A DNA stretch of 64,000 nt from a virus, in IMG/VR virus record IMGVR_UViG_3300028800_000076, positions 1-64,000 of that record. One strand, written 5' to 3'. Below are positions 1 through 64,000 of the stretch, piece after piece; the first letter of the stretch is position 1; each line of letters opens with the position of its first letter. The notes beneath the pieces were generated by a model. That model made no database searches. It was not told where the DNA came from and saw only the letters and a program-made list of their open reading frames with translations. The translations under genes were made by a program, and so were the position numbers.

Positions 1-1371
1 TAGCTCCTCAAAGCGGGCCTTCCGGTGATAAAAGGCGGTCTCAGTCTTGCGCTCTGTTCCCTCATACATCTGCGGCCGGTGGATCGAGAAGCCCTGATCC
101 ACCACATTGTCCCAGTGCTTGGCCCCCGAGATGTCTTCCAAGGTTGGCGGCTGGCCCCGGCGTCCACTATCCATTTTAGCGGGATGGGCCAGCACCTGGA
201 CGTGGCAGTCCATGTCCTGGGCAAAGACGTGGAGGGCGCGCAGGCAGCGCAGCACGTACTCATCCTCACGCTCATCCCGCTGCCTCATGGCCTCGATCCT
301 GTTCCAGGGGTCTAGCTGGATGATCCTGGCACCATGACGCACCACGGCAGTCTCAGCGCACTCCAGGAACCAGTCCAGCGTGGGTCTCTGATCATTGTGG
401 ACCAGAAACATATAGTGCTCCTCGATCCACCGATCAGCGATATTCTTTTCCTCCTCGGTCATGTCGTATTCGAGCTTACCCGATATGAGGGAGCGGATTT
501 GACGCCGCAGGTGAGGTCTCGGCCGGGTCTCGAAGGAGGCGGTGCAGCAAACCAGATTGTAGCGCCAGCACAGGTCCTGCCAGATTTGGCCCCACACAGC
601 CGTTTTCCCGTGCCCTGGATGGCCTGTAACGACCGAGAGGGTCCGGGGTGCCAGATGCACCTTTCCCTCAAATCCTGGGATGCTGGGCGTCCAGATGGTC
701 AGGGGCGGTGGTTCGGGTAGCTCTGAGAGCTTGTACAGGCCCTCCTGGGGCCACAAGGTGCCGCCCTGGGTCAAAAGCTCGTGGAGCGCCTCAGGGCCAG
801 CCTTAAGCAGCATGGCATTGGCATCGTTGCAGCCCTCGGTCCAGGTCAGGAACATGAAGCGAGCAGCCCCCAGCAGGCGCACCATGTCAGCCCGGAGCGC
901 CAGTCCAGGCTCATCCATATCCCCACACCAGACAAAGCGCTTGGTCTTCGCGAGCCCTGCCTTCAGGGCATCCAGAACGTATCCATAACCACGCTGGGCG
1001 TGAGGGTCTTCAGCGGCCTTCATCTTGGCCCCGGTAGGAACCGAGATAACCTGCGCGGCCGATATCCCGGCCTCGACCAGAGCCGCTGCGTCTAGCTCGC
1101 CCTCGGTAATGTAGACCGTGCTGGGAGCAGCCTGAAGAACAGCTTCGAGATTCCAGAACGACGGCTCGAAGTTGCCACCTGCCACAAAGGCCTTCTCGGG
1201 AAAGGCCCTGGCCTTCCAGCCCTTGGCGTAACGAAAAAAGATGGCCTTGGATTTAGCGCTAAGACCTGGAAAGAATACCGACCCGGAGCCTACGGGCAGA
1301 AGCTCCAAAGTCTGACGGCTGAGACCGCGAGCTTGAGCCCATGCTGCTGCTTCGTCGCTGATCCCCGTCAA
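1..1371 (-). CDS. Toprim primase + SF4 helicase (T7 gp4/Twinkle-like), 3'-truncated by window edge
   Basis: Manual translation (absent from ORF track): YITEGELDA, WCGDMD, GCNDAN (Toprim); VVTGHPGHGKT (Walker A); QLDPWN, LAHP, DISGAKHW (SF4). TTG start 5 nt after GGAGG. Confidence 0.9.
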   Translation of the reverse strand, partial: MTGISDEAAAWAQARGLSRQTLELLPVGSGSVFFPGLSAKSKAIFFRYAKGWKARAFPEKAFVAGGNFEPSFWNLEAVLQAAPSTVYITEGELDAAALVEAGISAAQVISVPTGAKMKAAEDPHAQRGYGYVLDALKAGLAKTKRFVWCGDMDEPGLALRADMVRLLGAARFMFLTWTEGCNDANAMLLKAGPEALHELLTQGGTLWPQEGLYKLSELPEPPPLTIWTPSIPGFEGKVHLAPRTLSVVTGHPGHGKTAVWGQIWQDLCWRYNLVCCTASFETRPRPHLRRQIRSLISGKLEYDMTEEEKNIADRWIEEHYMFLVHNDQRPTLDWFLECAETAVVRHGARIIQLDPWNRIEAMRQRDEREDEYVLRCLRALHVFAQDMDCHVQVLAHPAKMDSGRRGQPPTLEDISGAKHWDNVVDQGFSIHRPQMYEGTERKTETAFYHRKARFEEL

Positions 1372-1552
1372 GAACTCCTCCACTAAACCCACAATGCCAA
1401 CACGAATACAGGAAACCGCGATCATCTCGCGTTACGCTCAAACACCTATCGTGCTTTTTCTTACGGTTGTGACTGCATTCAGGACAGAGCACGCGCTGTG
1501 TGCCAGCCCGGCCTTCATCTATTTTGATGCCAAGCTCAGTCAGCGTCTTCAT
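1259..1552 (-). CDS. Stand-alone primase zinc-binding domain
   Basis: CPEC...CLSV...CWHCGFSG, as at the N-terminus of Twinkle-like primases. Confidence 0.8.
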   Translation of the reverse strand: MKTLTELGIKIDEGRAGTQRVLCPECSHNRKKKHDRCLSVTRDDRGFLYSCWHCGFSGGVLDGDQRRSSSMGSSSRSQPSDFGASARRLRVGILSRS

Positions 1553-1905
1553 GCGCCAACGTCAATACCATCACGATTGTAAAGTGTGCCGCAAATCCAC
1601 CACGCAGGGCTCCCATCGGTCAATGATGTTTTTCTCACTGGCCATCCACGTAGTCTCGCATCCAAGGCAATCTCAGGTTCTTCAGCGCGCATAGAAAAGG
1701 GCGCGGCGACCTCATCTCTGAGATTCTTAAGCACCGCGCCCAGATAGGTAGATGGATTTTTTGACTTGAGTATTTGCTTGAGCAGTTCCGTGGCCTTGTT
1801 GAAGTCGTTGCAGGCCTTGGCCAATTGCCCCATGCGGGCTGGATTGATCCCTCGCGTGAGCGCATCGCCCTTCATCGCCCAGAAGGCGGATTCGTAGCTT
1901 GGCAT
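1549..1905 (-). CDS. hypothetical protein
   Basis: ORF coupled to the downstream gene; likely start MPSYE. Confidence 0.55.
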   Translation of the reverse strand: MPSYESAFWAMKGDALTRGINPARMGQLAKACNDFNKATELLKQILKSKNPSTYLGAVLKNLRDEVAAPFSMRAEEPEIALDARLRGWPVRKTSLTDGSPAWWICGTLYNRDGIDVGA

Positions 1906-2064
1906 GTTGGTGATCCCCTCGACCGACGTGATGGCAAACACTGCGCCGAGTCGTGGCGCTCGTAAAGCCGCTAGCCCTTGCGTGGATCAGACCAGTCTGG
2001 ATGCCAGTTGTTGTGGATGTCCATCAGCCAAAACCAATCGCATGACTTGTTTCAAGCGTAGAAA

Positions 2065-2655
2065 TTAGTTATTGTCTGCCCCCACAAGGGCTGATTTGAA
2101 TTTTTCAGTTTGATTACCCCATGCAATCCATCCGGGATGCTGTTGTCTAGCAAATAATTCAAGATATGGCCCATCGACTAATCTTTCTATTCTTTCGTAA
2201 ATTATTTCTGGCTTACGACTGTGCTCGCGCCTTGGCTCGATGATGGCTTGCCTCACGTCAGCGTTGATCCTTTTTGGATTGCCTCTTGTGGCCAGCAAAC
2301 ACACCTCACTGTTGGCCCGTGTCCAGTATCCAAGGCCAACTTGTACGTCCACATCGTCTCGGAACATTTCGACTTGCTTGGCATCGGCCTTGATCCATGA
2401 GAAGGCGCAGGTTTTGTAGGTGAAACCCCAATGCTCGATAAGCTCGATAGCCTCGATCAGTTGTGGCCAGCATATCCATAAAAAGAGCACGCAGTCGTCA
2501 GCAGCCAAGTCTTGAACCGGAAGCGCTTTGATCGCCTCCCGGTCCATTAAGTCATATGGAGCCTTGCGATCCTGGTTCTCTGGAGACCACGAAACGAAAG
2601 TCCATGGTGGATCAGCCAGGATCGCGCCGAACTTGCCCTTCGGCCATTCTATCAA
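2065..2655 (-). CDS. MT-A70 family N6-adenine methyltransferase
   Basis: ILADPPW, LFLW, WGF.YKT, HSRKP, YLELFAR, WGNQ. Confidence 0.93.
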   Translation of the reverse strand: MIEWPKGKFGAILADPPWTFVSWSPENQDRKAPYDLMDREAIKALPVQDLAADDCVLFLWICWPQLIEAIELIEHWGFTYKTCAFSWIKADAKQVEMFRDDVDVQVGLGYWTRANSEVCLLATRGNPKRINADVRQAIIEPRREHSRKPEIIYERIERLVDGPYLELFARQQHPGWIAWGNQTEKFKSALVGADNN

Positions 2656-2847
2656 CTATATCTCCTCCACATTCTGTGCTTCGGCATCCAGCGTTGCTTC
2701 GTGCTCCTCAAGGAGGGCAGCATAGATAATGGCATGGATATCGTGCCACGCTTGAAAATTCAGAGGCGGCTTGACCCCTTCTCGATCCATAATCTTGGCG
2801 ATATCGCGTCCGATAGAATGAACGCGAATTGTGCGCTCGACAATCAT
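2656..2847 (-). CDS. hypothetical protein
   Basis: Tightly packed ORF in the operon. Confidence 0.5.
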   Translation of the reverse strand: MIVERTIRVHSIGRDIAKIMDREGVKPPLNFQAWHDIHAIIYAALLEEHEATLDAEAQNVEEI

Positions 2848-3251
2848 TTCACACCTTCCTTCCCCGCCTCGATCTTCTTGATGCGCTTCTTGATGGCCCG
2901 GTCGAAGGCGGCCACGACTTGGCTGCGTTTTCGCGTGCTGGTATCATTCCATGTCGGAATTTTATCCAAGGATTCTCCAGGCTCAAAAATCCCATCAGAT
3001 GTTTTGACGCGGATGACAGAGGCTAACTCTTCTGCGGCCGTGAATGGCGCTCCAAACGAATCCACCGAATTCGTGCCGTCCAACAAATGAGCATTCCCAT
3101 CGAAGGCTTGGCCGATGGCTCCAAGCGCACAGACTTTGCCGTCATATTCGAAGTGACCTCTGATCCACCGATCCTCCACAATCTTCTTGGCCTTCACCAA
3201 GAGACAGAGAGCCTCGTCGTCTTTCTTCGGTTCAGTCTTTCGCTTTGCCAT
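2844..3251 (-). CDS. DUF6197-like phage protein
   Basis: W.RG...CALGAI...WND...VVAAFDRAI; SD before MAKRK. Confidence 0.6.
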   Translation of the reverse strand: MAKRKTEPKKDDEALCLLVKAKKIVEDRWIRGHFEYDGKVCALGAIGQAFDGNAHLLDGTNSVDSFGAPFTAAEELASVIRVKTSDGIFEPGESLDKIPTWNDTSTRKRSQVVAAFDRAIKKRIKKIEAGKEGVK

Positions 3252-3621
3252 TTTGCTCCTCCAACAGGTCGTTGATCGTCTCGCGTGACTCACGCAGCAT
3301 CTCGCGTAGCTCTTCGTTCTCGCTCTCGCGGAACAGAAACAGTCGCAGTACGATGCCGATAAAGAGATGGGACAGGCCAACGATTGCGAAATAACTAACA
3401 ATGCTGTTCAGCCCCGAATACGAAACCCAAAATCCCTTATTAAGGGGAAGTCCGGTCCAGAATGCCATGCAGTACGGACAGTTGATCAGTTCGCCCAGCA
3501 TGTACGGCGCATCGATAAACTGATGCCGCAGTGGCCGCGTGATCTGACTGGCGGTCAGCACCAGGGCCAAGGTCCCTGATGCTATCGCCATGAGGCAGAG
3601 GGTGATGACTTGATCGGTCAT
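3232..3621 (-). CDS. DUF1360-like membrane protein
   Basis: Hydrophobic segments flanking ELINCPYCMAFW. Confidence 0.65.
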   Translation of the reverse strand: MTDQVITLCLMAIASGTLALVLTASQITRPLRHQFIDAPYMLGELINCPYCMAFWTGLPLNKGFWVSYSGLNSIVSYFAIVGLSHLFIGIVLRLFLFRESENEELREMLRESRETINDLLEEQNGKAKD

Positions 3622-3812
3622 TGGAGTTTGAGGTTCTTTATGAAGGCTTCCAGGTCTTTTGCTTTGATTGGATGCAAAAGCACAAGATCGCCCTCCTTGA
3701 CGTTGCCAACAACATTGGGCCCGACTGTTCCAGAATAGGAGACATGGCCGTTACGCACGACAATGATGTAGTCTTCCTTGACTGCCTCGCAGCCCTGTAC
3801 GCCAATGGCCAT
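3618..3812 (-). CDS. hypothetical protein
   Basis: GGAGG SD, coupled ORF. Confidence 0.5.
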   Translation of the reverse strand: MAIGVQGCEAVKEDYIIVVRNGHVSYSGTVGPNVVGNVKEGDLVLLHPIKAKDLEAFIKNLKLQ

Positions 3813-3813
3813 A

Positions 3814-4005
3814 TTAATCCTCCACCCACACCCGAACGCCGCAACATTCGTGGTAGTGCCCGCGCTTCTTCTTCGTGGCCTCGTCCAGCTTGGCGAGCAC
3901 GTCTTTGGCTTTGCTGGCCGCGTCCTTGAGCTTCGGATCGTCCGTGATCTTGGACTGATCCTTCTGCTCGGAATCTGGTGCTCCACCTTGCTTCTGCTTC
4001 AACAT
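3814..4005 (-). CDS. small charged protein (63 aa) with His/Cys tail
   Basis: ACGGGAGA SD; low-complexity N-terminus, HYHECC near C-terminus. Confidence 0.55.
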   Translation of the reverse strand: MLKQKQGGAPDSEQKDQSKITDDPKLKDAASKAKDVLAKLDEATKKKRGHYHECCGVRVWVED

Positions 4006-4045
4006 GATTGTTCTCCCGTCTAGACTGCTCACATAGGATTATGGA

Positions 4046-4522
4046 TCACTTGCGGTAGGGGATATCCCAGTCGCCCTTTCCGGTTTCCATGTAATGGCGC
4101 AGCACCTGTGCCGCCTCCTTTGTCGTTGCATTCCACCCAGGATGATTATTGGACGGACCACTAAATCTCTGCGCATCCGATCCCGGATAAAATACCTTGG
4201 ATAGTTCCTCCGGAACATCATTCTGTGAGACCCACGGCGGATCGCGCCCTAGAATGGCTTGATAAATAGTGTTGCTCAAACCTGTATTGCCATACAGGTT
4301 GCCCTTTCCCATGACAGCGGTAGCTGTTCCTCCGATACAGCACGCTGTTCCGCAGCGCCCACTCCATTTCTGCATATTGAACTCTGATATGTATTCGTTC
4401 TCATGATCCAGCGCTCCACTTTCGAGAAGCGCCAGTGTTTTCATGAGGCCGCAATACTGATCCTCATTGAGGTCCAGAGTCTTGGCATCGAGGAAGTTGC
4501 CGGTAAGCTCAAGATCGCTCAT
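4046..4522 (-). CDS. hypothetical phage protein (CGTACCIGG motif)
   Basis: FNM..W...CGT.CCIGG motif; coupled to the ATPase gene. Confidence 0.6.
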   Translation of the reverse strand: MSDLELTGNFLDAKTLDLNEDQYCGLMKTLALLESGALDHENEYISEFNMQKWSGRCGTACCIGGTATAVMGKGNLYGNTGLSNTIYQAILGRDPPWVSQNDVPEELSKVFYPGSDAQRFSGPSNNHPGWNATTKEAAQVLRHYMETGKGDWDIPYRK

Positions 4523-5802
4523 TGCATCGCTCCAGTTTTAATGCTGGCTTCCTGCCGCCGCACCTGCTCGATGGCGCTCAGAAGATCATCCTGACTGATC
4601 GCGCCGTCCTTCTTGCGCTGTGCAATGGAGCGGCGGATGGCGAGCGTGGACGCCTTGTCCACAATGCCCTCGATCATCGCGCCCGAGTGCGGCAGGTGCT
4701 TGTTGTGGACCGAGTAGAGGACTTCCGCCGCCTGCTCAGCCAGCACACGCTTGGAATGCACCGACTGCGTGGGAAGGCTCGACAGGTAAATCTGGAAGAT
4801 GTTGGCGGCCTCCTCCATGTTTGGGCGGCTGACCTCGATCTTGTGGTCCACGCGGCCGTCGCGCAGGATCGCCGGGTCCAGAATGTCAGCCCGGTTGGAT
4901 GCCAGCACCACAATGGCGCAGGACTCCTCCAGGCCGTCCATCTCGGTGAGGAAGGTCGGCACGACGGTCTGACCCATGTAGTTGCCGTGCATGCCGCGCT
5001 TGGCCAGCAGGCTCTCAGCCTCGTCCACGAAGATCACCGCCTCCCGATTATGGGTGGCCTTGTACTCGCGGGCCTGCCGGAAGATGGCGCGGATGGTCTG
5101 CTCGGTGACGCCCACATACGGGTCCAGAACTTCCGGGCCCTTGATGGTGAGGAAGCCGCCCTTGTCCGCGCCCACAGACGTGGCCACAGCCCGCGCCAGT
5201 AATGTTTTGCCGCATCCAGGTGGGCCCAGCAGCAGAATGCCCTTGCCGCCCTTTTTGCCGAAGCGCTTGAACAGTTCGGCATGTTCACGCGGAAGCTCCA
5301 CAGCCTCACGCAGCAGCCGCTTGGCCTCCTCCTGGCCGCCGATCTGATCCCACGTCACCGTGGCCACAGTCGGCGCAAAGGCAGGCTTGGGAGCCTTCTC
5401 GATCAGCGCCAGCGCAATGGACTGGGTGTGGTCCACCAGCACCCGGTCGCCCTTGGCCACGCCCTGGACCGTGTTGGCGACAAAGCGGGAGCCGCCCTCG
5501 CCACCGATTTCCAGGCCATGCTCGGAAACACGCGAGACAACGGCAGGAAGCCCAATCGGCAGCTTGGATGCACCACAGATGATCTGCCCGGTCATGGGGT
5601 GAACCAGCACCGCATCGCCCGGCTTGTGCTTCTTGGTGTCAGCGACCGAGACAGTCTTGCCGTCCATATTGAGGAACAGCTTGTTCGGTGCTTCCTTGGC
5701 GATAACGATCCCGTAGCTCAGGCTGGCGGAGCCAATGCGCTCCATTTCAGCCATGGCCTCAGCCAGCGCCTCTTTGCAATCCGTCAGTGCATCCTTAGCC
5801 AT
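4519..5802 (-). CDS. AAA+ ATPase, ARC/Mpa/PAN (proteasome ATPase)-like
   Basis: N-terminal coiled coil, two GDxVLV OB-like repeats, WDQIGG, GPPGCGKT, VIFVDEAE, ASNR.D.LDPAILRDGR, SGAMIEGIVDKA. Confidence 0.85.
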   Translation of the reverse strand: MAKDALTDCKEALAEAMAEMERIGSASLSYGIVIAKEAPNKLFLNMDGKTVSVADTKKHKPGDAVLVHPMTGQIICGASKLPIGLPAVVSRVSEHGLEIGGEGGSRFVANTVQGVAKGDRVLVDHTQSIALALIEKAPKPAFAPTVATVTWDQIGGQEEAKRLLREAVELPREHAELFKRFGKKGGKGILLLGPPGCGKTLLARAVATSVGADKGGFLTIKGPEVLDPYVGVTEQTIRAIFRQAREYKATHNREAVIFVDEAESLLAKRGMHGNYMGQTVVPTFLTEMDGLEESCAIVVLASNRADILDPAILRDGRVDHKIEVSRPNMEEAANIFQIYLSSLPTQSVHSKRVLAEQAAEVLYSVHNKHLPHSGAMIEGIVDKASTLAIRRSIAQRKKDGAISQDDLLSAIEQVRRQEASIKTGAMQ

Positions 5803-5804
5803 AG

Positions 5805-6053
5805 TCAGTTCTCCCGTTCCAGATAGGTTCCGGTGACGCCGAATTTACGGCCCCACCCAAGCTCTTCGTCTTCCTCGACGCCGGTCTCCCGGTCAAAGGT
5901 CCACATTTCATTCAAGGGCCAGTCCTCGGTCCCGGGAGCAGAGCAAATCATTCGCTCTTCACCAACGTCCTGGACTGTCATCTTCATGGAAGGGCCATCC
6001 TTGCCCATACGGCGGATAACCGTATCGCCTTTTTTCAAATCCATGAATGACAT
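5805..6053 (-). CDS. hypothetical protein
   Basis: ACGGGAGA SD, compact ORF. Confidence 0.6.
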   Translation of the reverse strand: MSFMDLKKGDTVIRRMGKDGPSMKMTVQDVGEERMICSAPGTEDWPLNEMWTFDRETGVEEDEELGWGRKFGVTGTYLEREN

Positions 6054-6245
6054 GAGACCTCTCCCGTGGCCCGATATGGGTTAGTTGTGGCTACCTGTCA
6101 AGCGGCATATAGCATGCCGTGTGCTGCGGCTGCGATGGCTTGAGCGGCAGCGTGAACAGGCCTACGCTCAAGATGAAGAGCATGCAGCCAGAGGCGATGA
6201 TGTTAGTCATGATCATTCTCCCGTTTGATCATCCATAAAGATTAT

Positions 6246-6315
6246 GGGCGGCGCTGGAGGGAGGGGAAGTCCCTCCAGCTTCTAGTCTCGCTACCGCCCT
6301 AGCGAGCGGGAGCCC
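6246..6315 (-). other. double hairpin 3' of the AAA gene (processing or terminator-like)
   Basis: GCTGGAGGGA/TCCCTCCAGC (6253-6279) and CTCGCTA/TAGCGAG (6287-6306), closed by GGGC/GCCC; no U-tract. Confidence 0.5.
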
Positions 6316-7809
6316 TTACGACACAATGTCGTGGATTTCATCCACGCGGGTCTTGATGGCCTCAATCCTCTCCCCCGATCCATTCTGGATGACGCCCTTG
6401 AGAGAGCGCGCCAGAGTCTGCTCGATGGTCTCCTCGGCCGACTTGCGATTGAGGAGCGCCAGATGGTTCTTCATGGTCTTGGCCGCGATGACCAAATCAA
6501 GCTGATTGAGCTTGTCCGCACCACGTCCGATCATGCCCAGCTTGGCACGCTCGACACATTCCCGGATGGAAGCCGGAATCTGGCCATCCAGTTCAATGCC
6601 GACCTCTTTCAGGTTCTCGCCTGTGGCCAGCAAGTCCCCGGCATAGTGCCGAAGAAGCCGCTGTGCCGTCTCGGCATTCGGAGCCCGCAGCGTGATCACC
6701 GCATCGAGTCGGCCCGGACGCAGGATCACAGGATTGAGCTTCTCCACAAAGTTCGTGGTCAGCACAGTCATGATTTCCGAACGCTTCGACACCACGCCGT
6801 CGATGGTGTTGATCAGGTCATTGGCCTCCTCGTCGCGCTTCTCAGCCACGCGGTCGATGTCCTCCGCGAACACCACGGCCGGTGCATAGCGATTGGCGAA
6901 TTCCAGCGCCGCCCGCAGGCCCTGCACCTTGTCCAGCAGGACAAAGGTCCATCCATTAAGCTCGCAGACACGCGCTGTGAGCTTGGCGGTCAGTGACTTG
7001 CCGGTGCCGTACTGGCCCTCCAGCAACACGCCGCGCTTGAGCGGAATGCGATGCTGGCGACAGGCGGCCGTGTTCTTGATCGGCACCAGGATATTGGTAT
7101 CGATCTGATGGAAGATATCCGGATCGAGAAGCACGTCCTCCTCGGAGATATCCGACACGTCCATGAATGTGGGCGGGCTGTCCATATCCAGATTGCCGTC
7201 CTCGTCCACGGACATGCGGATCGGCTTGCCCCGGTAGATCGACTCGGTGCGCAGATACTCGCGGGCCAGCGTGGCAAGCTCCAGAACGATGTGCTTGTCG
7301 CGCTTCTTGATGTCGCCATGGATCAGGAACTGCATGCCCTTGTCCGTGGCGTGGAAGCGGGTGTGGATATTCTCGTCCAGGCCCGGCAGCTTGAACTCGC
7401 CCATGGGACACTGCACCACATCGGTATCGCGATGGCCGGTCTTGATGCTCATCATGCGTGGCGGCTTCGGCCCAAAGAATGTGGGCGTCGTTTGCGGCGA
7501 GACCCAGCCATAGAGCTTGGTCATGGCCTTGACCACCGCCACGCAGGCATCATGAGGATGGGCGTCGAAGAACTCGGCCACTGTGAAGATTTGAAGCTCG
7601 TCCTTGGCCTTCTGCACCAGCGCATCGATTGCGCGCTCCAGGGGCATATTGGCGGGCTCTGCGGGCAGGGTAATAGCCCGGCCAGCATACTGGATCGGAA
7701 CGTCCAGCTTGTCCCATACGGACTCCTTCTTCGGAGCCGCAGCGGAAATGGCTGCTTTCGCCTCGGAAACAGCAGCTTTCAGGATAGGTGCATTCGCAGC
7801 CGATGCCAT
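6316..7809 (-). CDS. classical AAA ATPase
   Basis: KRGVLLEGQYGTGKS, FAEDID, LTTN, ILRPGRLD. Confidence 0.9.
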   Translation of the reverse strand: MASAANAPILKAAVSEAKAAISAAAPKKESVWDKLDVPIQYAGRAITLPAEPANMPLERAIDALVQKAKDELQIFTVAEFFDAHPHDACVAVVKAMTKLYGWVSPQTTPTFFGPKPPRMMSIKTGHRDTDVVQCPMGEFKLPGLDENIHTRFHATDKGMQFLIHGDIKKRDKHIVLELATLAREYLRTESIYRGKPIRMSVDEDGNLDMDSPPTFMDVSDISEEDVLLDPDIFHQIDTNILVPIKNTAACRQHRIPLKRGVLLEGQYGTGKSLTAKLTARVCELNGWTFVLLDKVQGLRAALEFANRYAPAVVFAEDIDRVAEKRDEEANDLINTIDGVVSKRSEIMTVLTTNFVEKLNPVILRPGRLDAVITLRAPNAETAQRLLRHYAGDLLATGENLKEVGIELDGQIPASIRECVERAKLGMIGRGADKLNQLDLVIAAKTMKNHLALLNRKSAEETIEQTLARSLKGVIQNGSGERIEAIKTRVDEIHDIVS

Positions 7810-7848
7810 GGTTTTCTCCCGTTTGGCAGTTCAGAACTCGATAAAAGA

Positions 7849-7919
7849 TGGTGGACCGTGCCAGTCGGCTACTCTGGCCTCTCCGCTATGCGGACCTGAC
7901 AAAGCCTCTCGGACGGCCC
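7849..7919 (-). ncRNA. 71-nt tRNA-like element (acceptor stem + ACCA, no anticodon loop)
   Basis: GGGCCGT...ACGGTCC-A-CCA; internal stems TCCGC/GCGGA and GCCAG/CTGGC. Confidence 0.5.
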
Positions 7920-7925
7920 AATGGG

Positions 7926-8414
7926 TTACGCAGGCTTGCTGTTCGCAGCCCTCGCATCCATAAAGGACTTGAGCGGATCGCCAGCCTCCGCCGCAACCTC
8001 GCGGCCAGCCTTGGCGAGATTGTCATGGACTTGGCTGTCCATCTTGATGCCGGTCAGCTTCTCCATCGCGGTCATCGCATCCACAATGGTGGTCGGCAGA
8101 TAATTGACCAGCACGCCCTGCTTGGACGGATCGCTGGGGTCCTTGCCATAGCTGATGGCGCTCGCAACCAGCAGCGCAGCCAGCAACAGATGATCATCGG
8201 TGGTCTGATCATCTTTTTTGGTGAGGAAGTCGGCCAGGACACTGAGCGAGCCAGCGACTGCGGTGATGCCCAGCACCAGCGCCTTGGGACCAGCACCCTT
8301 ATCGCCCACACAGGTGGCCATACCCATCATGGCCAGCAACTCGCCACCATGCATGACCTTCTCCAGACGCTGCGAGAAGCCATGATCATCAGCCATATTG
8401 ATCGACTTATCCAT
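7926..8414 (-). CDS. hypothetical protein
   Basis: ACGGGAGA SD; ORF track. Confidence 0.6.
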   Translation of the reverse strand: MDKSINMADDHGFSQRLEKVMHGGELLAMMGMATCVGDKGAGPKALVLGITAVAGSLSVLADFLTKKDDQTTDDHLLLAALLVASAISYGKDPSDPSKQGVLVNYLPTTIVDAMTAMEKLTGIKMDSQVHDNLAKAGREVAAEAGDPLKSFMDARAANSKPA

Positions 8415-8588
8415 ATTCCATTCTCCCGTTAGTGAACTGTTCAGAGAGGGCGCATCACCGCTCAACTGGCCACATGATGTACCAACGGCGCGTCACTGGG
8501 TGCCAGAGAGCAAAGCAGCCGACCGGAATTTCATGCAGCCTCGGACCATCATCACGGTCAAAAACGACACCCCAACGTCGATCATGCT

Positions 8589-8876
8589 TCACGGCGGTGA
8601 CCTCACCGTCCCTGCGGGCTTCCTCATCAATTCTGCGGCGTCGTGGATGATCCGCATTGCTTCGGCGTCGTGAAGCCCGATCAGTTCTCGAACCTCTGTG
8701 CATCCGGCCAAGTCTTTCAGCGCCTCGCGCACCGGCTGGTGCTCGTCACCATTTTCGCCGCAAATCATTGCGTTGAAGTCCATGCGCGTCCGCAAAACGC
8801 GAGCCGTGGTTATAATCGCGTCAATAAGCCCAATCGTGATGCCGATTTCCGAATTGCATTCGATTTTCTTTGCCAT
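8589..8876 (-). CDS. hypothetical protein
   Basis: GAGGT SD before MAKKIE. Confidence 0.5.
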   Translation of the reverse strand: MAKKIECNSEIGITIGLIDAIITTARVLRTRMDFNAMICGENGDEHQPVREALKDLAGCTEVRELIGLHDAEAMRIIHDAAELMRKPAGTVRSPP

Positions 8877-8945
8877 TGTTCGGTCACCTCTCCTGTCAGA
8901 GCAAAAAGGATGGGGCATTCTCGCCCCATTAAGTTTGCCATACGC

Positions 8946-9506
8946 TCAATGCAGATGCGTGGTGACGGCCTTGATGACATCAGACAGATCGACTTTTTCG
9001 GTCGGGTCCACAGAGTCCAGCGGACCCATGCCGCCCGTCACGCGCACATCGCCCTTCTCCTGCATGGCCTGCATACCACGCAGCACGTTGGCCACGGTCG
9101 CAGGTGACACATCGCAGGCCTCGAAAGCGAGCATGCCTTCATGAGACTTGTCCGGAGCCGGGCGCAGCCAGATCAGATTGGAGCGCACCCACTCCAGACT
9201 CACGGTCGGGGTCTCGGCACCCTGACCGACGCCCACATCATGGCCCTCCAAGGCATCGTGAACGCCAACGATATAGGCATCACCATGGACCGGAACGGGC
9301 AGGCCGTTGATCATGAAGAAACTGCCCAGGCCCTTGACCACCTTGTCAGCGACAAAGAGCACGTCCGGAGTCGGACCCTCATTCAGGGCCGATCCAGCCA
9401 GATTGCGCACGTCGATATTGAGCATGGTGGCCAGATTGGCCGGTGAGCCCAGCAGGGACACCACATTGATGGTCTTGGCGACAGGATCGATATGGTAAGC
9501 TTGCAT
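8946..9506 (-). CDS. hypothetical protein
   Basis: ACGGGAGA SD, downstream of a predicted promoter. Confidence 0.65.
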   Translation of the reverse strand: MQAYHIDPVAKTINVVSLLGSPANLATMLNIDVRNLAGSALNEGPTPDVLFVADKVVKGLGSFFMINGLPVPVHGDAYIVGVHDALEGHDVGVGQGAETPTVSLEWVRSNLIWLRPAPDKSHEGMLAFEACDVSPATVANVLRGMQAMQEKGDVRVTGGMGPLDSVDPTEKVDLSDVIKAVTTHLH

Positions 9507-9544
9507 GATGTTTCTCCCGTTTCATGCAGTGCAGTTGCGTGGTC

Positions 9545-9574
9545 TGTATATGCGTGTAACCCAATTCGTGTCAA
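9545..9574 (-). promoter_or_regulatory. sigma70-like promoter overlapping a 17-bp operator
   Basis: Minus strand TTGACA-CGAATTGGGTTACACG-CATATA. Confidence 0.55.
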
Positions 9575-10089
9575 GTGTTCGGACTAAAGATTTCTTGTCC
9601 GCTCGTAGTCTCTTGTTTTTGCTTGGCAAATTCACCCGGTCCAAGATGGATCATGGTGAAAACGTAGAGTAGGCACATGGGAACAAACGTGGCTAGATTG
9701 TCCAATATCTCGATAGCCACGCTGGTCTTATACAGCGCATCATAGACATTCACCGGCATCAGCGTGACCCAAAGACCAATGAACATGAGGCGGAAGACCA
9801 TGCCCGTTTCGCGCTCTCGTACAGCCTCGGCATTAAGCCGCTGCATCATTTTGATATTGGATGGATAGTCGCGATACCACCTCGCGCGATTGAGCGCCCA
9901 AATGAAGTGACCGCCCCACACAGCGAGCACGAGAGGCATCAGCCAATAATTCTTTTGCACCCAAGTCGATGAGACCGTGACTGCAAACGTAAGGCCGCCC
10001 ACATGCATCCTGATGTCAGTCAGGAGCCAGCCGCGCTTCTGTGCCCAGATACCGGCCCGATCGAATTGATCCACAATCCATTTATCCAT
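9571..10089 (-). CDS. multi-pass membrane protein
   Basis: About four hydrophobic segments. Confidence 0.6.
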   Translation of the reverse strand: MDKWIVDQFDRAGIWAQKRGWLLTDIRMHVGGLTFAVTVSSTWVQKNYWLMPLVLAVWGGHFIWALNRARWYRDYPSNIKMMQRLNAEAVRERETGMVFRLMFIGLWVTLMPVNVYDALYKTSVAIEILDNLATFVPMCLLYVFTMIHLGPGEFAKQKQETTSGQEIFSPNT

Positions 10090-10309
10090 CTTTTCTCTCC
10101 CGTTTAGCCCAGAAATAACTAGGGTCCTCATGCCATCTCTTTATGTTGTCATACTTCTCCGGTAACGCTGAGCCATCGAAGGCGTACCGTAGAGAGCACC
10201 CAACTGAAATGACTTCCGGCTTGTGAGGTTTTCCAAACTGGTCATGAACCGGCAAGTCAGGATCATCCCACTTCGGCCTTGTGTCAGGGGGTAATTTCTT
10301 GCGGCGCAT
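10082..10309 (-). CDS. hypothetical protein
   Basis: Packed ORF. Confidence 0.45.
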   Translation of the reverse strand: MRRKKLPPDTRPKWDDPDLPVHDQFGKPHKPEVISVGCSLRYAFDGSALPEKYDNIKRWHEDPSYFWAKRERKDG

Positions 10310-10312
10310 GGC

Positions 10313-10471
10313 TCAGGTCTTATCGATATCGACTTTGTGAACCGCAGAGGCGAACAAGGCATTGGAGCCAGCCATGGCTTTCTTTTTGGCCTCTTCGCTG
10401 TCTTTAGCTGTGACCAGCACATTCGATTGGTCGGTCTGAGACCACTCAATACGCACAAGATATTTTGCCAT
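10313..10471 (-). CDS. hypothetical protein
   Basis: ACGGGAGA SD. Confidence 0.5.
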   Translation of the reverse strand: MAKYLVRIEWSQTDQSNVLVTAKDSEEAKKKAMAGSNALFASAVHKVDIDKT

Positions 10472-10500
10472 AGCTCTCTCCCGTTTTGTCTCACATGGCA

Positions 10501-10698
10501 TTATGGATCAGGTTGGCAAGAGGCCTCAAGTTTATAACGCTCGCGGCCTGTCCCATTGCACGATCCGCATTTGGGGCATCCATTGGCGTCGTAATAACCG
10601 CTCCCGCTACAAGCGGAACACGGTCGCTGTTTCCAGCCTCGTATATGTTTCTCGTAATATTCTTGGCGCTGTTTCTTGCGCTCCAGCCAAGTAGGCAT
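10501..10698 (-). CDS. DnaJ-type zinc-finger protein
   Basis: CSACSGSG...CGSCNGTG. Confidence 0.7.
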   Translation of the reverse strand: MPTWLERKKQRQEYYEKHIRGWKQRPCSACSGSGYYDANGCPKCGSCNGTGRERYKLEASCQPDP

Positions 10699-10702
10699 GG
10701 GC

Positions 10703-11158
10703 CTAACTCTTTTCAGGCAAGAGGCCAGTCATGCGCCCTTCCGCCCGGTCCATTGTTTGAATGGTAAATGGCGAGACGGTGGGCTTGCCGTGTTCGGGCC
10801 GAAGAATAAACATATGACCCATAATGGTTTGCTTGCCATCTTCGCCGCTCACCATGATGATCTCGCGCCTATTAGGATGATGTTCTAACGATGTAGTGCG
10901 ATTACGAGCCTCATCCAATGACTTGCCTACAATCGTCCAGGCCTCGCACATAAAGACATAGCGCTTGACCTTGTGTTCTCGAAACAGCGCTTTGACTGCG
11001 GCGATGATCTTATCCTTGTCGGTCATGGGCGCGACAATGGGGAGGATATCCCCGTTCTCGCATTCCGCGATCCACATGGGAGTCAGCGATCCAGTATCCT
11101 TAAAGGTACTGGCCGCAAACTCGGCATTCTCGCGCACCATTTGTTCAAGTGATTTCAT
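10703..11158 (-). CDS. hypothetical protein
   Basis: SD; FMCEAW...RREII motif. Confidence 0.6.
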   Translation of the reverse strand: MKSLEQMVRENAEFAASTFKDTGSLTPMWIAECENGDILPIVAPMTDKDKIIAAVKALFREHKVKRYVFMCEAWTIVGKSLDEARNRTTSLEHHPNRREIIMVSGEDGKQTIMGHMFILRPEHGKPTVSPFTIQTMDRAEGRMTGLLPEKS

Positions 11159-11443
11159 GTTAGCTCTCCCATTAAAATTCAGCGATCCCGATGCACACAT
11201 ATCCTTTGAGGCCATAGAACCATTCACAATGGACCATGAATTCCTCAAAGGTGAATGGCCAAAGATATTGGGGCACAATCCATTCACTATCACGCATGAC
11301 TAATGCTCCTTCCTAACGCTGGCTTCGACAATCAAGTCAGCGATAATGGAGTCGATGTCTCTTGGCTTGTGCCCCTCCGGACATTGCAGCGCGACGGCCG
11401 CCTTGGCCAGAAGGTTCGCGAGTTCGGTATTTGTCAGCATGGT

Positions 11444-12304
11444 TTAGTCTCCCGTTTCGGTATCTTCGCGGTCATCCCCGCTCAGCAGATAGGGCGAGTA
11501 TTCGCGTAGCATCTTGCGAATCCACCCCTCAGGGTCGGAGAAATTATCCGTGCCTAATAGGCCTGCGGGCAGATAGGCGATTTGTGAGCCGGGCGAAATC
11601 ATGCGGCCTAGTATCTCGCCAGCATACTTGCGCTCTAGGCTATCAACGCCATAAGCCCAACCGAGCATAGAACAGCGAACATCGCGCCAATTCTTCATGC
11701 GCGTGGTTGTGATGGAGCCCGTTGCAGCGATATCGTTGTAAGAGGTTAGCACCATGGCCGCGCGGGCTAGGTCTAGTGGATTCGTCTCCACGCGAATGGC
11801 GGTCTGACACATCATGCCAGTCGTTCCGTAGGTTGTGGTTATCCACAATTCCAACGGACGAAAGAGCGCCAAGGCGCGGACCATCGCATAAAGCGCTGCG
11901 CCGCGTTCAATCATTTCATCATGGTCTAACCTGCCGCTCCCGGTCATTTCGATAAAGAGAGCTAGCGGGCCTCTTCCGGTTTTGTCGCGGCGTCTATCGC
12001 GCATATTGTATGGATTGCCCATGATGTACGCGGGCACATTCGGGCAGGCACCACAGACACTATTTCGTGCGACTAGGCCCGTTGTGAGCAAGAGTCCGGC
12101 TTCAATGGCGCTAGCTCTTTCGTCAATGGCTTGGCCTACTATCTCGTCGCCCGTTTCCAGGCGGTTTGCAAAGGCACCCATACCAACATTGCGCGCATGG
12201 GCAACAAAGCCGGGCCAGTCGCATAGCTCGATATAGTCCCGCGCCTTTGGCTGTAAGGCGCGGATTTCAGGGATGGATTGAAGGCCTAGGAATTGTTCGT
12301 GCAT
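11444..12304 (-). CDS. degenerate vWA-like protein (paralogue 2), putative MoxR partner
   Basis: Shares G..PNVP.YI..NP.NMR, RG.A....VRAL...RP.ELW and VET.P.DL with the adjacent ORF. Confidence 0.65.
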   Translation of the reverse strand: MHEQFLGLQSIPEIRALQPKARDYIELCDWPGFVAHARNVGMGAFANRLETGDEIVGQAIDERASAIEAGLLLTTGLVARNSVCGACPNVPAYIMGNPYNMRDRRRDKTGRGPLALFIEMTGSGRLDHDEMIERGAALYAMVRALALFRPLELWITTTYGTTGMMCQTAIRVETNPLDLARAAMVLTSYNDIAATGSITTTRMKNWRDVRCSMLGWAYGVDSLERKYAGEILGRMISPGSQIAYLPAGLLGTDNFSDPEGWIRKMLREYSPYLLSGDDREDTETGD

Positions 12305-12306
12305 GG

Positions 12307-13176
12307 CTAGGACTCCTGCCCGGAGTAGCGCGCCAAATTGCGTTCAATCCATTTTGCAGGATCGGTGATCAATTCATCGTTGAGGAATATCCCCGGGATG
12401 CAAAGCGTTTCCGAAATGTGAGGCAGGGCAACGGCCATGACTCGTTCCATCTCGTCTTGAGTCAGTGGGCTGGATTTAGAAAATGGCCACGCGCCGCCGG
12501 AACCATGGTGCGTACAAATTTTGTAACCTACCTCGCGTGACCATGCGGCGGATGCGATGCACGGCGCAGCATGGGAAAGGTCCATAGGCGAGGTTTCAAC
12601 ACGATGGCCGGTAAAGGTTGCGCTTTTGCCGTAAGGCTCACCAGCCAAGCCGCTTTGCCCGGCAAACACCCATAACTCTACCGGGCGACGGGCAGACAAA
12701 GCACGCACAAAGGCGAGAATGGCCGAGCCGCGCTTATTGATCATGCTCGCGTCAATACCGCCGCTAGACGTGCTATCCACAATGACAGCTAGCGGCGCGG
12801 TTTCTCTGACCGTGCGATGGCGCAAGCGCATGTTCATAGGGTTGCTCGCGATATAGTGCGGGATATTGGGAGAAGCGCCGATAACCGAGTCGATAACCTC
12901 CCATGATGCGCGCATGGGAGCGAAAGCCTCAAACCGAGAGAGCATTTCGTCGGACTCGCGCGCCGCATCGAGATTGCCGTTTAGGGCATATTCGCAAGCT
13001 TGCTTGCCCGAAACGTCAGACCATCCACCAACGGCATTTTCCTCGCGATAGGTGCCGTTTTCCAGCGCCCATGCGGCCATATCCGAGCCGCTATCAAAAA
13101 GGATGAATTGAGCCCGCGCGGCTGACTCCGCGCGGGGATAGGGAACGGTTAGTGTGCTGATGATTGGCATGGCCAT
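12307..13176 (-). CDS. vWA-like protein (paralogue 1), putative MoxR partner
   Basis: AVIVDSTSSGG MIDAS-like motif; follows the AAA gene. Confidence 0.65.
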   Translation of the reverse strand: MAMPIISTLTVPYPRAESAARAQFILFDSGSDMAAWALENGTYREENAVGGWSDVSGKQACEYALNGNLDAARESDEMLSRFEAFAPMRASWEVIDSVIGASPNIPHYIASNPMNMRLRHRTVRETAPLAVIVDSTSSGGIDASMINKRGSAILAFVRALSARRPVELWVFAGQSGLAGEPYGKSATFTGHRVETSPMDLSHAAPCIASAAWSREVGYKICTHHGSGGAWPFSKSSPLTQDEMERVMAVALPHISETLCIPGIFLNDELITDPAKWIERNLARYSGQES

Positions 13177-13180
13177 GTGA

Positions 13181-14467
13181 TTAGCCTTCCACCATGCGGC
13201 GTTGTTCAACCGTGAGATTGGCCAGATAGGTCATGCTGGCCGCTTCGTCGGAAGAGAAACCGCCAGCAATCAAAGCCGCGCCAGCGATGGAAGCGCGTGG
13301 ATCGATCAGCACCTTGATTCCCGCCGCCTTGGCCTTCTCGCGTGCCTTTTGGACGCGCTTGGCAAAGCCTGCATTGCCCGAGATGGATTGTTCCATATCG
13401 GTATCGTAATCCCATTGGATACGGACCGGGAACCGAGAGAGGAACGCAGCGTCGATTTTGGCGCGGCCAACGTAATCGGCCGTCGCGCCGAGCCCCCATG
13501 TGTTGGCCGTGGCGATGATTACCGAGTCGGCATGCCGTTCCGCTTGCCCGTCAGGGAATGACGCGCGGCCATTGGCAAGCGCTGCATTGAGCGCAAGCAA
13601 TGCGGTATTGTCCGAGCCATCGACTTCGTCAAACAGGTAAACAGCAGCGCTGCTATAGGCCTTGCGGAATGGCGTTTCATGATAGGTGCCGCCTGCGTCA
13701 ATGAACCCGAGCAATTCATGCGGCATCGACAACGCGCCATTGTATTCGAAAGCGAGTCCCAAGGCCTTGGCCACAGTCTTCGCGGCGTAGGTTTTGCCCG
13801 AGCCTGCCGGACCTGAAATCCAGATATTCGGATGGAAACCATCGGCCTGACGCGATGCGGCGGCCTTGAGGAGCTTGGCGAATTGTGGATGGTGCGCGCC
13901 TTCCAATTGCACGAATTCGTCCGAGTCGTGCGCCTTAACCTCAATGCGAATGGCCGCGTTTTCTGCTAGCTCTTCGAGCTTGGCTTCCACCTGACGCTGC
14001 AAGTTAGGGAGCAGCGAATTGAGTCGCGCGTCGATATCGCGGCCGATTTGAGCCATATCGACTTGCGGGCCCATGCTGGACATGACGGCCGCAACGACTG
14101 CGGCAATGCGATTTGCATCGTTGTTCTGTGGCGCTGGCGCGGCTTGTGGAGCACCGAAGGCTTGCGCTTGTGCAATCGCTTCGTCCGAAGGTGGGGCGGA
14201 TAGAATTGCAGCGGCGGCACTATTGCAATCGATATCATCAGCTTCCTGTGCCTTAAGCTTGGCTTGTTCAAGCTTGGCATTGGACAAGTCATTATAGACA
14301 GACGCGATAGCAGCCCGCGCAAGGCCTGCGGCATACATGCCCGGAACGCCGTTAGCAGTGAGCCATTTGCGCGCGTTGTGTACGTTGTCGGCAGTGACGA
14401 ATAGACGGCCGCGCGGACCTAGCAGGGCCTCGCATTCTTGCGGCGTCATTGATGGTGTACGTGCCAT
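13181..14467 (-). CDS. MoxR/CobS/CbbQ-like AAA+ ATPase
   Basis: IWISGPAGSGKT, YLFDEVD, IATANTWG.G....YVGR..IDAAFLSRF. Confidence 0.88.
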   Translation of the reverse strand: MARTPSMTPQECEALLGPRGRLFVTADNVHNARKWLTANGVPGMYAAGLARAAIASVYNDLSNAKLEQAKLKAQEADDIDCNSAAAAILSAPPSDEAIAQAQAFGAPQAAPAPQNNDANRIAAVVAAVMSSMGPQVDMAQIGRDIDARLNSLLPNLQRQVEAKLEELAENAAIRIEVKAHDSDEFVQLEGAHHPQFAKLLKAAASRQADGFHPNIWISGPAGSGKTYAAKTVAKALGLAFEYNGALSMPHELLGFIDAGGTYHETPFRKAYSSAAVYLFDEVDGSDNTALLALNAALANGRASFPDGQAERHADSVIIATANTWGLGATADYVGRAKIDAAFLSRFPVRIQWDYDTDMEQSISGNAGFAKRVQKAREKAKAAGIKVLIDPRASIAGAALIAGGFSSDEAASMTYLANLTVEQRRMVEG

Positions 14468-14470
14468 GAT

Positions 14471-14653
14471 TTAGGCCTCCTCAATGGATTGATCGAGGCG
14501 AACGCCGGTCACGTTGGCCGCGCCAACAGTCCAGTCTTGCCAATCGCAAGGCGGTTCATCTAAGGCCGCATTGATAGCGTTTGATATTTCAGCCTCAGTC
14601 GTAGTGTGAGGCGCGCTAACCTCAATTGTTATGAGGTACGTTCGAATAGCCAT
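14471..14653 (-). CDS. hypothetical protein
   Basis: First gene after the leftward promoter; ACGGGAGA SD. Confidence 0.55.
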   Translation of the reverse strand: MAIRTYLITIEVSAPHTTTEAEISNAINAALDEPPCDWQDWTVGAANVTGVRLDQSIEEA

Positions 14654-14700
14654 TTCCCAAGTCTCCCGTTTTGCCGCGCAGGAATCACGCGGCCAATGCG

Positions 14701-14729
14701 AGGTATGACACAGATTGGGTTAGGTGCAA
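14701..14729 (-). promoter_or_regulatory. leftward promoter with operator
   Basis: Minus strand TTGCAC-CTAACCCAATCTGTGT-CATACC. Confidence 0.45.
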
Positions 14730-14880
14730 TGGGGTAAATAATATGGACGGTAAATCAATGGGTTATGGGACACTGCGCCAAGCTTGATTGCGCGCCCATA
14801 ATCCGCTATTGTGCCAAGCCGTTGATAGTACAGACTAATCATTGCGCGGCTTTAGTCCGCGCCCCAACGGGGAACACGGC

Positions 14881-15432
14881 ATGCCAGCGCTAGCTAATCC
14901 CAGACATGAACGCTTCGCGCAGTGCATTGCTGCGGCCTTGGCAGGCGAGACAAGGCTAGAGCAAGCGCAGAGCACGGCCTACCGCAACGCTGGCTATCTA
15001 GCAAAGCCCGGTAACAGCGCAGAGGCGGCAGCATCTAGGCTGTTAAGGCGAGTTAAGCCTATCACAGATAGAGTGCGTGAAATTCAAGCGCAGATAGCAC
15101 GCAAGAAAGGACGGACTATCGAGGTCATTGTGGAGCGCATGGCATTGGCCAGCCAGATAGCTGAAGAGGATAGAAACCCGACTGCGATTACAGGCGCAGA
15201 GAGCGCAATCGCTAAGGTTTTAGGCATTCAAGTCGAACGTCATGAGCATGGCACGCCTGGATCATTCGAGAGTGTGGATAGTACAGCGGACTATGCCGAT
15301 ACAATGCTGAAGGCCTACAGCCATGAGCAATTGAATGTGAGTGAGGGAATGCGGGAGATGGCGCTTGCAGAGCTAGCACGCCACGCTGAAGCCATGGCCG
15401 CTATCGCACATGGCACACTAGGCGAGGCTTAG
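14881..15432 (+). CDS. terS: terminase small subunit
   Basis: MPALANPRHERFAQ...AYRNAGY...ASRLL...I..RV.EI, typical TerS N-terminus. Confidence 0.75.
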   Translation: MPALANPRHERFAQCIAAALAGETRLEQAQSTAYRNAGYLAKPGNSAEAAASRLLRRVKPITDRVREIQAQIARKKGRTIEVIVERMALASQIAEEDRNPTAITGAESAIAKVLGIQVERHEHGTPGSFESVDSTADYADTMLKAYSHEQLNVSEGMREMALAELARHAEAMAAIAHGTLGEA

Positions 15433-15774
15433 CATAATCATATCAATGGCTTAGCACGAATGGCACTAGCCCTAGTGCGACTAGTCTAGTCCATCATAGT
15501 GAACTAATGTGGACATTCTGGAATGGCGAACAGTGCGAGCACAAGGCCGATAGGCCCACAATCGGTCTACAATGGCCGCTGATGCGTTATGTGGATAGAA
15601 GCTAGGGCTGTCTACCTCGAAGCGCTTTAGCGCACAGGCGGCCTTTATTCTGGATTGTGGACGGCCAACTGGGTCCGGTGCATACCCGGGGGACCCGCTG
15701 CCGGGGGCGAGGGGGCCCGGGTCCAGGTCTCCTCACACCCCGAACACAGGACCCAAATTTCCTTACGGGTCCCC

Positions 15775-15837
15775 TTGACGTAGCAACTACCCAGTAGTAT
15801 CTACATAACTGTAGTATCTACATGAGGTAGCATCTAC
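15775..15837 (+). promoter_or_regulatory. promoter with four GTAG-N3-CTAC palindromes
   Basis: TTGACG then palindromes at 15780, 15794, 15811, 15827. Confidence 0.7.
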
Positions 15838-16134
15838 ATGGATAGAGATGCCTTGATCGAGCTTGCAGAGAGGCTCCGTAAAAATATGATTAGGGGCCAC
15901 CTGCTGGACTATGTGGAAGGGTCCCTGGCCCTCCTGAAAAAGGGTCCCTCTAGCCCTGAGCCAAAAACAGTTGGCCAGAAAATCCTGGCCTCTGCACAGG
16001 AGGCGGTAAGCATCGCCAAGGGCGAGCTACCAGTCCTCCACCATTTTCATGAGTGCCCGACCTGCAAGGAACGGCGGGCTAAGAAGGCAGCGGCTCAGAA
16101 GCGCTACCGGGCCAAACTTGGAGTCAAGGCATGA
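15838..16134 (+). CDS. hypothetical protein (CxxC, basic tail)
   Basis: GAGG SD; ECPTCK..R motif. Confidence 0.6.
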   Translation: MDRDALIELAERLRKNMIRGHLLDYVEGSLALLKKGPSSPEPKTVGQKILASAQEAVSIAKGELPVLHHFHECPTCKERRAKKAAAQKRYRAKLGVKA

Positions 16135-16328
16135 GCAAGGTTGACGACGGCTACGTGACTGTAAAGGGCAGGCGGTACCCCTCTAGGTATCCTCCAGGCA
16201 TGAATGCTGACCTGGATGAGGCCTGGGCCATCCTGGATACCATAAAGGATGGGGTGATCCCTGACGATGTGCGGGCCTTCTTGGCGGGCCAGATTACAGG
16301 CCTGTTACTCCGAAAGCGTCAGTCTTAA
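16131..16328 (+). CDS. hypothetical protein
   Basis: ATGA-coupled. Confidence 0.55.
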   Translation: MSKVDDGYVTVKGRRYPSRYPPGMNADLDEAWAILDTIKDGVIPDDVRAFLAGQITGLLLRKRQS

Positions 16329-16547
16329 CCTTAAGCGCTATTGCCTCTGTTATCAGGTGTAGGGCGAGCTTGTGGGAGGCGGCTCCGGTGAGGCCTAGGT
16401 GGGCCTCTATCTGATCGAACCGGGTGCCTAGGCTCTGAAGCTCTTCGGGTTGGAAACTGACCATGGATACTCCTCCTGTGTGTGAGGGAGGAGCCTAGGC
16501 CCTGTGTGTGACACCTGTCTGTGCGTTAGTGCTCACATCTGACTAAT

Positions 16548-16742
16548 TTATCTGAGCCGCATGGGCGGGCCTACGCCTGTCATGTTGAGCAGGAAGCCGA
16601 TCAGAACGACGGCGCAGATGACCACAAAGACGATCATCACGATCTTGTTCAGGGGCTCCGGGAGCGTGACCTGGGAGAGGAGCCACCAGACCAGGATGGC
16701 GAGGATGATGAAGATGGCGAGGTAGACCAGGATATCGAGCAT
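16548..16742 (-). CDS. small two-TM membrane protein
   Basis: Two hydrophobic helices around LPEP. Confidence 0.7.
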   Translation of the reverse strand: MLDILVYLAIFIILAILVWWLLSQVTLPEPLNKIVMIVFVVICAVVLIGFLLNMTGVGPPMRLR

Positions 16743-16769
16743 GATGGCGTGCCCTCCAGGGCTGCCATC

Positions 16770-17135
16770 CTAACGCCCCACCCCCTCCCCAGTTCCATCC
16801 ACCTCGATCACCCGTATCCCCGCCTTCCGGGCACGCCTGACCATATCGGCTGCGCCTGTCCCGCCCGGGAAGGCCACCACCAAGTCCGGCTTGCCCTCGT
16901 CCAGCATCTGCTGATTACGGATAGGCCCCGCTCCCTTGCCGTGCTTCTTCCAGTCGGCCGGAAAGGACCTGACGGGCACGCCCCTGTCCTTGGCCCACTC
17001 ATCTGCCAGCCTATCTGCGCCCCGAGCAGCGCCGTGAATGATCCCATCACCCTCCAGGTGAATGGCATCAAGCCTGCCTGTGAGGAGCGCTACGTCATCG
17101 AAGTCACGACCGCCGCAGATCAAGATCGTCCTCAT
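16770..17135 (-). CDS. SLOG family (YspA/DUF2493-like) protein
   Basis: [41 protein letters not shown]. Confidence 0.88.
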
Positions 17136-17237
17136 CGTGCGTCCTCCTCCTATCCCGCTCTGCCTTCCAGCACTTCTGGCAGAGATCGTGATCGTCGTCC
17201 TGGGGTCTACACCATGTCTTCCAGCGTGGATTGTAGA

Positions 17238-17723
17238 TCAGGATGGCTCGACCACAGTCCACGCAACCTCGCTTGCTCGTGCCCATGGATTCTCCCCCAG
17301 CGGCAGGTCAATTCCACAATGTCCTTTATACAGAATCCCCTTCTCGCTGGGCGGAGGCTTAATCCCCGGCCCAATCACAACCTCAGGGCTGAGATAAATC
17401 CCGCCCTCACCCGTCTTGCCGTCGTGATAATCGAACGAGGTCACCCTGCGCACCATCTCGGTATGGTCTGCGATGTAGGCGATGGACCCGATACTGGAGG
17501 CATCGTGGAGCACGCGTGGCACCAGGATTGTCTCGTAGACCCGCATGCCCATGTGATCGAAGCCCATAACGTTATAGGCCACGGTCTCGGTCAAGGGATC
17601 ATAAGCGACACGGATATCCCGCATCACCTTCACCGGCATCAGGCTACCGGCACGCACGATGGCTGGCGCTGCAAAGAGCGAGGCTCCCAGGCCAACCAGC
17701 AGTCCTCTCCGGTTCATCTTCAT
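17238..17723 (-). CDS. protein with twin-arginine-like signal peptide
   Basis: MNRRGLLVGLGASLFAAPAIVRA. Confidence 0.6.
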   Translation of the reverse strand: MKMNRRGLLVGLGASLFAAPAIVRAGSLMPVKVMRDIRVAYDPLTETVAYNVMGFDHMGMRVYETILVPRVLHDASSIGSIAYIADHTEMVRRVTSFDYHDGKTGEGGIYLSPEVVIGPGIKPPPSEKGILYKGHCGIDLPLGENPWARASEVAWTVVEPS

Positions 17724-17936
17724 CGCCTTAGCCTCCCGTACTGATCAACATCATTGATGTGGGTTATCGCGCTCCCGTAGCCCCATCGCATAGTGCGGGT
17801 GGCATTATGGACCTTGGTGTTGAGTCGTTGCCAGTCTGCACCACAACGCGCGCAGACCATCGTCACCTGGGTCACGCCCAGTCTATCCATGACTGGCACC
17901 TTCCTGCTCTTCACCCACAAATGATCGTGGGTGGGA

Positions 17937-18140
17937 TCAGGACCCATCTTCGGACCACATCCGGATCGTGTCCACGATCTTGAGTGTCTGGACAGCACGC
18001 ATCATCCGGCCTAGCACCGGCTTTGGCACCCTGCGGCACCACTGCTGGTACTGCACATCGGATATCCCAGCCGGTGGCGTCTGCACCTCAGCCCTATCCT
18101 TAATGTCCCAGATGCCTGAGTTCTCGTAGAGATAAGTCAT
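17937..18140 (-). CDS. hypothetical protein
   Basis: GGAGG SD downstream of the AAA gene. Confidence 0.5.
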   Translation of the reverse strand: MTYLYENSGIWDIKDRAEVQTPPAGISDVQYQQWCRRVPKPVLGRMMRAVQTLKIVDTIRMWSEDGS

Positions 18141-18143
18141 GTC

Positions 18144-19340
18144 CTACCTCCCAGAGAAGCCGATGCGACGCACGGGTGCCCCGCCCTGATGCTGGTTGAA
18201 GAGGCCAGCCAGGGTGTACTCCCCCTTGTTCGTCGGCACCGGCAGGCTAGCCACCTTGGCCACCGCCTGGGCCTCCGGCAGGTTGAGCGTGCGGGTATGC
18301 ACCACGCCGTAGCACCGGCCCGGCCGCAGCAGCGCATCATCCACGCGGCCGAAGTCGCTGATGTTGGTGGTGAACACCACCTTCTTGTCCGGCAGCTTGA
18401 TCAAGCCATCCGATACGTTGAGGAAGCGGCTCATCAGCTTGTTGCCCTCAGCCTCGCGTGAGGCGAGGATGGTGTCCGCATCCTCAATCACCAGAATGTC
18501 GCCATCCGCCTCGAACAGGAAATTCTGGAACACCGTGTCATTGCGCATCAGGTCCTCGTCATAGATGACATGGGCCGTCAGCTTGTGATCGCAGATCAGG
18601 TGGCGCAGCAGCGTGGTCTTGCCCGTGCCGGGAGGACCGGCCAGCAGCAGGATCGCTGCCTCGCTGTCCAGGTAATCCTGGAGGAACTGCTTTGGATCAC
18701 TCAGGTCCGGATAGAACTCGCTGCGCAACTCAGTCTTGAGCGCAGGTAGCCGCACAATGCGCGTCTCCGGACCACGCGCCCCCTTGTACCACCACTTGAC
18801 GATGGAGTGGTGCTCCTGGGCAAACGCCTTGTCCAGCACGTCAAAGACAAGCTCGCAGCCCTGCCGGTTCGAAGTCACCAGGACCTGGAACTCATAGATG
18901 TCCTTGGAGCGCGCCACCTTGGCGCGGCCGACACTGAGCCCAGTAGGTCTGGACGACGCATCCCCGCCCTCGTTCTGGTAGATATCGATAAAGACCGGGA
19001 TGCCCTGGCACTCGGCCGTGAGGATGGTGGAGCGCTCATAGAGCCCCATCACGCTGGCCTCGGTCAGCGCTGGATACAGCGCATCCAGAATGCTCAGCAC
19101 ATCGCTGGAGATGGTGTACTTGCGCTTGAGGGTGATGCCCTCGTTCTCGCCAAAGGCACCCAGCACATTCTGGATGAAGAGGATGCGGGCCTGCTGCTGG
19201 ACTGTGATATCGCAATCGGCCGTGCTGTGGCCGTCCCGCTTCCACACGTCTGCGCCCCAGGTATCGCGATAGTGCTCTTTCTCCTGGCTGCGATCCCGGT
19301 TAAAGGATGCATCCGTCGTGGTCCTGCTGATATCTCGCAT
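18144..19340 (-). CDS. AAA ATPase
   Basis: LLLAGPPGTGKT, LVIEDAD, FLNVSDGL, FTTN, ALLRPGR. Confidence 0.9.
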   Translation of the reverse strand: MRDISRTTTDASFNRDRSQEKEHYRDTWGADVWKRDGHSTADCDITVQQQARILFIQNVLGAFGENEGITLKRKYTISSDVLSILDALYPALTEASVMGLYERSTILTAECQGIPVFIDIYQNEGGDASSRPTGLSVGRAKVARSKDIYEFQVLVTSNRQGCELVFDVLDKAFAQEHHSIVKWWYKGARGPETRIVRLPALKTELRSEFYPDLSDPKQFLQDYLDSEAAILLLAGPPGTGKTTLLRHLICDHKLTAHVIYDEDLMRNDTVFQNFLFEADGDILVIEDADTILASREAEGNKLMSRFLNVSDGLIKLPDKKVVFTTNISDFGRVDDALLRPGRCYGVVHTRTLNLPEAQAVAKVASLPVPTNKGEYTLAGLFNQHQGGAPVRRIGFSGR

Positions 19341-19438
19341 CGTTAATGTCCTCCACTCTCCGACGCATCAAGTAACCCATTCTGTCCTTGACTTCAAGAC
19401 CTGCATCCCACATCTTTTAGGACACGGAGGATAAGCCC

Positions 19439-19714
19439 ATGAAAGACTACAAGATGCCCGGTCATGACTGCTTGCGCTGTCATGGTGTGCTGAATGGTGC
19501 AACGAACGTCACCAACAACGCCATGCCGAAAGACGGCGATCTCACCATCTGTATCTACTGCGGCCACCTCATGGCCTTCACCGACGATCTCAGTCTGCGT
19601 GAGCTTACCGCAGAGGAGCAGGAGTGGTGCAACAAGAGCAACCTAATCACTCTCGCCAAAGAGTCCGTTAAGGACATTAAGGCTGTCCACCCTGACAGGA
19701 GGACGCTGCAATGA
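19439..19714 (+). CDS. Cys-rich zinc-ribbon protein
   Basis: CLRC...P.DGD.TICIYCG. Confidence 0.65.
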   Translation: MKDYKMPGHDCLRCHGVLNGATNVTNNAMPKDGDLTICIYCGHLMAFTDDLSLRELTAEEQEWCNKSNLITLAKESVKDIKAVHPDRRTLQ

Positions 19715-20256
19715 TCGTCGGGTACGCTCGCGTCTCAACGACTGAGCAGAACCTGGACCTCCAGATCAAGGCCCTGAAGGAGGCGGGCTGTGAGAAGATT
19801 TACTCCGACAAAGCCTCCGGCAAGAATATGGACCGCCCAGAATGGGCGAAGTGCCGCAGGTATATCTCCACGGGAGATACTCTGGTCTGCTGGAAGCTTG
19901 ATCGTGTTTCCCGCTCCATGCTTGATCTCATCACCACGGTGCAGTCGCTGGATGAGCGAGGCGTGGGCTTCAAGGTGGTGACCGCGCCTATCGACACCAC
20001 CACAGCGCAGGGCCGCCTGATCTTCGGCATCTTCGCAGCACTGGCTGAGTTCGAGCGCGCCCTGATCCGGGAGCGTGTCCAGGCTGGCGTGAAGGCCGCA
20101 AAGGAACGCGGCGTCCAGTTCGGCAGGCCCCGCAAGGTCACCGTGGAGGTTCTGGAGCGCGCCAATGATCTGCTGGTGGCCGACCCCGAGATGACTGTAC
20201 GCAAGGCAGCAGAGAAGCTAGGCGTCTCTAAGAGCGCTCTTTATCGGGCTCTCTAG
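19711..20256 (+). CDS. small serine recombinase (resolvase/invertase)
   Basis: GYARVST.EQNL, KLDRVSRS, AEFER.LI.ER..AG, C-terminal HTH. Confidence 0.95.
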   Translation: MIVGYARVSTTEQNLDLQIKALKEAGCEKIYSDKASGKNMDRPEWAKCRRYISTGDTLVCWKLDRVSRSMLDLITTVQSLDERGVGFKVVTAPIDTTTAQGRLIFGIFAALAEFERALIRERVQAGVKAAKERGVQFGRPRKVTVEVLERANDLLVADPEMTVRKAAEKLGVSKSALYRAL

Positions 20257-21407
20257 GCGGCCTCCTGCCGCTTCTCCAGCGCATCACCCACCTTCTTGAA
20301 GGCTTCGGCCATGGCTTTCATATGGCTACGACTGGGATCGTAGGCACAAACCTCGAAGAGCATCAGCTTGGAGTTGACCTCTTCCGTGATCGGAAAGCTG
20401 CCGTGCCCCTTGAAGCGCTTGAAGGCCGGGAGGTTATAGAGCGGCTCCACATAGCCAGCACGCACCGGCACGCCCTCCGCCCTCAGAGCCTTCACTACCC
20501 AGTCGCGGTCTCTGACCACCTCAGCCGCCCACATATAATAGACGTGCTTGCAGCCCTCGCGCTGGATCGGCGGCATGATCCACGGAATGTCCTTGACCAT
20601 GTGCGTTAGCTCTTCGGCCAGTTCGATGCGGCCTGTGATGATCGCCTCGCGCTTGGATAACTGCGCCAGGGCGATAGCGGCCGTGATCTCGGTCATCCGA
20701 AGATTAAGACCCGGAACGACGGTATCAGCCAACTCAGAATGATTACGATATAGCCGCATCCGATCAGCCAGAACGTCGTTGTCAGTAACGCAGAGTCCTC
20801 CTTCTCCACATTGAATATGCTTATGCACATTAAGTGAGAACACACCAATATCACCCACAGTGCCAGCATACTTGCCGTCCTCCATGGCAAAGGGAGCCTG
20901 CGCATTGTCTTCGATCATGATGGTCTTCGCGCCACAGTGACGCTTCCAGCGTGCCAACTCGGCTGGGTGGCCAAAGATGTTTGGCACGATGATAGCCCTG
21001 GTCTTGGTCCCAGGCACGCCATCCATATTGAAGGTCTTGGCTTCGATGTCATTGAACTTGATGTTCGCGCCCAGGAACGCTGGGGCAGCCGCTGTGGCGC
21101 TCATGGTATAGGGCGATGTGATCACCTCATAACCCTTAAATACGCCTGCCGCCATGCAGGCCACCAGCAATCCTGACGTGGCGCTATTCACAGCCACCGC
21201 ATGCTTAGAGCCGATCATATCCGCGAAGGTCTGCTCCAGCGCCTCGACACGCAGGCCGCCGTGTAGCTCGCCCCCCAGGTAACCGCTGAGGGGCCCAGCA
21301 CGCAGCACGGATGTGGCCATGCTGATCTCCTCCGGCCCTATCGTGTTGAAGGGCCGGAGAGACTGCTTGATGGCCGCAGGACCGCCGTCGATGGCCAGAA
21401 CAGTCAT
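20253..21407 (-). CDS. DegT/DnrJ/EryC1/StrS PLP aminotransferase (PseC-like role)
   Basis: AVNSATSGL, IEDNAQA, VFSLN.HKHIQCGEGG, NLRMTE. Confidence 0.92.
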   Translation of the reverse strand: MTVLAIDGGPAAIKQSLRPFNTIGPEEISMATSVLRAGPLSGYLGGELHGGLRVEALEQTFADMIGSKHAVAVNSATSGLLVACMAAGVFKGYEVITSPYTMSATAAAPAFLGANIKFNDIEAKTFNMDGVPGTKTRAIIVPNIFGHPAELARWKRHCGAKTIMIEDNAQAPFAMEDGKYAGTVGDIGVFSLNVHKHIQCGEGGLCVTDNDVLADRMRLYRNHSELADTVVPGLNLRMTEITAAIALAQLSKREAIITGRIELAEELTHMVKDIPWIMPPIQREGCKHVYYMWAAEVVRDRDWVVKALRAEGVPVRAGYVEPLYNLPAFKRFKGHGSFPITEEVNSKLMLFEVCAYDPSRSHMKAMAEAFKKVGDALEKRQEAA

Positions 21408-21826
21408 GATCTTTTCTCCAATGCAGCGATAGAACGCATGACATGAATGAGCGTTTCTGCTCGTTCTATCTGGCCCGCCCTCTTGGCTTCTCCAATCTCT
21501 TTGGAGAACTGTTTCTGTAGCAATCGCAGTGGGGGTCGCAGATAAGACAATCTCTGCGACCCCCTTCTCATCCCCCTTGATACCTGAGAGGAACGAACGC
21601 CGTGAGATGCACAGGTGTCTGCGTCGGCGTTTTCTGACGGCATAACCGTCAACACATCCAGCCACTGGGCTGTCAGTGTTCCTGCGGCCCGTTTAGCGAT
21701 AGACCGGGCCAGTTGCGGAGATGGTCGAAATTCAGGGTGAGCATCTGACGTATTTTTAATCGCACCTTCCACAGCGCGCAAGATGCGACGTTGCGATGGG
21801 GTAGCTCGTTTATAAAGCGAAACCAT
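21404..21826 (-). CDS. hypothetical protein with its own promoter
   Basis: ORF track; TTGACA-N16-TATCTT upstream. Confidence 0.5.
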   Translation of the reverse strand: MVSLYKRATPSQRRILRAVEGAIKNTSDAHPEFRPSPQLARSIAKRAAGTLTAQWLDVLTVMPSENADADTCASHGVRSSQVSRGMRRGSQRLSYLRPPLRLLQKQFSKEIGEAKRAGQIERAETLIHVMRSIAALEKRS

Positions 21827-21832
21827 CGGCAA

Positions 21833-21860
21833 AAGATAGCCCGAAATGGGTTAGTGTCAA
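21833..21860 (-). promoter_or_regulatory. sigma70-like promoter with operator in the spacer
   Basis: TTGACA-CTAACCCATTTCGGGC-TATCTT. Confidence 0.6.
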
Positions 21861-22711
21861 GTATCCTGGAGGGCCTGCCGTAACTCAGCCACGCTCATGC
21901 GCCGTGCCTTGTCGCTGCTGTTGCCCTTGGCCATGGATTCGTGGCGCTTCTCCCATGTCGGAAGCCCTGTGACACGCACCGGCACACCTAGCGCCTCCGC
22001 AAGATCGCCCAGGCGGTAGGCTGGCAGTGTCGGGATGGCCAGTTCGCCACCCTTCATGGTTTGGATTGTGGATAGAACCAAGTCCACAGCCTCGGACATC
22101 CGCATAAAGAATCTTGTGCATTCTAGATCGGTCACCGGAAGCACGGTCGCGCCCTTCGCAATCATGGCCCGCCACACGGGCACGACTGAGCCAGTCGAGT
22201 TCCAGACATTGCCATAACGGCAGGCAGCAAACCTGGGCCCCTTCCAGCCTGTGGTGTTGTTTGCGGCCAGGAAGATGCTCTCAGCCAGCGCCTTGGAGCA
22301 GCCATAGGGGCTCACCGGCTCAAAGGCTTTGTCGCTGGAGAGCGCGACCACCTTCTTCACGCCAGCGTCTTGGGCTGCTTCGATCACGTTGATCGCGCCA
22401 TCCACATTGGTCTTGACCATTTCGACCGGATTATAATTACCGACCTCGATGCGCTTGAGGGCCGCAGCATGAACCACAACCTCGATACCTTCCATGGCCC
22501 GCCGTAGTCGGTCCCTGTCGCGTACATCTCCGATCATGAAACGAGTGATCTCAGAGCGGGCGCGAACCTTGAGTGCTTCAGCCTGTTGAAACTGTCGAAA
22601 TTCCCCACGCGAGAAGACCACAATACGCTGGACGCTCAGGTCGAGCAGCAGCCGTCTCACAAAGGCGTCGCCAAAGGCTCCCGAGCCCCCCGTAATCAGC
22701 ACGCTCTTCAT
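21857..22711 (-). CDS. pseB: UDP-GlcNAc 4,6-dehydratase (PseB/FlaA1-like)
   Basis: LITGGSGAFG, FSR.E..Q, IGDVRD..RL, HAAALK, SSDKA..P...YG.SK, RYGNV..S.GSV. Confidence 0.88.
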   Translation of the reverse strand: MKSVLITGGSGAFGDAFVRRLLLDLSVQRIVVFSRGEFRQFQQAEALKVRARSEITRFMIGDVRDRDRLRRAMEGIEVVVHAAALKRIEVGNYNPVEMVKTNVDGAINVIEAAQDAGVKKVVALSSDKAFEPVSPYGCSKALAESIFLAANNTTGWKGPRFAACRYGNVWNSTGSVVPVWRAMIAKGATVLPVTDLECTRFFMRMSEAVDLVLSTIQTMKGGELAIPTLPAYRLGDLAEALGVPVRVTGLPTWEKRHESMAKGNSSDKARRMSVAELRQALQDT

Positions 22712-22965
22712 TTATTGGCTTTCTCCAGCAGAATATCGGCATGGCACGGCAGCGGTGAGCACCAGCACACCAAGTCCTTGCCCTTCAGATCATGTACCTC
22801 AGCGCAGACTAAGGCTTCGGAGAAGTGCTTGCGATACTTCTCGATGCATTCCTCGCGCGTGCCGTCCTTACCGACCACATAGGGGTTTCCCCACTTGGTT
22901 GGCCTGCCGACATAGACCGCGTTAGCAGGTCTATGCCTGTCCCGCATGTTCCAGACCTTAGGCAC
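22708..22965 (-). CDS. DUF4326 family protein
   Basis: VYVGRPTKWGNP...LKGKDLVCWCSP..CHAD.L. Confidence 0.85.
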   Translation of the reverse strand: MPKVWNMRDRHRPANAVYVGRPTKWGNPYVVGKDGTREECIEKYRKHFSEALVCAEVHDLKGKDLVCWCSPLPCHADILLEKANK

Positions 22966-23968
22966 TGATCATCTCCCAGGTTAGGGCTTGGCCGCGCTTA
23001 AGTCTCCGGATCGTGTGCTTGCCCAGAATTTTGGGAAGCTCTTTTGGGGGAAGTCCATAGGCCGGACGGATCGAGCGGACATTCTCATTGGTGAATATCT
23101 CTCCGGCCTCCATGTTCTCCACGACATAGAGCGAGCGGCGGAACTGCTTTGATGATTCTTGACTGGTTGGTGCCCTAGGCGTGTTTATCGCAGTCCAGGT
23201 ATCGCGCACAGTCTTGCACATACCTTTGAATTCTTCGGGCTCCATGCTGAATTCAGCGTCCTCGATATCATCCTCACGCGAGACGCAAAAATGCTTCTCG
23301 ATAATAGATGCACCAAGCGCAGTCGCAGCAATAGGTATCTCCACGCCCACGGTATGGTCTGAAATTCCTGTCACAAAATGCGAACGTCCGATCTTTCTCA
23401 AATCGGCCTCAGCCACAGGCGTAGGATAGCCACTAATGCACGCTAGCGCCGTGGCATTATTTCCTGCCGCCACCATTGCGGCATCAATCTCCTCCTCAGA
23501 GGCCATGCCAGTCGAGATAATGAGCGGCTTTCCTGTTCTGGCCACAGCCTTGATCAAAGGAATATCCACAATCTCCATGCTGGCTATCTTATAGGCTGGG
23601 CACTCCAAGCTCTCTAAAAGCTCAAGCCCGGTCTTATCAAAGACAGAGGAGAAAACTGTCTGGCCATATTGTTTGGCGAGATGGAAAATACTCTCTACCA
23701 AGCCGGGAGGTGTCTGGGCCTTGCGATAAAGTTCGTGAAGCTTGCGGCCCTTCCATGGGCCCTCCTTAATGATAAAGTCGGACCCATCACTATCAATTGT
23801 TAGACTATCAGCGGTATAGCACTGAATTTTGACGGCATCTGCTCCTGCTCCAGCAGCTAGGCCCATCAGATAGGCTGCTTTCTCAAACGAGCCCTGATGA
23901 TTGCCGCTAATCTCCGCAATCATATATGGAGGTTCGCCAGGACCAATCTTGCGGCCGTTAATGATCAC
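22958..23968 (-). CDS. pseI: nonulosonic (pseudaminic) acid synthase, NeuB family
   Basis: IAEISGNH.G, GADAVK.Q.YTAD, YKIAS.E, ISTGM, GISDHT, IIEKHF, C-terminal SAF domain. Confidence 0.9.
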   Translation of the reverse strand: MIINGRKIGPGEPPYMIAEISGNHQGSFEKAAYLMGLAAGAGADAVKIQCYTADSLTIDSDGSDFIIKEGPWKGRKLHELYRKAQTPPGLVESIFHLAKQYGQTVFSSVFDKTGLELLESLECPAYKIASMEIVDIPLIKAVARTGKPLIISTGMASEEEIDAAMVAAGNNATALACISGYPTPVAEADLRKIGRSHFVTGISDHTVGVEIPIAATALGASIIEKHFCVSREDDIEDAEFSMEPEEFKGMCKTVRDTWTAINTPRAPTSQESSKQFRRSLYVVENMEAGEIFTNENVRSIRPAYGLPPKELPKILGKHTIRRLKRGQALTWEMISA

Positions 23969-24159
23969 GAAGGTATCTCTCCGAGTTTCATCATTTGATC
24001 GGCAATGAACCGATCATTCTGATTAATTTGCCGCAATACAGTCCTTGTCTCTTCGGGGGCCTTCTCAAGCGCGATGCGCAAAAGCTCCATCCACAGCCCA
24101 TTATTGTGACGACGTGTCTCCTCTATGAGACCGATGGTTGTGTGTTGCGCAATGTTCAT
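23965..24159 (-). CDS. hypothetical protein
   Basis: Coupled at both ends. Confidence 0.55.
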   Translation of the reverse strand: MNIAQHTTIGLIEETRRHNNGLWMELLRIALEKAPEETRTVLRQINQNDRFIADQMMKLGEIPS

Positions 24160-26171
24160 GACACTCTCACGCTTGCAGTCGCCGCAATGGATGGCCCAAC
24201 GATATCACTCTTCACCTTGTCTTCGGCCACAGCCTTCTTGATCACACCCAGCGTCCGGTCATAGGCGTTTACGATGCGGCGCATGTCGGCTTCATTGTGG
24301 GCGTACATGAAGTTGTGGCTGGCGATGATGAGCACGCCGTTCTTGATCATCTCCTGCATGTACAACGTCTTGATATCCTCAGCGGTGTTCATGCCAACGG
24401 CTATGAAGTTCACGCGCGAGAAATAAGAACCCGTGATGCGCAGGCAGTGGATGCCGTGCTTTTCCTGCATGAAGGAGACCAGCGTGGAAATCTCGCGGTT
24501 CTTCGCCATCAGCGCATCATGCACGGGCTCACGCTCCATCTTCTCGATAACTGCGAGCGAGGCGGCGAGCGAGAGCGTCTCGCCAAAGAACGTGCCGCTG
24601 AAGCAGACCTGATCCATCAGCTTCATGTACTTTTTCTTACCGACCAGGGCGCTGATCGGCATGCCGTTGCCCATGGCCTTGCCGAAGGTGGCCAGATCAG
24701 GGGTAACCCCCCAGACTTTCTGCGCTCCCCCCAGGCCAAACCGGAATCCCGTGATGATCTCATCAAAGATCAGCAGCGTGCCAGTGAGATTACAGAGAAC
24801 GCGCAATCTTGCGAGGAATTCTGGATCGGTCTCCGGCTCCACAATGACGCAGGCAAAGCGCTTGGTGACCAAAGCCTTCTCGGCAAACGTGATATCGCCA
24901 TGCCGCATGACGGTGGTGAAGTCGCGGATGCCTTCGGGCACGCCGATGTTGCGCACCGGGTCCCGCGCGATGGCCCAGTCCATCCAGCCGTGATAGCCCG
25001 CACTCAGAATATGGTCGCGGCCGGTCATGGCCCTGGCAAGCCTCACCGCAGCGCTGGTGACATCCGTGCCGTTCTTGCCAAAGCGCGCCATCTCAGCGCA
25101 TGGAATGTAACGATTCAGCTTCTCGGCCAGCTTATGCTCTAGATCGGTGGCGAGACTAAAGCTGATCCCACGATCAAGCTGCATACGGATAGCACGATCA
25201 ACATCAGGGTCCCGATGACCCAGAATAACTGGGAGCAAACCACCCACAAGGTCGACATAATCGTTCCCATCAACGTCATAGACGTGTCCTCCGCTGCCGT
25301 GTGTGACAAATAAGGGCGACTCCACGGGATACTGGAGCTTGCTCTTGGAGTAGGTCTGCGTACCCAGCGGAATGAGGCGCTCCGTGACGCCCAGCATGGC
25401 ATGGGAGACCGTGTGCTCGCGCTTCACCGGCTCCTCAACCACAAGCTCATCCCAGAAGCGCTCATTGCGCGGATGATACTTGTTGAGATTGCGATACTCT
25501 GGGTTCTTATCCAGAAAGCGTTTGATGCCCAGATACGAGAAATCCAGGCACTTTTCAGCCAGTATCTGACACAGATGATAGTCATCCTGGGTGTCGAGCA
25601 CCCATCGCTCCTTGTGCATGTCCGGAAGCGGGCAAGTCAGGTTCACGATCTTGTAGCGCATCCTGTTACGCAGGATGTATTGCGTCACGGTGTTGCGATC
25701 AGAGGGTCTGGTGGCCTTTTCGTTGGCCTCCTTGAGTGCCTTAACCGTCATCACCTCGCAGTCGAGTCCGTCAGGCCATGTCGGCGGGTCGATATTGGAG
25801 GCGTAGTCGGCTCCTGTGGCCTCTCGTAGGGCCGCAACCTCGCCCACAACGCGCGGATCAATAAAGGGGCAATCCCCTGTCAGACGAATTACAACATCCG
25901 CCTCCGCAGCGATGGCTGCTCCTGTAAATCTAGACAAAACATCAGTCTCGCTACCCCTGAAACACTTAATGCTTTTCTTTTTGCACCACTCTTCAATTAC
26001 ATTGTCTTGTTCGAGAGTGCTGGTGGCTATCCACACCTCGTTGACGCCGGGAATGCTATATGCAGACCCCGTTACCCAATCTAAAACAACACCCCCGCCA
26101 AGGGACATCAACACTTTCCCCCTCAGACGAGTGCTGCCAATCCTTGCAATGACAATCGCAACCGTTTTCAC
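24156..26171 (-). CDS. fusion: SpsF/PseF-like cytidylyltransferase + class III (GSAT-like) aminotransferase
   Basis: ARIGSTRL.GKVL, RGSE.DVL.RF, RLTGDCP, PDGLD.E; then DVDGN.YVD, FGKNG.D, IFDEI.TGFR, PDLATFGKAMGNG. Confidence 0.9.
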   Translation of the reverse strand: MKTVAIVIARIGSTRLRGKVLMSLGGGVVLDWVTGSAYSIPGVNEVWIATSTLEQDNVIEEWCKKKSIKCFRGSETDVLSRFTGAAIAAEADVVIRLTGDCPFIDPRVVGEVAALREATGADYASNIDPPTWPDGLDCEVMTVKALKEANEKATRPSDRNTVTQYILRNRMRYKIVNLTCPLPDMHKERWVLDTQDDYHLCQILAEKCLDFSYLGIKRFLDKNPEYRNLNKYHPRNERFWDELVVEEPVKREHTVSHAMLGVTERLIPLGTQTYSKSKLQYPVESPLFVTHGSGGHVYDVDGNDYVDLVGGLLPVILGHRDPDVDRAIRMQLDRGISFSLATDLEHKLAEKLNRYIPCAEMARFGKNGTDVTSAAVRLARAMTGRDHILSAGYHGWMDWAIARDPVRNIGVPEGIRDFTTVMRHGDITFAEKALVTKRFACVIVEPETDPEFLARLRVLCNLTGTLLIFDEIITGFRFGLGGAQKVWGVTPDLATFGKAMGNGMPISALVGKKKYMKLMDQVCFSGTFFGETLSLAASLAVIEKMEREPVHDALMAKNREISTLVSFMQEKHGIHCLRITGSYFSRVNFIAVGMNTAEDIKTLYMQEMIKNGVLIIASHNFMYAHNEADMRRIVNAYDRTLGVIKKAVAEDKVKSDIVGPSIAATASVRVS

Positions 26172-26830
26172 TAGATTTTTCCCTCTAAAAGAGCCGTGAC
26201 AGCTTGTTGTCCCGAGAGACCGAGTATTGATGTGAGCTTTTTGAGCTTGGCATAGCTCAATCCAAGTCTTTGGGAGGCGACTTTCATCGGAACCATTTCT
26301 TCTTCAATGGCAATCCATTGTGTCCAATTCCGATTTATCGACTGCGTATACTCATCAGCCCAACGCACATTCCCTGGTTCATAATTTCCGTTTGGGTCTA
26401 CCCGGTCTAATTCTAGTTTTTCTGGGCATTCTCCCATATAATTAAGAAAATTTTCAAACTTCATCCACGGCTCATAAATCGTAATGCCTCGTCCGTGGTA
26501 GTTTGGATAATCCTTACAATTTGGATTTGTGCAGCGCTCTATCATCTTAGCCCAGGATTTATATGTTCTGGACATTCTTCCTCGTCGAGAATGGCCATGT
26601 ATTACACGAGCCGATCCGTCCAACTTGAGGCATCCACATGATTTTGTATGGCCTCTATTCAGCAGTTTTCCCATAGCGATATGGGGCTTACCGCAGTCAC
26701 AAGAACAAAGCCACGCAGATCGGCCTTCGACATTCTTCCACCGCTCTATAACCGTTAAACGGCCGAATCTCATCCCAGCCAACCGCAGCGCCCTCACCGA
26801 TATCCTCCCATTTCGCGCACCTTCAGACAT
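26171..26830 (-). CDS. HNH-type homing endonuclease-like protein
   Basis: G.RFGRLTV, CSCDCG, M..RC.NP, LDRVDPNGNYEPGNVRWA. Confidence 0.8.
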   Translation of the reverse strand: MSEGARNGRISVRALRLAGMRFGRLTVIERWKNVEGRSAWLCSCDCGKPHIAMGKLLNRGHTKSCGCLKLDGSARVIHGHSRRGRMSRTYKSWAKMIERCTNPNCKDYPNYHGRGITIYEPWMKFENFLNYMGECPEKLELDRVDPNGNYEPGNVRWADEYTQSINRNWTQWIAIEEEMVPMKVASQRLGLSYAKLKKLTSILGLSGQQAVTALLEGKI

Positions 26831-27663
26831 ATCTCCAGCACGTCCAGGGCCTCCTGTCCCGTGCACCCGATTGTCTCCTTGCCATCGATCCTATCGATAA
26901 AGGCCTGCATCTCGTCCTTGTAGTCCTGATCGTAGCTGCCTTCGGTGTCCCAGTAATGAAGAGCGCCTTCTTCAGCTTCTGGGACATGCAATGTAGCTCT
27001 GCGCTCCGGCAGATTTACTTCGATCCAGCCTCCTGGGCCGCCAATGGCGAAGCCGCGCCGCTCTGGCTTCGTCACATAATCCAGGTGGATGTGGCTGATG
27101 ACGGAGCGCTGATGCGACAACAGAATATCGGCCGCATCGTCATGCTCGCCACCGCTTACGGCCGCCGAGTGAACCTTCGCAGGGCCCAACAGATAAAGGG
27201 CAAGATCAATCTCGTGGCTCCAGTTCAAGACTACGCCATCACGTAGATACTGCGGCTTATCGTTATACTGAGCACAGCAGAATGTAGCCCATGTGGGAGA
27301 GCCTATAAGCCCACCATCCAGCCATGCCTTGGCTTGCTTTACCGCGCTATTAAAGCGCTGGTTATAGCCGCACATCAATGGATAGGATTTGCCTCCAAGG
27401 ATAATCAGTTGATCCATAGTCGCGGCTATGGGCTTCTCTACAAAAACAGGCTTATCCCTTGCCATAAGCAAGTGAGCGAAATGGTGGGTTGTCGGACTTG
27501 CAATAACCACAGCATCAGACTTCTCGATCAACTCTTGCTCTGACTCAACAGAGCGCCCCATGCTGTCATCCGGATCGTAGACATAAATGGTATGCCCAAG
27601 CTCAAGAAGATTATGAGCATGCCGCCTGCCAATCGACCCAAAGCCAATGATACCAACCTTCAC
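26794..27663 (-). CDS. Gfo/Idh/MocA oxidoreductase
   Basis: GIIGFGSIG.RH, FVEKP, GYN.RF, SHEID; GTGA-coupled start. Confidence 0.9.
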   Translation of the reverse strand: MKVGIIGFGSIGRRHAHNLLELGHTIYVYDPDDSMGRSVESEQELIEKSDAVVIASPTTHHFAHLLMARDKPVFVEKPIAATMDQLIILGGKSYPLMCGYNQRFNSAVKQAKAWLDGGLIGSPTWATFCCAQYNDKPQYLRDGVVLNWSHEIDLALYLLGPAKVHSAAVSGGEHDDAADILLSHQRSVISHIHLDYVTKPERRGFAIGGPGGWIEVNLPERRATLHVPEAEEGALHYWDTEGSYDQDYKDEMQAFIDRIDGKETIGCTGQEALDVLEICLKVREMGGYR

Positions 27664-28292
27664 GACTCCCTCCTCGGCCAGCCGCGCGTTAGGTCCTTGC
27701 GCAGCGTAAAGACACCCTCGCGGCCTTCGCCCTTGCCGAAGATCACAAACTGCTCCAGCAGGTACGCAGGATTGGCGAGCCACAGATTGTGGTATGGCAT
27801 CTTGTATGTGGTGATGCGGGAGTCGTGGGCGTAGTCCTTGGTGTGCGGCTCCTCTGGCATAAAGTCGTGGATAACCAGAACGCCTTTATCTTCGAGCACG
27901 CGATCCACCTCGGAGACGATCCTGAACAGGTCCTCGCGGTCCACCAGATAGAGAAAAAAGCCCAGGACCACGAGATCGAAGCTACCTGGGCCGTAGCCCA
28001 GCACATCAGCGCTGCCGACACGCAGGCCTAGCTCACGATAGCGCCTGCGGCCCTCCTCAATGGCATCCCAGGATAGGTCGCATCCCTTACAGGATTCGGG
28101 TCCATAGCGGGTGTGTAGCTCATCGAGCCGCCAGCCATTGCCGCAAGCCACCTCCAGAATGTTCTTGGGCTTGATGCGGTCGTTGGAGAAGATTTCCCTG
28201 AGCACAGGATCATCAACGCGCGACTTTCCACGGTTACGCTTATGCCAATTGTTACCTTCCGACTCTCTAACGATTTCCGATTGCTTGCCCAC
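27660..28292 (-). CDS. class I SAM-dependent methyltransferase
   Basis: EG.NW..RN, ILEVACGNG, FDLV..GF.LY. Confidence 0.85.
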   Translation of the reverse strand: MGKQSEIVRESEGNNWHKRNRGKSRVDDPVLREIFSNDRIKPKNILEVACGNGWRLDELHTRYGPESCKGCDLSWDAIEEGRRRYRELGLRVGSADVLGYGPGSFDLVVLGFFLYLVDREDLFRIVSEVDRVLEDKGVLVIHDFMPEEPHTKDYAHDSRITTYKMPYHNLWLANPAYLLEQFVIFGKGEGREGVFTLRKDLTRGWPRRES

Positions 28293-28848
28293 GGCTGATC
28301 CTCCCCATGTCTTCCACGAACTCCACAGGGGTTTTCCATCCGGCCGGGAGCACTATCTTTTCTCGATCTTTAACCCGGTGCAAGGTGCCTTTACCCTCTT
28401 GTTTAATCGCCGGTATCTCTTTCCCTGCCACAATCCAGGACCAAACAGACTCAAGGGCAAAAAGGGCGTGATCCTGGAGGTGCCGATAGCTGCTTTCGAG
28501 GGTTTCTTTTTCAGGGTTGAGGAACCTAACCTTGAGTTGGAGCGCGATATCACCTGTGTCCAGACCTTCATCGATGTGGTGGACTGTTACGCCTTTGGGG
28601 GTGTCATCGAACCAGGACCATAGGTTGCAATCTGCCCCGCGATTCCACGGGAGCAATGACCAATGGACATTAAAAATACGGCCGCGATACTTCTCGATCA
28701 CCTCCGGCTTGATGATGTGCCTGTGGCCATAGCTGATCACGTAGTCGCAATCAACGAAGGGCTGGTTATGGGCCTGCGTGAGAATAGTGTGATCCTTGAA
28801 GATATGCTGGATCAGGTCTGGTCTTGTGGTGAGGAGCATGACCTTCAT
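28267..28848 (-). CDS. N10-formyl-THF formyltransferase
   Basis: N.H.SLLPWNRG, GVTVH.IDEGLDTGDI. Confidence 0.9.
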   Translation of the reverse strand: MKVMLLTTRPDLIQHIFKDHTILTQAHNQPFVDCDYVISYGHRHIIKPEVIEKYRGRIFNVHWSLLPWNRGADCNLWSWFDDTPKGVTVHHIDEGLDTGDIALQLKVRFLNPEKETLESSYRHLQDHALFALESVWSWIVAGKEIPAIKQEGKGTLHRVKDREKIVLPAGWKTPVEFVEDMGRISRGQAIGNR

Positions 28849-29408
28849 GGGAAGAACTTTGCAAAGTGGACGAGAGCGATAGGTCTGCCGTTCTCGGACA
28901 GGAAGTGGTCATAGCGCACGCCATCCGGCTGCATGCCAGCAGCCAGCGCTAGCCTCACCATGGCGCGGTTTGATGTGTAGCACCCAGCCTCGATCTTGTG
29001 CATGTGGCACTGCTTTTCGAGAAAGGTCATGACTGCGGACCATGCCTCACGGCCTACGCCCTGGCCCCAATGCTCCTTGCCAATAAGGATGCCCATATTG
29101 GCGATGCGGTTATGCTCATCGATGTGGGCTGAGATAGTCCCTATATCGAAACGGCCTTGATGTTTGATAAGCCAGATGTGCGAGTTGGCCGGAAAGCTAT
29201 TGAGGTAATTATGCTGGCTTTCCTCTGTGTGCTTGCTATGCCGCTGTTCGGAGTATCGGACATTCTCTGGATCATTCAGCCATGCCACCTGGGTGGCAGT
29301 CACGAGGCTGGCACGGTGTGGCTCCAGTGTGAGCCGCTCAGTGGCTAATGTAGCTCGTCGGGGAGCGTCCCGCTGTCCAGACTTCGAAACCCCTTTTGCT
29401 TTAGCCAT
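28845..29408 (-). CDS. GNAT N-acyltransferase (RimJ/PseH-like)
   Basis: WLND..N.RY, GILIG...WGQG.G.EA, N.AM..L. Confidence 0.85.
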   Translation of the reverse strand: MAKAKGVSKSGQRDAPRRATLATERLTLEPHRASLVTATQVAWLNDPENVRYSEQRHSKHTEESQHNYLNSFPANSHIWLIKHQGRFDIGTISAHIDEHNRIANMGILIGKEHWGQGVGREAWSAVMTFLEKQCHMHKIEAGCYTSNRAMVRLALAAGMQPDGVRYDHFLSENGRPIALVHFAKFFP

Positions 29409-29632
29409 TCACGCGATTCCATCCGGACTTTGAGAGGCAGAGACAGGCACGCCGTAATGGCCTTGTGCATGCCGATCTCAGCCGTTTTATGATCAGTGGG
29501 GCCGGGATAGCCTGGGTTATGCTTCTTCTGAAAAGCAATAACCCGGTCTACATCCTTCGACATGAGGACTTCATCGCGCTCCTTCGTGAAGGCCGCGATG
29601 GCTTCCTCAAGGTCGATCTGCTTCTCGGTCAT
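29345..29632 (-). CDS. hypothetical protein
   Basis: Coupled ORF. Confidence 0.55.
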   Translation of the reverse strand: MTEKQIDLEEAIAAFTKERDEVLMSKDVDRVIAFQKKHNPGYPGPTDHKTAEIGMHKAITACLSLPLKVRMESREWLKQKGFRSLDSGTLPDELH

Positions 29633-30237
29633 TACTGCTTCAGCTTCTGTTTCTCTTCGTCTGTGAAGGCCATCGCCTGACCAGTCGCACCATAGGTGCC
29701 GCGCTTGCTGGCCATAGTCGATAGGGTTGCTCCATAATTTCGCACGGAGGACTGCACAGTGCTGGCAGCAAGGTTGCCGTAGCTTGCGGCTTGCCCCGCA
29801 TTATCGAAGTTTGCGCCCAGGAAGATCACCTGCCAGTTCTTGGCGCGGCATGCATCGAGCAGCTTCTTCGCCTGCTCCACCGAGAGTTCGCGACTGTTAT
29901 TCTCGTGGCCATCCGTCATGATGATAATGGCCACCTTGTCGTAGCCGCCTGCGTTGGCGAGGGCGACGATCTTGCCGGTGGCGTCATTCAGCGGGGTCAT
30001 ACCGCGAGGCGGGGCCTCGGTCGGATCGACTGCTTTCCAGGTTTGCGGCGTGATGCGGTCCCGCAGAATCTGGAAGTCCAGTTTCCCGCTTTCGCTATCA
30101 AAGACGGCCAGCGTCACGCCGGTATCCACTTTGTCTTCGGCCAGCTTCTTGACGTAGGTATTCACCGAGTTGATGGCCTCAGTCCACTGAGCTTCCATGG
30201 AGCCTGAGCGGTCGAGAAGGATGAAATCATGTTGCAT
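29632..30237 (-). CDS. vWA domain protein
   Basis: ILLDRSGSM, PRGMTPL.DA, IMTDG.EN.S, FLGAN. Confidence 0.9.
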   Translation of the reverse strand: MQHDFILLDRSGSMEAQWTEAINSVNTYVKKLAEDKVDTGVTLAVFDSESGKLDFQILRDRITPQTWKAVDPTEAPPRGMTPLNDATGKIVALANAGGYDKVAIIIMTDGHENNSRELSVEQAKKLLDACRAKNWQVIFLGANFDNAGQAASYGNLAASTVQSSVRNYGATLSTMASKRGTYGATGQAMAFTDEEKQKLKQ

Positions 30238-30238
30238 T

Positions 30239-30433
30239 TTACTTTGCTCCTTTTGAGCGTTTGGTCGTGGTGACCGGAATGGTTTCCTTGATGTGCCGCA
30301 GCAACTCGAAGGTGAGTTGGCACAACATCAGGATGGTATGGGCATCCGGGCTGTAACCCCCAAGGCCCTGCCGGGTGGATATCTCCTTGTGCAGGATCAG
30401 TTCGTAGCGTTCGCAGTCCTCGCGTGACAGCAC
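30239..30433 (-). CDS. hypothetical protein
   Basis: Packed ORF. Confidence 0.5.
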   Translation of the reverse strand: MLSREDCERYELILHKEISTRQGLGGYSPDAHTILMLCQLTFELLRHIKETIPVTTTKRSKGAK

Positions 30434-30786
30434 TAGGCCTTCTCCATCGGATGCTCGCGCTGCATGTCAATGGCGCGCTGGAACCAGCTTACGACGGTCT
30501 GCTGGTCGGTGAGATTATTATGATTCACAATATCCCAACGGGGATCATGACTGCCCTTTAATCCCTGTGGGACGGCGGCATGAAGCGCAAGAATATGTGG
30601 GTCGCATAATTCTAGGTTGTTGGCCCCAAGAATTCCTCTCACGGCATCCAAAGCACCCAGGGCACAGTGAGCATACCCACCCTCTTTACGAGGGGTTTTC
30701 CGAACATGCTTTGCGTAACCGCCCGGGCGCGCGATCAGGTCTCGCGCCTTCTCCAAATTCTCCACCACTCTCGTCACATCAACCAT
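30433..30786 (-). CDS. DUF6197-like protein (similar to 2844-3251)
   Basis: L.KA..LI...CALGAL...N...V..WF.RAI. Confidence 0.55.
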   Translation of the reverse strand: MVDVTRVVENLEKARDLIARPGGYAKHVRKTPRKEGGYAHCALGALDAVRGILGANNLELCDPHILALHAAVPQGLKGSHDPRWDIVNHNNLTDQQTVVSWFQRAIDMQREHPMEKA

Positions 30787-30853
30787 GATCTTCCTCCAGT
30801 TTCAGTAGTTGCTTGGCCAGCGACTGCACTTCGGCTTGTCGATGGTTCGGTAC

Positions 30854-31105
30854 TCAAGACGCTGCATTAGAATACCTCTTATAGGTATGCCAGTTCATGC
30901 GGATGCAAACCAGATTTGCGGCCGCAAGGCCCAGATTGATGATGCCCAGCACCTCGGTGAATGCTCCCATATGCAGCGGGCCAAGGCAGAGATACGCCAC
31001 ATAAAAGCAGAAGGCTGCTACCAAAAAGTGCAGCACCATCAATACTATGGCCATGTTTCTAAGGGACACGACGAGCCTCCACGCTCGGTTGATGTGGCCC
31101 ATCAT
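30854..31105 (-). CDS. small membrane protein
   Basis: Two hydrophobic segments. Confidence 0.45.
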   Translation of the reverse strand: MMGHINRAWRLVVSLRNMAIVLMVLHFLVAAFCFYVAYLCLGPLHMGAFTEVLGIINLGLAAANLVCIRMNWHTYKRYSNAAS

Positions 31106-31134
31106 GTGTCACTTGGAATGCAGTTGTCAAGCGC

Positions 31135-31151
31135 AAACCCAAACTGGGTTA
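31135..31151. promoter_or_regulatory. operator palindrome between the divergent arms
   Basis: AACCCA-AAC-TGGGTT. Confidence 0.6.
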
Positions 31152-31203
31152 ATTGCTCTTATATGTCAGGGGCTTGACGGGAGGCTAAGGCTGAGGCACA
31201 AAA

Positions 31204-31560
31204 GGGAGCCCCCGCGAGGCGCAAACCTCCGGGGGCGTGATCGGTGGATATCTTGCTTGGGCAGCAGGGACCGATGGGTAGTAAATACCCTTCCTAGGTC
31301 CTCCACGCAAGCCCCAAGCCGCCAATCACACAGTCCAACAGACGGGCTGCGTGCCTCCGTGAACAGAGCGGGGAGCCAGCGAGGGACAAGCCTACCAGCA
31401 CAAATAGGATGCCTTGAAACAGAGGCAGGTGATTCGGGCCGATGGTTGGACCCGATGAGCTACCGTCAGATGAAGCAGCGGAAGGACCGACAGGCTGACC
31501 CCGGCCCATAATCTCCGCTCAACCATGAAAGCCTGCGCGCCGTGGCTCCATCAGTCATGA
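31204..31560 (+). ncRNA. candidate structured RNA or leader upstream of terL
   Basis: Nested and tandem stems in ~350 nt after TTGACG (31174). Confidence 0.35.
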
Positions 31561-31635
31561 CCGGCTACTTCGGCCAGGGATGGTCGAAGTCTGCCCCGCC
31601 TTCCGTTCACCGCTCAGTCATGTACTATCTTATTC

Positions 31636-33285
31636 ATGAACCAAGCCCTTCTCCTCGCAGCCGCAGCCAAGAAATACAGGGAACTGGCTGAGCGAGAGCA
31701 GTGTGAAGATGATCTCTACAAGTTCCTTCAGGCAGGCTGGAAGTACATTGACCCCGCCCCTTTTGTCGGCGGCTGGCATCTGGAGGCCATCGCAGAGCAC
31801 CTGGAGGCGGTCACCAGGGGCCAGATCAAGCGGTTGCTGATCAACGTGCCGCCCCGCTCCTCCAAAAGCTCCCTGTGCTCTGTGGCATGGCCAGCCTGGA
31901 CCTGGGCGCAGTCAGTGCAGGGTCCTTGCTCAGGCCCTCACGTCCAGTTCCTCAGCGCGTCCTATGCGCAGACCCTGGCATTGCGTGATTCGGTCAAGAA
32001 CCGCCGCCTGATCGAATCGCCATGGTTCAAGAAAATCTGGGGCGAGCGATTCCAGATGACCTCGGACGTGAACACCAAGGGCCGATTCGAGAACAACAAG
32101 GGCGGGTACAGACTCGCAACGTCTGTAGACGGGGCCCTAACTGGGGAAGGCGGACAGGTCATTTTAGTGGATGACGCCCATAATGCCACCGAGATCGAAT
32201 CAGACTTGGTGCGCGAATCCACCATCATGTGGTGGGACGAGGCCATGAGCACCCGCCTCAATGATCCGGCCACAGGTGCCTTTGTGGTGATCATGCAAAG
32301 GCTTCACCAGGAAGACTTAACGGGCCACATCAAGGACAAGGACCCCAACAACGACTGGACGTGGCTGATGCTGCCCATGGAGCACGACCGCTCCAGGCAC
32401 TGCATCACCTACGCCAAGAATGAATACGGCGAGAAAGAACAACTCTGGGAGGACCCTCGCGAGGAGGAAGACGAGCTTCTGTGCCCCACCCGCTTTCCCC
32501 GCGAGCAGGTGGACCGCCTCAAGGCCCAGCTAGGCCCCTTCGCAGCGGCGGGCCAACTTCAGCAGAGCCCCACGCCCAGAGGCGGCGGTATCATCAAGGA
32601 GGAGTGGTGGCAGGACTGGGAGGAGGATTCCTACCCGGTATTTGAGTACCTCATTGCCTCTGTGGATACGGCCTACACCGAGAAAGAGGAAAACGATCCC
32701 AGCGCGCTGACCATCTGGGGCGTCTTTCGCGAATACCGCACCGGCAACATGAAGATCATGCTGGTCTGGGCCTGGGAGGGCAGATTCGAGCTACACGACC
32801 TCGTGGAGGAAATCCTAACCACTTGTACGGTCAGTCCTATTTCCAATACACGCCAGGAGAAGCACGCAGGCAGGCCACGCTTTCCGGTCCATCTTTTATT
32901 GGTGGAATCCAAGGCTTCGGGATTGTCGGTGGGGCAAGAACTCTACCGGCTCATTGCGGGCAATGCGCCCTTCAACATCCAATTCCCCAACCTCAATAAG
33001 GGCCGATACACCCAGGACAAGGTGGCCCGGCTTTATTCGGTCCAGCATATCTTTGCGGACAAGATGGTCTACGCCCCACTGGGTAGAACCTTTGTGGACA
33101 AGGTGATCGATCAGGTCTCGGCCTTCCCCAAGGTCTCCCACGACGACTTGGTGGATACGGTCTCCCAGGCGCTCAAGTACCTCCGAGACACCGGCATCTT
33201 GGTGCGTCGGGACGAGCAGGCACTAGATTTAGATAGGGAAATGGCTTACCGTCCCAAGCAATTACCATTGTACCCAACCGGCTAG
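31636..33285 (+). CDS. terL: terminase large subunit
   Basis: RLLINVPPRSSKS, TGEGG..ILVDD, IMQRLH..DL.G, GQLQQ.P, SVDTA, ESKASG, HDD.VD. Confidence 0.96.
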   Translation: MNQALLLAAAAKKYRELAEREQCEDDLYKFLQAGWKYIDPAPFVGGWHLEAIAEHLEAVTRGQIKRLLINVPPRSSKSSLCSVAWPAWTWAQSVQGPCSGPHVQFLSASYAQTLALRDSVKNRRLIESPWFKKIWGERFQMTSDVNTKGRFENNKGGYRLATSVDGALTGEGGQVILVDDAHNATEIESDLVRESTIMWWDEAMSTRLNDPATGAFVVIMQRLHQEDLTGHIKDKDPNNDWTWLMLPMEHDRSRHCITYAKNEYGEKEQLWEDPREEEDELLCPTRFPREQVDRLKAQLGPFAAAGQLQQSPTPRGGGIIKEEWWQDWEEDSYPVFEYLIASVDTAYTEKEENDPSALTIWGVFREYRTGNMKIMLVWAWEGRFELHDLVEEILTTCTVSPISNTRQEKHAGRPRFPVHLLLVESKASGLSVGQELYRLIAGNAPFNIQFPNLNKGRYTQDKVARLYSVQHIFADKMVYAPLGRTFVDKVIDQVSAFPKVSHDDLVDTVSQALKYLRDTGILVRRDEQALDLDREMAYRPKQLPLYPTG

Positions 33286-33288
33286 GGC

Positions 33289-33510
33289 ATGGGCCAAGGC
33301 GCACAGCACGAATTCGAGGTTGTGACTGACTACTGCATCCGATGCGGATGCTCCCGCATCGATGACGTTCAGGGCTTCCGGCATCACTGTGATGAGGTGG
33401 GGAATGTGGTGGGGATTTCGCATCTGGTCTTGCTGAAAAGGTGGAGGAAGCCACTCGATGAAATCTGCAAAGAACTCAGCGAGCATTCTAGCGCCGCCAA
33501 ATCCGGCTAA
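33289..33510 (+). CDS. hypothetical Cys/His protein
   Basis: HEF...CIRCG. Confidence 0.45.
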   Translation: MGQGAQHEFEVVTDYCIRCGCSRIDDVQGFRHHCDEVGNVVGISHLVLLKRWRKPLDEICKELSEHSSAAKSG

Positions 33511-33742
33511 CATCGATATGTTACGCAAGATTGTGGAGGACCTTTCCCCGCAAGCCCTTCCCGAAGGCGCAGCCCTGTTCTGGAGCCCCGATGGTGGCTT
33601 TCAGCTTCATGTGCCGGAGCCCCCAGCAGGCGAGAGTATCCCGATGCCAGCCTACATTATGGGGCTCTGCTTTGTCCGCCTGACGACTGACCCGTATTTC
33701 AAGCAAGAAATGATGAACTGGGCCAACCGGAACCAGAATTAA
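33458..33742 (+). CDS. hypothetical protein
   Basis: GGAGG SD, coupled ORF. Confidence 0.55.
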   Translation: MKSAKNSASILAPPNPANIDMLRKIVEDLSPQALPEGAALFWSPDGGFQLHVPEPPAGESIPMPAYIMGLCFVRLTTDPYFKQEMMNWANRNQN

Positions 33743-33867
33743 TGGACCACGCAATCACATTGGGTGATGTTCTGGTGGTTCTGGCCGTGTTTGTCGGCGT
33801 TCTGGGCGCGCTCGGTCTTCTGGTTCTTGTGATCAGCCTTACGAATCCATTCAGGAGCGGCCATTAA
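33742..33867 (+). CDS. 41-aa single-TM protein
   Basis: TAATG overlaps at both ends; MDHAITLGDVLVVLAVFVGVLGALGLLVLVISL. Confidence 0.55.
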   Translation: MDHAITLGDVLVVLAVFVGVLGALGLLVLVISLTNPFRSGH

Positions 33868-36539
33868 TGGCGCGCAGGCCCTCCGCACTGAAGCTGGTCC
33901 AGCCGGAAAACGCCCTTCCGGGCCCCGCCAGCGTTGACGTGCCCCCGCAGGGGCCTGATTCGCCTGTTTCGGTCAAAGATGGCGTCCTTTCCATCGAACA
34001 TCCGGACGGTGCGGTCACCATCGACTTCAATCCGGACCTCTCGAACCCAGACAAGAAGATTTCAGGCGACTTTTACGCCAATTTGGCGGGCGAAATAGAC
34101 GAAGGGACGCTGGAAACCATCGCTGCTGATCTCCTGGAGGGCTTCGACCGCGATGTGCAGTCCCGCAAGGAGTGGCTGGACACCCGGGCACGCGGAATCC
34201 AGCTTTTGGGTCTCAAACTGAATGACCCTAAGTCTGCCCCGGTCGATGGAACGGCCTCAATGGAGGGCACGTCCCAGGTTACGCACCCCCTGCTGCTGGA
34301 ATCCACCATCCGCTTCCAGGCCACCGCCCGTGGCGAGCTTTTGCCTGCCTCAGGGCCGGTCAAGGTGCGCAACGACGCGGTGCCGAACCCGAAGCCTGCC
34401 CCGCCGATGCCGCCCGTGGCCCTGCCGCCGCCGTCCCAGGAGAACAATCTGGGCATGGTGCCGGACGGCATGCCTGCTCCAGGCTCACCTGGGGCTGCAC
34501 CTCCCGCACCGTCTCCAGGGCCGCCACAGGGCATGCCAGGGCCCGCAGGAGGCGCTCCTGGGGCTCCGCCGCTGCCTGCCCCGCCCCCGCCTCCTCCTGA
34601 GGATCAGCCGATCAGTGACGACGATCTGGCGGGTGCCCTCGAAAAGGATATGAACCACTACCTGACGGTGACGGCGAAGGAATACATCCCCGACACCGAC
34701 AGAATGCTGTTCTACATCGGCTTTGGCGGTGACGGCTTCAAGAAGGTCTTTAATTGTCCCCTGAGGCAGCGCCCGGTCTCGGAGAGCGTAGACGCCGAGG
34801 ACCTGATTGTATCCAACGCTGCGACTGCGCTGGCCAATTGTGGGCGCATCACGCATCGCATCCGGATGCGCAAATCCATCCTCAAGCGCATGCAGATTAT
34901 CGGCGCGTACCGGGATGTGGAGCTTAATACCCCCTCCCCGCCGCAGCCGACCCCCGTAGACGTAAAGAAGGCTGAGATCGCAGGCGAGAATGTCAACGTC
35001 CAACGCCCCCAGGATCGCGACTACGAGATTCTGGAAATCTACTGCGAGCTTGATCTGGACGACTTCGCGCCCAAGCACCTCAGGAAAGAGGGCCTGCCGC
35101 TGCCCTATCGGGTGACCATCGAGAGGCAATCCAGGCAGGTACTCTCGGTTATCAGAAACTGGAACGAAGACGACAAACAGGCCCTGCCCAAGCAGTTCTT
35201 TGTGCAGTTTCCCTTTGTACGTGGCCTTGGCTTTTATGGCCTGGGCTTCATCCACATTCTGGGCAACACCACTATTGCGCTTACGGCTTTGTGGCGCGAA
35301 ATCATCGATGCCGGAATGTTCGCCAACTTCCCGGGCTTCCTCTATCTCAAAGCGCTGGGCAGGCAGCTAACCAATCAATTCCGGGTGCCTCCTGGCGGCG
35401 GCGTGGGTCTCGATGGAGGTCCCGGCCAAGACATCCGCTCCATGGTGATGGCGCTCCCCTACAAGGAACCCGGCGCGGCCATCACATCCTTTACCTCGCA
35501 CATCGAGGAGGTGGGCCAGCGTCTAGGCATGACCGGCCAGACGGAGGTGGGCGAGGGCAAGCAGGATGCTCCAGTTGGCACCACGCTGGCCCTGATCGAG
35601 CAGGCCACCAAGATCATGGACTCGGCCCACAAGCGGCTTCATGCCGCCCAGGCCGAAGAATTCCAGTTGCTCAAGGAGCGCTTCAAGGAAGACCCAGAAG
35701 CGCTGTGGCGGCACAACAAGCGCCCCACATTGCCCTGGAAAAAGGAGATGCTCTTAAGTGCCCTGGAGAACCATGATCTGGTTCCGGTGGCCGATCCGAA
35801 CAATCCCACGTCGCTGCATCGTGTGGCCAAGGCGCAGGCCCTCCAGCAGCTTCAGCAGACCTATCCGAACCTCTACAATCCGCTGGCGATCAACCAGCGC
35901 ATTCTGCGCACGGTGGATATCGACCCAGAGGGCCTCTTCAACGAGACGCCGACTCCGGATAAGCCAGACCCGAGACTGGTTGCGATCCAGGAGAAGGCTA
36001 AGGCATCGCAGATGCAGGCCCAGTTGGGTGCGATGCAGGCCCAGTTGCAGCAGACTGTAGAGACCATGAAGGTCCAGAATGCCCAGCAGGACCGCGAATC
36101 ACGCGAGCGCATTGCTGCGGCCAAGCAGCGCCTGGAAGAAACCCGGCTGGTGATCGAGCAAATCAAAGACTCGGATCAGTGGAATATGGAAAACGCTCAG
36201 CGCATCCAGGAAATGTACCACAAGGAAATGGCGCAAGCGGCTGACCTGGAGAATGAGCGCCGCCGCATGGTCATGGATGGCGCGCAGAAGCACCAGGAGC
36301 TTCAGCAGCAGGGCGTGGAGAAGGCCGTTGAGATACATCACGATAACATTGCCGCCACGCATGAGCATGAGCGAGCTAAGCAGCAGCATTCTGCCGATAT
36401 GGACATGGCCCAGCAAAAGCACGAGCAGGCCATGGAGCATCAGCGCCAGCTTCACGAACAAAAGCTGGAGCAAGCCAAAGCCCTTGCGGCTCAGGCAAAA
36501 GCAGCTAAACCTAGCAAACCCACAAAGGGGAAAAGCTAA
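33867..36539 (+). CDS. portal protein (long, podovirus-type)
   Basis: Position after terL; FYANLA, SR.EW, HPLL.E...FQA, G.GFYG.G, LPYKEP, APVGTTLAL.E; C-terminal coiled coil. Confidence 0.9.
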   Translation: MARRPSALKLVQPENALPGPASVDVPPQGPDSPVSVKDGVLSIEHPDGAVTIDFNPDLSNPDKKISGDFYANLAGEIDEGTLETIAADLLEGFDRDVQSRKEWLDTRARGIQLLGLKLNDPKSAPVDGTASMEGTSQVTHPLLLESTIRFQATARGELLPASGPVKVRNDAVPNPKPAPPMPPVALPPPSQENNLGMVPDGMPAPGSPGAAPPAPSPGPPQGMPGPAGGAPGAPPLPAPPPPPPEDQPISDDDLAGALEKDMNHYLTVTAKEYIPDTDRMLFYIGFGGDGFKKVFNCPLRQRPVSESVDAEDLIVSNAATALANCGRITHRIRMRKSILKRMQIIGAYRDVELNTPSPPQPTPVDVKKAEIAGENVNVQRPQDRDYEILEIYCELDLDDFAPKHLRKEGLPLPYRVTIERQSRQVLSVIRNWNEDDKQALPKQFFVQFPFVRGLGFYGLGFIHILGNTTIALTALWREIIDAGMFANFPGFLYLKALGRQLTNQFRVPPGGGVGLDGGPGQDIRSMVMALPYKEPGAAITSFTSHIEEVGQRLGMTGQTEVGEGKQDAPVGTTLALIEQATKIMDSAHKRLHAAQAEEFQLLKERFKEDPEALWRHNKRPTLPWKKEMLLSALENHDLVPVADPNNPTSLHRVAKAQALQQLQQTYPNLYNPLAINQRILRTVDIDPEGLFNETPTPDKPDPRLVAIQEKAKASQMQAQLGAMQAQLQQTVETMKVQNAQQDRESRERIAAAKQRLEETRLVIEQIKDSDQWNMENAQRIQEMYHKEMAQAADLENERRRMVMDGAQKHQELQQQGVEKAVEIHHDNIAATHEHERAKQQHSADMDMAQQKHEQAMEHQRQLHEQKLEQAKALAAQAKAAKPSKPTKGKS

Positions 36540-36745
36540 TGGCCCAAACCAAAGAGCTTACCAAAGGTCTTGTTGACGAGACGGCAGCCACACCTGCCCA
36601 GGAACAGAAGCCACAGGCCTATTGTGATCGACAGGGCCCCGGCTACGACAACGATGTCTCGCTCAAAAGCTGGCTCCGCAATGGGGATGCTACGACCAAG
36701 CCCGGCTTCGATCACACAGGCAAAGGCACGAAGGAGAAGGTCTGA
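36539..36745 (+). CDS. hypothetical protein
   Basis: Coupled ORF. Confidence 0.55.
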   Translation: MAQTKELTKGLVDETAATPAQEQKPQAYCDRQGPGYDNDVSLKSWLRNGDATTKPGFDHTGKGTKEKV

Positions 36746-36951
36746 TGGCCCATCCTTATGCCGATAAGATTCCAGGCCGGGCTAAAGCGCAGGCAATGTG
36801 TAAAGCTGACGGTGGTATGGTCGTAGCCACTCAGGCTCCTGTGAATGAGCAATTCCCCGGAGCCTCTACAGACAATCCCATCGATCAGTCTCGAACGCGG
36901 CACTTCCAGCGCCAGCGCAAAGACTATTCGTCTGAACCGAAGGTGGGCTAG
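36745..36951 (+). CDS. small putative virion protein (KADGG)
   Basis: Coupled ORF; MAHPY start. Confidence 0.55.
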   Translation: MAHPYADKIPGRAKAQAMCKADGGMVVATQAPVNEQFPGASTDNPIDQSRTRHFQRQRKDYSSEPKVG

Positions 36952-37401
36952 ATGGCGCACCCCTTCAAAAGCACAGCCAAGAGCGGTTCACGCGGCAAGT
37001 TCAAGGCGCTGACCGGCAAGAAGAGCCGTGCTGAAGGGGATGTGGACGGCTCACATCTTCAGCCAGCCCACAAGCGAATGGCCGACATGGGCATGGTCAA
37101 GGGCGATAAGTCGATGCCCAGGATCGATAAACGGGCCCGTGGTGGCCGCACCAAGTCGAAAATCAACATCAACATCATATCTATGCCTCATGGCGCTGAG
37201 CAGGGGGGTCCTCCTCCACTACCCTCCGCTCCGCCGATGGGGGCAGCCCCCGCCCCGGGTCCTCTCCCGTTCTCGGGCGCGGGGGCACCTCCCATGCCTA
37301 TGCGCAAGCGTGGCGGTCTGGTCAAGATGACGGGCGGCGCTGAAGGCGGCTTAGGCAGGCTCCAAAAAGCTCGCAACGCAAAGAAGATGCGCGGTGGCTA
37401 A
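36952..37401 (+). CDS. basic low-complexity protein with RARGG/RKRGG motifs
   Basis: ORF track. Confidence 0.65.
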   Translation: MAHPFKSTAKSGSRGKFKALTGKKSRAEGDVDGSHLQPAHKRMADMGMVKGDKSMPRIDKRARGGRTKSKININIISMPHGAEQGGPPPLPSAPPMGAAPAPGPLPFSGAGAPPMPMRKRGGLVKMTGGAEGGLGRLQKARNAKKMRGG

Positions 37402-37582
37402 TCATCCGTATCTGCGCAAGGTCCAGGCCAAGCTCGAAAAGGTCCGCCAAGAGCAGACCGCTCGCATGATGGACGGCCAGTGCAGCGACTACGCCACCTA
37501 CCGTGAATACGTCGGTATGGACCGTGCTATAGGCATGGCCATTCTGATGTGCGACGATATTGAAAACGAGGAGAAGCAATAG
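37394..37582 (+). CDS. hypothetical protein
   Basis: G...DY..YR..VG motif before the GroES-like gene. Confidence 0.65.
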   Translation: MANHPYLRKVQAKLEKVRQEQTARMMDGQCSDYATYREYVGMDRAIGMAILMCDDIENEEKQ

Positions 37583-37987
37583 ATGCCGGTGGCATTTGCC
37601 AAGAAGACCGAGGTTATCTCTCAGGCCGAAGACCCTGCTGAAGCCATTCGCAAGGCCATCGGAAACACCAAGGATTTTCAAACCTTGGGCGATTTGGTTC
37701 TGGTTGGCACGTATATTCAGCCAGAACAGCGCAAAAGCGGGCTTTACCTCCCCAAGGAGGCAGTTCGAGAGGACGAATACCAGGGCGTGGTCGGACTGAT
37801 CATCCAGATGGGGCCTGACGCTGAAGCGCACGCCAAAGAGATCAATGGCCCCATTGTGGGCGACTGGGTTGTCTATTCGGTCAATAATGGATGGTCGATG
37901 CACCTGCGGGATACCGCGTGCCGACTGGTGCCCTACGACAAGCTCCGCATGCAAATTTCCAGCCCAAGGCTAATTTACAATGCCTAA
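37583..37987 (+). CDS. GroES/Cpn10-like co-chaperonin
   Basis: KSGLYLP...VGL....GP.A...VGDWVV...CRL..D. Confidence 0.75.
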   Translation: MPVAFAKKTEVISQAEDPAEAIRKAIGNTKDFQTLGDLVLVGTYIQPEQRKSGLYLPKEAVREDEYQGVVGLIIQMGPDAEAHAKEINGPIVGDWVVYSVNNGWSMHLRDTACRLVPYDKLRMQISSPRLIYNA

Positions 37988-39008
37988 ACTCAGAGCCGTT
38001 CGCACCAAGGAAGAAGCTGAGCTTGTGCCCCCGACCGAGTCGGTGGCCATCGATCTTTCGCCCGCCCCCATTCCTGCGGAGAAAGAGCCCGATATCCAGG
38101 TTGCGCCCAAGCAGCCCGAGCAAGTCACTGAGCCCCCGGCCGAAGACAGCATCAAGCTCCTCAAGGAGCAGCTTGAGCAATCCAAGAACGCCGAGAAGGC
38201 CGCCCAAGACGCACTGATTGCGGCCCAGCAGCGCGAGCAATCGCTGGCGCGGGAGCGTGATGAAAGTCGCGCCCACGGCACGACTCTCAAGCAGGAGGCT
38301 GACGAGGCCAAGTATACGGCCGTGGTGAATGCCCTGGGCGGAGCCATCGCAGAAGCAGAGGCTGCCCAGCAGGCCTGGGAGGCTGCTGACATCGCGGCCG
38401 ACTCCAAGAGCAAGGCAGAGGCCCAGCGCAGGCTTACGCGCGCCGAAGCCAATGTGGCGCGCTTTGAGGACGCCAAAGACAACATGGAGGCCCGCCGCGA
38501 GCAGGCCAAACGTGAGCCCCCGCCGCGTCCACAGGCCCCGTCCGATCCGGTCGAGGCTGCACTGGCCACAATGCCAACGCTACCCTCGAACGCCCAGACA
38601 TGGCTGCGGTCTCATCCAGAATACCTGACGGATGTGCCCAAGAACGCCAAGCTCCAGGCGCTGCACTGGGAGGTGGTCCGGGCAGGCCATCCACAATTCT
38701 CACAGGGCTACTTCCAGGACCTGGAAGAGCGCCTGGGGTTGCGCCAGAAGGCCCAGCCCACGCAAGAAGACATTGAAGTCGAGGAGCCACCCGCTCCACA
38801 GCCAAGGAGAACCTCTGTGCCCTCAGCCCCGCCGTCTCGCGATGTCCCGTCTGGCGGGACAGGCCAGCGCAGCAAGACCCGTGTCGAGCTTACCCCGGAA
38901 GAGCGCGAGATCGCGCGCCTCAGCGGGGTAGACGAAGTAACTTACGCCAGAGGCAAGCTCGAACTAGAACGCCGCAAATCCAACGGCCTGTATCAGGAAA
39001 GAAACTAA
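37980..39008 (+). CDS. putative capsid scaffolding protein
   Basis: Coiled coil; C-terminal V.LTPEE.E.A..SG...Y. Confidence 0.65.
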   Translation: MPKLRAVRTKEEAELVPPTESVAIDLSPAPIPAEKEPDIQVAPKQPEQVTEPPAEDSIKLLKEQLEQSKNAEKAAQDALIAAQQREQSLARERDESRAHGTTLKQEADEAKYTAVVNALGGAIAEAEAAQQAWEAADIAADSKSKAEAQRRLTRAEANVARFEDAKDNMEARREQAKREPPPRPQAPSDPVEAALATMPTLPSNAQTWLRSHPEYLTDVPKNAKLQALHWEVVRAGHPQFSQGYFQDLEERLGLRQKAQPTQEDIEVEEPPAPQPRRTSVPSAPPSRDVPSGGTGQRSKTRVELTPEEREIARLSGVDEVTYARGKLELERRKSNGLYQERN

Positions 39009-39010
39009 TC

Positions 39011-39604
39011 ATGGCTTGGCCCAAAGGAAAACCGCGTGGTAAGACTGCTCCTTCGGTTGCTGACCTTGCAGGTGCTCCAGCCACCCCAGTGGAACGCGCG
39101 CCCCTCAAGGCTCGCCCCACTGGGGTGAACCGCTTCAAACTCAAGGCGGGCGCGAATTGGGAATCGACCGATGATAGTCTCCCGGACGGCATCGACCGCT
39201 ATCACATCGACAAGGAAGAGATTCCAGAAGGCTTCGACCTTCAGTGGGTGACGGTCAGCGTCCTGGGCCAGGACATGCCGCGCGAGCGTGCAGCCTTCGA
39301 GCGTAAGGGCTGGACGCCTGTCCATCAGGAAGACTTCGACGGCACCTTTAATGGCCGCTGGATGCCTCGCGATGCGGATGGCGAGATCAATGAGGGCGGT
39401 CAGGTGCTGATGGCACGCCCGCTTGAGATCAGCCTGAAGGCCCGCAAGCGCGATCAGCAAATGGCCCGCGATCAGATTCGCGTCAAAGAGCAGGCGCTGT
39501 ATTCGGGTGATCTGCCCATCTCGGGCGCGGATCACGTCTCGGCGCGTAAATTCAATTCGATCAATCGCAGCGTTGAGAGGATTGCGGTTCCCTCGGATGA
39601 TTGA
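39011..39604 (+). CDS. conserved head-region protein
   Basis: IPEG...QW...S.LG...GW.PV...GG..LM.RP. Confidence 0.65.
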   Translation: MAWPKGKPRGKTAPSVADLAGAPATPVERAPLKARPTGVNRFKLKAGANWESTDDSLPDGIDRYHIDKEEIPEGFDLQWVTVSVLGQDMPRERAAFERKGWTPVHQEDFDGTFNGRWMPRDADGEINEGGQVLMARPLEISLKARKRDQQMARDQIRVKEQALYSGDLPISGADHVSARKFNSINRSVERIAVPSDD

Positions 39605-40247
39605 TTCCTATTCTGCTGCGAGGGCCGCAGGCGCTAAGAAGTATTTTACTGGGAAGCCCTGTAAATACGGTCACCTCGCAGAGCGGCTTGCTTCGACTGG
39701 CTCCTGTACACGATGCAATGAGATTAATAATCTATTGTGGGATGCTGCGCACAGGCAGCAGCGAAGCGAAGCTGCAAAATCTCGTCGTCAAGAGAATCCG
39801 GAAAAACAACGGGAGGCTGTGCGCAGACATTACATTTCCAATAAAGAAAAAAGGCTCGCATTTGCGAGGCGGTATGCTGAAAAACACAGAATATTAATTG
39901 CAGAAAAACGAAGGCTTCCAGCCAGCAGGGTCAGGGACCGGGAGCGGTTGAGGAAATGGAGAAAAGATAATCCAGAAAGTGTAAAAATGAGCACTAGCCG
40001 CCGCAGAGCGGTAATTGGCAATCATAGTCGCGCAGACATATCAGAGATACTAGGATGGCAGAGAAATAAATGCGCGTATTGTCGTGTGAGTCTGCGGAAA
40101 GGTTTTCACCTGGATCATATTTTGCCTATCGCTAAAGGCGGATCGAACTTTAGAGCCAATCTTCAGGCCCTATGCCCAGACTGTAATCTGCGGAAAAATG
40201 CCAAACACCCTATTGAATTTGCCCAAAATATTGGATTGCTGCTCTAG
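39597..40247 (+). CDS. HNH endonuclease
   Basis: YFTGKPCK.GH; CAYC...HLDH..P...GG.N...NLQ.LC..CN..K; lower GC. Confidence 0.88.
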   Translation: MIDSYSAARAAGAKKYFTGKPCKYGHLAERLASTGSCTRCNEINNLLWDAAHRQQRSEAAKSRRQENPEKQREAVRRHYISNKEKRLAFARRYAEKHRILIAEKRRLPASRVRDRERLRKWRKDNPESVKMSTSRRRAVIGNHSRADISEILGWQRNKCAYCRVSLRKGFHLDHILPIAKGGSNFRANLQALCPDCNLRKNAKHPIEFAQNIGLLL

Positions 40248-40254
40248 AGAGCTA

Positions 40255-40290
40255 TTGACGCCATACCGCCAATAGCCTTATAGGTAATTG
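40255..40290 (+). promoter_or_regulatory. candidate promoter for the capsid genes
   Basis: TTGACG upstream of a hairpin-rich leader and GAGGAG SD. Confidence 0.35.
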
Positions 40291-40401
40291 ATACACCCAG
40301 ATAATGGGTGTGAGCGCGCCGCTCAAAATCCAAACATCACACGCCGTGGTGGTTCCGGTAGACGCCCAATCATGGGCTCTACGAGAGAGGAGCCCTGCAC
40401 C

Positions 40402-41028
40402 ATGGCTAATACGAATAACGCATTTGGTTTCCGCTCGTTTGGCCATCAGGATGGCTCCGCCCCGACGATGGGGCTTCAGCGCTATTTCATCAATTCCAGC
40501 GACACCAACCTGTACTTCACGGGTGATCCGGTGGCGCTCTCGTCCGCTGTTGGCGGCGGCAACATCCAACCCTATAGCGGTAGCTCGCTCTCGGTCATCT
40601 GCCTTGGCATCTTCGCAGGCTGCGAATACTACAACACCAACGTCCAGAAACAGGTCTGGTCGCCATACTTCCCGGGCAACGTCGGCTCTTCGAGCCCTTG
40701 CACCGCCTACGTCATCACCGATCCGGAAATGCAGTTTCTGGTCCAGGCCTCATCGGGCCCGGTGACCTCCAGCTATATCGGCTACAACCTCAACATCATC
40801 TCGGCCGTTTCCTCGTTGGGCAACACCACCAACGGTATCTCCAACGTCACCATCAACTCGTCGGCGGGCACGCTCGGTGGCTCCTCGCAGCCCTTCCGCG
40901 TGATCGACGTTTATTCGAACTTCGCACCTCCGGGCGCTCCGGGTGCTGATGTCACGACTGCTTTCAACTGGGTTGTTGTCGCGCCGAATAACTGGGCTCG
41001 CCGGACCCTCACGGCCGTCAGCACCTAA
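40402..41028 (+). CDS. putative capsid decoration/minor head protein
   Basis: MAN.N..FGF, F.GDPV, GIF.GCEY, V.TDP...F.VQ; lies before the MCP; Ser-rich. Confidence 0.7.
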   Translation: MANTNNAFGFRSFGHQDGSAPTMGLQRYFINSSDTNLYFTGDPVALSSAVGGGNIQPYSGSSLSVICLGIFAGCEYYNTNVQKQVWSPYFPGNVGSSSPCTAYVITDPEMQFLVQASSGPVTSSYIGYNLNIISAVSSLGNTTNGISNVTINSSAGTLGGSSQPFRVIDVYSNFAPPGAPGADVTTAFNWVVVAPNNWARRTLTAVST

Positions 41029-41711
41029 TCATGACAACCGCCCTCGCCAATAACGTATTTCTTGGTCTTGCGCTTCCTGGGAAGCGCAGCCAGGATTTCG
41101 GCTGGCGATTTGCCTTGGCTTCCAAGAGCCAAGATTATTGCGATGGTTTCTTCGGTAATAATGGCGCTAAATTCGGAACCGTCATCGATGTGTCGCCACG
41201 AACGACCAGTGACGATACTGTTGACTGTGCCGTAGGCGAGTCCAAGGGACTTGGCCACCGCGACTTGCTGCTCGCCTTCCGTAACGCGGCGTTTAATCTC
41301 CCTTACTTCATCTTCCGAAAGCTTTTTTCGCCAGCGGCCAGCGTGCACAGAATCACGGATGTTTTGTCTGTGCGAAAGCCATTCGAGGTTGCTGGCCGCG
41401 TTGTTCATCGGATCATGATCAATGTGGCTGGCGTCAGAAAGGTTTTCCGGGTTGGGAACGAAAGCAATCGCAACCAGTCGATGGACCAGGAATTGGCGCT
41501 CATTTCCATTCTTGGAAAGGACGACACACAGTCGGCCGCCTTGTCGGCCCCCGGCAAAGTTGGTGCTCGGCTTCAGAACGTGGCCATTCCGGCGAATGCT
41601 CCGACCCCGGCCGTCCGTCACAATACGCTCGATGCTTCTTACACGGCCAAGGTCGCTAACTTCATACAGGCCTTCGTAGCCAACCACTGCACGCCATTCC
41701 TCAAGAAACAT
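41025..41711 (-). CDS. NUMOD4-HNH homing endonuclease
   Basis: EEWR.V.GYEG.YEVS.LGRVRS, VHRLVA.AF, H.D....N...NLEW. Confidence 0.92.
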   Translation of the reverse strand: MFLEEWRAVVGYEGLYEVSDLGRVRSIERIVTDGRGRSIRRNGHVLKPSTNFAGGRQGGRLCVVLSKNGNERQFLVHRLVAIAFVPNPENLSDASHIDHDPMNNAASNLEWLSHRQNIRDSVHAGRWRKKLSEDEVREIKRRVTEGEQQVAVAKSLGLAYGTVNSIVTGRSWRHIDDGSEFSAIITEETIAIILALGSQGKSPAEILAALPRKRKTKKYVIGEGGCHD

Positions 41712-41854
41712 TCTTATTCTCCATTCATGGAACCTAACAGGGTTTATGTAATGGATGCTAATAAGCTTGTCAATGGTCACCACAAATTCCTCTCAGGCGA
41801 CTATGATACTGCAAAAAATGCAGTTAAATCAGCGCCTTATTTGGGAGTACTATA

Positions 41855-42769
41855 ATGCCCGTAGCTCTTTCGCAAATCCGCGATTTGCTGCTCCCAGGCC
41901 TCTGGGGAATAAGCGGTAAGTATCCTATGATTGAGAGGCAGTGGCCAAAAGTTTTTCGGCAAACCGAATCCAACATGGCGCTCGAACGTCGCGCGGCCAT
42001 GAGGTATCTCGGCTACGCGCAGCTTAAGCAGGAAGGCGCTCCGACTTCCTTCGATAACGCGGCTGGCCAGCGCTACATCTACAATGCAGAGCACTTTGAA
42101 ATTGCTCTCGGCTATGCCATCACCCGTAAGGCCATCGACGACAACCTCTATAAGTCAGAGTTTGGTCCCAATAACGACGGCCTGATGGAGAGCTTCAAGG
42201 AGACGGAGGAGCTTTACGCTGCCAACGTCTTCAATCAGGGCTCGACTTATAATCCGGCTATCGGCGGCGACGGCGTGGCGCTCTTTAGCACCTCGCATCC
42301 GACTGATGCGGCCACCATCTCCAACATCGCATCTCCGGCCGTGGGTCTGAACGAGACCTCACTGCTCAATGCGCTCATCACCATCCGCACCACTTGGCTT
42401 GATAACGCGGGCCTCAAGATTCACGCCCGTGGCCGCAAGGCTGTGGTGCCTCCGAATCTGGAGCCGATTGCGCTGCGACTGTTCCGCAGCGAGTTGCGCC
42501 CCGGCACGGCCAACAACGATGTGAACGCCATTCTGGGCATGAACGAATCCCTCAAGGAGGGATTCCTGACATGGGACTATCTCACGTCGTCCTTTGGTTG
42601 GTTCGTTCTTACCAATCATGAAGGCCTGATCTTCTTCAACCGCAAGCCGTATGAGACGGATATGTCGGTTGAGTTTACGACTGACAATCTTCTGGTGAAG
42701 GGCTATCAGCGATACGTGCCGACCTACTATGATTGGCGCGCGGCCTGGGCTTCTTACGCCACGTCGTAA
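41855..42769 (+). CDS. major capsid protein (Mu gpT-like family)
   Basis: LLPGL, K.EG, ALGY.IT..A..DNLY, GGDG.ALFST.HP, YLT...WF, DWR. Confidence 0.88.
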   Translation: MPVALSQIRDLLLPGLWGISGKYPMIERQWPKVFRQTESNMALERRAAMRYLGYAQLKQEGAPTSFDNAAGQRYIYNAEHFEIALGYAITRKAIDDNLYKSEFGPNNDGLMESFKETEELYAANVFNQGSTYNPAIGGDGVALFSTSHPTDAATISNIASPAVGLNETSLLNALITIRTTWLDNAGLKIHARGRKAVVPPNLEPIALRLFRSELRPGTANNDVNAILGMNESLKEGFLTWDYLTSSFGWFVLTNHEGLIFFNRKPYETDMSVEFTTDNLLVKGYQRYVPTYYDWRAAWASYATS

Positions 42770-42795
42770 TAGGAATAGCGGCTGGAGACCAATAG

Positions 42796-43782
42796 ATGAC
42801 GATTAGTGCATGGACTGGCCCAGTAGTCAGCTTTGGTACTGTCCTTAATTCCACCAATGGCCTGACGGGCACGAGTGCGGATAACAATCCGCAGAATGGC
42901 CCGTCCATGTTCGCTAATGGCGGGGCGCTTCTCGATCCGCGTGCTGCCTACCAGTATTTCCCTGGCGCGGGCATCTCGACGCCGGTCTATGGGTTTATGT
43001 ACGGCGATGCGACGGTGGACTATGCTCCGTCTTCGGCCTCGTCCAATGCCTTTGCGGTTAGCTCTGCAACCCAGCCCGGCGCTAGCTCTGCGATCACGCT
43101 CACGCCCTCGGCGGCCAAGGGCACATTTCTCACCACCATTGTGGCTCCTGAGAATGGCCAGACTGTTTCCGTTATCGCCATCGACTCGACGGCCGCATTC
43201 CTGAGCTTTGGTTCAGACGCCAACGTGCGCGTTTGGAACCCGACCGCAGGCACGGGCCGCTGTATCTCCATCACCACGTCTTCGTCTGGTGACCAAGGAA
43301 GCTGGACTATCGCTGGCCGCGATATGTACGGCTATAAGATGACTGAAGTGATCGCCACGTCGAGCGTCACCTTCACCACCCAGAAGGCCTTCAAGTATCT
43401 GAATGCCAATGGCGCGATTACGGCCTCTTCGGTTGTCACCAGCACGGGTGTTAGCGTCGGTCTATCCGATACCTATGGCATGCCATTCCGTGTGAACCAT
43501 GCAGGTGTTGTGAACCTCCTTCTGGCGATGTCGTCTGGAGCGGGCGGCGGCTTGCTCCTGACAACGGTAGCCCCGACTTCTGGTAACCTCGTCTTCGGCT
43601 CGACTGCTCTCACGGCCACTGCGACAACTGCCGATCCGCGCGGCACCTGGGCCTCTTCGCTGGCGTCCGGTAGCTCGAATCGCATGCAAATCCAGGTGAC
43701 GCCGACTGCGGCGGCCCTGGCCTCGATGACCAGCAGCAACATGCAGCCGTTGTTCGGCTATCCACAATTCTCTTCGGTCTAA
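42796..43782 (+). CDS. Ser/Thr-rich virion protein
   Basis: Follows the MCP; G.D.YG..M.E motif; very S/T-rich. Confidence 0.7.
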   Translation: MTISAWTGPVVSFGTVLNSTNGLTGTSADNNPQNGPSMFANGGALLDPRAAYQYFPGAGISTPVYGFMYGDATVDYAPSSASSNAFAVSSATQPGASSAITLTPSAAKGTFLTTIVAPENGQTVSVIAIDSTAAFLSFGSDANVRVWNPTAGTGRCISITTSSSGDQGSWTIAGRDMYGYKMTEVIATSSVTFTTQKAFKYLNANGAITASSVVTSTGVSVGLSDTYGMPFRVNHAGVVNLLLAMSSGAGGGLLLTTVAPTSGNLVFGSTALTATATTADPRGTWASSLASGSSNRMQIQVTPTAAALASMTSSNMQPLFGYPQFSSV

Positions 43783-43796
43783 GGAGCACCTAGACA

Positions 43797-44033
43797 ATGG
43801 CCAATCGTCACAAGATGGCTCGCAAGAGCGGTGGCAAGGTTTACTACGATGGCGGGTCTTCCAAGGTCGCCAAGGAAGCCAGCGAGCGCAAAGACGGTGG
43901 CTCGGTCAAGCGCGCCGAAGGCGGCAAGGTCCCAGCCAAGGCAGCGGGCGGCCGTCTGGACAAGCGTGCTCGCGGCGGACGCACAGGCGCGGACAAGAGT
44001 CCATTCTCTTCGGCGGCCCTCAAAAAGGGGTAA
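43797..44033 (+). CDS. basic protein with repeated xxGG motifs; -1 frameshift donor
   Basis: RKSGG, RKDGG, RAEGG, KAAGG, RARGG; ends A_AAG_GGG_TAA. Confidence 0.75.
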   Translation: MANRHKMARKSGGKVYYDGGSSKVAKEASERKDGGSVKRAEGGKVPAKAAGGRLDKRARGGRTGADKSPFSSAALKKG

Positions 44034-44215
44034 CAGCGTTCGCGAGCGGGGGCTGGATCGCGGGCGCGGTGAAGCACAAGGGAGCCCTCAGGCAGGCCGC
44101 GCATCGTGCCGGAGAGAGCACGCACGAGTTTGCAGAGACTCACAAGAATGCTCCAGGGACTCTAGGACGCAGAGCTAGATTGGCCCTCACTCTCTCAAAG
44201 CTGAGGAACCGCTGA
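44030..44215 (+). CDS. startless -1 frame extension (FASGG-WIAGAVKHKGAL...GRRARLA.TL)
   Basis: 61 open codons filling the gap to 44220, after a slippery heptamer and pseudoknot. Confidence 0.7.
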   Translation, partial: VTAFASGGWIAGAVKHKGALRQAAHRAGESTHEFAETHKNAPGTLGRRARLALTLSKLRNR

Positions 44216-44219
44216 TCCC

Positions 44220-44669
44220 ATGAGCTTCCCCTACCTTCAGCGCAGCATCGCGGTCGGCACATCCTCCACAAACGCCTATGCGGCCAACCAAACCATTGGG
44301 GGGCTGAATCAGATTCAGAACGTGCCATCCGGCATGTTCATCCAGGCTGTAACCATCACCACGAAGTCGTGCAACACCGGCCAGATGGACTTCCTGCCGT
44401 TCAATTCCTCGATGCCCAATACGACCTTTAGCGATCACAGTTCGATTGCGATTTCATCACAGGATGTTGGTTCGGTGATGTCGCCCATCCACATTACCGA
44501 CTGGACTGCGCTGGGCACGCCATATGTGGGGACAGCCAATGGGCTGGCCTATGTCTATCAGGTGCCATCCAATGCACCGCCATCCCTCTATTTTGCGCTG
44601 GTGACACGCGGCACGCCTACCCTTGCTTCTTCAGCCGACGTGCAGGTGACTGTCACCTTTGTGAGCTAG
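44220..44669 (+). CDS. putative virion structural protein
   Basis: Beta-rich, S/T-rich, in the structural operon. Confidence 0.6.
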   Translation: MSFPYLQRSIAVGTSSTNAYAANQTIGGLNQIQNVPSGMFIQAVTITTKSCNTGQMDFLPFNSSMPNTTFSDHSSIAISSQDVGSVMSPIHITDWTALGTPYVGTANGLAYVYQVPSNAPPSLYFALVTRGTPTLASSADVQVTVTFVS

Positions 44670-44675
44670 CCTCAC

Positions 44676-47378
44676 ATGCGCGGGATCATGTTTCCCCCAC
44701 TTCAGGGTTTCGGATATCTGCCACAACTGGCGAGGAGCGGGATTCCTAATTGGGTTGTGGCCCGGTATGGTAGCGTCGGCATTCCGAATATTGCCGCCGA
44801 TTTTGTAAATGATCGATACTGGGTCAGCGGGATAGGCTCTGTAAGTCTTACACAGCTTTTATCGGTCACGAGAGCCTCTCCAGAGACCGCGACTGATTCC
44901 TCCGGCAACGTGTTCTCGTTCGCGAACAATGTGGCCGCGCGCACGAACCTGGGCCTCGGCGTCTGGGAGGGCCGCACCAACAGCGTCCCCACGTCGGACA
45001 TGACGGGGGCGGTGGCGATCGACAACGCGCTGACGAACGGGTTCTTCAACAGCCCGAGCGGCGCGGGTAGCGGGTGGACGCCCTTCGTGGGCGGAAGCGG
45101 GTCAGTCACGTTCACGACCGGGCAGGTCAGCATCGTCGGTGACGGCACCAACAACTCAGGAATTGATCAGCAGTTCACCACCGTCAACGGTCAAGTCTAC
45201 GAGCTGAATTACACGCTCGCTCCGGGCTCGATGAATGTGTCGGTCGGGACCACTCAGGGCGGAACGCAGTACGGCACACCAGGCACCTCGACCGGACAAA
45301 ATATTTTCAGGTTCACGGCCACCGGAACGACGGCTTGGCTCCGGTTCTATCGAAGCGTCAACGCCGTCAACGCGGCCATCAGCGCCGTCAGCGTCCAGGC
45401 CGAGCTTGTCACCAACGGCGACTTCGCGTCGAACCCGATCAACGCATCGCAGAACACCACGTCGAACGGCTGGCAGTGGAATGCTGGCGGCACGTCTGCG
45501 CCGACCTATAACAGCGGCGCTCAGAACGTCACCTTGACCAGTGATGCTGGTGGCGATGCGGTCAACTTCAACACTATCCTCTTTGCGACGGTCGTGGGGG
45601 TGACATACACGATCCATCTTGACGCGACGCTTAGCGGCGGCGCATTCACAATGCGCGCCGGGACGTCCATTGGCGGCAATCAGCTTTTGAACTCGACCGG
45701 TAATACATCGGGGACGAACAAGCAGTTTCAGTTCACTGCGACCACGACGACTTCCGGCATTAGCATTGTCTTTGGCGCCGCGTCACAGACGATGCTGATC
45801 GACAACGTGTCCGTGCAGAGCGCGGGCAAGCTGCCGAACAACTGGACGAGTTTCCCGGTCCCTGGAACGATCAGGACTGTTGTCGGGGTGGGGACGGACA
45901 GCGGCTTTACAACAATCGATGTTCGTGACAGCGGCACGCCGACCGCAAGTTCTCAGGCGCTCATGGGCGTTGCCTCTAACGGTTCTATCGCCATGAGTGT
46001 CGGTCAAGTTTGGACCCTCAGCGGCTATGAAAGATTGGTGGGTGGCTCTTACACTAACGTCACATCGCCAGTGTTTTCGGCTCAAGCGCAGAACAGCGGC
46101 GGAACGTTCACCGAGTCGTTCATTACCACCAATGCGGTAGCGACATCTGCGGCCTTGGGGACGCAGAGATTTAGCGCCACAAACGCTCTGGCCGTCATAA
46201 CGTCCGCATTCAATCGCGGGCCATTCTACGCCTATAACACTACGAACGGCAGCGCGATTGACATAACGCTTCGTCTTGCTGCCCCGCAGCTTGAACTCAA
46301 CCCCTCGACCCAGGCGCTGACCGCGCCGACGACGGCGGGCGGCTCGCCGGGCACGCCGGGCACGTTACCGACGACGAGCGGCAACTCGTGGTCGGACAAC
46401 TACGTTGCGGCGGGCATCCCCACACGCACGCTCGCGTTCGCGACGCACGGCGGTCAGAGCGTGATGGATGCAACCTATTCCGGGGCGGTGACGAACCCGC
46501 CCGGGCTATTCGTGCTGCCGAACCCTGACGGCTTCACCGGACCGGCCGTAAGCCCCGGTGAGCAGGTCGTTGCCAGCGTCTATTATCAGACCGTCACTGA
46601 CGACGCGCACATAACGTCCGTGGCGCTCGAAATGCTGTTCTTGAACGGCAGCAATGTGCAGCAGGGCAGCACCGCCAGCGTCTCGATCAATAAGGCGACC
46701 GGGTCCGTGACGCAGTACAGCGTGAGCGCGACGGCCCCAGCCAACACGACCAAAGCGATCATTCGCCTCAACCATGCGACGGCGGCAGGTTCCTATACGC
46801 TGGCCTACGAAGCCTACATCGGCCCGTGGTCCCTCACTCCCAATCGCGGCATGGCGACGCCGTGGATCAGCACCACGAGCGGCGCGGTGGCGAGGGTTGT
46901 GGATGTGATTAGTGTCAATTCAACTTTTGTTCCTCAATTTGGTGCCAGCAACACCGGCTATTATGCAGGAACACCTGCCTCGCCAATCGCATATTCTAAT
47001 TTCCAGGCCGGACTGGAGCTTGACGACAACTCACTGAACAATCGTACTTCGGTTTCCCGCGCAGCCAGTTCTGGGCAACCGTTTGCAGTCTATCGTTCTG
47101 CTGGGAGCGTGGTTTTTAACACGACTGTGACGGGCGGCCCCTGGGCACAAAATGTTGCCGGTAAGACCGCGTTTGCTTACGCAGTTTCTGACCAAGCAGC
47201 ATCGTTTAACGGTAATTCAGTCACAACGAACAATTCGGCTTTGGTGATTTCTGGGTTGAACACTATTCATGTGGGAACCGACACAGGTGCCTCTCCTTGG
47301 AATGGTCCTATTACCGAGTTCGCTGTCTGGGCCACTAGGCGGTTAGCGAACAGCGCTCTACAGGTTCTTACCACATGA
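44676..47378 (+). CDS. head/tail fibre with carbohydrate-binding-like repeats
   Basis: TRAS...GL..WE.RTN N-domain; repeated L.TNG.F...W modules; LamG-like C-terminus. Confidence 0.7.
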   Translation: MRGIMFPPLQGFGYLPQLARSGIPNWVVARYGSVGIPNIAADFVNDRYWVSGIGSVSLTQLLSVTRASPETATDSSGNVFSFANNVAARTNLGLGVWEGRTNSVPTSDMTGAVAIDNALTNGFFNSPSGAGSGWTPFVGGSGSVTFTTGQVSIVGDGTNNSGIDQQFTTVNGQVYELNYTLAPGSMNVSVGTTQGGTQYGTPGTSTGQNIFRFTATGTTAWLRFYRSVNAVNAAISAVSVQAELVTNGDFASNPINASQNTTSNGWQWNAGGTSAPTYNSGAQNVTLTSDAGGDAVNFNTILFATVVGVTYTIHLDATLSGGAFTMRAGTSIGGNQLLNSTGNTSGTNKQFQFTATTTTSGISIVFGAASQTMLIDNVSVQSAGKLPNNWTSFPVPGTIRTVVGVGTDSGFTTIDVRDSGTPTASSQALMGVASNGSIAMSVGQVWTLSGYERLVGGSYTNVTSPVFSAQAQNSGGTFTESFITTNAVATSAALGTQRFSATNALAVITSAFNRGPFYAYNTTNGSAIDITLRLAAPQLELNPSTQALTAPTTAGGSPGTPGTLPTTSGNSWSDNYVAAGIPTRTLAFATHGGQSVMDATYSGAVTNPPGLFVLPNPDGFTGPAVSPGEQVVASVYYQTVTDDAHITSVALEMLFLNGSNVQQGSTASVSINKATGSVTQYSVSATAPANTTKAIIRLNHATAAGSYTLAYEAYIGPWSLTPNRGMATPWISTTSGAVARVVDVISVNSTFVPQFGASNTGYYAGTPASPIAYSNFQAGLELDDNSLNNRTSVSRAASSGQPFAVYRSAGSVVFNTTVTGGPWAQNVAGKTAFAYAVSDQAASFNGNSVTTNNSALVISGLNTIHVGTDTGASPWNGPITEFAVWATRRLANSALQVLTT

Positions 47379-47659
47379 TAGACCTTCACCCGGCCCCGAT
47401 ATTGGCTGCCTATCAATCAGCCCCGTCAAACTATGATTATCCCTATGCTGGAATGGTGATCGAGTTCACAGACACGGCTGAGAATGTTGAGCATCATTGC
47501 GGGAAGAATGCGGGAGCCTGCACGCTGATACTGCCGAATTTCAGAGGAGATAAGTGTTATATCCTGTTGCCGTTCGTGGGCCGTGGCGGGGTATCCCTCG
47601 CCACCCAGGAATTGCTTCGCCATCACGAGGTGGCCCACTGTAATGGGTGGAGGCATTGA
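47375..47659 (+). CDS. small HExxH protein
   Basis: RHHEVAHCNGW. Confidence 0.6.
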   Translation: MIDLHPAPILAAYQSAPSNYDYPYAGMVIEFTDTAENVEHHCGKNAGACTLILPNFRGDKCYILLPFVGRGGVSLATQELLRHHEVAHCNGWRH

Positions 47660-48052
47660 GTGGCTGTCAATTATAGCCAGACTGCAATCAACGACCGGCT
47701 TTTGGGGGTTATTGCGGCCATTGATGGGGGCGCGACCAACGGGAGCCTGTTACTGATGGCGGGCTCCATATTGGTATCCACAATTCAATTGGCTAGACCT
47801 TGCGGGACTGTGAACGGCGGGGTACTAACCTTTGCGGGTACTCCGCTCCTGGACCCCTCGGCCGCAGCGACTGGAAACGTGGATAGCGCCATCATTCAAG
47901 ACGGGAATGGTTCCACCATGGTCTCCGGCCTGACCGTGGGCATCCCCCTTTCAGCCAGCGTCGATATCGTCATCAGCAACGGCCTGAACAGCACCCTGGT
48001 TACGGCAGGCCAGACCGTCGAGCTTCTTGCAGCACAAATAACGGGATCGTAA
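47660..48052 (+). CDS. putative virion protein
   Basis: Composition and position. Confidence 0.6.
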   Translation: MAVNYSQTAINDRLLGVIAAIDGGATNGSLLLMAGSILVSTIQLARPCGTVNGGVLTFAGTPLLDPSAAATGNVDSAIIQDGNGSTMVSGLTVGIPLSASVDIVISNGLNSTLVTAGQTVELLAAQITGS

Positions 48053-48933
48053 TGGCAAAACTGACCGAAACCTTTAATGATCGCGCTCGTGCCAATGGTG
48101 GCATGATCCACATTGAGCCGCCGCATGAACCCCTGACCAATGAACCGTACCCCCCGCTTGTATCGGTTACAGCCGGGCTGATAACTCCCCAGCCAGTTCC
48201 GGAAGCCAAGCCACAAGAGCTTAAGGTGGCGCTGATCGGGACTGCGCCCTCCTCGCGGCTCCTGGCCCCCTTCAACGACAACTCCTGGCAAATCTGGGCC
48301 TGCTCGCCGGGCAACATGAACACCATCCCCAGGTGGGATGTCTGGTTCGAGCTTCACGGCAATCTGCTCTGGGAAGAGAACAAGGGCTATGGCGAGCCTT
48401 ATATCAACTGGCTCAAAACCCATAGAACGCCGGTCTATATGCAAGACCAGCGTTATTGTCCCAATGCCTCGACCTTTCCCATGAAGGAGATGGTCCAGGA
48501 GTTCGGTAGGGACTTCTTCACGTCAAGCTTTGCCTGGATGATGGCCTTCGCCATCCACAAAGGGGCCAAGGAGATCGCCATGTATGGCATCGATATGGCG
48601 TCCCGTGACGAATACATCCTTCAGCGGCCCGGCTTCTACTTCTTCCGGCACCTCGCCCAGCAGCGCGGCATTAAGGTGTCAGCGCCTCATGAATCTGATA
48701 TTATGCAGTCGCCTGGGCTTTATGGTTATTCGGACGTGACCCCGATGGGCCGTAAAATCCTGGCGCGCGAGCAAGAGATCAACAAGAGGCGGGACGGCAT
48801 GCGGGCCGAGCTTCAGCGTCTTCAGCAGAACCTGACCTATCTCGATGGTGCCTCGGAAGACATCGACTATTTTAAGAGTATCTGGATGGGCCAAGGGTCC
48901 GCCGTGCCCGAAGGGGGGCTAAACAATGGCTAA
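48052..48933 (+). CDS. Maf/DUF115/sialyltransferase-fold-like glycosyltransferase (putative)
   Basis: KVALIGTAPS ... TSSFAWMMAFAI.KGAKEI.MYGIDM. Confidence 0.55.
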   Translation: MAKLTETFNDRARANGGMIHIEPPHEPLTNEPYPPLVSVTAGLITPQPVPEAKPQELKVALIGTAPSSRLLAPFNDNSWQIWACSPGNMNTIPRWDVWFELHGNLLWEENKGYGEPYINWLKTHRTPVYMQDQRYCPNASTFPMKEMVQEFGRDFFTSSFAWMMAFAIHKGAKEIAMYGIDMASRDEYILQRPGFYFFRHLAQQRGIKVSAPHESDIMQSPGLYGYSDVTPMGRKILAREQEINKRRDGMRAELQRLQQNLTYLDGASEDIDYFKSIWMGQGSAVPEGGLNNG

Positions 48934-49459
48934 CTTTGCTGTCGCCAATTCGACCACTGCTGGCCTTGGTAGCTCGCAGGCTCCGCTCACCACCACCTAC
49001 AAGACCATCTGCTGCATTGCAGCCTCCTCGCAGGCCAATACGACGGGCGGCTCGATGCTCCGTCGAGGCAAGCTCTACGACATCCTGGTAGGCACCAACG
49101 GTACGCCAGCCGATAACTATGTGGAGTACCGGGTTTCTCGTGCCACGGTCTCGACCTCCTCGGGAGCCTGGGCAGGCGCGCTTTCCAGCGTCTCCAGCGG
49201 CATCACCCTGGATCAGGCTGATATCTCGGCGGCGGGCCTCATCGCAGTCAACAGTTCCGCTGAGACCCAGGTCACGCTCACCAGCGTGGGTGATCTTTGG
49301 TATGTGGGTGTTAACCAGCGCGCCTCCTATCGCTGGGTTGCGGCCCCTGGCTCTGAGTTTGTCTACCCTGCCACCTCCAGCAACGGTCTGGTGCTTCAGG
49401 CGCGCTCGGGTGGCTATACCGGCACGGTGACTGGCACCATTCTCTTCACTGAGCAGTAA
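48926..49459 (+). CDS. Ser/Thr-rich putative virion protein
   Basis: NQRASYRWVA.PG.E motif; S/T-rich. Confidence 0.65.
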   Translation: MANFAVANSTTAGLGSSQAPLTTTYKTICCIAASSQANTTGGSMLRRGKLYDILVGTNGTPADNYVEYRVSRATVSTSSGAWAGALSSVSSGITLDQADISAAGLIAVNSSAETQVTLTSVGDLWYVGVNQRASYRWVAAPGSEFVYPATSSNGLVLQARSGGYTGTVTGTILFTEQ

Positions 49460-49764
49460 TGCGCAAGCCGCAGGGATACGCTGTCATTGTTACGCCTGAG
49501 GATGCTCAGGTTAACTTTGATGGTCTTCGCTGTGAGAATATCCAGGCAGGTTCTTTCGAGGTAGAAACAGTTTCTTGCGGCCATTGTGGACGGGTGATCC
49601 ATGTGCGCCCCAGAATGGACCCGGCTGACATGGGTGGCCTCTGCAAGCAGTGCTACCGCTTCGAATGTCCATCATGCGTAGGGAAAGGCTGCTCTCCCCT
49701 GGAGAAAAAGCTGGAGGCCATGGAGAAGAAGCAGGTGGCGCTGCGATCTTATGGCCTGGACTAA
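49459..49764 (+). CDS. Cys-rich zinc-binding protein
   Basis: CGHC, CKQC, CPSC, C. Confidence 0.65.
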   Translation: MRKPQGYAVIVTPEDAQVNFDGLRCENIQAGSFEVETVSCGHCGRVIHVRPRMDPADMGGLCKQCYRFECPSCVGKGCSPLEKKLEAMEKKQVALRSYGLD

Positions 49765-49773
49765 GAGGATGGC

Positions 49774-50343
49774 GTGGAAGACGCAGGCACGAGAGAGATT
49801 TACCAGCACAGCGCGCCTCTCTCGTATGTAACGCAGAGAGTTCCTCTCTTTATCACGACTTCGACTGCTAACCTCAACGCCAATAATGCAGGATTTGCAG
49901 GCTTTAATGTCAGGCAAGGCGTGCCTGCTTCGTCTTTTGCTACAAACGGCACTCCGATACGCTTAACACTGACGCCCCCATCTGCGGGGACTTCCACTGT
50001 TATTGGAGGATTATGGGTTGGAACGACGACCTCATTCCCGGACTTTTCAGCAGCCCCCACTCAGGTTCTTTTTTCCGGAAGCTCCACGGTAACCCTGACA
50101 GCAGGTGGCGCTGTTGTGGTGTCCGATTCAATCGGAATTACCTTGCAGTCGTCTCTGCAATTTATGGCATCCTTCGCCATAACCTCTGGTGATATCCGGT
50201 TTAACACTGGCGGCCAGTCAAGTTGGACGAATTATTTCCATTCTTTGGCTTCTAGCCAATCCAGCAACACCCTCAATCCAGGCTCCGGAACCATTCAGAA
50301 TAACTCTGCCGGTATTATCAGCCTTATCCAAGCGATGGGTTGA
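49774..50343 (+). CDS. Ser/Thr-rich putative virion protein
   Basis: ORF track. Confidence 0.55.
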   Translation: MEDAGTREIYQHSAPLSYVTQRVPLFITTSTANLNANNAGFAGFNVRQGVPASSFATNGTPIRLTLTPPSAGTSTVIGGLWVGTTTSFPDFSAAPTQVLFSGSSTVTLTAGGAVVVSDSIGITLQSSLQFMASFAITSGDIRFNTGGQSSWTNYFHSLASSQSSNTLNPGSGTIQNNSAGIISLIQAMG

Positions 50344-50345
50344 TA

Positions 50346-50900
50346 ATGGCCAGGATTATATTTCCGACCATTACGCAACCGCCGCTTGGCACTTTCCCGG
50401 CAATTGCTCAGTTTGAGGCATCATGGCATCAGCCATGGTCTGAGCCGGTCAGGACAAAACCTCGTCTTCAAACCGGACTTCAGCAGGCATTCTTTCCACC
50501 GGGCCAGATCGTCCCAACCGATATTGCTTGGTACGCCCCATTCACCAATCCGGTCAGGACTAAGCCCAGGCTCCCACCGAGCGAAAATCCATTCTTCTTC
50601 TTTGAGCCAGAGCCTCCCGTCTTTGAGCAGATGGCTTGGTATCAATGGCTGTCGGAGCCCAAGCGCTTCAAGAAGGGACTATCCCCGGAGCTTCAGCACT
50701 ACTTCGAGGGGCCACCCAGATTACTGCCGACCCCTACTGTCTTCGTGACCATGAATGCGACTGAGATTAATACGGACGTGTTCCTGGGTGCTATCAATGT
50801 GTATACTCCCAGCGGCATAACAACTTCAGGGGCGGGTGCTAGGGTTTCTATTATGGAAGTCCAGGTTGGAGGAGACCCGATCAGCATCCGGGAGACCTAA
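50346..50900 (+). CDS. Pro/aromatic-rich protein with three W..P.S.P.R.K..L repeats
   Basis: WHQPWSEPVRTKPRL / WYAPFTNPVRTKPRL / WYQWLSEPKRFKKGL. Confidence 0.6.
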   Translation: MARIIFPTITQPPLGTFPAIAQFEASWHQPWSEPVRTKPRLQTGLQQAFFPPGQIVPTDIAWYAPFTNPVRTKPRLPPSENPFFFFEPEPPVFEQMAWYQWLSEPKRFKKGLSPELQHYFEGPPRLLPTPTVFVTMNATEINTDVFLGAINVYTPSGITTSGAGARVSIMEVQVGGDPISIRET

Positions 50901-51214
50901 TGACGGTCTTTAATAGCGGGCCAATCAACATTGAGGCAGGCAACAGCGCGGCCTTTACCGTGGAGTTTCTGGACTCGTCCGGGAACATCACGGTGCCATC
51001 CGGAGGCTCCCTGGCGGTAACCTATCTCAATGCAAGCAATTCCAGCCAGACCGATACAGTGACCCTGGCGGGCAATGGCTCGTTCTTCACCGGAACTTGG
51101 TCCTCAACCTCAGCGGCGTTGGGCACAGCAACCTGGGTGGCCACAATAACCGGCAGCACCATCACGCAGTCTGCTGGGCAAGTGCGGATCATCCAAAGGC
51201 AGAGCACATACTGA
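50900..51214 (+). CDS. small Ig-like putative virion protein
   Basis: Beta-rich, S/T-rich. Confidence 0.55.
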   Translation: MTVFNSGPINIEAGNSAAFTVEFLDSSGNITVPSGGSLAVTYLNASNSSQTDTVTLAGNGSFFTGTWSSTSAALGTATWVATITGSTITQSAGQVRIIQRQSTY

Positions 51215-51924
51215 TGGGCCTCTTTCCCACCACACAAGTCTATAGCGGAAGTTATGACTTCGCGCCCTCTGGCGGTGAGATTGTCGTGGCCGCCTTCCAG
51301 CGCATCCAGGTGCGACCAACAGAGCTTACGCCCTCGCATCTCCAGCAGGCCACGGTGGAGCTAAACCTGCTCCAAGCCCGCCTATCTGGGCTTCAGCCCA
51401 ATTTATGGACGGTGGACCTTCAGGCTCTTCCCTTGGTGCAAGGCCAGAACACCTATTCGCTCCCGGCTGAGACTGCGGTGATTACTGATGCGTATATCCG
51501 CACCGGCTCCGGAACCGCAGTTAACGACCGGATTATCTTCGGCATCAGCCGCACTGAGTATGCATCTATCTCCAATAAACTCACTCAGGCCTTTCCCAAC
51601 CAGTTCTGGTTTGACCGGCTGATCTCACCCACAATCACATTCTATCCCACGCCAGACGGCAATGGGCCTTATACCTGCTACTACTATCGTGTTCGGCTTC
51701 TTCAGGATGCGAAGATGCCGAATGGACTGAACGTCGAGATACCGGCCTTGTGGCTTGATGCGGTGGTCTCTGGCCTCGCGCACAGGCTGGCGCGTGTCTA
51801 TGCGCCGCAACTTGAAGACAAGCGCAAGATGGATGCTGATGAGGCCTGGGCTCTGGCATCCAAGCAGGACGTGGAAGATGTGCCGATGCACATCACTCCA
51901 GGCATGAGTGGATACTTTCGGTGA
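51214..51924 (+). CDS. head-tail adaptor-like protein
   Basis: NLW.V...L..G...Y.L, ISR.EY..I.NK...P.Q.W.DR, GLA..LA; TGATG start. Confidence 0.7.
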   Translation: MGLFPTTQVYSGSYDFAPSGGEIVVAAFQRIQVRPTELTPSHLQQATVELNLLQARLSGLQPNLWTVDLQALPLVQGQNTYSLPAETAVITDAYIRTGSGTAVNDRIIFGISRTEYASISNKLTQAFPNQFWFDRLISPTITFYPTPDGNGPYTCYYYRVRLLQDAKMPNGLNVEIPALWLDAVVSGLAHRLARVYAPQLEDKRKMDADEAWALASKQDVEDVPMHITPGMSGYFR

Positions 51925-52736
51925 GCTTTCGCCCGCACGGTCGCGCCAGTATCAGCCCGACCAATCCCAGAGCTCTGGGTATCTGCGACCGTTGCGACGC
52001 GCGTTACAATCACGATCAGCTAAACTGGCAGTTTGCCTGGGGTGGTCCCCGTATCTACAATACAAGGATTCTGGTCTGCCAAAGCTGTCTGGATAAGTTG
52101 CAGGAAAATGGATTACGTACCATTGTTCTACCCCCCGATCCAATTCCTATCGATAATGCGCGGCCAGAAGCTGACGTACAGGATACCAATCCGCTCTCAG
52201 GGCTTGGCATGAGCGCCAATCTGTTCATGCCGCAGTATGGCTCCTTTATAGGCAACCTAACCGGAGGCGGTGGTCTTAATGCTGCCTTCGATGCCAACTC
52301 GGCCAAGCCATCGTGGCAATCGGCCAGCAATATGGTCTCCAATTCCAGCTATAACAATTATGTCGGTATGAACTGGGCTGGCCGCGTTGATAACCTCAAC
52401 ATGCCATCGAGCCTCAAGCCGCCTGTCATTAGACACTCTCTGGTTGGCTTCTCGATCACGGCACCAAATGATCGTTCGTTCTTAGGGAACGGGCCTACGT
52501 CCTTTGTGGTCCAGGGCTCCCCCACGAATACGGCTCTCTATGGAGCGTGGACCACAATCTCAAGCGGCACGACTTCGGGCACGCCGGGTGAGACCATCGG
52601 CGGAGAATGTACAGGCTCTCTCTATCAATTCCATCGCGTGGCCTTTCTGGGCGATCAACTCAGTCCAGTTTCGATAGCCCAGGCCGCATTTAACGTCGCG
52701 CAAATCGGCCATATCGTTACGGCGGGGTCTTCGTGA
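51921..52736 (+). CDS. virion protein with N-terminal Zn finger
   Basis: A.GICDRC...LVC..C.D..Q...DP....ARP. Confidence 0.65.
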   Translation: MSFRPHGRASISPTNPRALGICDRCDARYNHDQLNWQFAWGGPRIYNTRILVCQSCLDKLQENGLRTIVLPPDPIPIDNARPEADVQDTNPLSGLGMSANLFMPQYGSFIGNLTGGGGLNAAFDANSAKPSWQSASNMVSNSSYNNYVGMNWAGRVDNLNMPSSLKPPVIRHSLVGFSITAPNDRSFLGNGPTSFVVQGSPTNTALYGAWTTISSGTTSGTPGETIGGECTGSLYQFHRVAFLGDQLSPVSIAQAAFNVAQIGHIVTAGSS

Positions 52737-53224
52737 TTAGTCACTCCGAACTTTGTAGGAAGCTTTCATACGATCCAATTACGGGATCGTTTAAGTGGCT
52801 TATTCGCCCTCGGCAAAGAGTTGTGGTGGCGGAGAAGGCTGGTTGTATTAATCCATATGGGTACAGACAAATCTGTCTGAATCAAAAACTTTACAAGGCC
52901 CACCGACTTGCATGGTTCTATATGTATAAAGTGTGGCCGCCATCTGCCATTGATCACATCAATGGGGATAGAGATGATAATCGAATAGAAAACCTCAGAT
53001 TGGCTAATTCGCAACAAAATCAAGCCAATTCTAAAGTCAGAACGAATAATAAATCTGGTTTTAAGGGAGCCTCGCTACACAGTCTAAGTGGTCTCTATAT
53101 GTCGAGAATTATGGTTGATGGAAAGACCAAGCTTCTTGGGTATTTCAAAACACCAGAAGAAGCTAACGTGGCTTATACGAAGGCTGCCAAAGAAGCCTTC
53201 GGTGAATTCTCGAATGGAGGATAA
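52733..53224 (+). CDS. HNH-AP2 homing endonuclease
   Basis: YDP.TG.F, AHRLAW.Y, IDHING...DNRI.NLR, N.SG.KG, LGYF.T.EEA. Confidence 0.92.
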   Translation: MISHSELCRKLSYDPITGSFKWLIRPRQRVVVAEKAGCINPYGYRQICLNQKLYKAHRLAWFYMYKVWPPSAIDHINGDRDDNRIENLRLANSQQNQANSKVRTNNKSGFKGASLHSLSGLYMSRIMVDGKTKLLGYFKTPEEANVAYTKAAKEAFGEFSNGG

Positions 53225-53226
53225 TC

Positions 53227-53946
53227 GTGTCCTCGCTCAATTATACCACTTACGTTCAACAGATAGCTAATCTACTCGTGGTGGCATCATCCGATCTTAA
53301 TTTTCAGACGATGTTGCCTGGAATGATTGACTACAGTGAACAAAGAATCTACCGCGAACTGGATTTGCTCTATACGCAGGTAACGGATGCCACCACGCAG
53401 GTTTCCAGCGGCGTTCGAGACTTCACGCTGCCGACTGACCAGGGCAGCTTTATCACGGTCGATAACCTGAACATCATCCTGCCCGCAGGAGCGCTCTCAT
53501 CGCAGGGATCGCGCGTTCCGCTGACGCCAGTGGATCGCTCCTTTATCGATTTGGTCTATCCTTCTGGACAGACTATCACAGACACCCCGGCTTATTTTGC
53601 GCGAGCCTCGGAGACGGTGGTGATCTTTGGTCCATCGCCGGATGCTGCGTACTATGCGGAGGTGGTTGGTATCCAGCGGCCTGCATCTCTCTCGTCCGCC
53701 AACTCATCCACCATTCTCACGCAATACATTCCGGACGTATTTATCGCGGCGTCCATGGTGTTTGGCACGGCCTATCAACGCGACTTCGGTGCTCAGGCCG
53801 ACGATCCAGGCCGCGCCCAATCATGGGAGTCCCAGTATCAAACGCTGTCGAAGTCGGCAGGCGTGGAGCAGGCCAGAGCCAAGTTCGAGGCCGAAGGCTG
53901 GACCTCGGAATCCCCCTCTCCAACGTCGACGCCGCCCAGGGTCTAG
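53227..53946 (+). CDS. tail adaptor/connector-like protein
   Basis: I...E.RI.REL, GP.PD..Y, PD.....S, W...Y. Confidence 0.7.
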   Translation: MSSLNYTTYVQQIANLLVVASSDLNFQTMLPGMIDYSEQRIYRELDLLYTQVTDATTQVSSGVRDFTLPTDQGSFITVDNLNIILPAGALSSQGSRVPLTPVDRSFIDLVYPSGQTITDTPAYFARASETVVIFGPSPDAAYYAEVVGIQRPASLSSANSSTILTQYIPDVFIAASMVFGTAYQRDFGAQADDPGRAQSWESQYQTLSKSAGVEQARAKFEAEGWTSESPSPTSTPPRV

Positions 53947-53949
53947 CGC

Positions 53950-55971
53950 ATGGCGATGCAAACCGTCAGGCTTCGTCCTGGCGTCAACACACAGTTCACC
54001 AAGGCCTTTAACGAGGCTGGCGTTTCTGTATCGAATCTTATTCGCTATAAGGATGGCTTGATCCAGAAAATCGGTGGCTGGGATCAGTATTATCCGCTCA
54101 CAATCTCATCCACGATCCGTGCCATCCACGCATGGCAAGGAGCGGCAGGGCAGCAATATGTTGGCGTTGGCGCAACTGGCTCCCTGAGCATTATCACGGC
54201 AGGCTCGCTCTCAGATGTGACGCCACAAACTCGCACCAGCAACTTCACGCCAAATCTTTCGATCTCATCTGGTAGTTCTATTATTACCGTCGTGGATGTT
54301 GGAAGCAGTGTGTCCACATTTGATGTGGCATATTTCAACACCCAGATGGCCATCGGCGGCAGCTTTATCCAGGGACCCTATCAGATCAATTCGGTGGGTG
54401 GCTCCAGTTCATATACCATCGGGTCCACTGGTGTTTCCTCCGTCGCTGTGACCAGCAGCGGTATTCTTCCGATCTTCACCGCCACGCAAAATAGCGGCGT
54501 CGTAAGCGTTGCTCTTCCGAACAATAACTATCAGTCCATTACTGGATTGTTCGAGCCATATATTGCGCCAACAACGGTTGGTGGCCTGACCATTCAAGGT
54601 AGGTATCAGACCAGAACTGTTATCGACTCCACCAACTTTACGATTGTCTCTCCTGTCCAGGCCCTCTCTAACGATACCCAGACGATGAATGGGGGGCAGG
54701 CTCAGGTGGTGTACTTCATCACCATTGGACCGCCCTCTGGCGGCAGCGGCTATGGCATCGGTGGCTATGGCCTGGGTGGGTATGGCATGGGCTCCCCCAC
54801 AACGGGGGGCACTGGCACGCCTATCACAGCCACAGACTGGACTATGGACAACTGGGGTGAGATTCTTCTGGCGTGCCCTGAAAACGGGCCCGTCTATGCG
54901 TGGTCTCCGGATAGTGGGTACTCAACGGCTGCTGTGGTTGCGACTGCGCCATTCTTCAATGGCGGCATCTTTATCTCGATGCCTCAGCAGATTTTGGTGT
55001 GCTGGCGCTCCACGCAGATCACGGGGGTCCAGGACCCACTGGAGGTGGTCTGGTCTGATGGCGGCGACTACACCAACTTCCAGATCAACAATCAGACCTC
55101 GGCTGGCAGTTTTCACATCCCGACCGGCTCCATCATTATGGGCGGCATCCAGGCCCCGACCTATGGGGTAATCTGGACCGATGTGGATGTCTGGCTCATG
55201 CAGTATGTGGGCGGCGATGTGGTGTTCAACTTCTCCCGCGTCGGCAATGGTTGCGGCCTGATTGGCAAGCATGCGGCAGGCAAGATCGGCGGGAACGTCT
55301 ATTGGTGCGGCCTGAATAACTTTTTCCTTTTGGCGGGCGGCCAAGTCACCACGCTGCCCTGCACGGTCTGGGACTTCATCTTCCAGAACCTGGATACGGC
55401 CAATCAGGGAAAAATCTGCTGCGCCCCAAATAGCACCTTTAATGAGATTGCTTGGTATTTCCCCTCCATTAACGGGGCGGGCGAAAACGACTCCTACGTG
55501 AAGTACAACATCACAGAGGGCGAATGGGACTATGGCACGCTATCCCGCAATGCCTGGGTGGATGTGAGCGCGCTCGGTAATCCGATCTCGGCCGATACTG
55601 TCAATATCTATCAGCAGGAAGAGGGCTATAACGCCGTCACGTCCCCTATCAATAGTCTGTTCCAGAGTGGCTATTGGTCCATTTCGGAAGGCAATGATTT
55701 GGCTTTTGTGGACTGGTTCCTTCCGGACATGAAATTCGGAACCTATAGCGGTTCCCAGACTGCCTCGGTCCAGATCACCTTCCTGGCCGTCGATTACATG
55801 GGGGATACGCCAAGGTCTTATGGACCCTATACCTTCAGCCAGAACACCCAATTCCTCGCGCCTCGACTGCGCGGTCGATTCATGGCAATAATCATTCAAA
55901 GCAATGATACGGGGAGCTTTTGGCGTATTGGCGGGGCTAAATATCGCTGGGCGATAGCGGGAAGGCGATAG
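53950..55971 (+). CDS. tail nozzle/stabilisation protein (beta-propeller)
   Basis: PG.N, QKIGGW, DNWGE.L, W.D..D...., IWTD, N..FNE..W.FP, R.RGR. Confidence 0.75.
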   Translation: MAMQTVRLRPGVNTQFTKAFNEAGVSVSNLIRYKDGLIQKIGGWDQYYPLTISSTIRAIHAWQGAAGQQYVGVGATGSLSIITAGSLSDVTPQTRTSNFTPNLSISSGSSIITVVDVGSSVSTFDVAYFNTQMAIGGSFIQGPYQINSVGGSSSYTIGSTGVSSVAVTSSGILPIFTATQNSGVVSVALPNNNYQSITGLFEPYIAPTTVGGLTIQGRYQTRTVIDSTNFTIVSPVQALSNDTQTMNGGQAQVVYFITIGPPSGGSGYGIGGYGLGGYGMGSPTTGGTGTPITATDWTMDNWGEILLACPENGPVYAWSPDSGYSTAAVVATAPFFNGGIFISMPQQILVCWRSTQITGVQDPLEVVWSDGGDYTNFQINNQTSAGSFHIPTGSIIMGGIQAPTYGVIWTDVDVWLMQYVGGDVVFNFSRVGNGCGLIGKHAAGKIGGNVYWCGLNNFFLLAGGQVTTLPCTVWDFIFQNLDTANQGKICCAPNSTFNEIAWYFPSINGAGENDSYVKYNITEGEWDYGTLSRNAWVDVSALGNPISADTVNIYQQEEGYNAVTSPINSLFQSGYWSISEGNDLAFVDWFLPDMKFGTYSGSQTASVQITFLAVDYMGDTPRSYGPYTFSQNTQFLAPRLRGRFMAIIIQSNDTGSFWRIGGAKYRWAIAGRR

Positions 55972-56210
55972 TGACTGACAGTAGCAATGGCGGTGGCAAG
56001 CTTACGGAACTGCTGACGGCCATGCAGAATGGCGTCATTGCCATCAATGAGCTTGGCACGAAACTCGGCAATATCTTCCCGCAAGCCACAGCGCTATCGA
56101 CCACAGCGGCCATCGCCGGGACTATCACCTTCACCTCTTCTCAAGCCGTTACGTTCATGACAGTCCAGACAAGCTCGGGAGGCACCTACAAAGTGCCGCT
56201 TTATACCTAA
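55971..56210 (+). CDS. small virion protein
   Basis: QNGV.AIN.L...Y..PLY. Confidence 0.6.
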   Translation: MTDSSNGGGKLTELLTAMQNGVIAINELGTKLGNIFPQATALSTTAAIAGTITFTSSQAVTFMTVQTSSGGTYKVPLYT

Positions 56211-57599
56211 ATGAGCAGCCCAACCCCGAATAAAGGCTATACCTATCCGGTACACGGCGGGGCCGTTAACGCCTGGGATACGCCGCTTAACGCTGACTTT
56301 GACGCCATCGATCTTAACCTTGGTGGCATGTACCCGATCATCATCGGGTCTTCGATTGTTGGTGTTACCTATGGCTCGACTGCGCTGACTGCATCGAGCA
56401 CAGCAAATGTGCTGACGCTGCCGTCAACCCTGGCAGCCAATCTCTATTATCCGGTCTCAGGCACGCTCATCCAGAACCTGGATATTGCCTTCCCGGCCGC
56501 TGGCGGCATTTATTCGATCAACAATCAGTCGTCCGGAGCATTTGTACTCTCGATCTACCCCACAGGTAGCTCGGCAGGCTCGGTAAGCGTTACGCAAGGC
56601 GCTGCTTCGTTTCTGGTGTTGAATGCATCTGCTGCCACTGATGCTGATGGCAACAAGGGTCGTCTTCCCCCTCAAAGCAACAATACGTTGGTCGGCAATG
56701 TATCTGGCGCATCTGCCGTTCCGGGGGCCCTTACTATTGGTACTGGATTGACCCCAGGCAGCAGTACCTCGGCTACGATATCCGCTCCAGGCTTTGCTCC
56801 GCCATCTTCGTTCAAGAATCTTGTCATCAAGGTTTTGACTAATACAACAATCAGCGTGTCGGCTGATTTCGTCACGACGACAGATGGAACCCATTATCAA
56901 ACCACAGCAGTTAATTCGACCGTTAATATGGGAACCACAGGAGTTGATGCTTTGATCGGTGGCTCTGGTGCTGACGGCACCATTACTGCGGGTACTTGGT
57001 ACTATCTTTGGGTAATTGTTCAATCAAACGGAACCACCAAAGTTGTTGCAGCTACAGAATCTACGGCAAATGCAACATTCCTGGCAAATCTAGCGAACAT
57101 AGCTTCGGGGATTTATACCTATTATGCAAATATAGCTGCTGTACCAACTGCTTCTGGTGTGGCTCAGCTTATGGGCCTCTATCAGGAAGGTAGATGGGCT
57201 CAGTATATTCTTGGTCTCGCTCAGACCACAGCCTCATCCGTTATCATGAGAAGTGGTGTTACCGGAGCCTACAGTCCAACAAGCCCTACAGGACAGTCTA
57301 TTACTGTAGCTGGCAATGGTCTATTGGTTCCAATTACAGCATCAAGAATTACAATGAATATAACGAATACATGGAAGTTTAATTCGGCTTCCAATGTCTT
57401 GATTGCTCCAAATGCTAGCTGGTTCGGTAGCCAGAATGGACCGGGCGGAAGTAACGGTGTGGTATGGCCAGTTTATCTCCAGCCTGGAGTTGGCACCAAC
57501 GCTCAGATTTCCATGATGCTGGAATCAACAGCGCTGGTTATGTGCGCTGATACTTCTGGGTTTGCCGTAGCCTGCCTGGGTTGGGAGGTAAACCTGTAA
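56211..57599 (+). CDS. tail fibre/spike-like protein
   Basis: T.NKG...P..G...W..PLN.....ID anchor; AT-richer distal half. Confidence 0.65.
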   Translation: MSSPTPNKGYTYPVHGGAVNAWDTPLNADFDAIDLNLGGMYPIIIGSSIVGVTYGSTALTASSTANVLTLPSTLAANLYYPVSGTLIQNLDIAFPAAGGIYSINNQSSGAFVLSIYPTGSSAGSVSVTQGAASFLVLNASAATDADGNKGRLPPQSNNTLVGNVSGASAVPGALTIGTGLTPGSSTSATISAPGFAPPSSFKNLVIKVLTNTTISVSADFVTTTDGTHYQTTAVNSTVNMGTTGVDALIGGSGADGTITAGTWYYLWVIVQSNGTTKVVAATESTANATFLANLANIASGIYTYYANIAAVPTASGVAQLMGLYQEGRWAQYILGLAQTTASSVIMRSGVTGAYSPTSPTGQSITVAGNGLLVPITASRITMNITNTWKFNSASNVLIAPNASWFGSQNGPGGSNGVVWPVYLQPGVGTNAQISMMLESTALVMCADTSGFAVACLGWEVNL

Positions 57600-59792
57600 A
57601 TGCCTTACAAGTCCCGCGCCCAAGCTGGATACTTCCACACGCACAAGGCTCAACTGGAAGCCCAGGGAGTTGATGTTGCGGAATGGGATAAGTCCTCGAA
57701 GGGCAAAAGCCTTCCGTACAAGGTCAAGAAGACCGCGATGAAGACTGCGCGCCGCTATGGCGGCCGTGCAGAGGGTGGTCCTGTTTTCGATGAGCGTCCC
57801 GATGAGGTTCTCGGCCGCGCCGGTAAGGCTGCTATCGACTACGTGAAGGATGCAGTCGATCCATGGAAAAAGGATGAGAGCGGAAAATATTACGCCGACC
57901 AGCCCCTCGCATCGCCATACGGCAAGACGCCTGAAATCCGCAAGGGCGCGGCAGACTATGCCCAGACGGCCATTGATGTGGGTTCCAACTTTATCCCGAT
58001 GGGTGGCGGCCCGGCCAAGTCGATCTTCCTGGGCCCGCTGGCCACCAAGGCCCTACGCGCCACGATGCAGATGCATCCTGCCGTAGGCTCTGCGCTGACT
58101 GCTGCTGAGCAGGCTATTCTTAGGCGCGCGGCAGAGAACGGCCCAGAGGCGGTGACTGCGGCCCGGCGCGGTATCCAGAATAACCGCGATGCCATCGCAG
58201 CCATCGACCTGAAGAACAATCCTGCGGCCGATCCAGAGCGTGATCGCCTGCGCTTTGCACTGACTGGAACGGCCCGCAATGCTGCTGAGCAGCCTGTTAA
58301 AGAAGCTTCCGACCTTGGAGTTGGTCTTAAGCCAATCGGCGCTGATAGTGAGTCATGGCGCTTCAAGATCATGCATCCGGAAGGTGATTTGCATGAAGCG
58401 CTTGGAATTCCGGCGGTTAAATTCGATTCAAAGATGAATCCTGGCGAAGCGGCTACCAACCGCAAGACTAATGAAATAACTCTAGGCGGAATGCCTTGGG
58501 TTAAAAGCCACATGCAGAAAGCTCTCGGGGCCCTGGTCCATGAGCTAGATCATGTGGCTGGTCTCAAGGACAATATGCCGATTGGTTCCTCTCCAGCCAT
58601 AGAACCAATTTTCCCACAAATGTATCATCAGGGCCTTGGCAAGGAAGCGCCATCGGATTCTGAGCAAGTTATGAAAGCTTTTGCTGCGCAGAATTTTGGT
58701 ATGAGAGCACTTCCGGATTCTGAAAGAACTGCGGCATTTGATACTTATAGACGCTCGGCTGGTGAGGTTAGCGCTGAGAATGCCAGAGGCAGGCGCGCAA
58801 AGGGCTATAAGTATCTCAGCTATCCCGAAGACACAGAGCATACTGGACGTGGACAGCAAATCATTCGGTTTGATCGAGACTTCGACAAGCGCGCCGAAGA
58901 GGTCAATAAGGCAGACGGTGGTGCTCTGTCCGACATGGGACAGGCCGCAAGCTCTTACTTCGATCCAGACAAGCTGACGCAAGAGCAGAAGTATCAGCTT
59001 GGCGTAGCGCTGCTCAAGAAGCAGCTTTTGGCCAAGCCGCCGACTGATGATGTGGCGAATGATCCTTTCTCAAAGCTGATGTCTCCATTTGATGACGGCC
59101 CAACCGTGCAGCAGCAGGAACGTGACTATCAGAGACTTGATGCGCCCAATGCCAATCGGCTGCATGACCTGGAAGGCACGATGGAGGACAATCTTCAAAA
59201 GCCGTGGGGAGATGGCCGTGCCATGAAAAATACGTTTCCGATTGCGATGGCTGGCGGCGGCAATCCGTATGCACCAAAGCAGCAGAAGGCCAGCGACATA
59301 TCCGGCTATATGTCGCGTAAAATGATCCACAAAGCGGTCAGCCCAGGCATGCTCAAGAGCCAAGTGCCGGGCCGGACTGATAAGCTGCCGATCAGTGTTC
59401 CGGCAGGCTCATACGTCGTGCCCGCCGATATCGTCTCGGGCCTGGGGCAGGGCAACTCAGATGCGGGCAACGCTATTCTGAGCAAGATGTTCAAGAGTGG
59501 CCCGCTGGGCATGAAGGCGGCGGTGGGACCCCACACCGGGCAGGCGAGCAAGCTCAAGACTGGCTTTCTCTCGAAGGGCTCAAAGAGTTCAGCCCTTGCG
59601 GCTGGAGGCGCAACCGATCAGGTTCCGGTCATTGCGGCTGGCGGAGAATACATTCTCCATCCAGAACAGGTGATGGAGGTTGGTGGTGGTGACATTGATC
59701 GAGGCCACGAGGTTCTGGATCACTTCGTCAAGCACACACGCAAGCATCTCATCAAGACCCTGAGGAAGCTCCCAGGGCCTGCAAGGGACTAG
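57600..59792 (+). CDS. multidomain (polyvalent) internal virion protein
   Basis: MPYKS.AQ N-domain; HELDH...Y.RSAGEV.A zincin/LPD23-like module; GRTD.LP..V..GSYV.PAD.VS C-domain. Confidence 0.7.
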   Translation: MPYKSRAQAGYFHTHKAQLEAQGVDVAEWDKSSKGKSLPYKVKKTAMKTARRYGGRAEGGPVFDERPDEVLGRAGKAAIDYVKDAVDPWKKDESGKYYADQPLASPYGKTPEIRKGAADYAQTAIDVGSNFIPMGGGPAKSIFLGPLATKALRATMQMHPAVGSALTAAEQAILRRAAENGPEAVTAARRGIQNNRDAIAAIDLKNNPAADPERDRLRFALTGTARNAAEQPVKEASDLGVGLKPIGADSESWRFKIMHPEGDLHEALGIPAVKFDSKMNPGEAATNRKTNEITLGGMPWVKSHMQKALGALVHELDHVAGLKDNMPIGSSPAIEPIFPQMYHQGLGKEAPSDSEQVMKAFAAQNFGMRALPDSERTAAFDTYRRSAGEVSAENARGRRAKGYKYLSYPEDTEHTGRGQQIIRFDRDFDKRAEEVNKADGGALSDMGQAASSYFDPDKLTQEQKYQLGVALLKKQLLAKPPTDDVANDPFSKLMSPFDDGPTVQQQERDYQRLDAPNANRLHDLEGTMEDNLQKPWGDGRAMKNTFPIAMAGGGNPYAPKQQKASDISGYMSRKMIHKAVSPGMLKSQVPGRTDKLPISVPAGSYVVPADIVSGLGQGNSDAGNAILSKMFKSGPLGMKAAVGPHTGQASKLKTGFLSKGSKSSALAAGGATDQVPVIAAGGEYILHPEQVMEVGGGDIDRGHEVLDHFVKHTRKHLIKTLRKLPGPARD

Positions 59793-59796
59793 TAGT

Positions 59797-60288
59797 ATGC
59801 TGGCAGTTTCCCCGTCACTCGTGCGTGCCGCCACGCCTTCTGACCACCAAGAGGTGTGGCGCATGTTTCTCATGGCCCACCATGAGAATGGCATCTTCAA
59901 GCTTGCGCCAAATAAGGTTGAATTCTTCGTCCAGCGGGCCCTGCACCCAGAATTGATTCATCCCGCTGATACGGGGCCACGCGGCCAGATTGTGGTGATA
60001 GGTCCTGCTGGCAAGCTAGAGGCCATTTGCTTCGTCATTATTGGGAGCTTTTGGTATTCGGAAGACCGGCACATTGAGGAGCTATTGGTCTTTGTTGACC
60101 CCCAATACCGTGCATCCGGTCATGCCAAAGCACTAATCGAATGGATGAAGAAGACTGCCGATGCCTTGGGCATTCAAGTTCTTAGTGGTATTATGAGCAA
60201 TACTCGAACAGAAGCAAAGGTTAGGCTCTACAAGCGCCAGATGCCAATGATCGGCGCTTTCTTCCTTTATCCTAACAGCGGGGGCTAA
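59797..60288 (+). CDS. GNAT acyltransferase-like protein
   Basis: VRAA...D, FV.P.YR.SG.A..L. Confidence 0.75.
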   Translation: MLAVSPSLVRAATPSDHQEVWRMFLMAHHENGIFKLAPNKVEFFVQRALHPELIHPADTGPRGQIVVIGPAGKLEAICFVIIGSFWYSEDRHIEELLVFVDPQYRASGHAKALIEWMKKTADALGIQVLSGIMSNTRTEAKVRLYKRQMPMIGAFFLYPNSGG

Positions 60289-60289
60289 A

Positions 60290-63200
60290 ACGGGCACTAA
60301 AGGCCAGAGCACGTCGAATACCAATTCGACGCAGACCTATACGCCTAACCCGCTGACGGCTGGCGCGGCGACGCAGTCGCTGACGGCTGCGCAGCAGGCC
60401 GCGAGCCAACCATTTAATCTTCCAGCCCAGCCGGTTGCGAACCTAACCCCCGATCAGTTGGCTGCCTTCCAGAATGTCCGCAACACGCAGGGTGTGGGTA
60501 ATCCATATTTCTCACAGGCCCAGAATCAGTTCCAGACCAGCGCGTCCCCTGTCACAGCGCAGGACGTAAGTCAGTTCTACAATCCGATGGCTGGCAATGT
60601 TGCGGCCCAGCTTCAAAACATCTTTGGCCAACAGCAGCGCAACACCACGAGCCAGCTTACGCAGGCGGCCGGTGGCGTGGGTGCCTCACGCATTGGTGTC
60701 GGGCAGGCCAACCTTGCCAACCAGCAGGGGCTCGCGGCGGGTCAGACCTTCTCGAATCTCTACCAGAATGCGCTTCAGAGCGCGCTCCAGACCAAGGGTC
60801 TTCAGCAGAACGCTGGCTATGGCCTGGAGGGACTGGGCACCACCGTCCAGAATGCCGATCTTCAGGGCGCGAATGCGCTGCTGGGCACAGGCGGCCTCCA
60901 GCAGCAGCAACAGCAAGCACAGCTTAACTCGCCCTATAACCTTCAACTTCAGCAGTTCGCCTATCCATTCCAGACCGCCCAGTATCTGGCAGGCGTCACC
61001 GGCTCGCTGTCGCCCGCGCTGGGCGGCACGCAGTCGGGTCAGTCTCAGACTCAGACCACCCCGGCTCAGCCCAGCTTGTTCAGCCAGATCGCAGGTGCGG
61101 GCCTTGCGGGCATTGGTCTTGCGGGAGGCTTTGGCGGTCTGGGTGGCAAGGGCTCTTCTCCGGCCTATGGAGGCGGCAATGCCCTCAGTGGGGACGCCTA
61201 TGGTGGCAACTCAGCCAATCCGCTCCCAGGCCTCTCCGCCTCGGATTATGGAGCGGGTTTTGCGGGCGGCGGCGCTGTCGATCCGATGGACGCTGGCCAC
61301 GGCTTTGATGACGGCGGCCCGGTGGTCCCGGACATTACCGAGTATGCGAACTCCATTGTTCCCAAGGTGCAACTGCACCCGGGGGCCTATCCGCGTCCCA
61401 TGAGCATGCCGTCAGGCCCTGGACCGCAGGCAGGCGCAGGGGCCTCGGGTGCCAGCGGCCTTTCTGGTGTGCTGGGTCAGGCAGGCCAGCTTATGAATCT
61501 GGGCAAGTCGGCAGGGTCCCTCTTTGGGGGCGGTAGCGGAGCTAGTCCATTCGCCAGTCTGTTTGGCGGCTCGGGCGCAGGCGCTGCTGGAGCAGCCGGT
61601 GGAGATGCCGCTGCGGCCGGGGCAGGTGGTGGCGAGGCGGGCATGAGCATGGCCGAGATGCTGCCCTTCCTGCTGGCCGCACGCGGCGGAGCCATCCACA
61701 AAGATGATGGTGGTGGCCTCTCCCAGGAAGATTTCGACGCAAGGTTTCCTCAGGCTGGAGATATCAATTCCGGCGCTGATGTGATGAGCAATCCACTGGC
61801 GGCAGCGGCCAAGCTTCGGGCTTCAGCCATGGGGGCTGCGCCTGTCCCGCTCCCCCGGCCACGACCCACCAACCCCTTTGCCACAATCCCGGGCGGGAAC
61901 GTGCCCCTGGGCAATTCTGGTGCGGTGCCCCCCGGCGCACTAGGGATGGATGATGCGCCTCCGGACGATGGCAGCGATGCCCAAGCGCAGGGCTCGGGCA
62001 ATGATCTCCCGTTGCGTCAGTCCGACCTGACCGCTCCACAATCCCAACTGCCCTTCCCGAACGCCACACAGGGCAATGCAGGCCAGGACTTTGCCAAGAG
62101 TCCTTGGGCTGCGCTCACATCTGCTGGCCTGGGCATTATGGGTGGCTCCTCGCCCTGGGCTGGGATCAACATCGGCAAGGGAGCCCAGGAGGGCCTCAAG
62201 ACGCTGGAGAACCAGCGCAAGGATACGCGCGAGGAGGTCTCCTCCAACCAGCGGGCCCAGCAACTCTTCCAGCAGGCCCAGCAGGAGCTTCTCAAATATA
62301 ATCGTCCGGACGCCAATACGACTGAGCGCACCCAGCTTGAGCGCGAGAAGATGGCGCAGGAGCAGTGGACTCCGACCGGCACCACCGACAACGAAGGCAA
62401 CCCGGTTCTCTTCAACAAGAAGACCGGCCAGACCAAGGTTATTAAGCCACCGGGTGGCGAAGCTGGATCGAGCCCAGCTTCTCAATCGGCCTATGACTGG
62501 GCCAAGGCCAATCCAGATAATCCGAAAGCGGCAGCACTTTTGGGTGACGCTGAGCGATATCTTAAGACCGGCACAATGCCCACCAATCTGGGCTCCAGAC
62601 AACAGGCTGGCCAAGAGGGCCAGCGCATCCGGCAAACTGCTTATGCGATGGCCAAGGAACGCGGGATCGAAGCGGGCGATCTTCCGAAGAATTGGCAGAC
62701 CTTCAAGAGCGAACAGACGGCCATTACCCGCTTCATGTCGGGGCCACAAGGCAACACGATCCGCTCGCTTAACGTGGTCACCGACCACGCCGACACGCTG
62801 CGCAAACTGGGCGAAGCTCTGAAGAATGGGGATACGAGGGTCTTCAACACCGTGGCCCAGGAATGGGCTCGTCAGACGGGCAAGCCCGCCCCCACCAACT
62901 TCGACATGGCCAAGCAGATTGTGGGCGCGGAGTTGATCAAGGCCCTTGGCGTGGCAGGCGCTGGTACAGCCGAAGAGCGTGCTCAACTAGGCAAGTCGAT
63001 CTCGCTCGCCAGTTCTCCGGCCCAGATTACGGAGGCCATCGACAATGTTATGCGGCCTCTCTTGGGTGGCCAGCTTCGTGGCCTACGTCAGCAATTCACC
63101 ACATCGACTGGTCTGCCTGAAGATCGCTTCAACGGCATGCTCTTCCCGGGCACGAGACAGTTCATAGAGCCGAAAGAAGATAAGAAGACGGAGACCAAGC

Positions 63201-63307
63201 CAGCGGCAACCAATCGCCCAGAGGGTGTTCCTGAAGGGTCGCGCCACGGCAAGAAGGGCGGTGTCTCCGGCTGGATGACCCCAGACGGCAAGTGGGTGCC
63301 AGATTAA
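60290..63307 (+). CDS. DNA ejection/pilot-like internal virion protein (probable ACG start)
   Basis: Frame open from ACG-GGC-ACT-AAA; Q/A/G-rich, FYNP, YP.Q..Q.L. Confidence 0.7.
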   Translation, partial: TGTKGQSTSNTNSTQTYTPNPLTAGAATQSLTAAQQAASQPFNLPAQPVANLTPDQLAAFQNVRNTQGVGNPYFSQAQNQFQTSASPVTAQDVSQFYNPMAGNVAAQLQNIFGQQQRNTTSQLTQAAGGVGASRIGVGQANLANQQGLAAGQTFSNLYQNALQSALQTKGLQQNAGYGLEGLGTTVQNADLQGANALLGTGGLQQQQQQAQLNSPYNLQLQQFAYPFQTAQYLAGVTGSLSPALGGTQSGQSQTQTTPAQPSLFSQIAGAGLAGIGLAGGFGGLGGKGSSPAYGGGNALSGDAYGGNSANPLPGLSASDYGAGFAGGGAVDPMDAGHGFDDGGPVVPDITEYANSIVPKVQLHPGAYPRPMSMPSGPGPQAGAGASGASGLSGVLGQAGQLMNLGKSAGSLFGGGSGASPFASLFGGSGAGAAGAAGGDAAAAGAGGGEAGMSMAEMLPFLLAARGGAIHKDDGGGLSQEDFDARFPQAGDINSGADVMSNPLAAAAKLRASAMGAAPVPLPRPRPTNPFATIPGGNVPLGNSGAVPPGALGMDDAPPDDGSDAQAQGSGNDLPLRQSDLTAPQSQLPFPNATQGNAGQDFAKSPWAALTSAGLGIMGGSSPWAGINIGKGAQEGLKTLENQRKDTREEVSSNQRAQQLFQQAQQELLKYNRPDANTTERTQLEREKMAQEQWTPTGTTDNEGNPVLFNKKTGQTKVIKPPGGEAGSSPASQSAYDWAKANPDNPKAAALLGDAERYLKTGTMPTNLGSRQQAGQEGQRIRQTAYAMAKERGIEAGDLPKNWQTFKSEQTAITRFMSGPQGNTIRSLNVVTDHADTLRKLGEALKNGDTRVFNTVAQEWARQTGKPAPTNFDMAKQIVGAELIKALGVAGAGTAEERAQLGKSISLASSPAQITEAIDNVMRPLLGGQLRGLRQQFTTSTGLPEDRFNGMLFPGTRQFIEPKEDKKTETKPAATNRPEGVPEGSRHGKKGGVSGWMTPDGKWVPD

Positions 63308-64000
63308 TGGCTGATGATTTTGTCCCAGATGCTGACTTTACGCCCGATGATGATTTCAAGCCGGATAAGCCGACTGGCTTGAAGGATACGGCCATTGATG
63401 TTGCGAAGTCATTTCCGACTGGTGTCGTTAAGGGTGTTGCAGGCATTGCTGGGGCTCCCGGCGATCTCCAGAACCTCAAGGGCAGCGATTACAATCCATT
63501 TAACTGGCTGACCAAGAAAGCCGCTGAAGTTCTGCCGACATGGTGGACAGAGCACAGCAAGCAGAATGCTGAGCGCGCTGGCCTTGGCGAGGGTATGAAG
63601 GGAGAAACGGGATTGCCCTCATCGGCCCAGATTGAGCAGGCGGTTAAGCCAGTCACAGGTGAGCTTCATAAGCCGGAAACCACAGCCGGTGAGTACGCCC
63701 AGACAGCCGGTGAATTCGCGCCCAATATGCTGGGTCCAGGCGGACTTTGGCGCAAGGCGTTCATGCAGTGGCTTGGTCCGGCCGCCGCGACTGAAACGGC
63801 AGGACAACTGACCAAGGGAACGGCCGCTGAGCCTTATGCTCGCGGTGCTGCTTCGCTGATCACGCCTTACGCCATGTCGCGGGTACGAACGCCGATCAAT
63901 ACATCTCCCGGCCGCGCCGATATGGTGGATGATCTTGTCCGTGAAGGGGTCACCGGGCTTACAGCAGGGCAGCGCACCGGCAGCAAGAACCTCAGATATT
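63307..64000 (+). CDS. second ejection-like protein, 3'-truncated
   Basis: TAATG-coupled: MADDFVPD...D.AKS...G...G.PGD...P.T.AGEYA.T..EF. Confidence 0.7.
   Translation, partial: MADDFVPDADFTPDDDFKPDKPTGLKDTAIDVAKSFPTGVVKGVAGIAGAPGDLQNLKGSDYNPFNWLTKKAAEVLPTWWTEHSKQNAERAGLGEGMKGETGLPSSAQIEQAVKPVTGELHKPETTAGEYAQTAGEFAPNMLGPGGLWRKAFMQWLGPAAATETAGQLTKGTAAEPYARGAASLITPYAMSRVRTPINTSPGRADMVDDLVREGVTGLTAGQRTGSKNLRY

Follow-up and report, generated by a model that had tools for sequence, protein, structure and literature searches.

How does a phage express a reading frame that has no start codon of its own and follows directly on the stop codon of a small basic gene close to its capsid genes? This question is raised by one locus in the window, by which we mean the whole stretch of 64,000 nucleotides analysed here (positions 1 to 64,000 of record IMGVR_UViG_3300028800_000076), taken from an IMG/VR viral contig of 76 kb with a CheckV rating of complete. 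Our answer, drawn from sequence comparison, is that a genuine -1 programmed ribosomal frameshift, located close to the end of a small basic head-proximal phage gene, is likely to join the two frames. The features on which this reading is built are the following:

43782..43786, plus strand: Shine-Dalgarno-like AGGAG, 10 nt 5' of the ATG of the short ORF, as read from the sequence
43797..44033, plus strand: 0-frame ORF (the 'N part'), 78 aa, with its stop TAA at 44031-33
44024..44030, plus strand: slippery heptamer A_AAG_GGG, which includes the tetramer G_GGG at 44027-30
44031..44033, plus strand: 0-frame stop UAA, abutting the slip site on its 3' side (the 'shifty stop' position)
44030..44215, plus strand: -1-frame extension of 61 codons (VTAFASGG and then the module), followed by TGA at 44213-15
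44054..44212, plus strand: helical module of ~55 aa (WIAGAVKHKGAL...RRARLALTLSKL), a member of phrog_20603
44220..44669, plus strand: next gene, 149 aa, its ATG 4 nt 3' of the -1-frame stop

The short ORF ends CTC AAA AAG GGG TAA, and the A_AAG_GGG in this stretch is the only in-phase X_XXY_YYZ heptamer of the ORF at 43797-44033. The first codon of the -1 frame, GUA (44030-32), overlaps the UAA at 44031-33, and the frame reads KGVTAFASGGWIAGAVKHKGAL...TLSKLRNR up to the TGA at 44213-15; as the ATG of the next gene lies at 44220, there is no other coding use for 44034-44215. Upstream of the Trp with which the module begins, the -1 frame stays open over 108 codons, and no ATG, GTG or TTG is found in it upstream of GTG 44069. 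A preliminary description of this DNA had noted that the -1 frame has no ATG, and the first ATG, GTG or TTG there is indeed this GTG; its ORF end, heptamer, -1-frame letters and coordinates were likewise all correct on re-reading. A shift at the heptamer joins 78 and 61 residues into a product of 139 aa (computed pI 11.4), so the lengths of 78 and ~139 aa given in that description agree with the 78 and 139 aa that we computed. Only one metagenomic contig represents the window, and with an additional G in the G4 run the two frames would become a plain in-frame gene.

The N part is probably a disordered, Gly/Lys/Arg-rich protein of 8 kDa (pI 10.7, with 14 Gly and 21 Lys+Arg), containing repeats of xxGG[KR]V and a conserved tail, ...DKSPFSSA.... 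PHROG and Pfam searches with the N part returned zero matches, and neither the N part nor the module was matched in phage GenBank records by DNA search and tblastn; the sole GenBank phage match was MW202675, in which the major capsid protein (MCP) is 68% identical and the downstream genes differ. A genome scan for clues to the host gave only distant matches to MAGs, the nearest informative one being to a Bosea scaffold (33% identity), in which the module is absent. Upstream in the late operon are terL (31636-33285), an SU10-type portal gene (33867-36539), the MCP gene (41855-42769, phrog_371) and a gene for an unannotated 328-aa protein, while downstream there are genes for the 149-aa protein, a 900-aa protein, virion structural proteins and an ejection-like protein. 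The order is therefore MCP, 328-aa protein and N part gene, in a podovirus-like module, and neither a tape measure nor a tail tube gene is among the annotated neighbours. From this gene order and the lack of those two genes we conclude that the gene is neither a tail assembly chaperone nor the MCP; the preliminary description had said the same, and the claim also holds in that the protein has no similarity to chaperone families. Homologs of the N part were found at ~45 loci, in many of which the module is absent and the N part stands alone, ending ...PFSSAxxK*, which suggests that the short product is functional by itself.

The extension itself proved to have a wide family. It matches phrog_20603 (E = 1.9e-6), a 59-position profile annotated as of unknown function, over profile positions 3-59 of 59, and this full-length match supports the earlier suggestion that the extension resembles a small phage protein. 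A phmmer search with the module against 1.84 billion representatives identified 316 clusters at E ≤ 1e-3, and the module head W-I-x-G-A-[IV]-K-H-x-G-A and tail R-A-R-L-A-L-T-L are common to the window and the family. Outside the clade of the window there are ~75 viral loci in which the module is either stand-alone, beginning M-A-K-x-W-I with a start 3-6 codons ahead of the Trp, or the in-frame C-terminus of a larger protein. Several of the fusion partners are basic GG-repeat proteins, with junctions (...AKGG-WI, ...RASGG-FI, ...ARGG-WI) that resemble the ...FASGG-WI of the window, and other partners have an N-terminus that matches phrog_1064, annotated 'prohead'. In-frame fusions in homologs, which had been proposed as a check on the frameshift, were represented by one case, the 254-aa protein P0010 of a 70-kb contig: its residues 1-79 are 56% identical to the N part of the window (E = 3e-23) and its C-terminus is the module, fused in frame, indicating that the fused architecture is viable. 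An AF2 model of the module has four short helices (pLDDT 79), for which a fold search of the PDB found no counterpart (Foldseek E > 4; VIA Z ≤ 3.4). Matches in BFVD had weak E-values and were to a 59-aa protein of Thermus phage P74-26 and to domains of crAss-like 'cargo' proteins; in Pfam the head of the module had just one similarity, to the N-terminal part of fusellovirus VP2 (E = 2e-4), which falls short of the cut-off and which we regard as a lead only, and the large proteins with an internal module have zero Pfam domains.

Comparison with related loci argues strongly for recoding. Syntenic loci were retrieved from viral contigs and metagenomes through the 328-aa neighbour, supplemented with two pattern scans, the N-part alignment being too divergent for locus scanning. 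The first scan for the group that we call class B required AAGGGGTAR and was biased by this requirement; the pattern of the second lay only inside the module, making it unbiased toward any slip site, and eight class-B loci came from it. Including the window, there were 22 distinct loci in which a start-less module follows the N part, and in 22 of 22 the module is in the -1 frame, a count made over mutually related loci that are not independent events. No start codon occurs within at least 25 codons upstream of the Trp in the start-less relatives, and the distances from the last sense codon to the Trp (23, 29, 35, 44 and 47 nt) are all 2 mod 3. Loci in which the module has a start of its own show mixed frames, +1 in L013 and L119 (both GTG) and L120 (ATG) and -1 in L114 (ATG), and L009 has the module as a gene apart, at a distance of about 520 nt.

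The start-less loci fall into two classes by slip site. Class B comprises 14 distinct loci, the window among them, with X_XXX (G_GGG or A_AAA) followed at once by TAA or TAG. AAG GGG is found as A_AAG_GGG in six of these (the window, L128, L133, L134, L135 and L139) and as C_AAG_GGG in L136; the remaining sites are ACG GGG (L149, followed by TAG), GTA AAA (two loci), AAA AAA, GAA AAA, GGA AAA and CCA AAA. Class A comprises eight distinct loci, and in all eight CAC CCT TTC, with C_CCT_TTC in phase, encodes the Pro-Phe of PFSSA 7-14 codons ahead of the stop; with the exception of L113, these loci have no slippery run at the stop. The idea that one heptamer at the stop is common to all relatives was considered and is wrong for class A. 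As controls we used ~20 distinct relatives without a start-less module, which have CCG, CCA or CCC TTC at the position of the class-A heptamer, two of the control relatives having T_CCT_TTC; the association between the class-A heptamer and a start-less module gave a Fisher p of 3e-7, a value that ignores shared ancestry. One comparison is between L113 (...KHPFSSAHRG*, with module), which has CAC CCT TTC, and L097 and L100 (same tail, without module), which have CAT CCG TTC, so that L113 differs from the other two at exactly these synonymous heptamer positions. In L109 both the heptamer and the module are absent, and in L100 only a module remnant, ...TLKGFH*, is left. Of the -1 motifs measured in E. 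coli, the 15 most efficient include A_AAG_GGG as well as C_CCU_UUC (PMC4066793); AAAGGGG gave 0.13, 0.78 and 5.7%, and CCCUUUC 0.19, 1.4 and 23%, without a stimulator, with the IS911 stimulator and with the IS3 pseudoknot, respectively (PMC4066793), although these efficiencies may not transfer to the host of the present phages. Set against the 21 other loci, the heptamer and the frame relation are far beyond chance, and the -1 programmed frameshift at A_AAG_GGG that the preliminary description had claimed is upheld by this comparison.

The -1 frame of class B also carries a coding signal. In 11 gap-free class-B sequences the synonymous share of pairwise codon differences after the stop was 0.48 in the -1 frame vs 0.13 and 0.19 in the other frames, there were zero -1-frame stops, and the linker peptide is conserved as [VI]-x-G-x-x-x-Y-[AS]-S-G-G-G-x-x-H-W. 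Every one of the 14 class-B loci has GTA or ATA, with a purine after it, as the -1 codon that overlaps the stop, which keeps the 0-frame TAR; there would be no selection for this pattern in a plain in-frame gene, so both products are apparently wanted. These observations bear on an alternative that we consider unlikely, in which the downstream piece would be translated independently of the N part, from GTG 44069, from a non-canonical codon such as AUC 44057 or by termination-reinitiation after the UAA. Protein-level selection on the -1 frame acts from the stop codon on, upstream of the Trp, and a product begun at GTG 44069 would be without the W-I-x-G-A head, which is nearly invariant in the module; moreover, the Val codon at this position is GTA or GTT in relatives and is not conserved as a start, so that initiation there, which the preliminary description had named as able to overturn the frameshift, is disfavoured. 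Independent translation does have precedents nearby, in that the module is a separate, translationally coupled gene right after the N part in L013 and L119 (GTG) and in L120 and L114 (ATG), and a G-rich run resembling a Shine-Dalgarno sequence (GGGGG, 44048-52) lies ahead of the Trp codon in the window. An ATG that could start a truncated module also stands right after the Trp codon in the class-B relatives, but not in the window. However, independent translation would not require the -1 phase that is kept in 22 of 22 start-less loci over five linker lengths, and the slippery sites go with the start-less state.

A sequencing or assembly indel is, in our judgement, very unlikely. Under this explanation one more G at 44027-30 would restore a plain in-frame gene of 140 codons, reading ...KKGVTAF... 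across a break that falls in an A5G4 homopolymer tract of a lone metagenomic contig, and P0010 provides an in-frame homolog. Against this, the same -1 offset recurs in the 21 other loci, from independent metagenomes, at runs as different as G4, A4, A5, A7 and CCCTTT; the GTA or ATA plus purine of all class-B loci preserves a 0-frame stop for which a plain in-frame gene would be under no selection; and the N part alone in many relatives implies a functional short product. The -1 frameshift therefore also withstands this second objection, since 22 loci keep a selected 0-frame stop. More doubtful still is the view that the module is a decaying remnant, once fused or once separate, which has lost its expression and whose -1 ORF is untranslated. 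While loss of the module does occur in the clade (the remnant in L100 cited above, and its absence from L109 and many others), the 61-codon frame of the window is intact and ends 4 nt ahead of the next gene, it matches the family profile at full length, and relatives at 35-60% identity keep the frame open with an excess of synonymous changes.

A ribosomal frameshift would be expected to have a stimulatory structure, and the preliminary description had proposed one of H type, with these parts:

44036..44067, plus strand: hairpin, stem 1 (44036-45 with 44058-67), 10 bp including 2 G-U, with a 12-nt loop and a 5-nt spacer
44083..44089, plus strand: 3' arm of the proposed pseudoknot stem 2 (partner 44048-54), not supported

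For stem 1 the position, the pairing and the 5-nt spacer stood as described; it is the MFE fold (about -19 kcal/mol) and ranks at the 3.4th percentile among 45-nt windows from 7 kb around it. However, it does not rise above composition-matched controls: against dinucleotide shuffles it is unexceptional (z = 0.05), and 19% of sequences resampled with synonymous codons are equally stable. The pseudoknot was not supported. Stem 2 is complementary as described, but at chance level: the duplex of loop and downstream sequence has -16.8 kcal/mol vs -15.2 ± 2.3 in shuffles, 22% of shuffles pair equally well, as do 9% of genomic windows, and the pairing is absent from relatives. A pattern scan for relatives with the short linker of the window found only stand-alone or in-frame module copies, and with no such relative covariation cannot support stem 1 of the window. 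The 10-bp hairpin, which lies at the same 5-nt distance as the stem of the class-B relatives described next, is a probable frameshift stimulator.

The window lacks 21 nt of linker that include both arms of a stem seen in its class-B relatives. In these, de novo folding by RNAalifold gave a stem that begins 5 nt past the last sense codon. In the structure that we specified for scoring, 77 of 77 cells are paired over the seven core pairs, with double changes at three pairs (U-A 8, C-G 3; C-G 6, U-A 3, G-C 1, U-G 1; C-G 5, U-G 5, U-A 1); control structures with a slid 3' partner were 21-45% paired vs 92.7% for the specified structure. L146 and L128 were excluded from the stem alignment owing to indels, and the stem is also kept in L146 (GGUUCCAC/GUGGAACC) and, as a 10-bp version, in L128. 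A possible second helix in the relatives (GCAUCC with GGAUGC), which would make a pseudoknot, showed zero covariation. A perfect 10-nt complement between loop and downstream sequence in L128 was dropped, as it is not conserved in relatives. In class A a hairpin starts 4-6 nt past the heptamer in seven of eight loci, the predicted fold of L010 being later, with stabilities of -18 to -35 kcal/mol; there were a few compensatory changes within the subgroup L006/L127/L101 and no consensus fold over all eight class-A loci. The class-B stem also counts against the least credible of the alternatives, transcriptional slippage with an extra nucleotide inserted by RNA polymerase in the A5G4 run, for while homopolymer runs are present at all class-B sites (with A7 in L145), most are only 3-4 nt and productive polymerase slippage is known at runs far longer than this (reviewed in PMC5009743), class A uses CCCTTTC, and a covarying RNA stem 5 nt downstream in the relatives fits a ribosomal stimulator.

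Under the -1 programmed frameshift that we favour, most ribosomes would translate the 0 frame to the UAA at 44031-33 and release the 78-aa protein, and a fraction would move one base back on A_AAG_GGG (44024-30). This could take place by a tandem slip of tRNA-Lys and tRNA-Gly, from AAG GGG to AAA GGG, or by a slip of peptidyl-tRNA-Gly on G_GGG with the slowly decoded UAA in the A site, and both routes would yield an identical protein. The inclusion of L149 (ACG GGG TAG) and of the sites with A_AAA and a stop makes a P-site slip next to the stop the common denominator of class B. Slipped ribosomes would read GUA (Val) and 60 further codons to the UGA at 44213-15, producing the 139-aa protein with its C-terminal four-helix module of ~55 residues and a junction peptide predicted to be GVTAFASGGWIAGAVK; the 10-bp hairpin 5 nt past the slip site would stimulate the shift.

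The role of such an arrangement may be to make a basic virion protein with and without the module as a tag in a fixed ratio, and the module might dock to, or oligomerise with, a head-internal partner. That the module would have such a docking or oligomerising role inside the head is suggested by its fusions to prohead-type proteins, and we attribute a head-internal role to the protein itself with low confidence. Our confidence is similarly low that the frameshift fixes the ratio of tagged to untagged protein in the manner of lambda G/GT and T7 10A/10B, an idea taken from analogy. We speculate, as a tentative and rather doubtful generalization, that the module is a general docking tag of head-internal or ejected phage proteins, which phages would attach interchangeably by -1 frameshift, by fusion in frame or by encoding it in a gene of its own; that the frameshift sets the tagged to untagged stoichiometry of a protamine-like DNA-associated protein; and that the frame and a downstream stem were kept as the slip site moved, its two positions being C_CCU_UUC within the ORF and X_XXX at the stop.

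Nearly all phage frameshifts that have been annotated belong to tail assembly chaperones (PMC10885494), and the present case adds a well-supported frameshift in a different gene, that of a small basic protein beside the capsid genes, whose carriers are uncultured podovirus-like phages of soil and freshwater. The mechanism is canonical; the gene family is new for -1 frameshifting. With the module separate, fused in frame or joined by recoding, one gene family offers a compact natural experiment, and its recoding uses two slip-site solutions, one of them a stop-abutting run followed by a covarying stem. There is also a correction for annotation, as gene callers will be expected to give the 78-aa protein and either an orphan gap or a truncated 48-aa GTG ORF and to miss the 139-aa product. 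In addition, the finding provides a handle on the function of the widespread phrog_20603 module.

One known counterpart is lambda gpG/gpGT, where, as here, a -1 slip near the end of a short late-operon ORF yields a short and a C-terminally extended product, the long product carrying an extra domain at a presumably fixed ratio, and where the arrangement is kept across divergent phages despite low sequence identity. Chaperones of the G/GT type have their genes between those of the major tail protein and of the tape measure protein; the gene described here, in contrast, is the second after the MCP, with no tape measure and no similarity to the chaperone family, and in place of the lambda-type G_GGA_AAG site it has A_AAG_GGG (or X_XXX plus stop) or C_CCU_UUC. 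T7 gene 10A/10B, whose minor C-terminally extended form results from a -1 shift within a few codons of the 0-frame stop (PMC5009743), is likewise a head-region gene with a -1-shifted extended form. However, T7 gene 10 encodes the major capsid protein rather than a 78-aa basic Gly-rich protein, and its site is G_GUU_UUC with a distant stimulator, unlike the stop-abutting slippery run and local hairpin found here. The cassettes of dnaX, IS3 and IS911 share the layout of heptamer, 5-6-nt spacer and stem-loop or pseudoknot, the putative counterpart of the last being the hairpin of the window and the covarying stem of its relatives, whereas the part added here is a small helical module and not an enzyme domain; the upstream Shine-Dalgarno-like enhancer of bacterial -1 cassettes was not found at this locus, nor was a pseudoknot supported. 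Stand-alone members of phrog_20603 and phrog_15706 are proteins of ~60 aa with their own start, whereas the module of the window is start-less and would be reached only from the upstream ORF. Finally, the 'shifty stop' (Weiss et al. 1987, cited in both PMC4066793 and PMC5009743), where a stop codon comes immediately after a slippery run, resembles class B: G_GGG or A_AAA abuts UAA or UAG in 14 of 14 class-B loci, which fits P-site slippage while the A site waits for release factor. The classic natural 'shifty stops' (prfB and antizyme) are +1, whereas those of class B are -1 and come with a downstream stem.

Among the related metagenomic loci compared with the window, the junctions between the small basic 0-frame ORF (the N part, 78 aa in the window) and the ~55-aa helical module that a proposed -1 frameshift would reach were identical in L149 (3135–3202) and L133 (7615–7682, minus strand) except at the slip site itself, which reads AAG GGG TAG in L133 and ACG GGG TAG in L149. 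As L149 thereby retains G_GGG plus the stop alone, this comparison hints that the core event is P-site slippage at the stop. Both types of candidate slip site occur together in L113 (1106–1171), with C_CCT_TTC at its Pro-Phe codons and a TAA stop immediately preceded by G_GGG; this locus could be an intermediate between class A (C_CCT_TTC upstream in the ORF) and class B (a slippery run directly before the stop). In L128 (950–1050), GAGCAGCUUG within the hairpin loop is matched by a perfect 10-nt complement, CAAGCUGCUC, ~60 nt downstream in the module coding region; a long-range pairing or pseudoknot between the two is possible, and the complementarity is not kept in other class-B loci.

Immediately 3' of the N-part stop in L100 (2806–2860), the 0 frame reads TLKGFH followed by a stop. 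Because TLKGFH corresponds to the module's final residues, this is a deletion remnant, and it shows that some lineages have lost the module.

Around the major capsid protein (MCP) gene of the window, we noted the following features, among them two ORFs in the head module that resemble homing endonucleases:

39507–40247, plus strand: homing-endonuclease-like ORF with an HNH-type motif (...HLDHILPIAKGG...CPDCNLRK)
41025–41783, minus strand: homing-endonuclease-like ORF on the opposite strand, flanked by the 209-aa gene and the MCP gene and overlapped by a plus-strand ORF of 274 codons (41031–41855)
42796–43782, directly 3' of the MCP gene: 328-aa protein rich in Ser/Thr/Ala

The 328-aa protein had no PHROG or Pfam matches; it is nonetheless well conserved, with 40–58% identity across more than 40 metagenomic phage loci, among which the motifs GRDMYGYK and WNP.AGTGR are invariant. 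Its possible role is that of a second capsid or decoration protein. The module itself is also found internally in six large proteins of 465–1261 aa (P0069, P0077, P0087, P0088, P0136, and P0140), in which no Pfam domains at all were identified; such proteins are possibly virion proteins of a polyvalent or cargo type.
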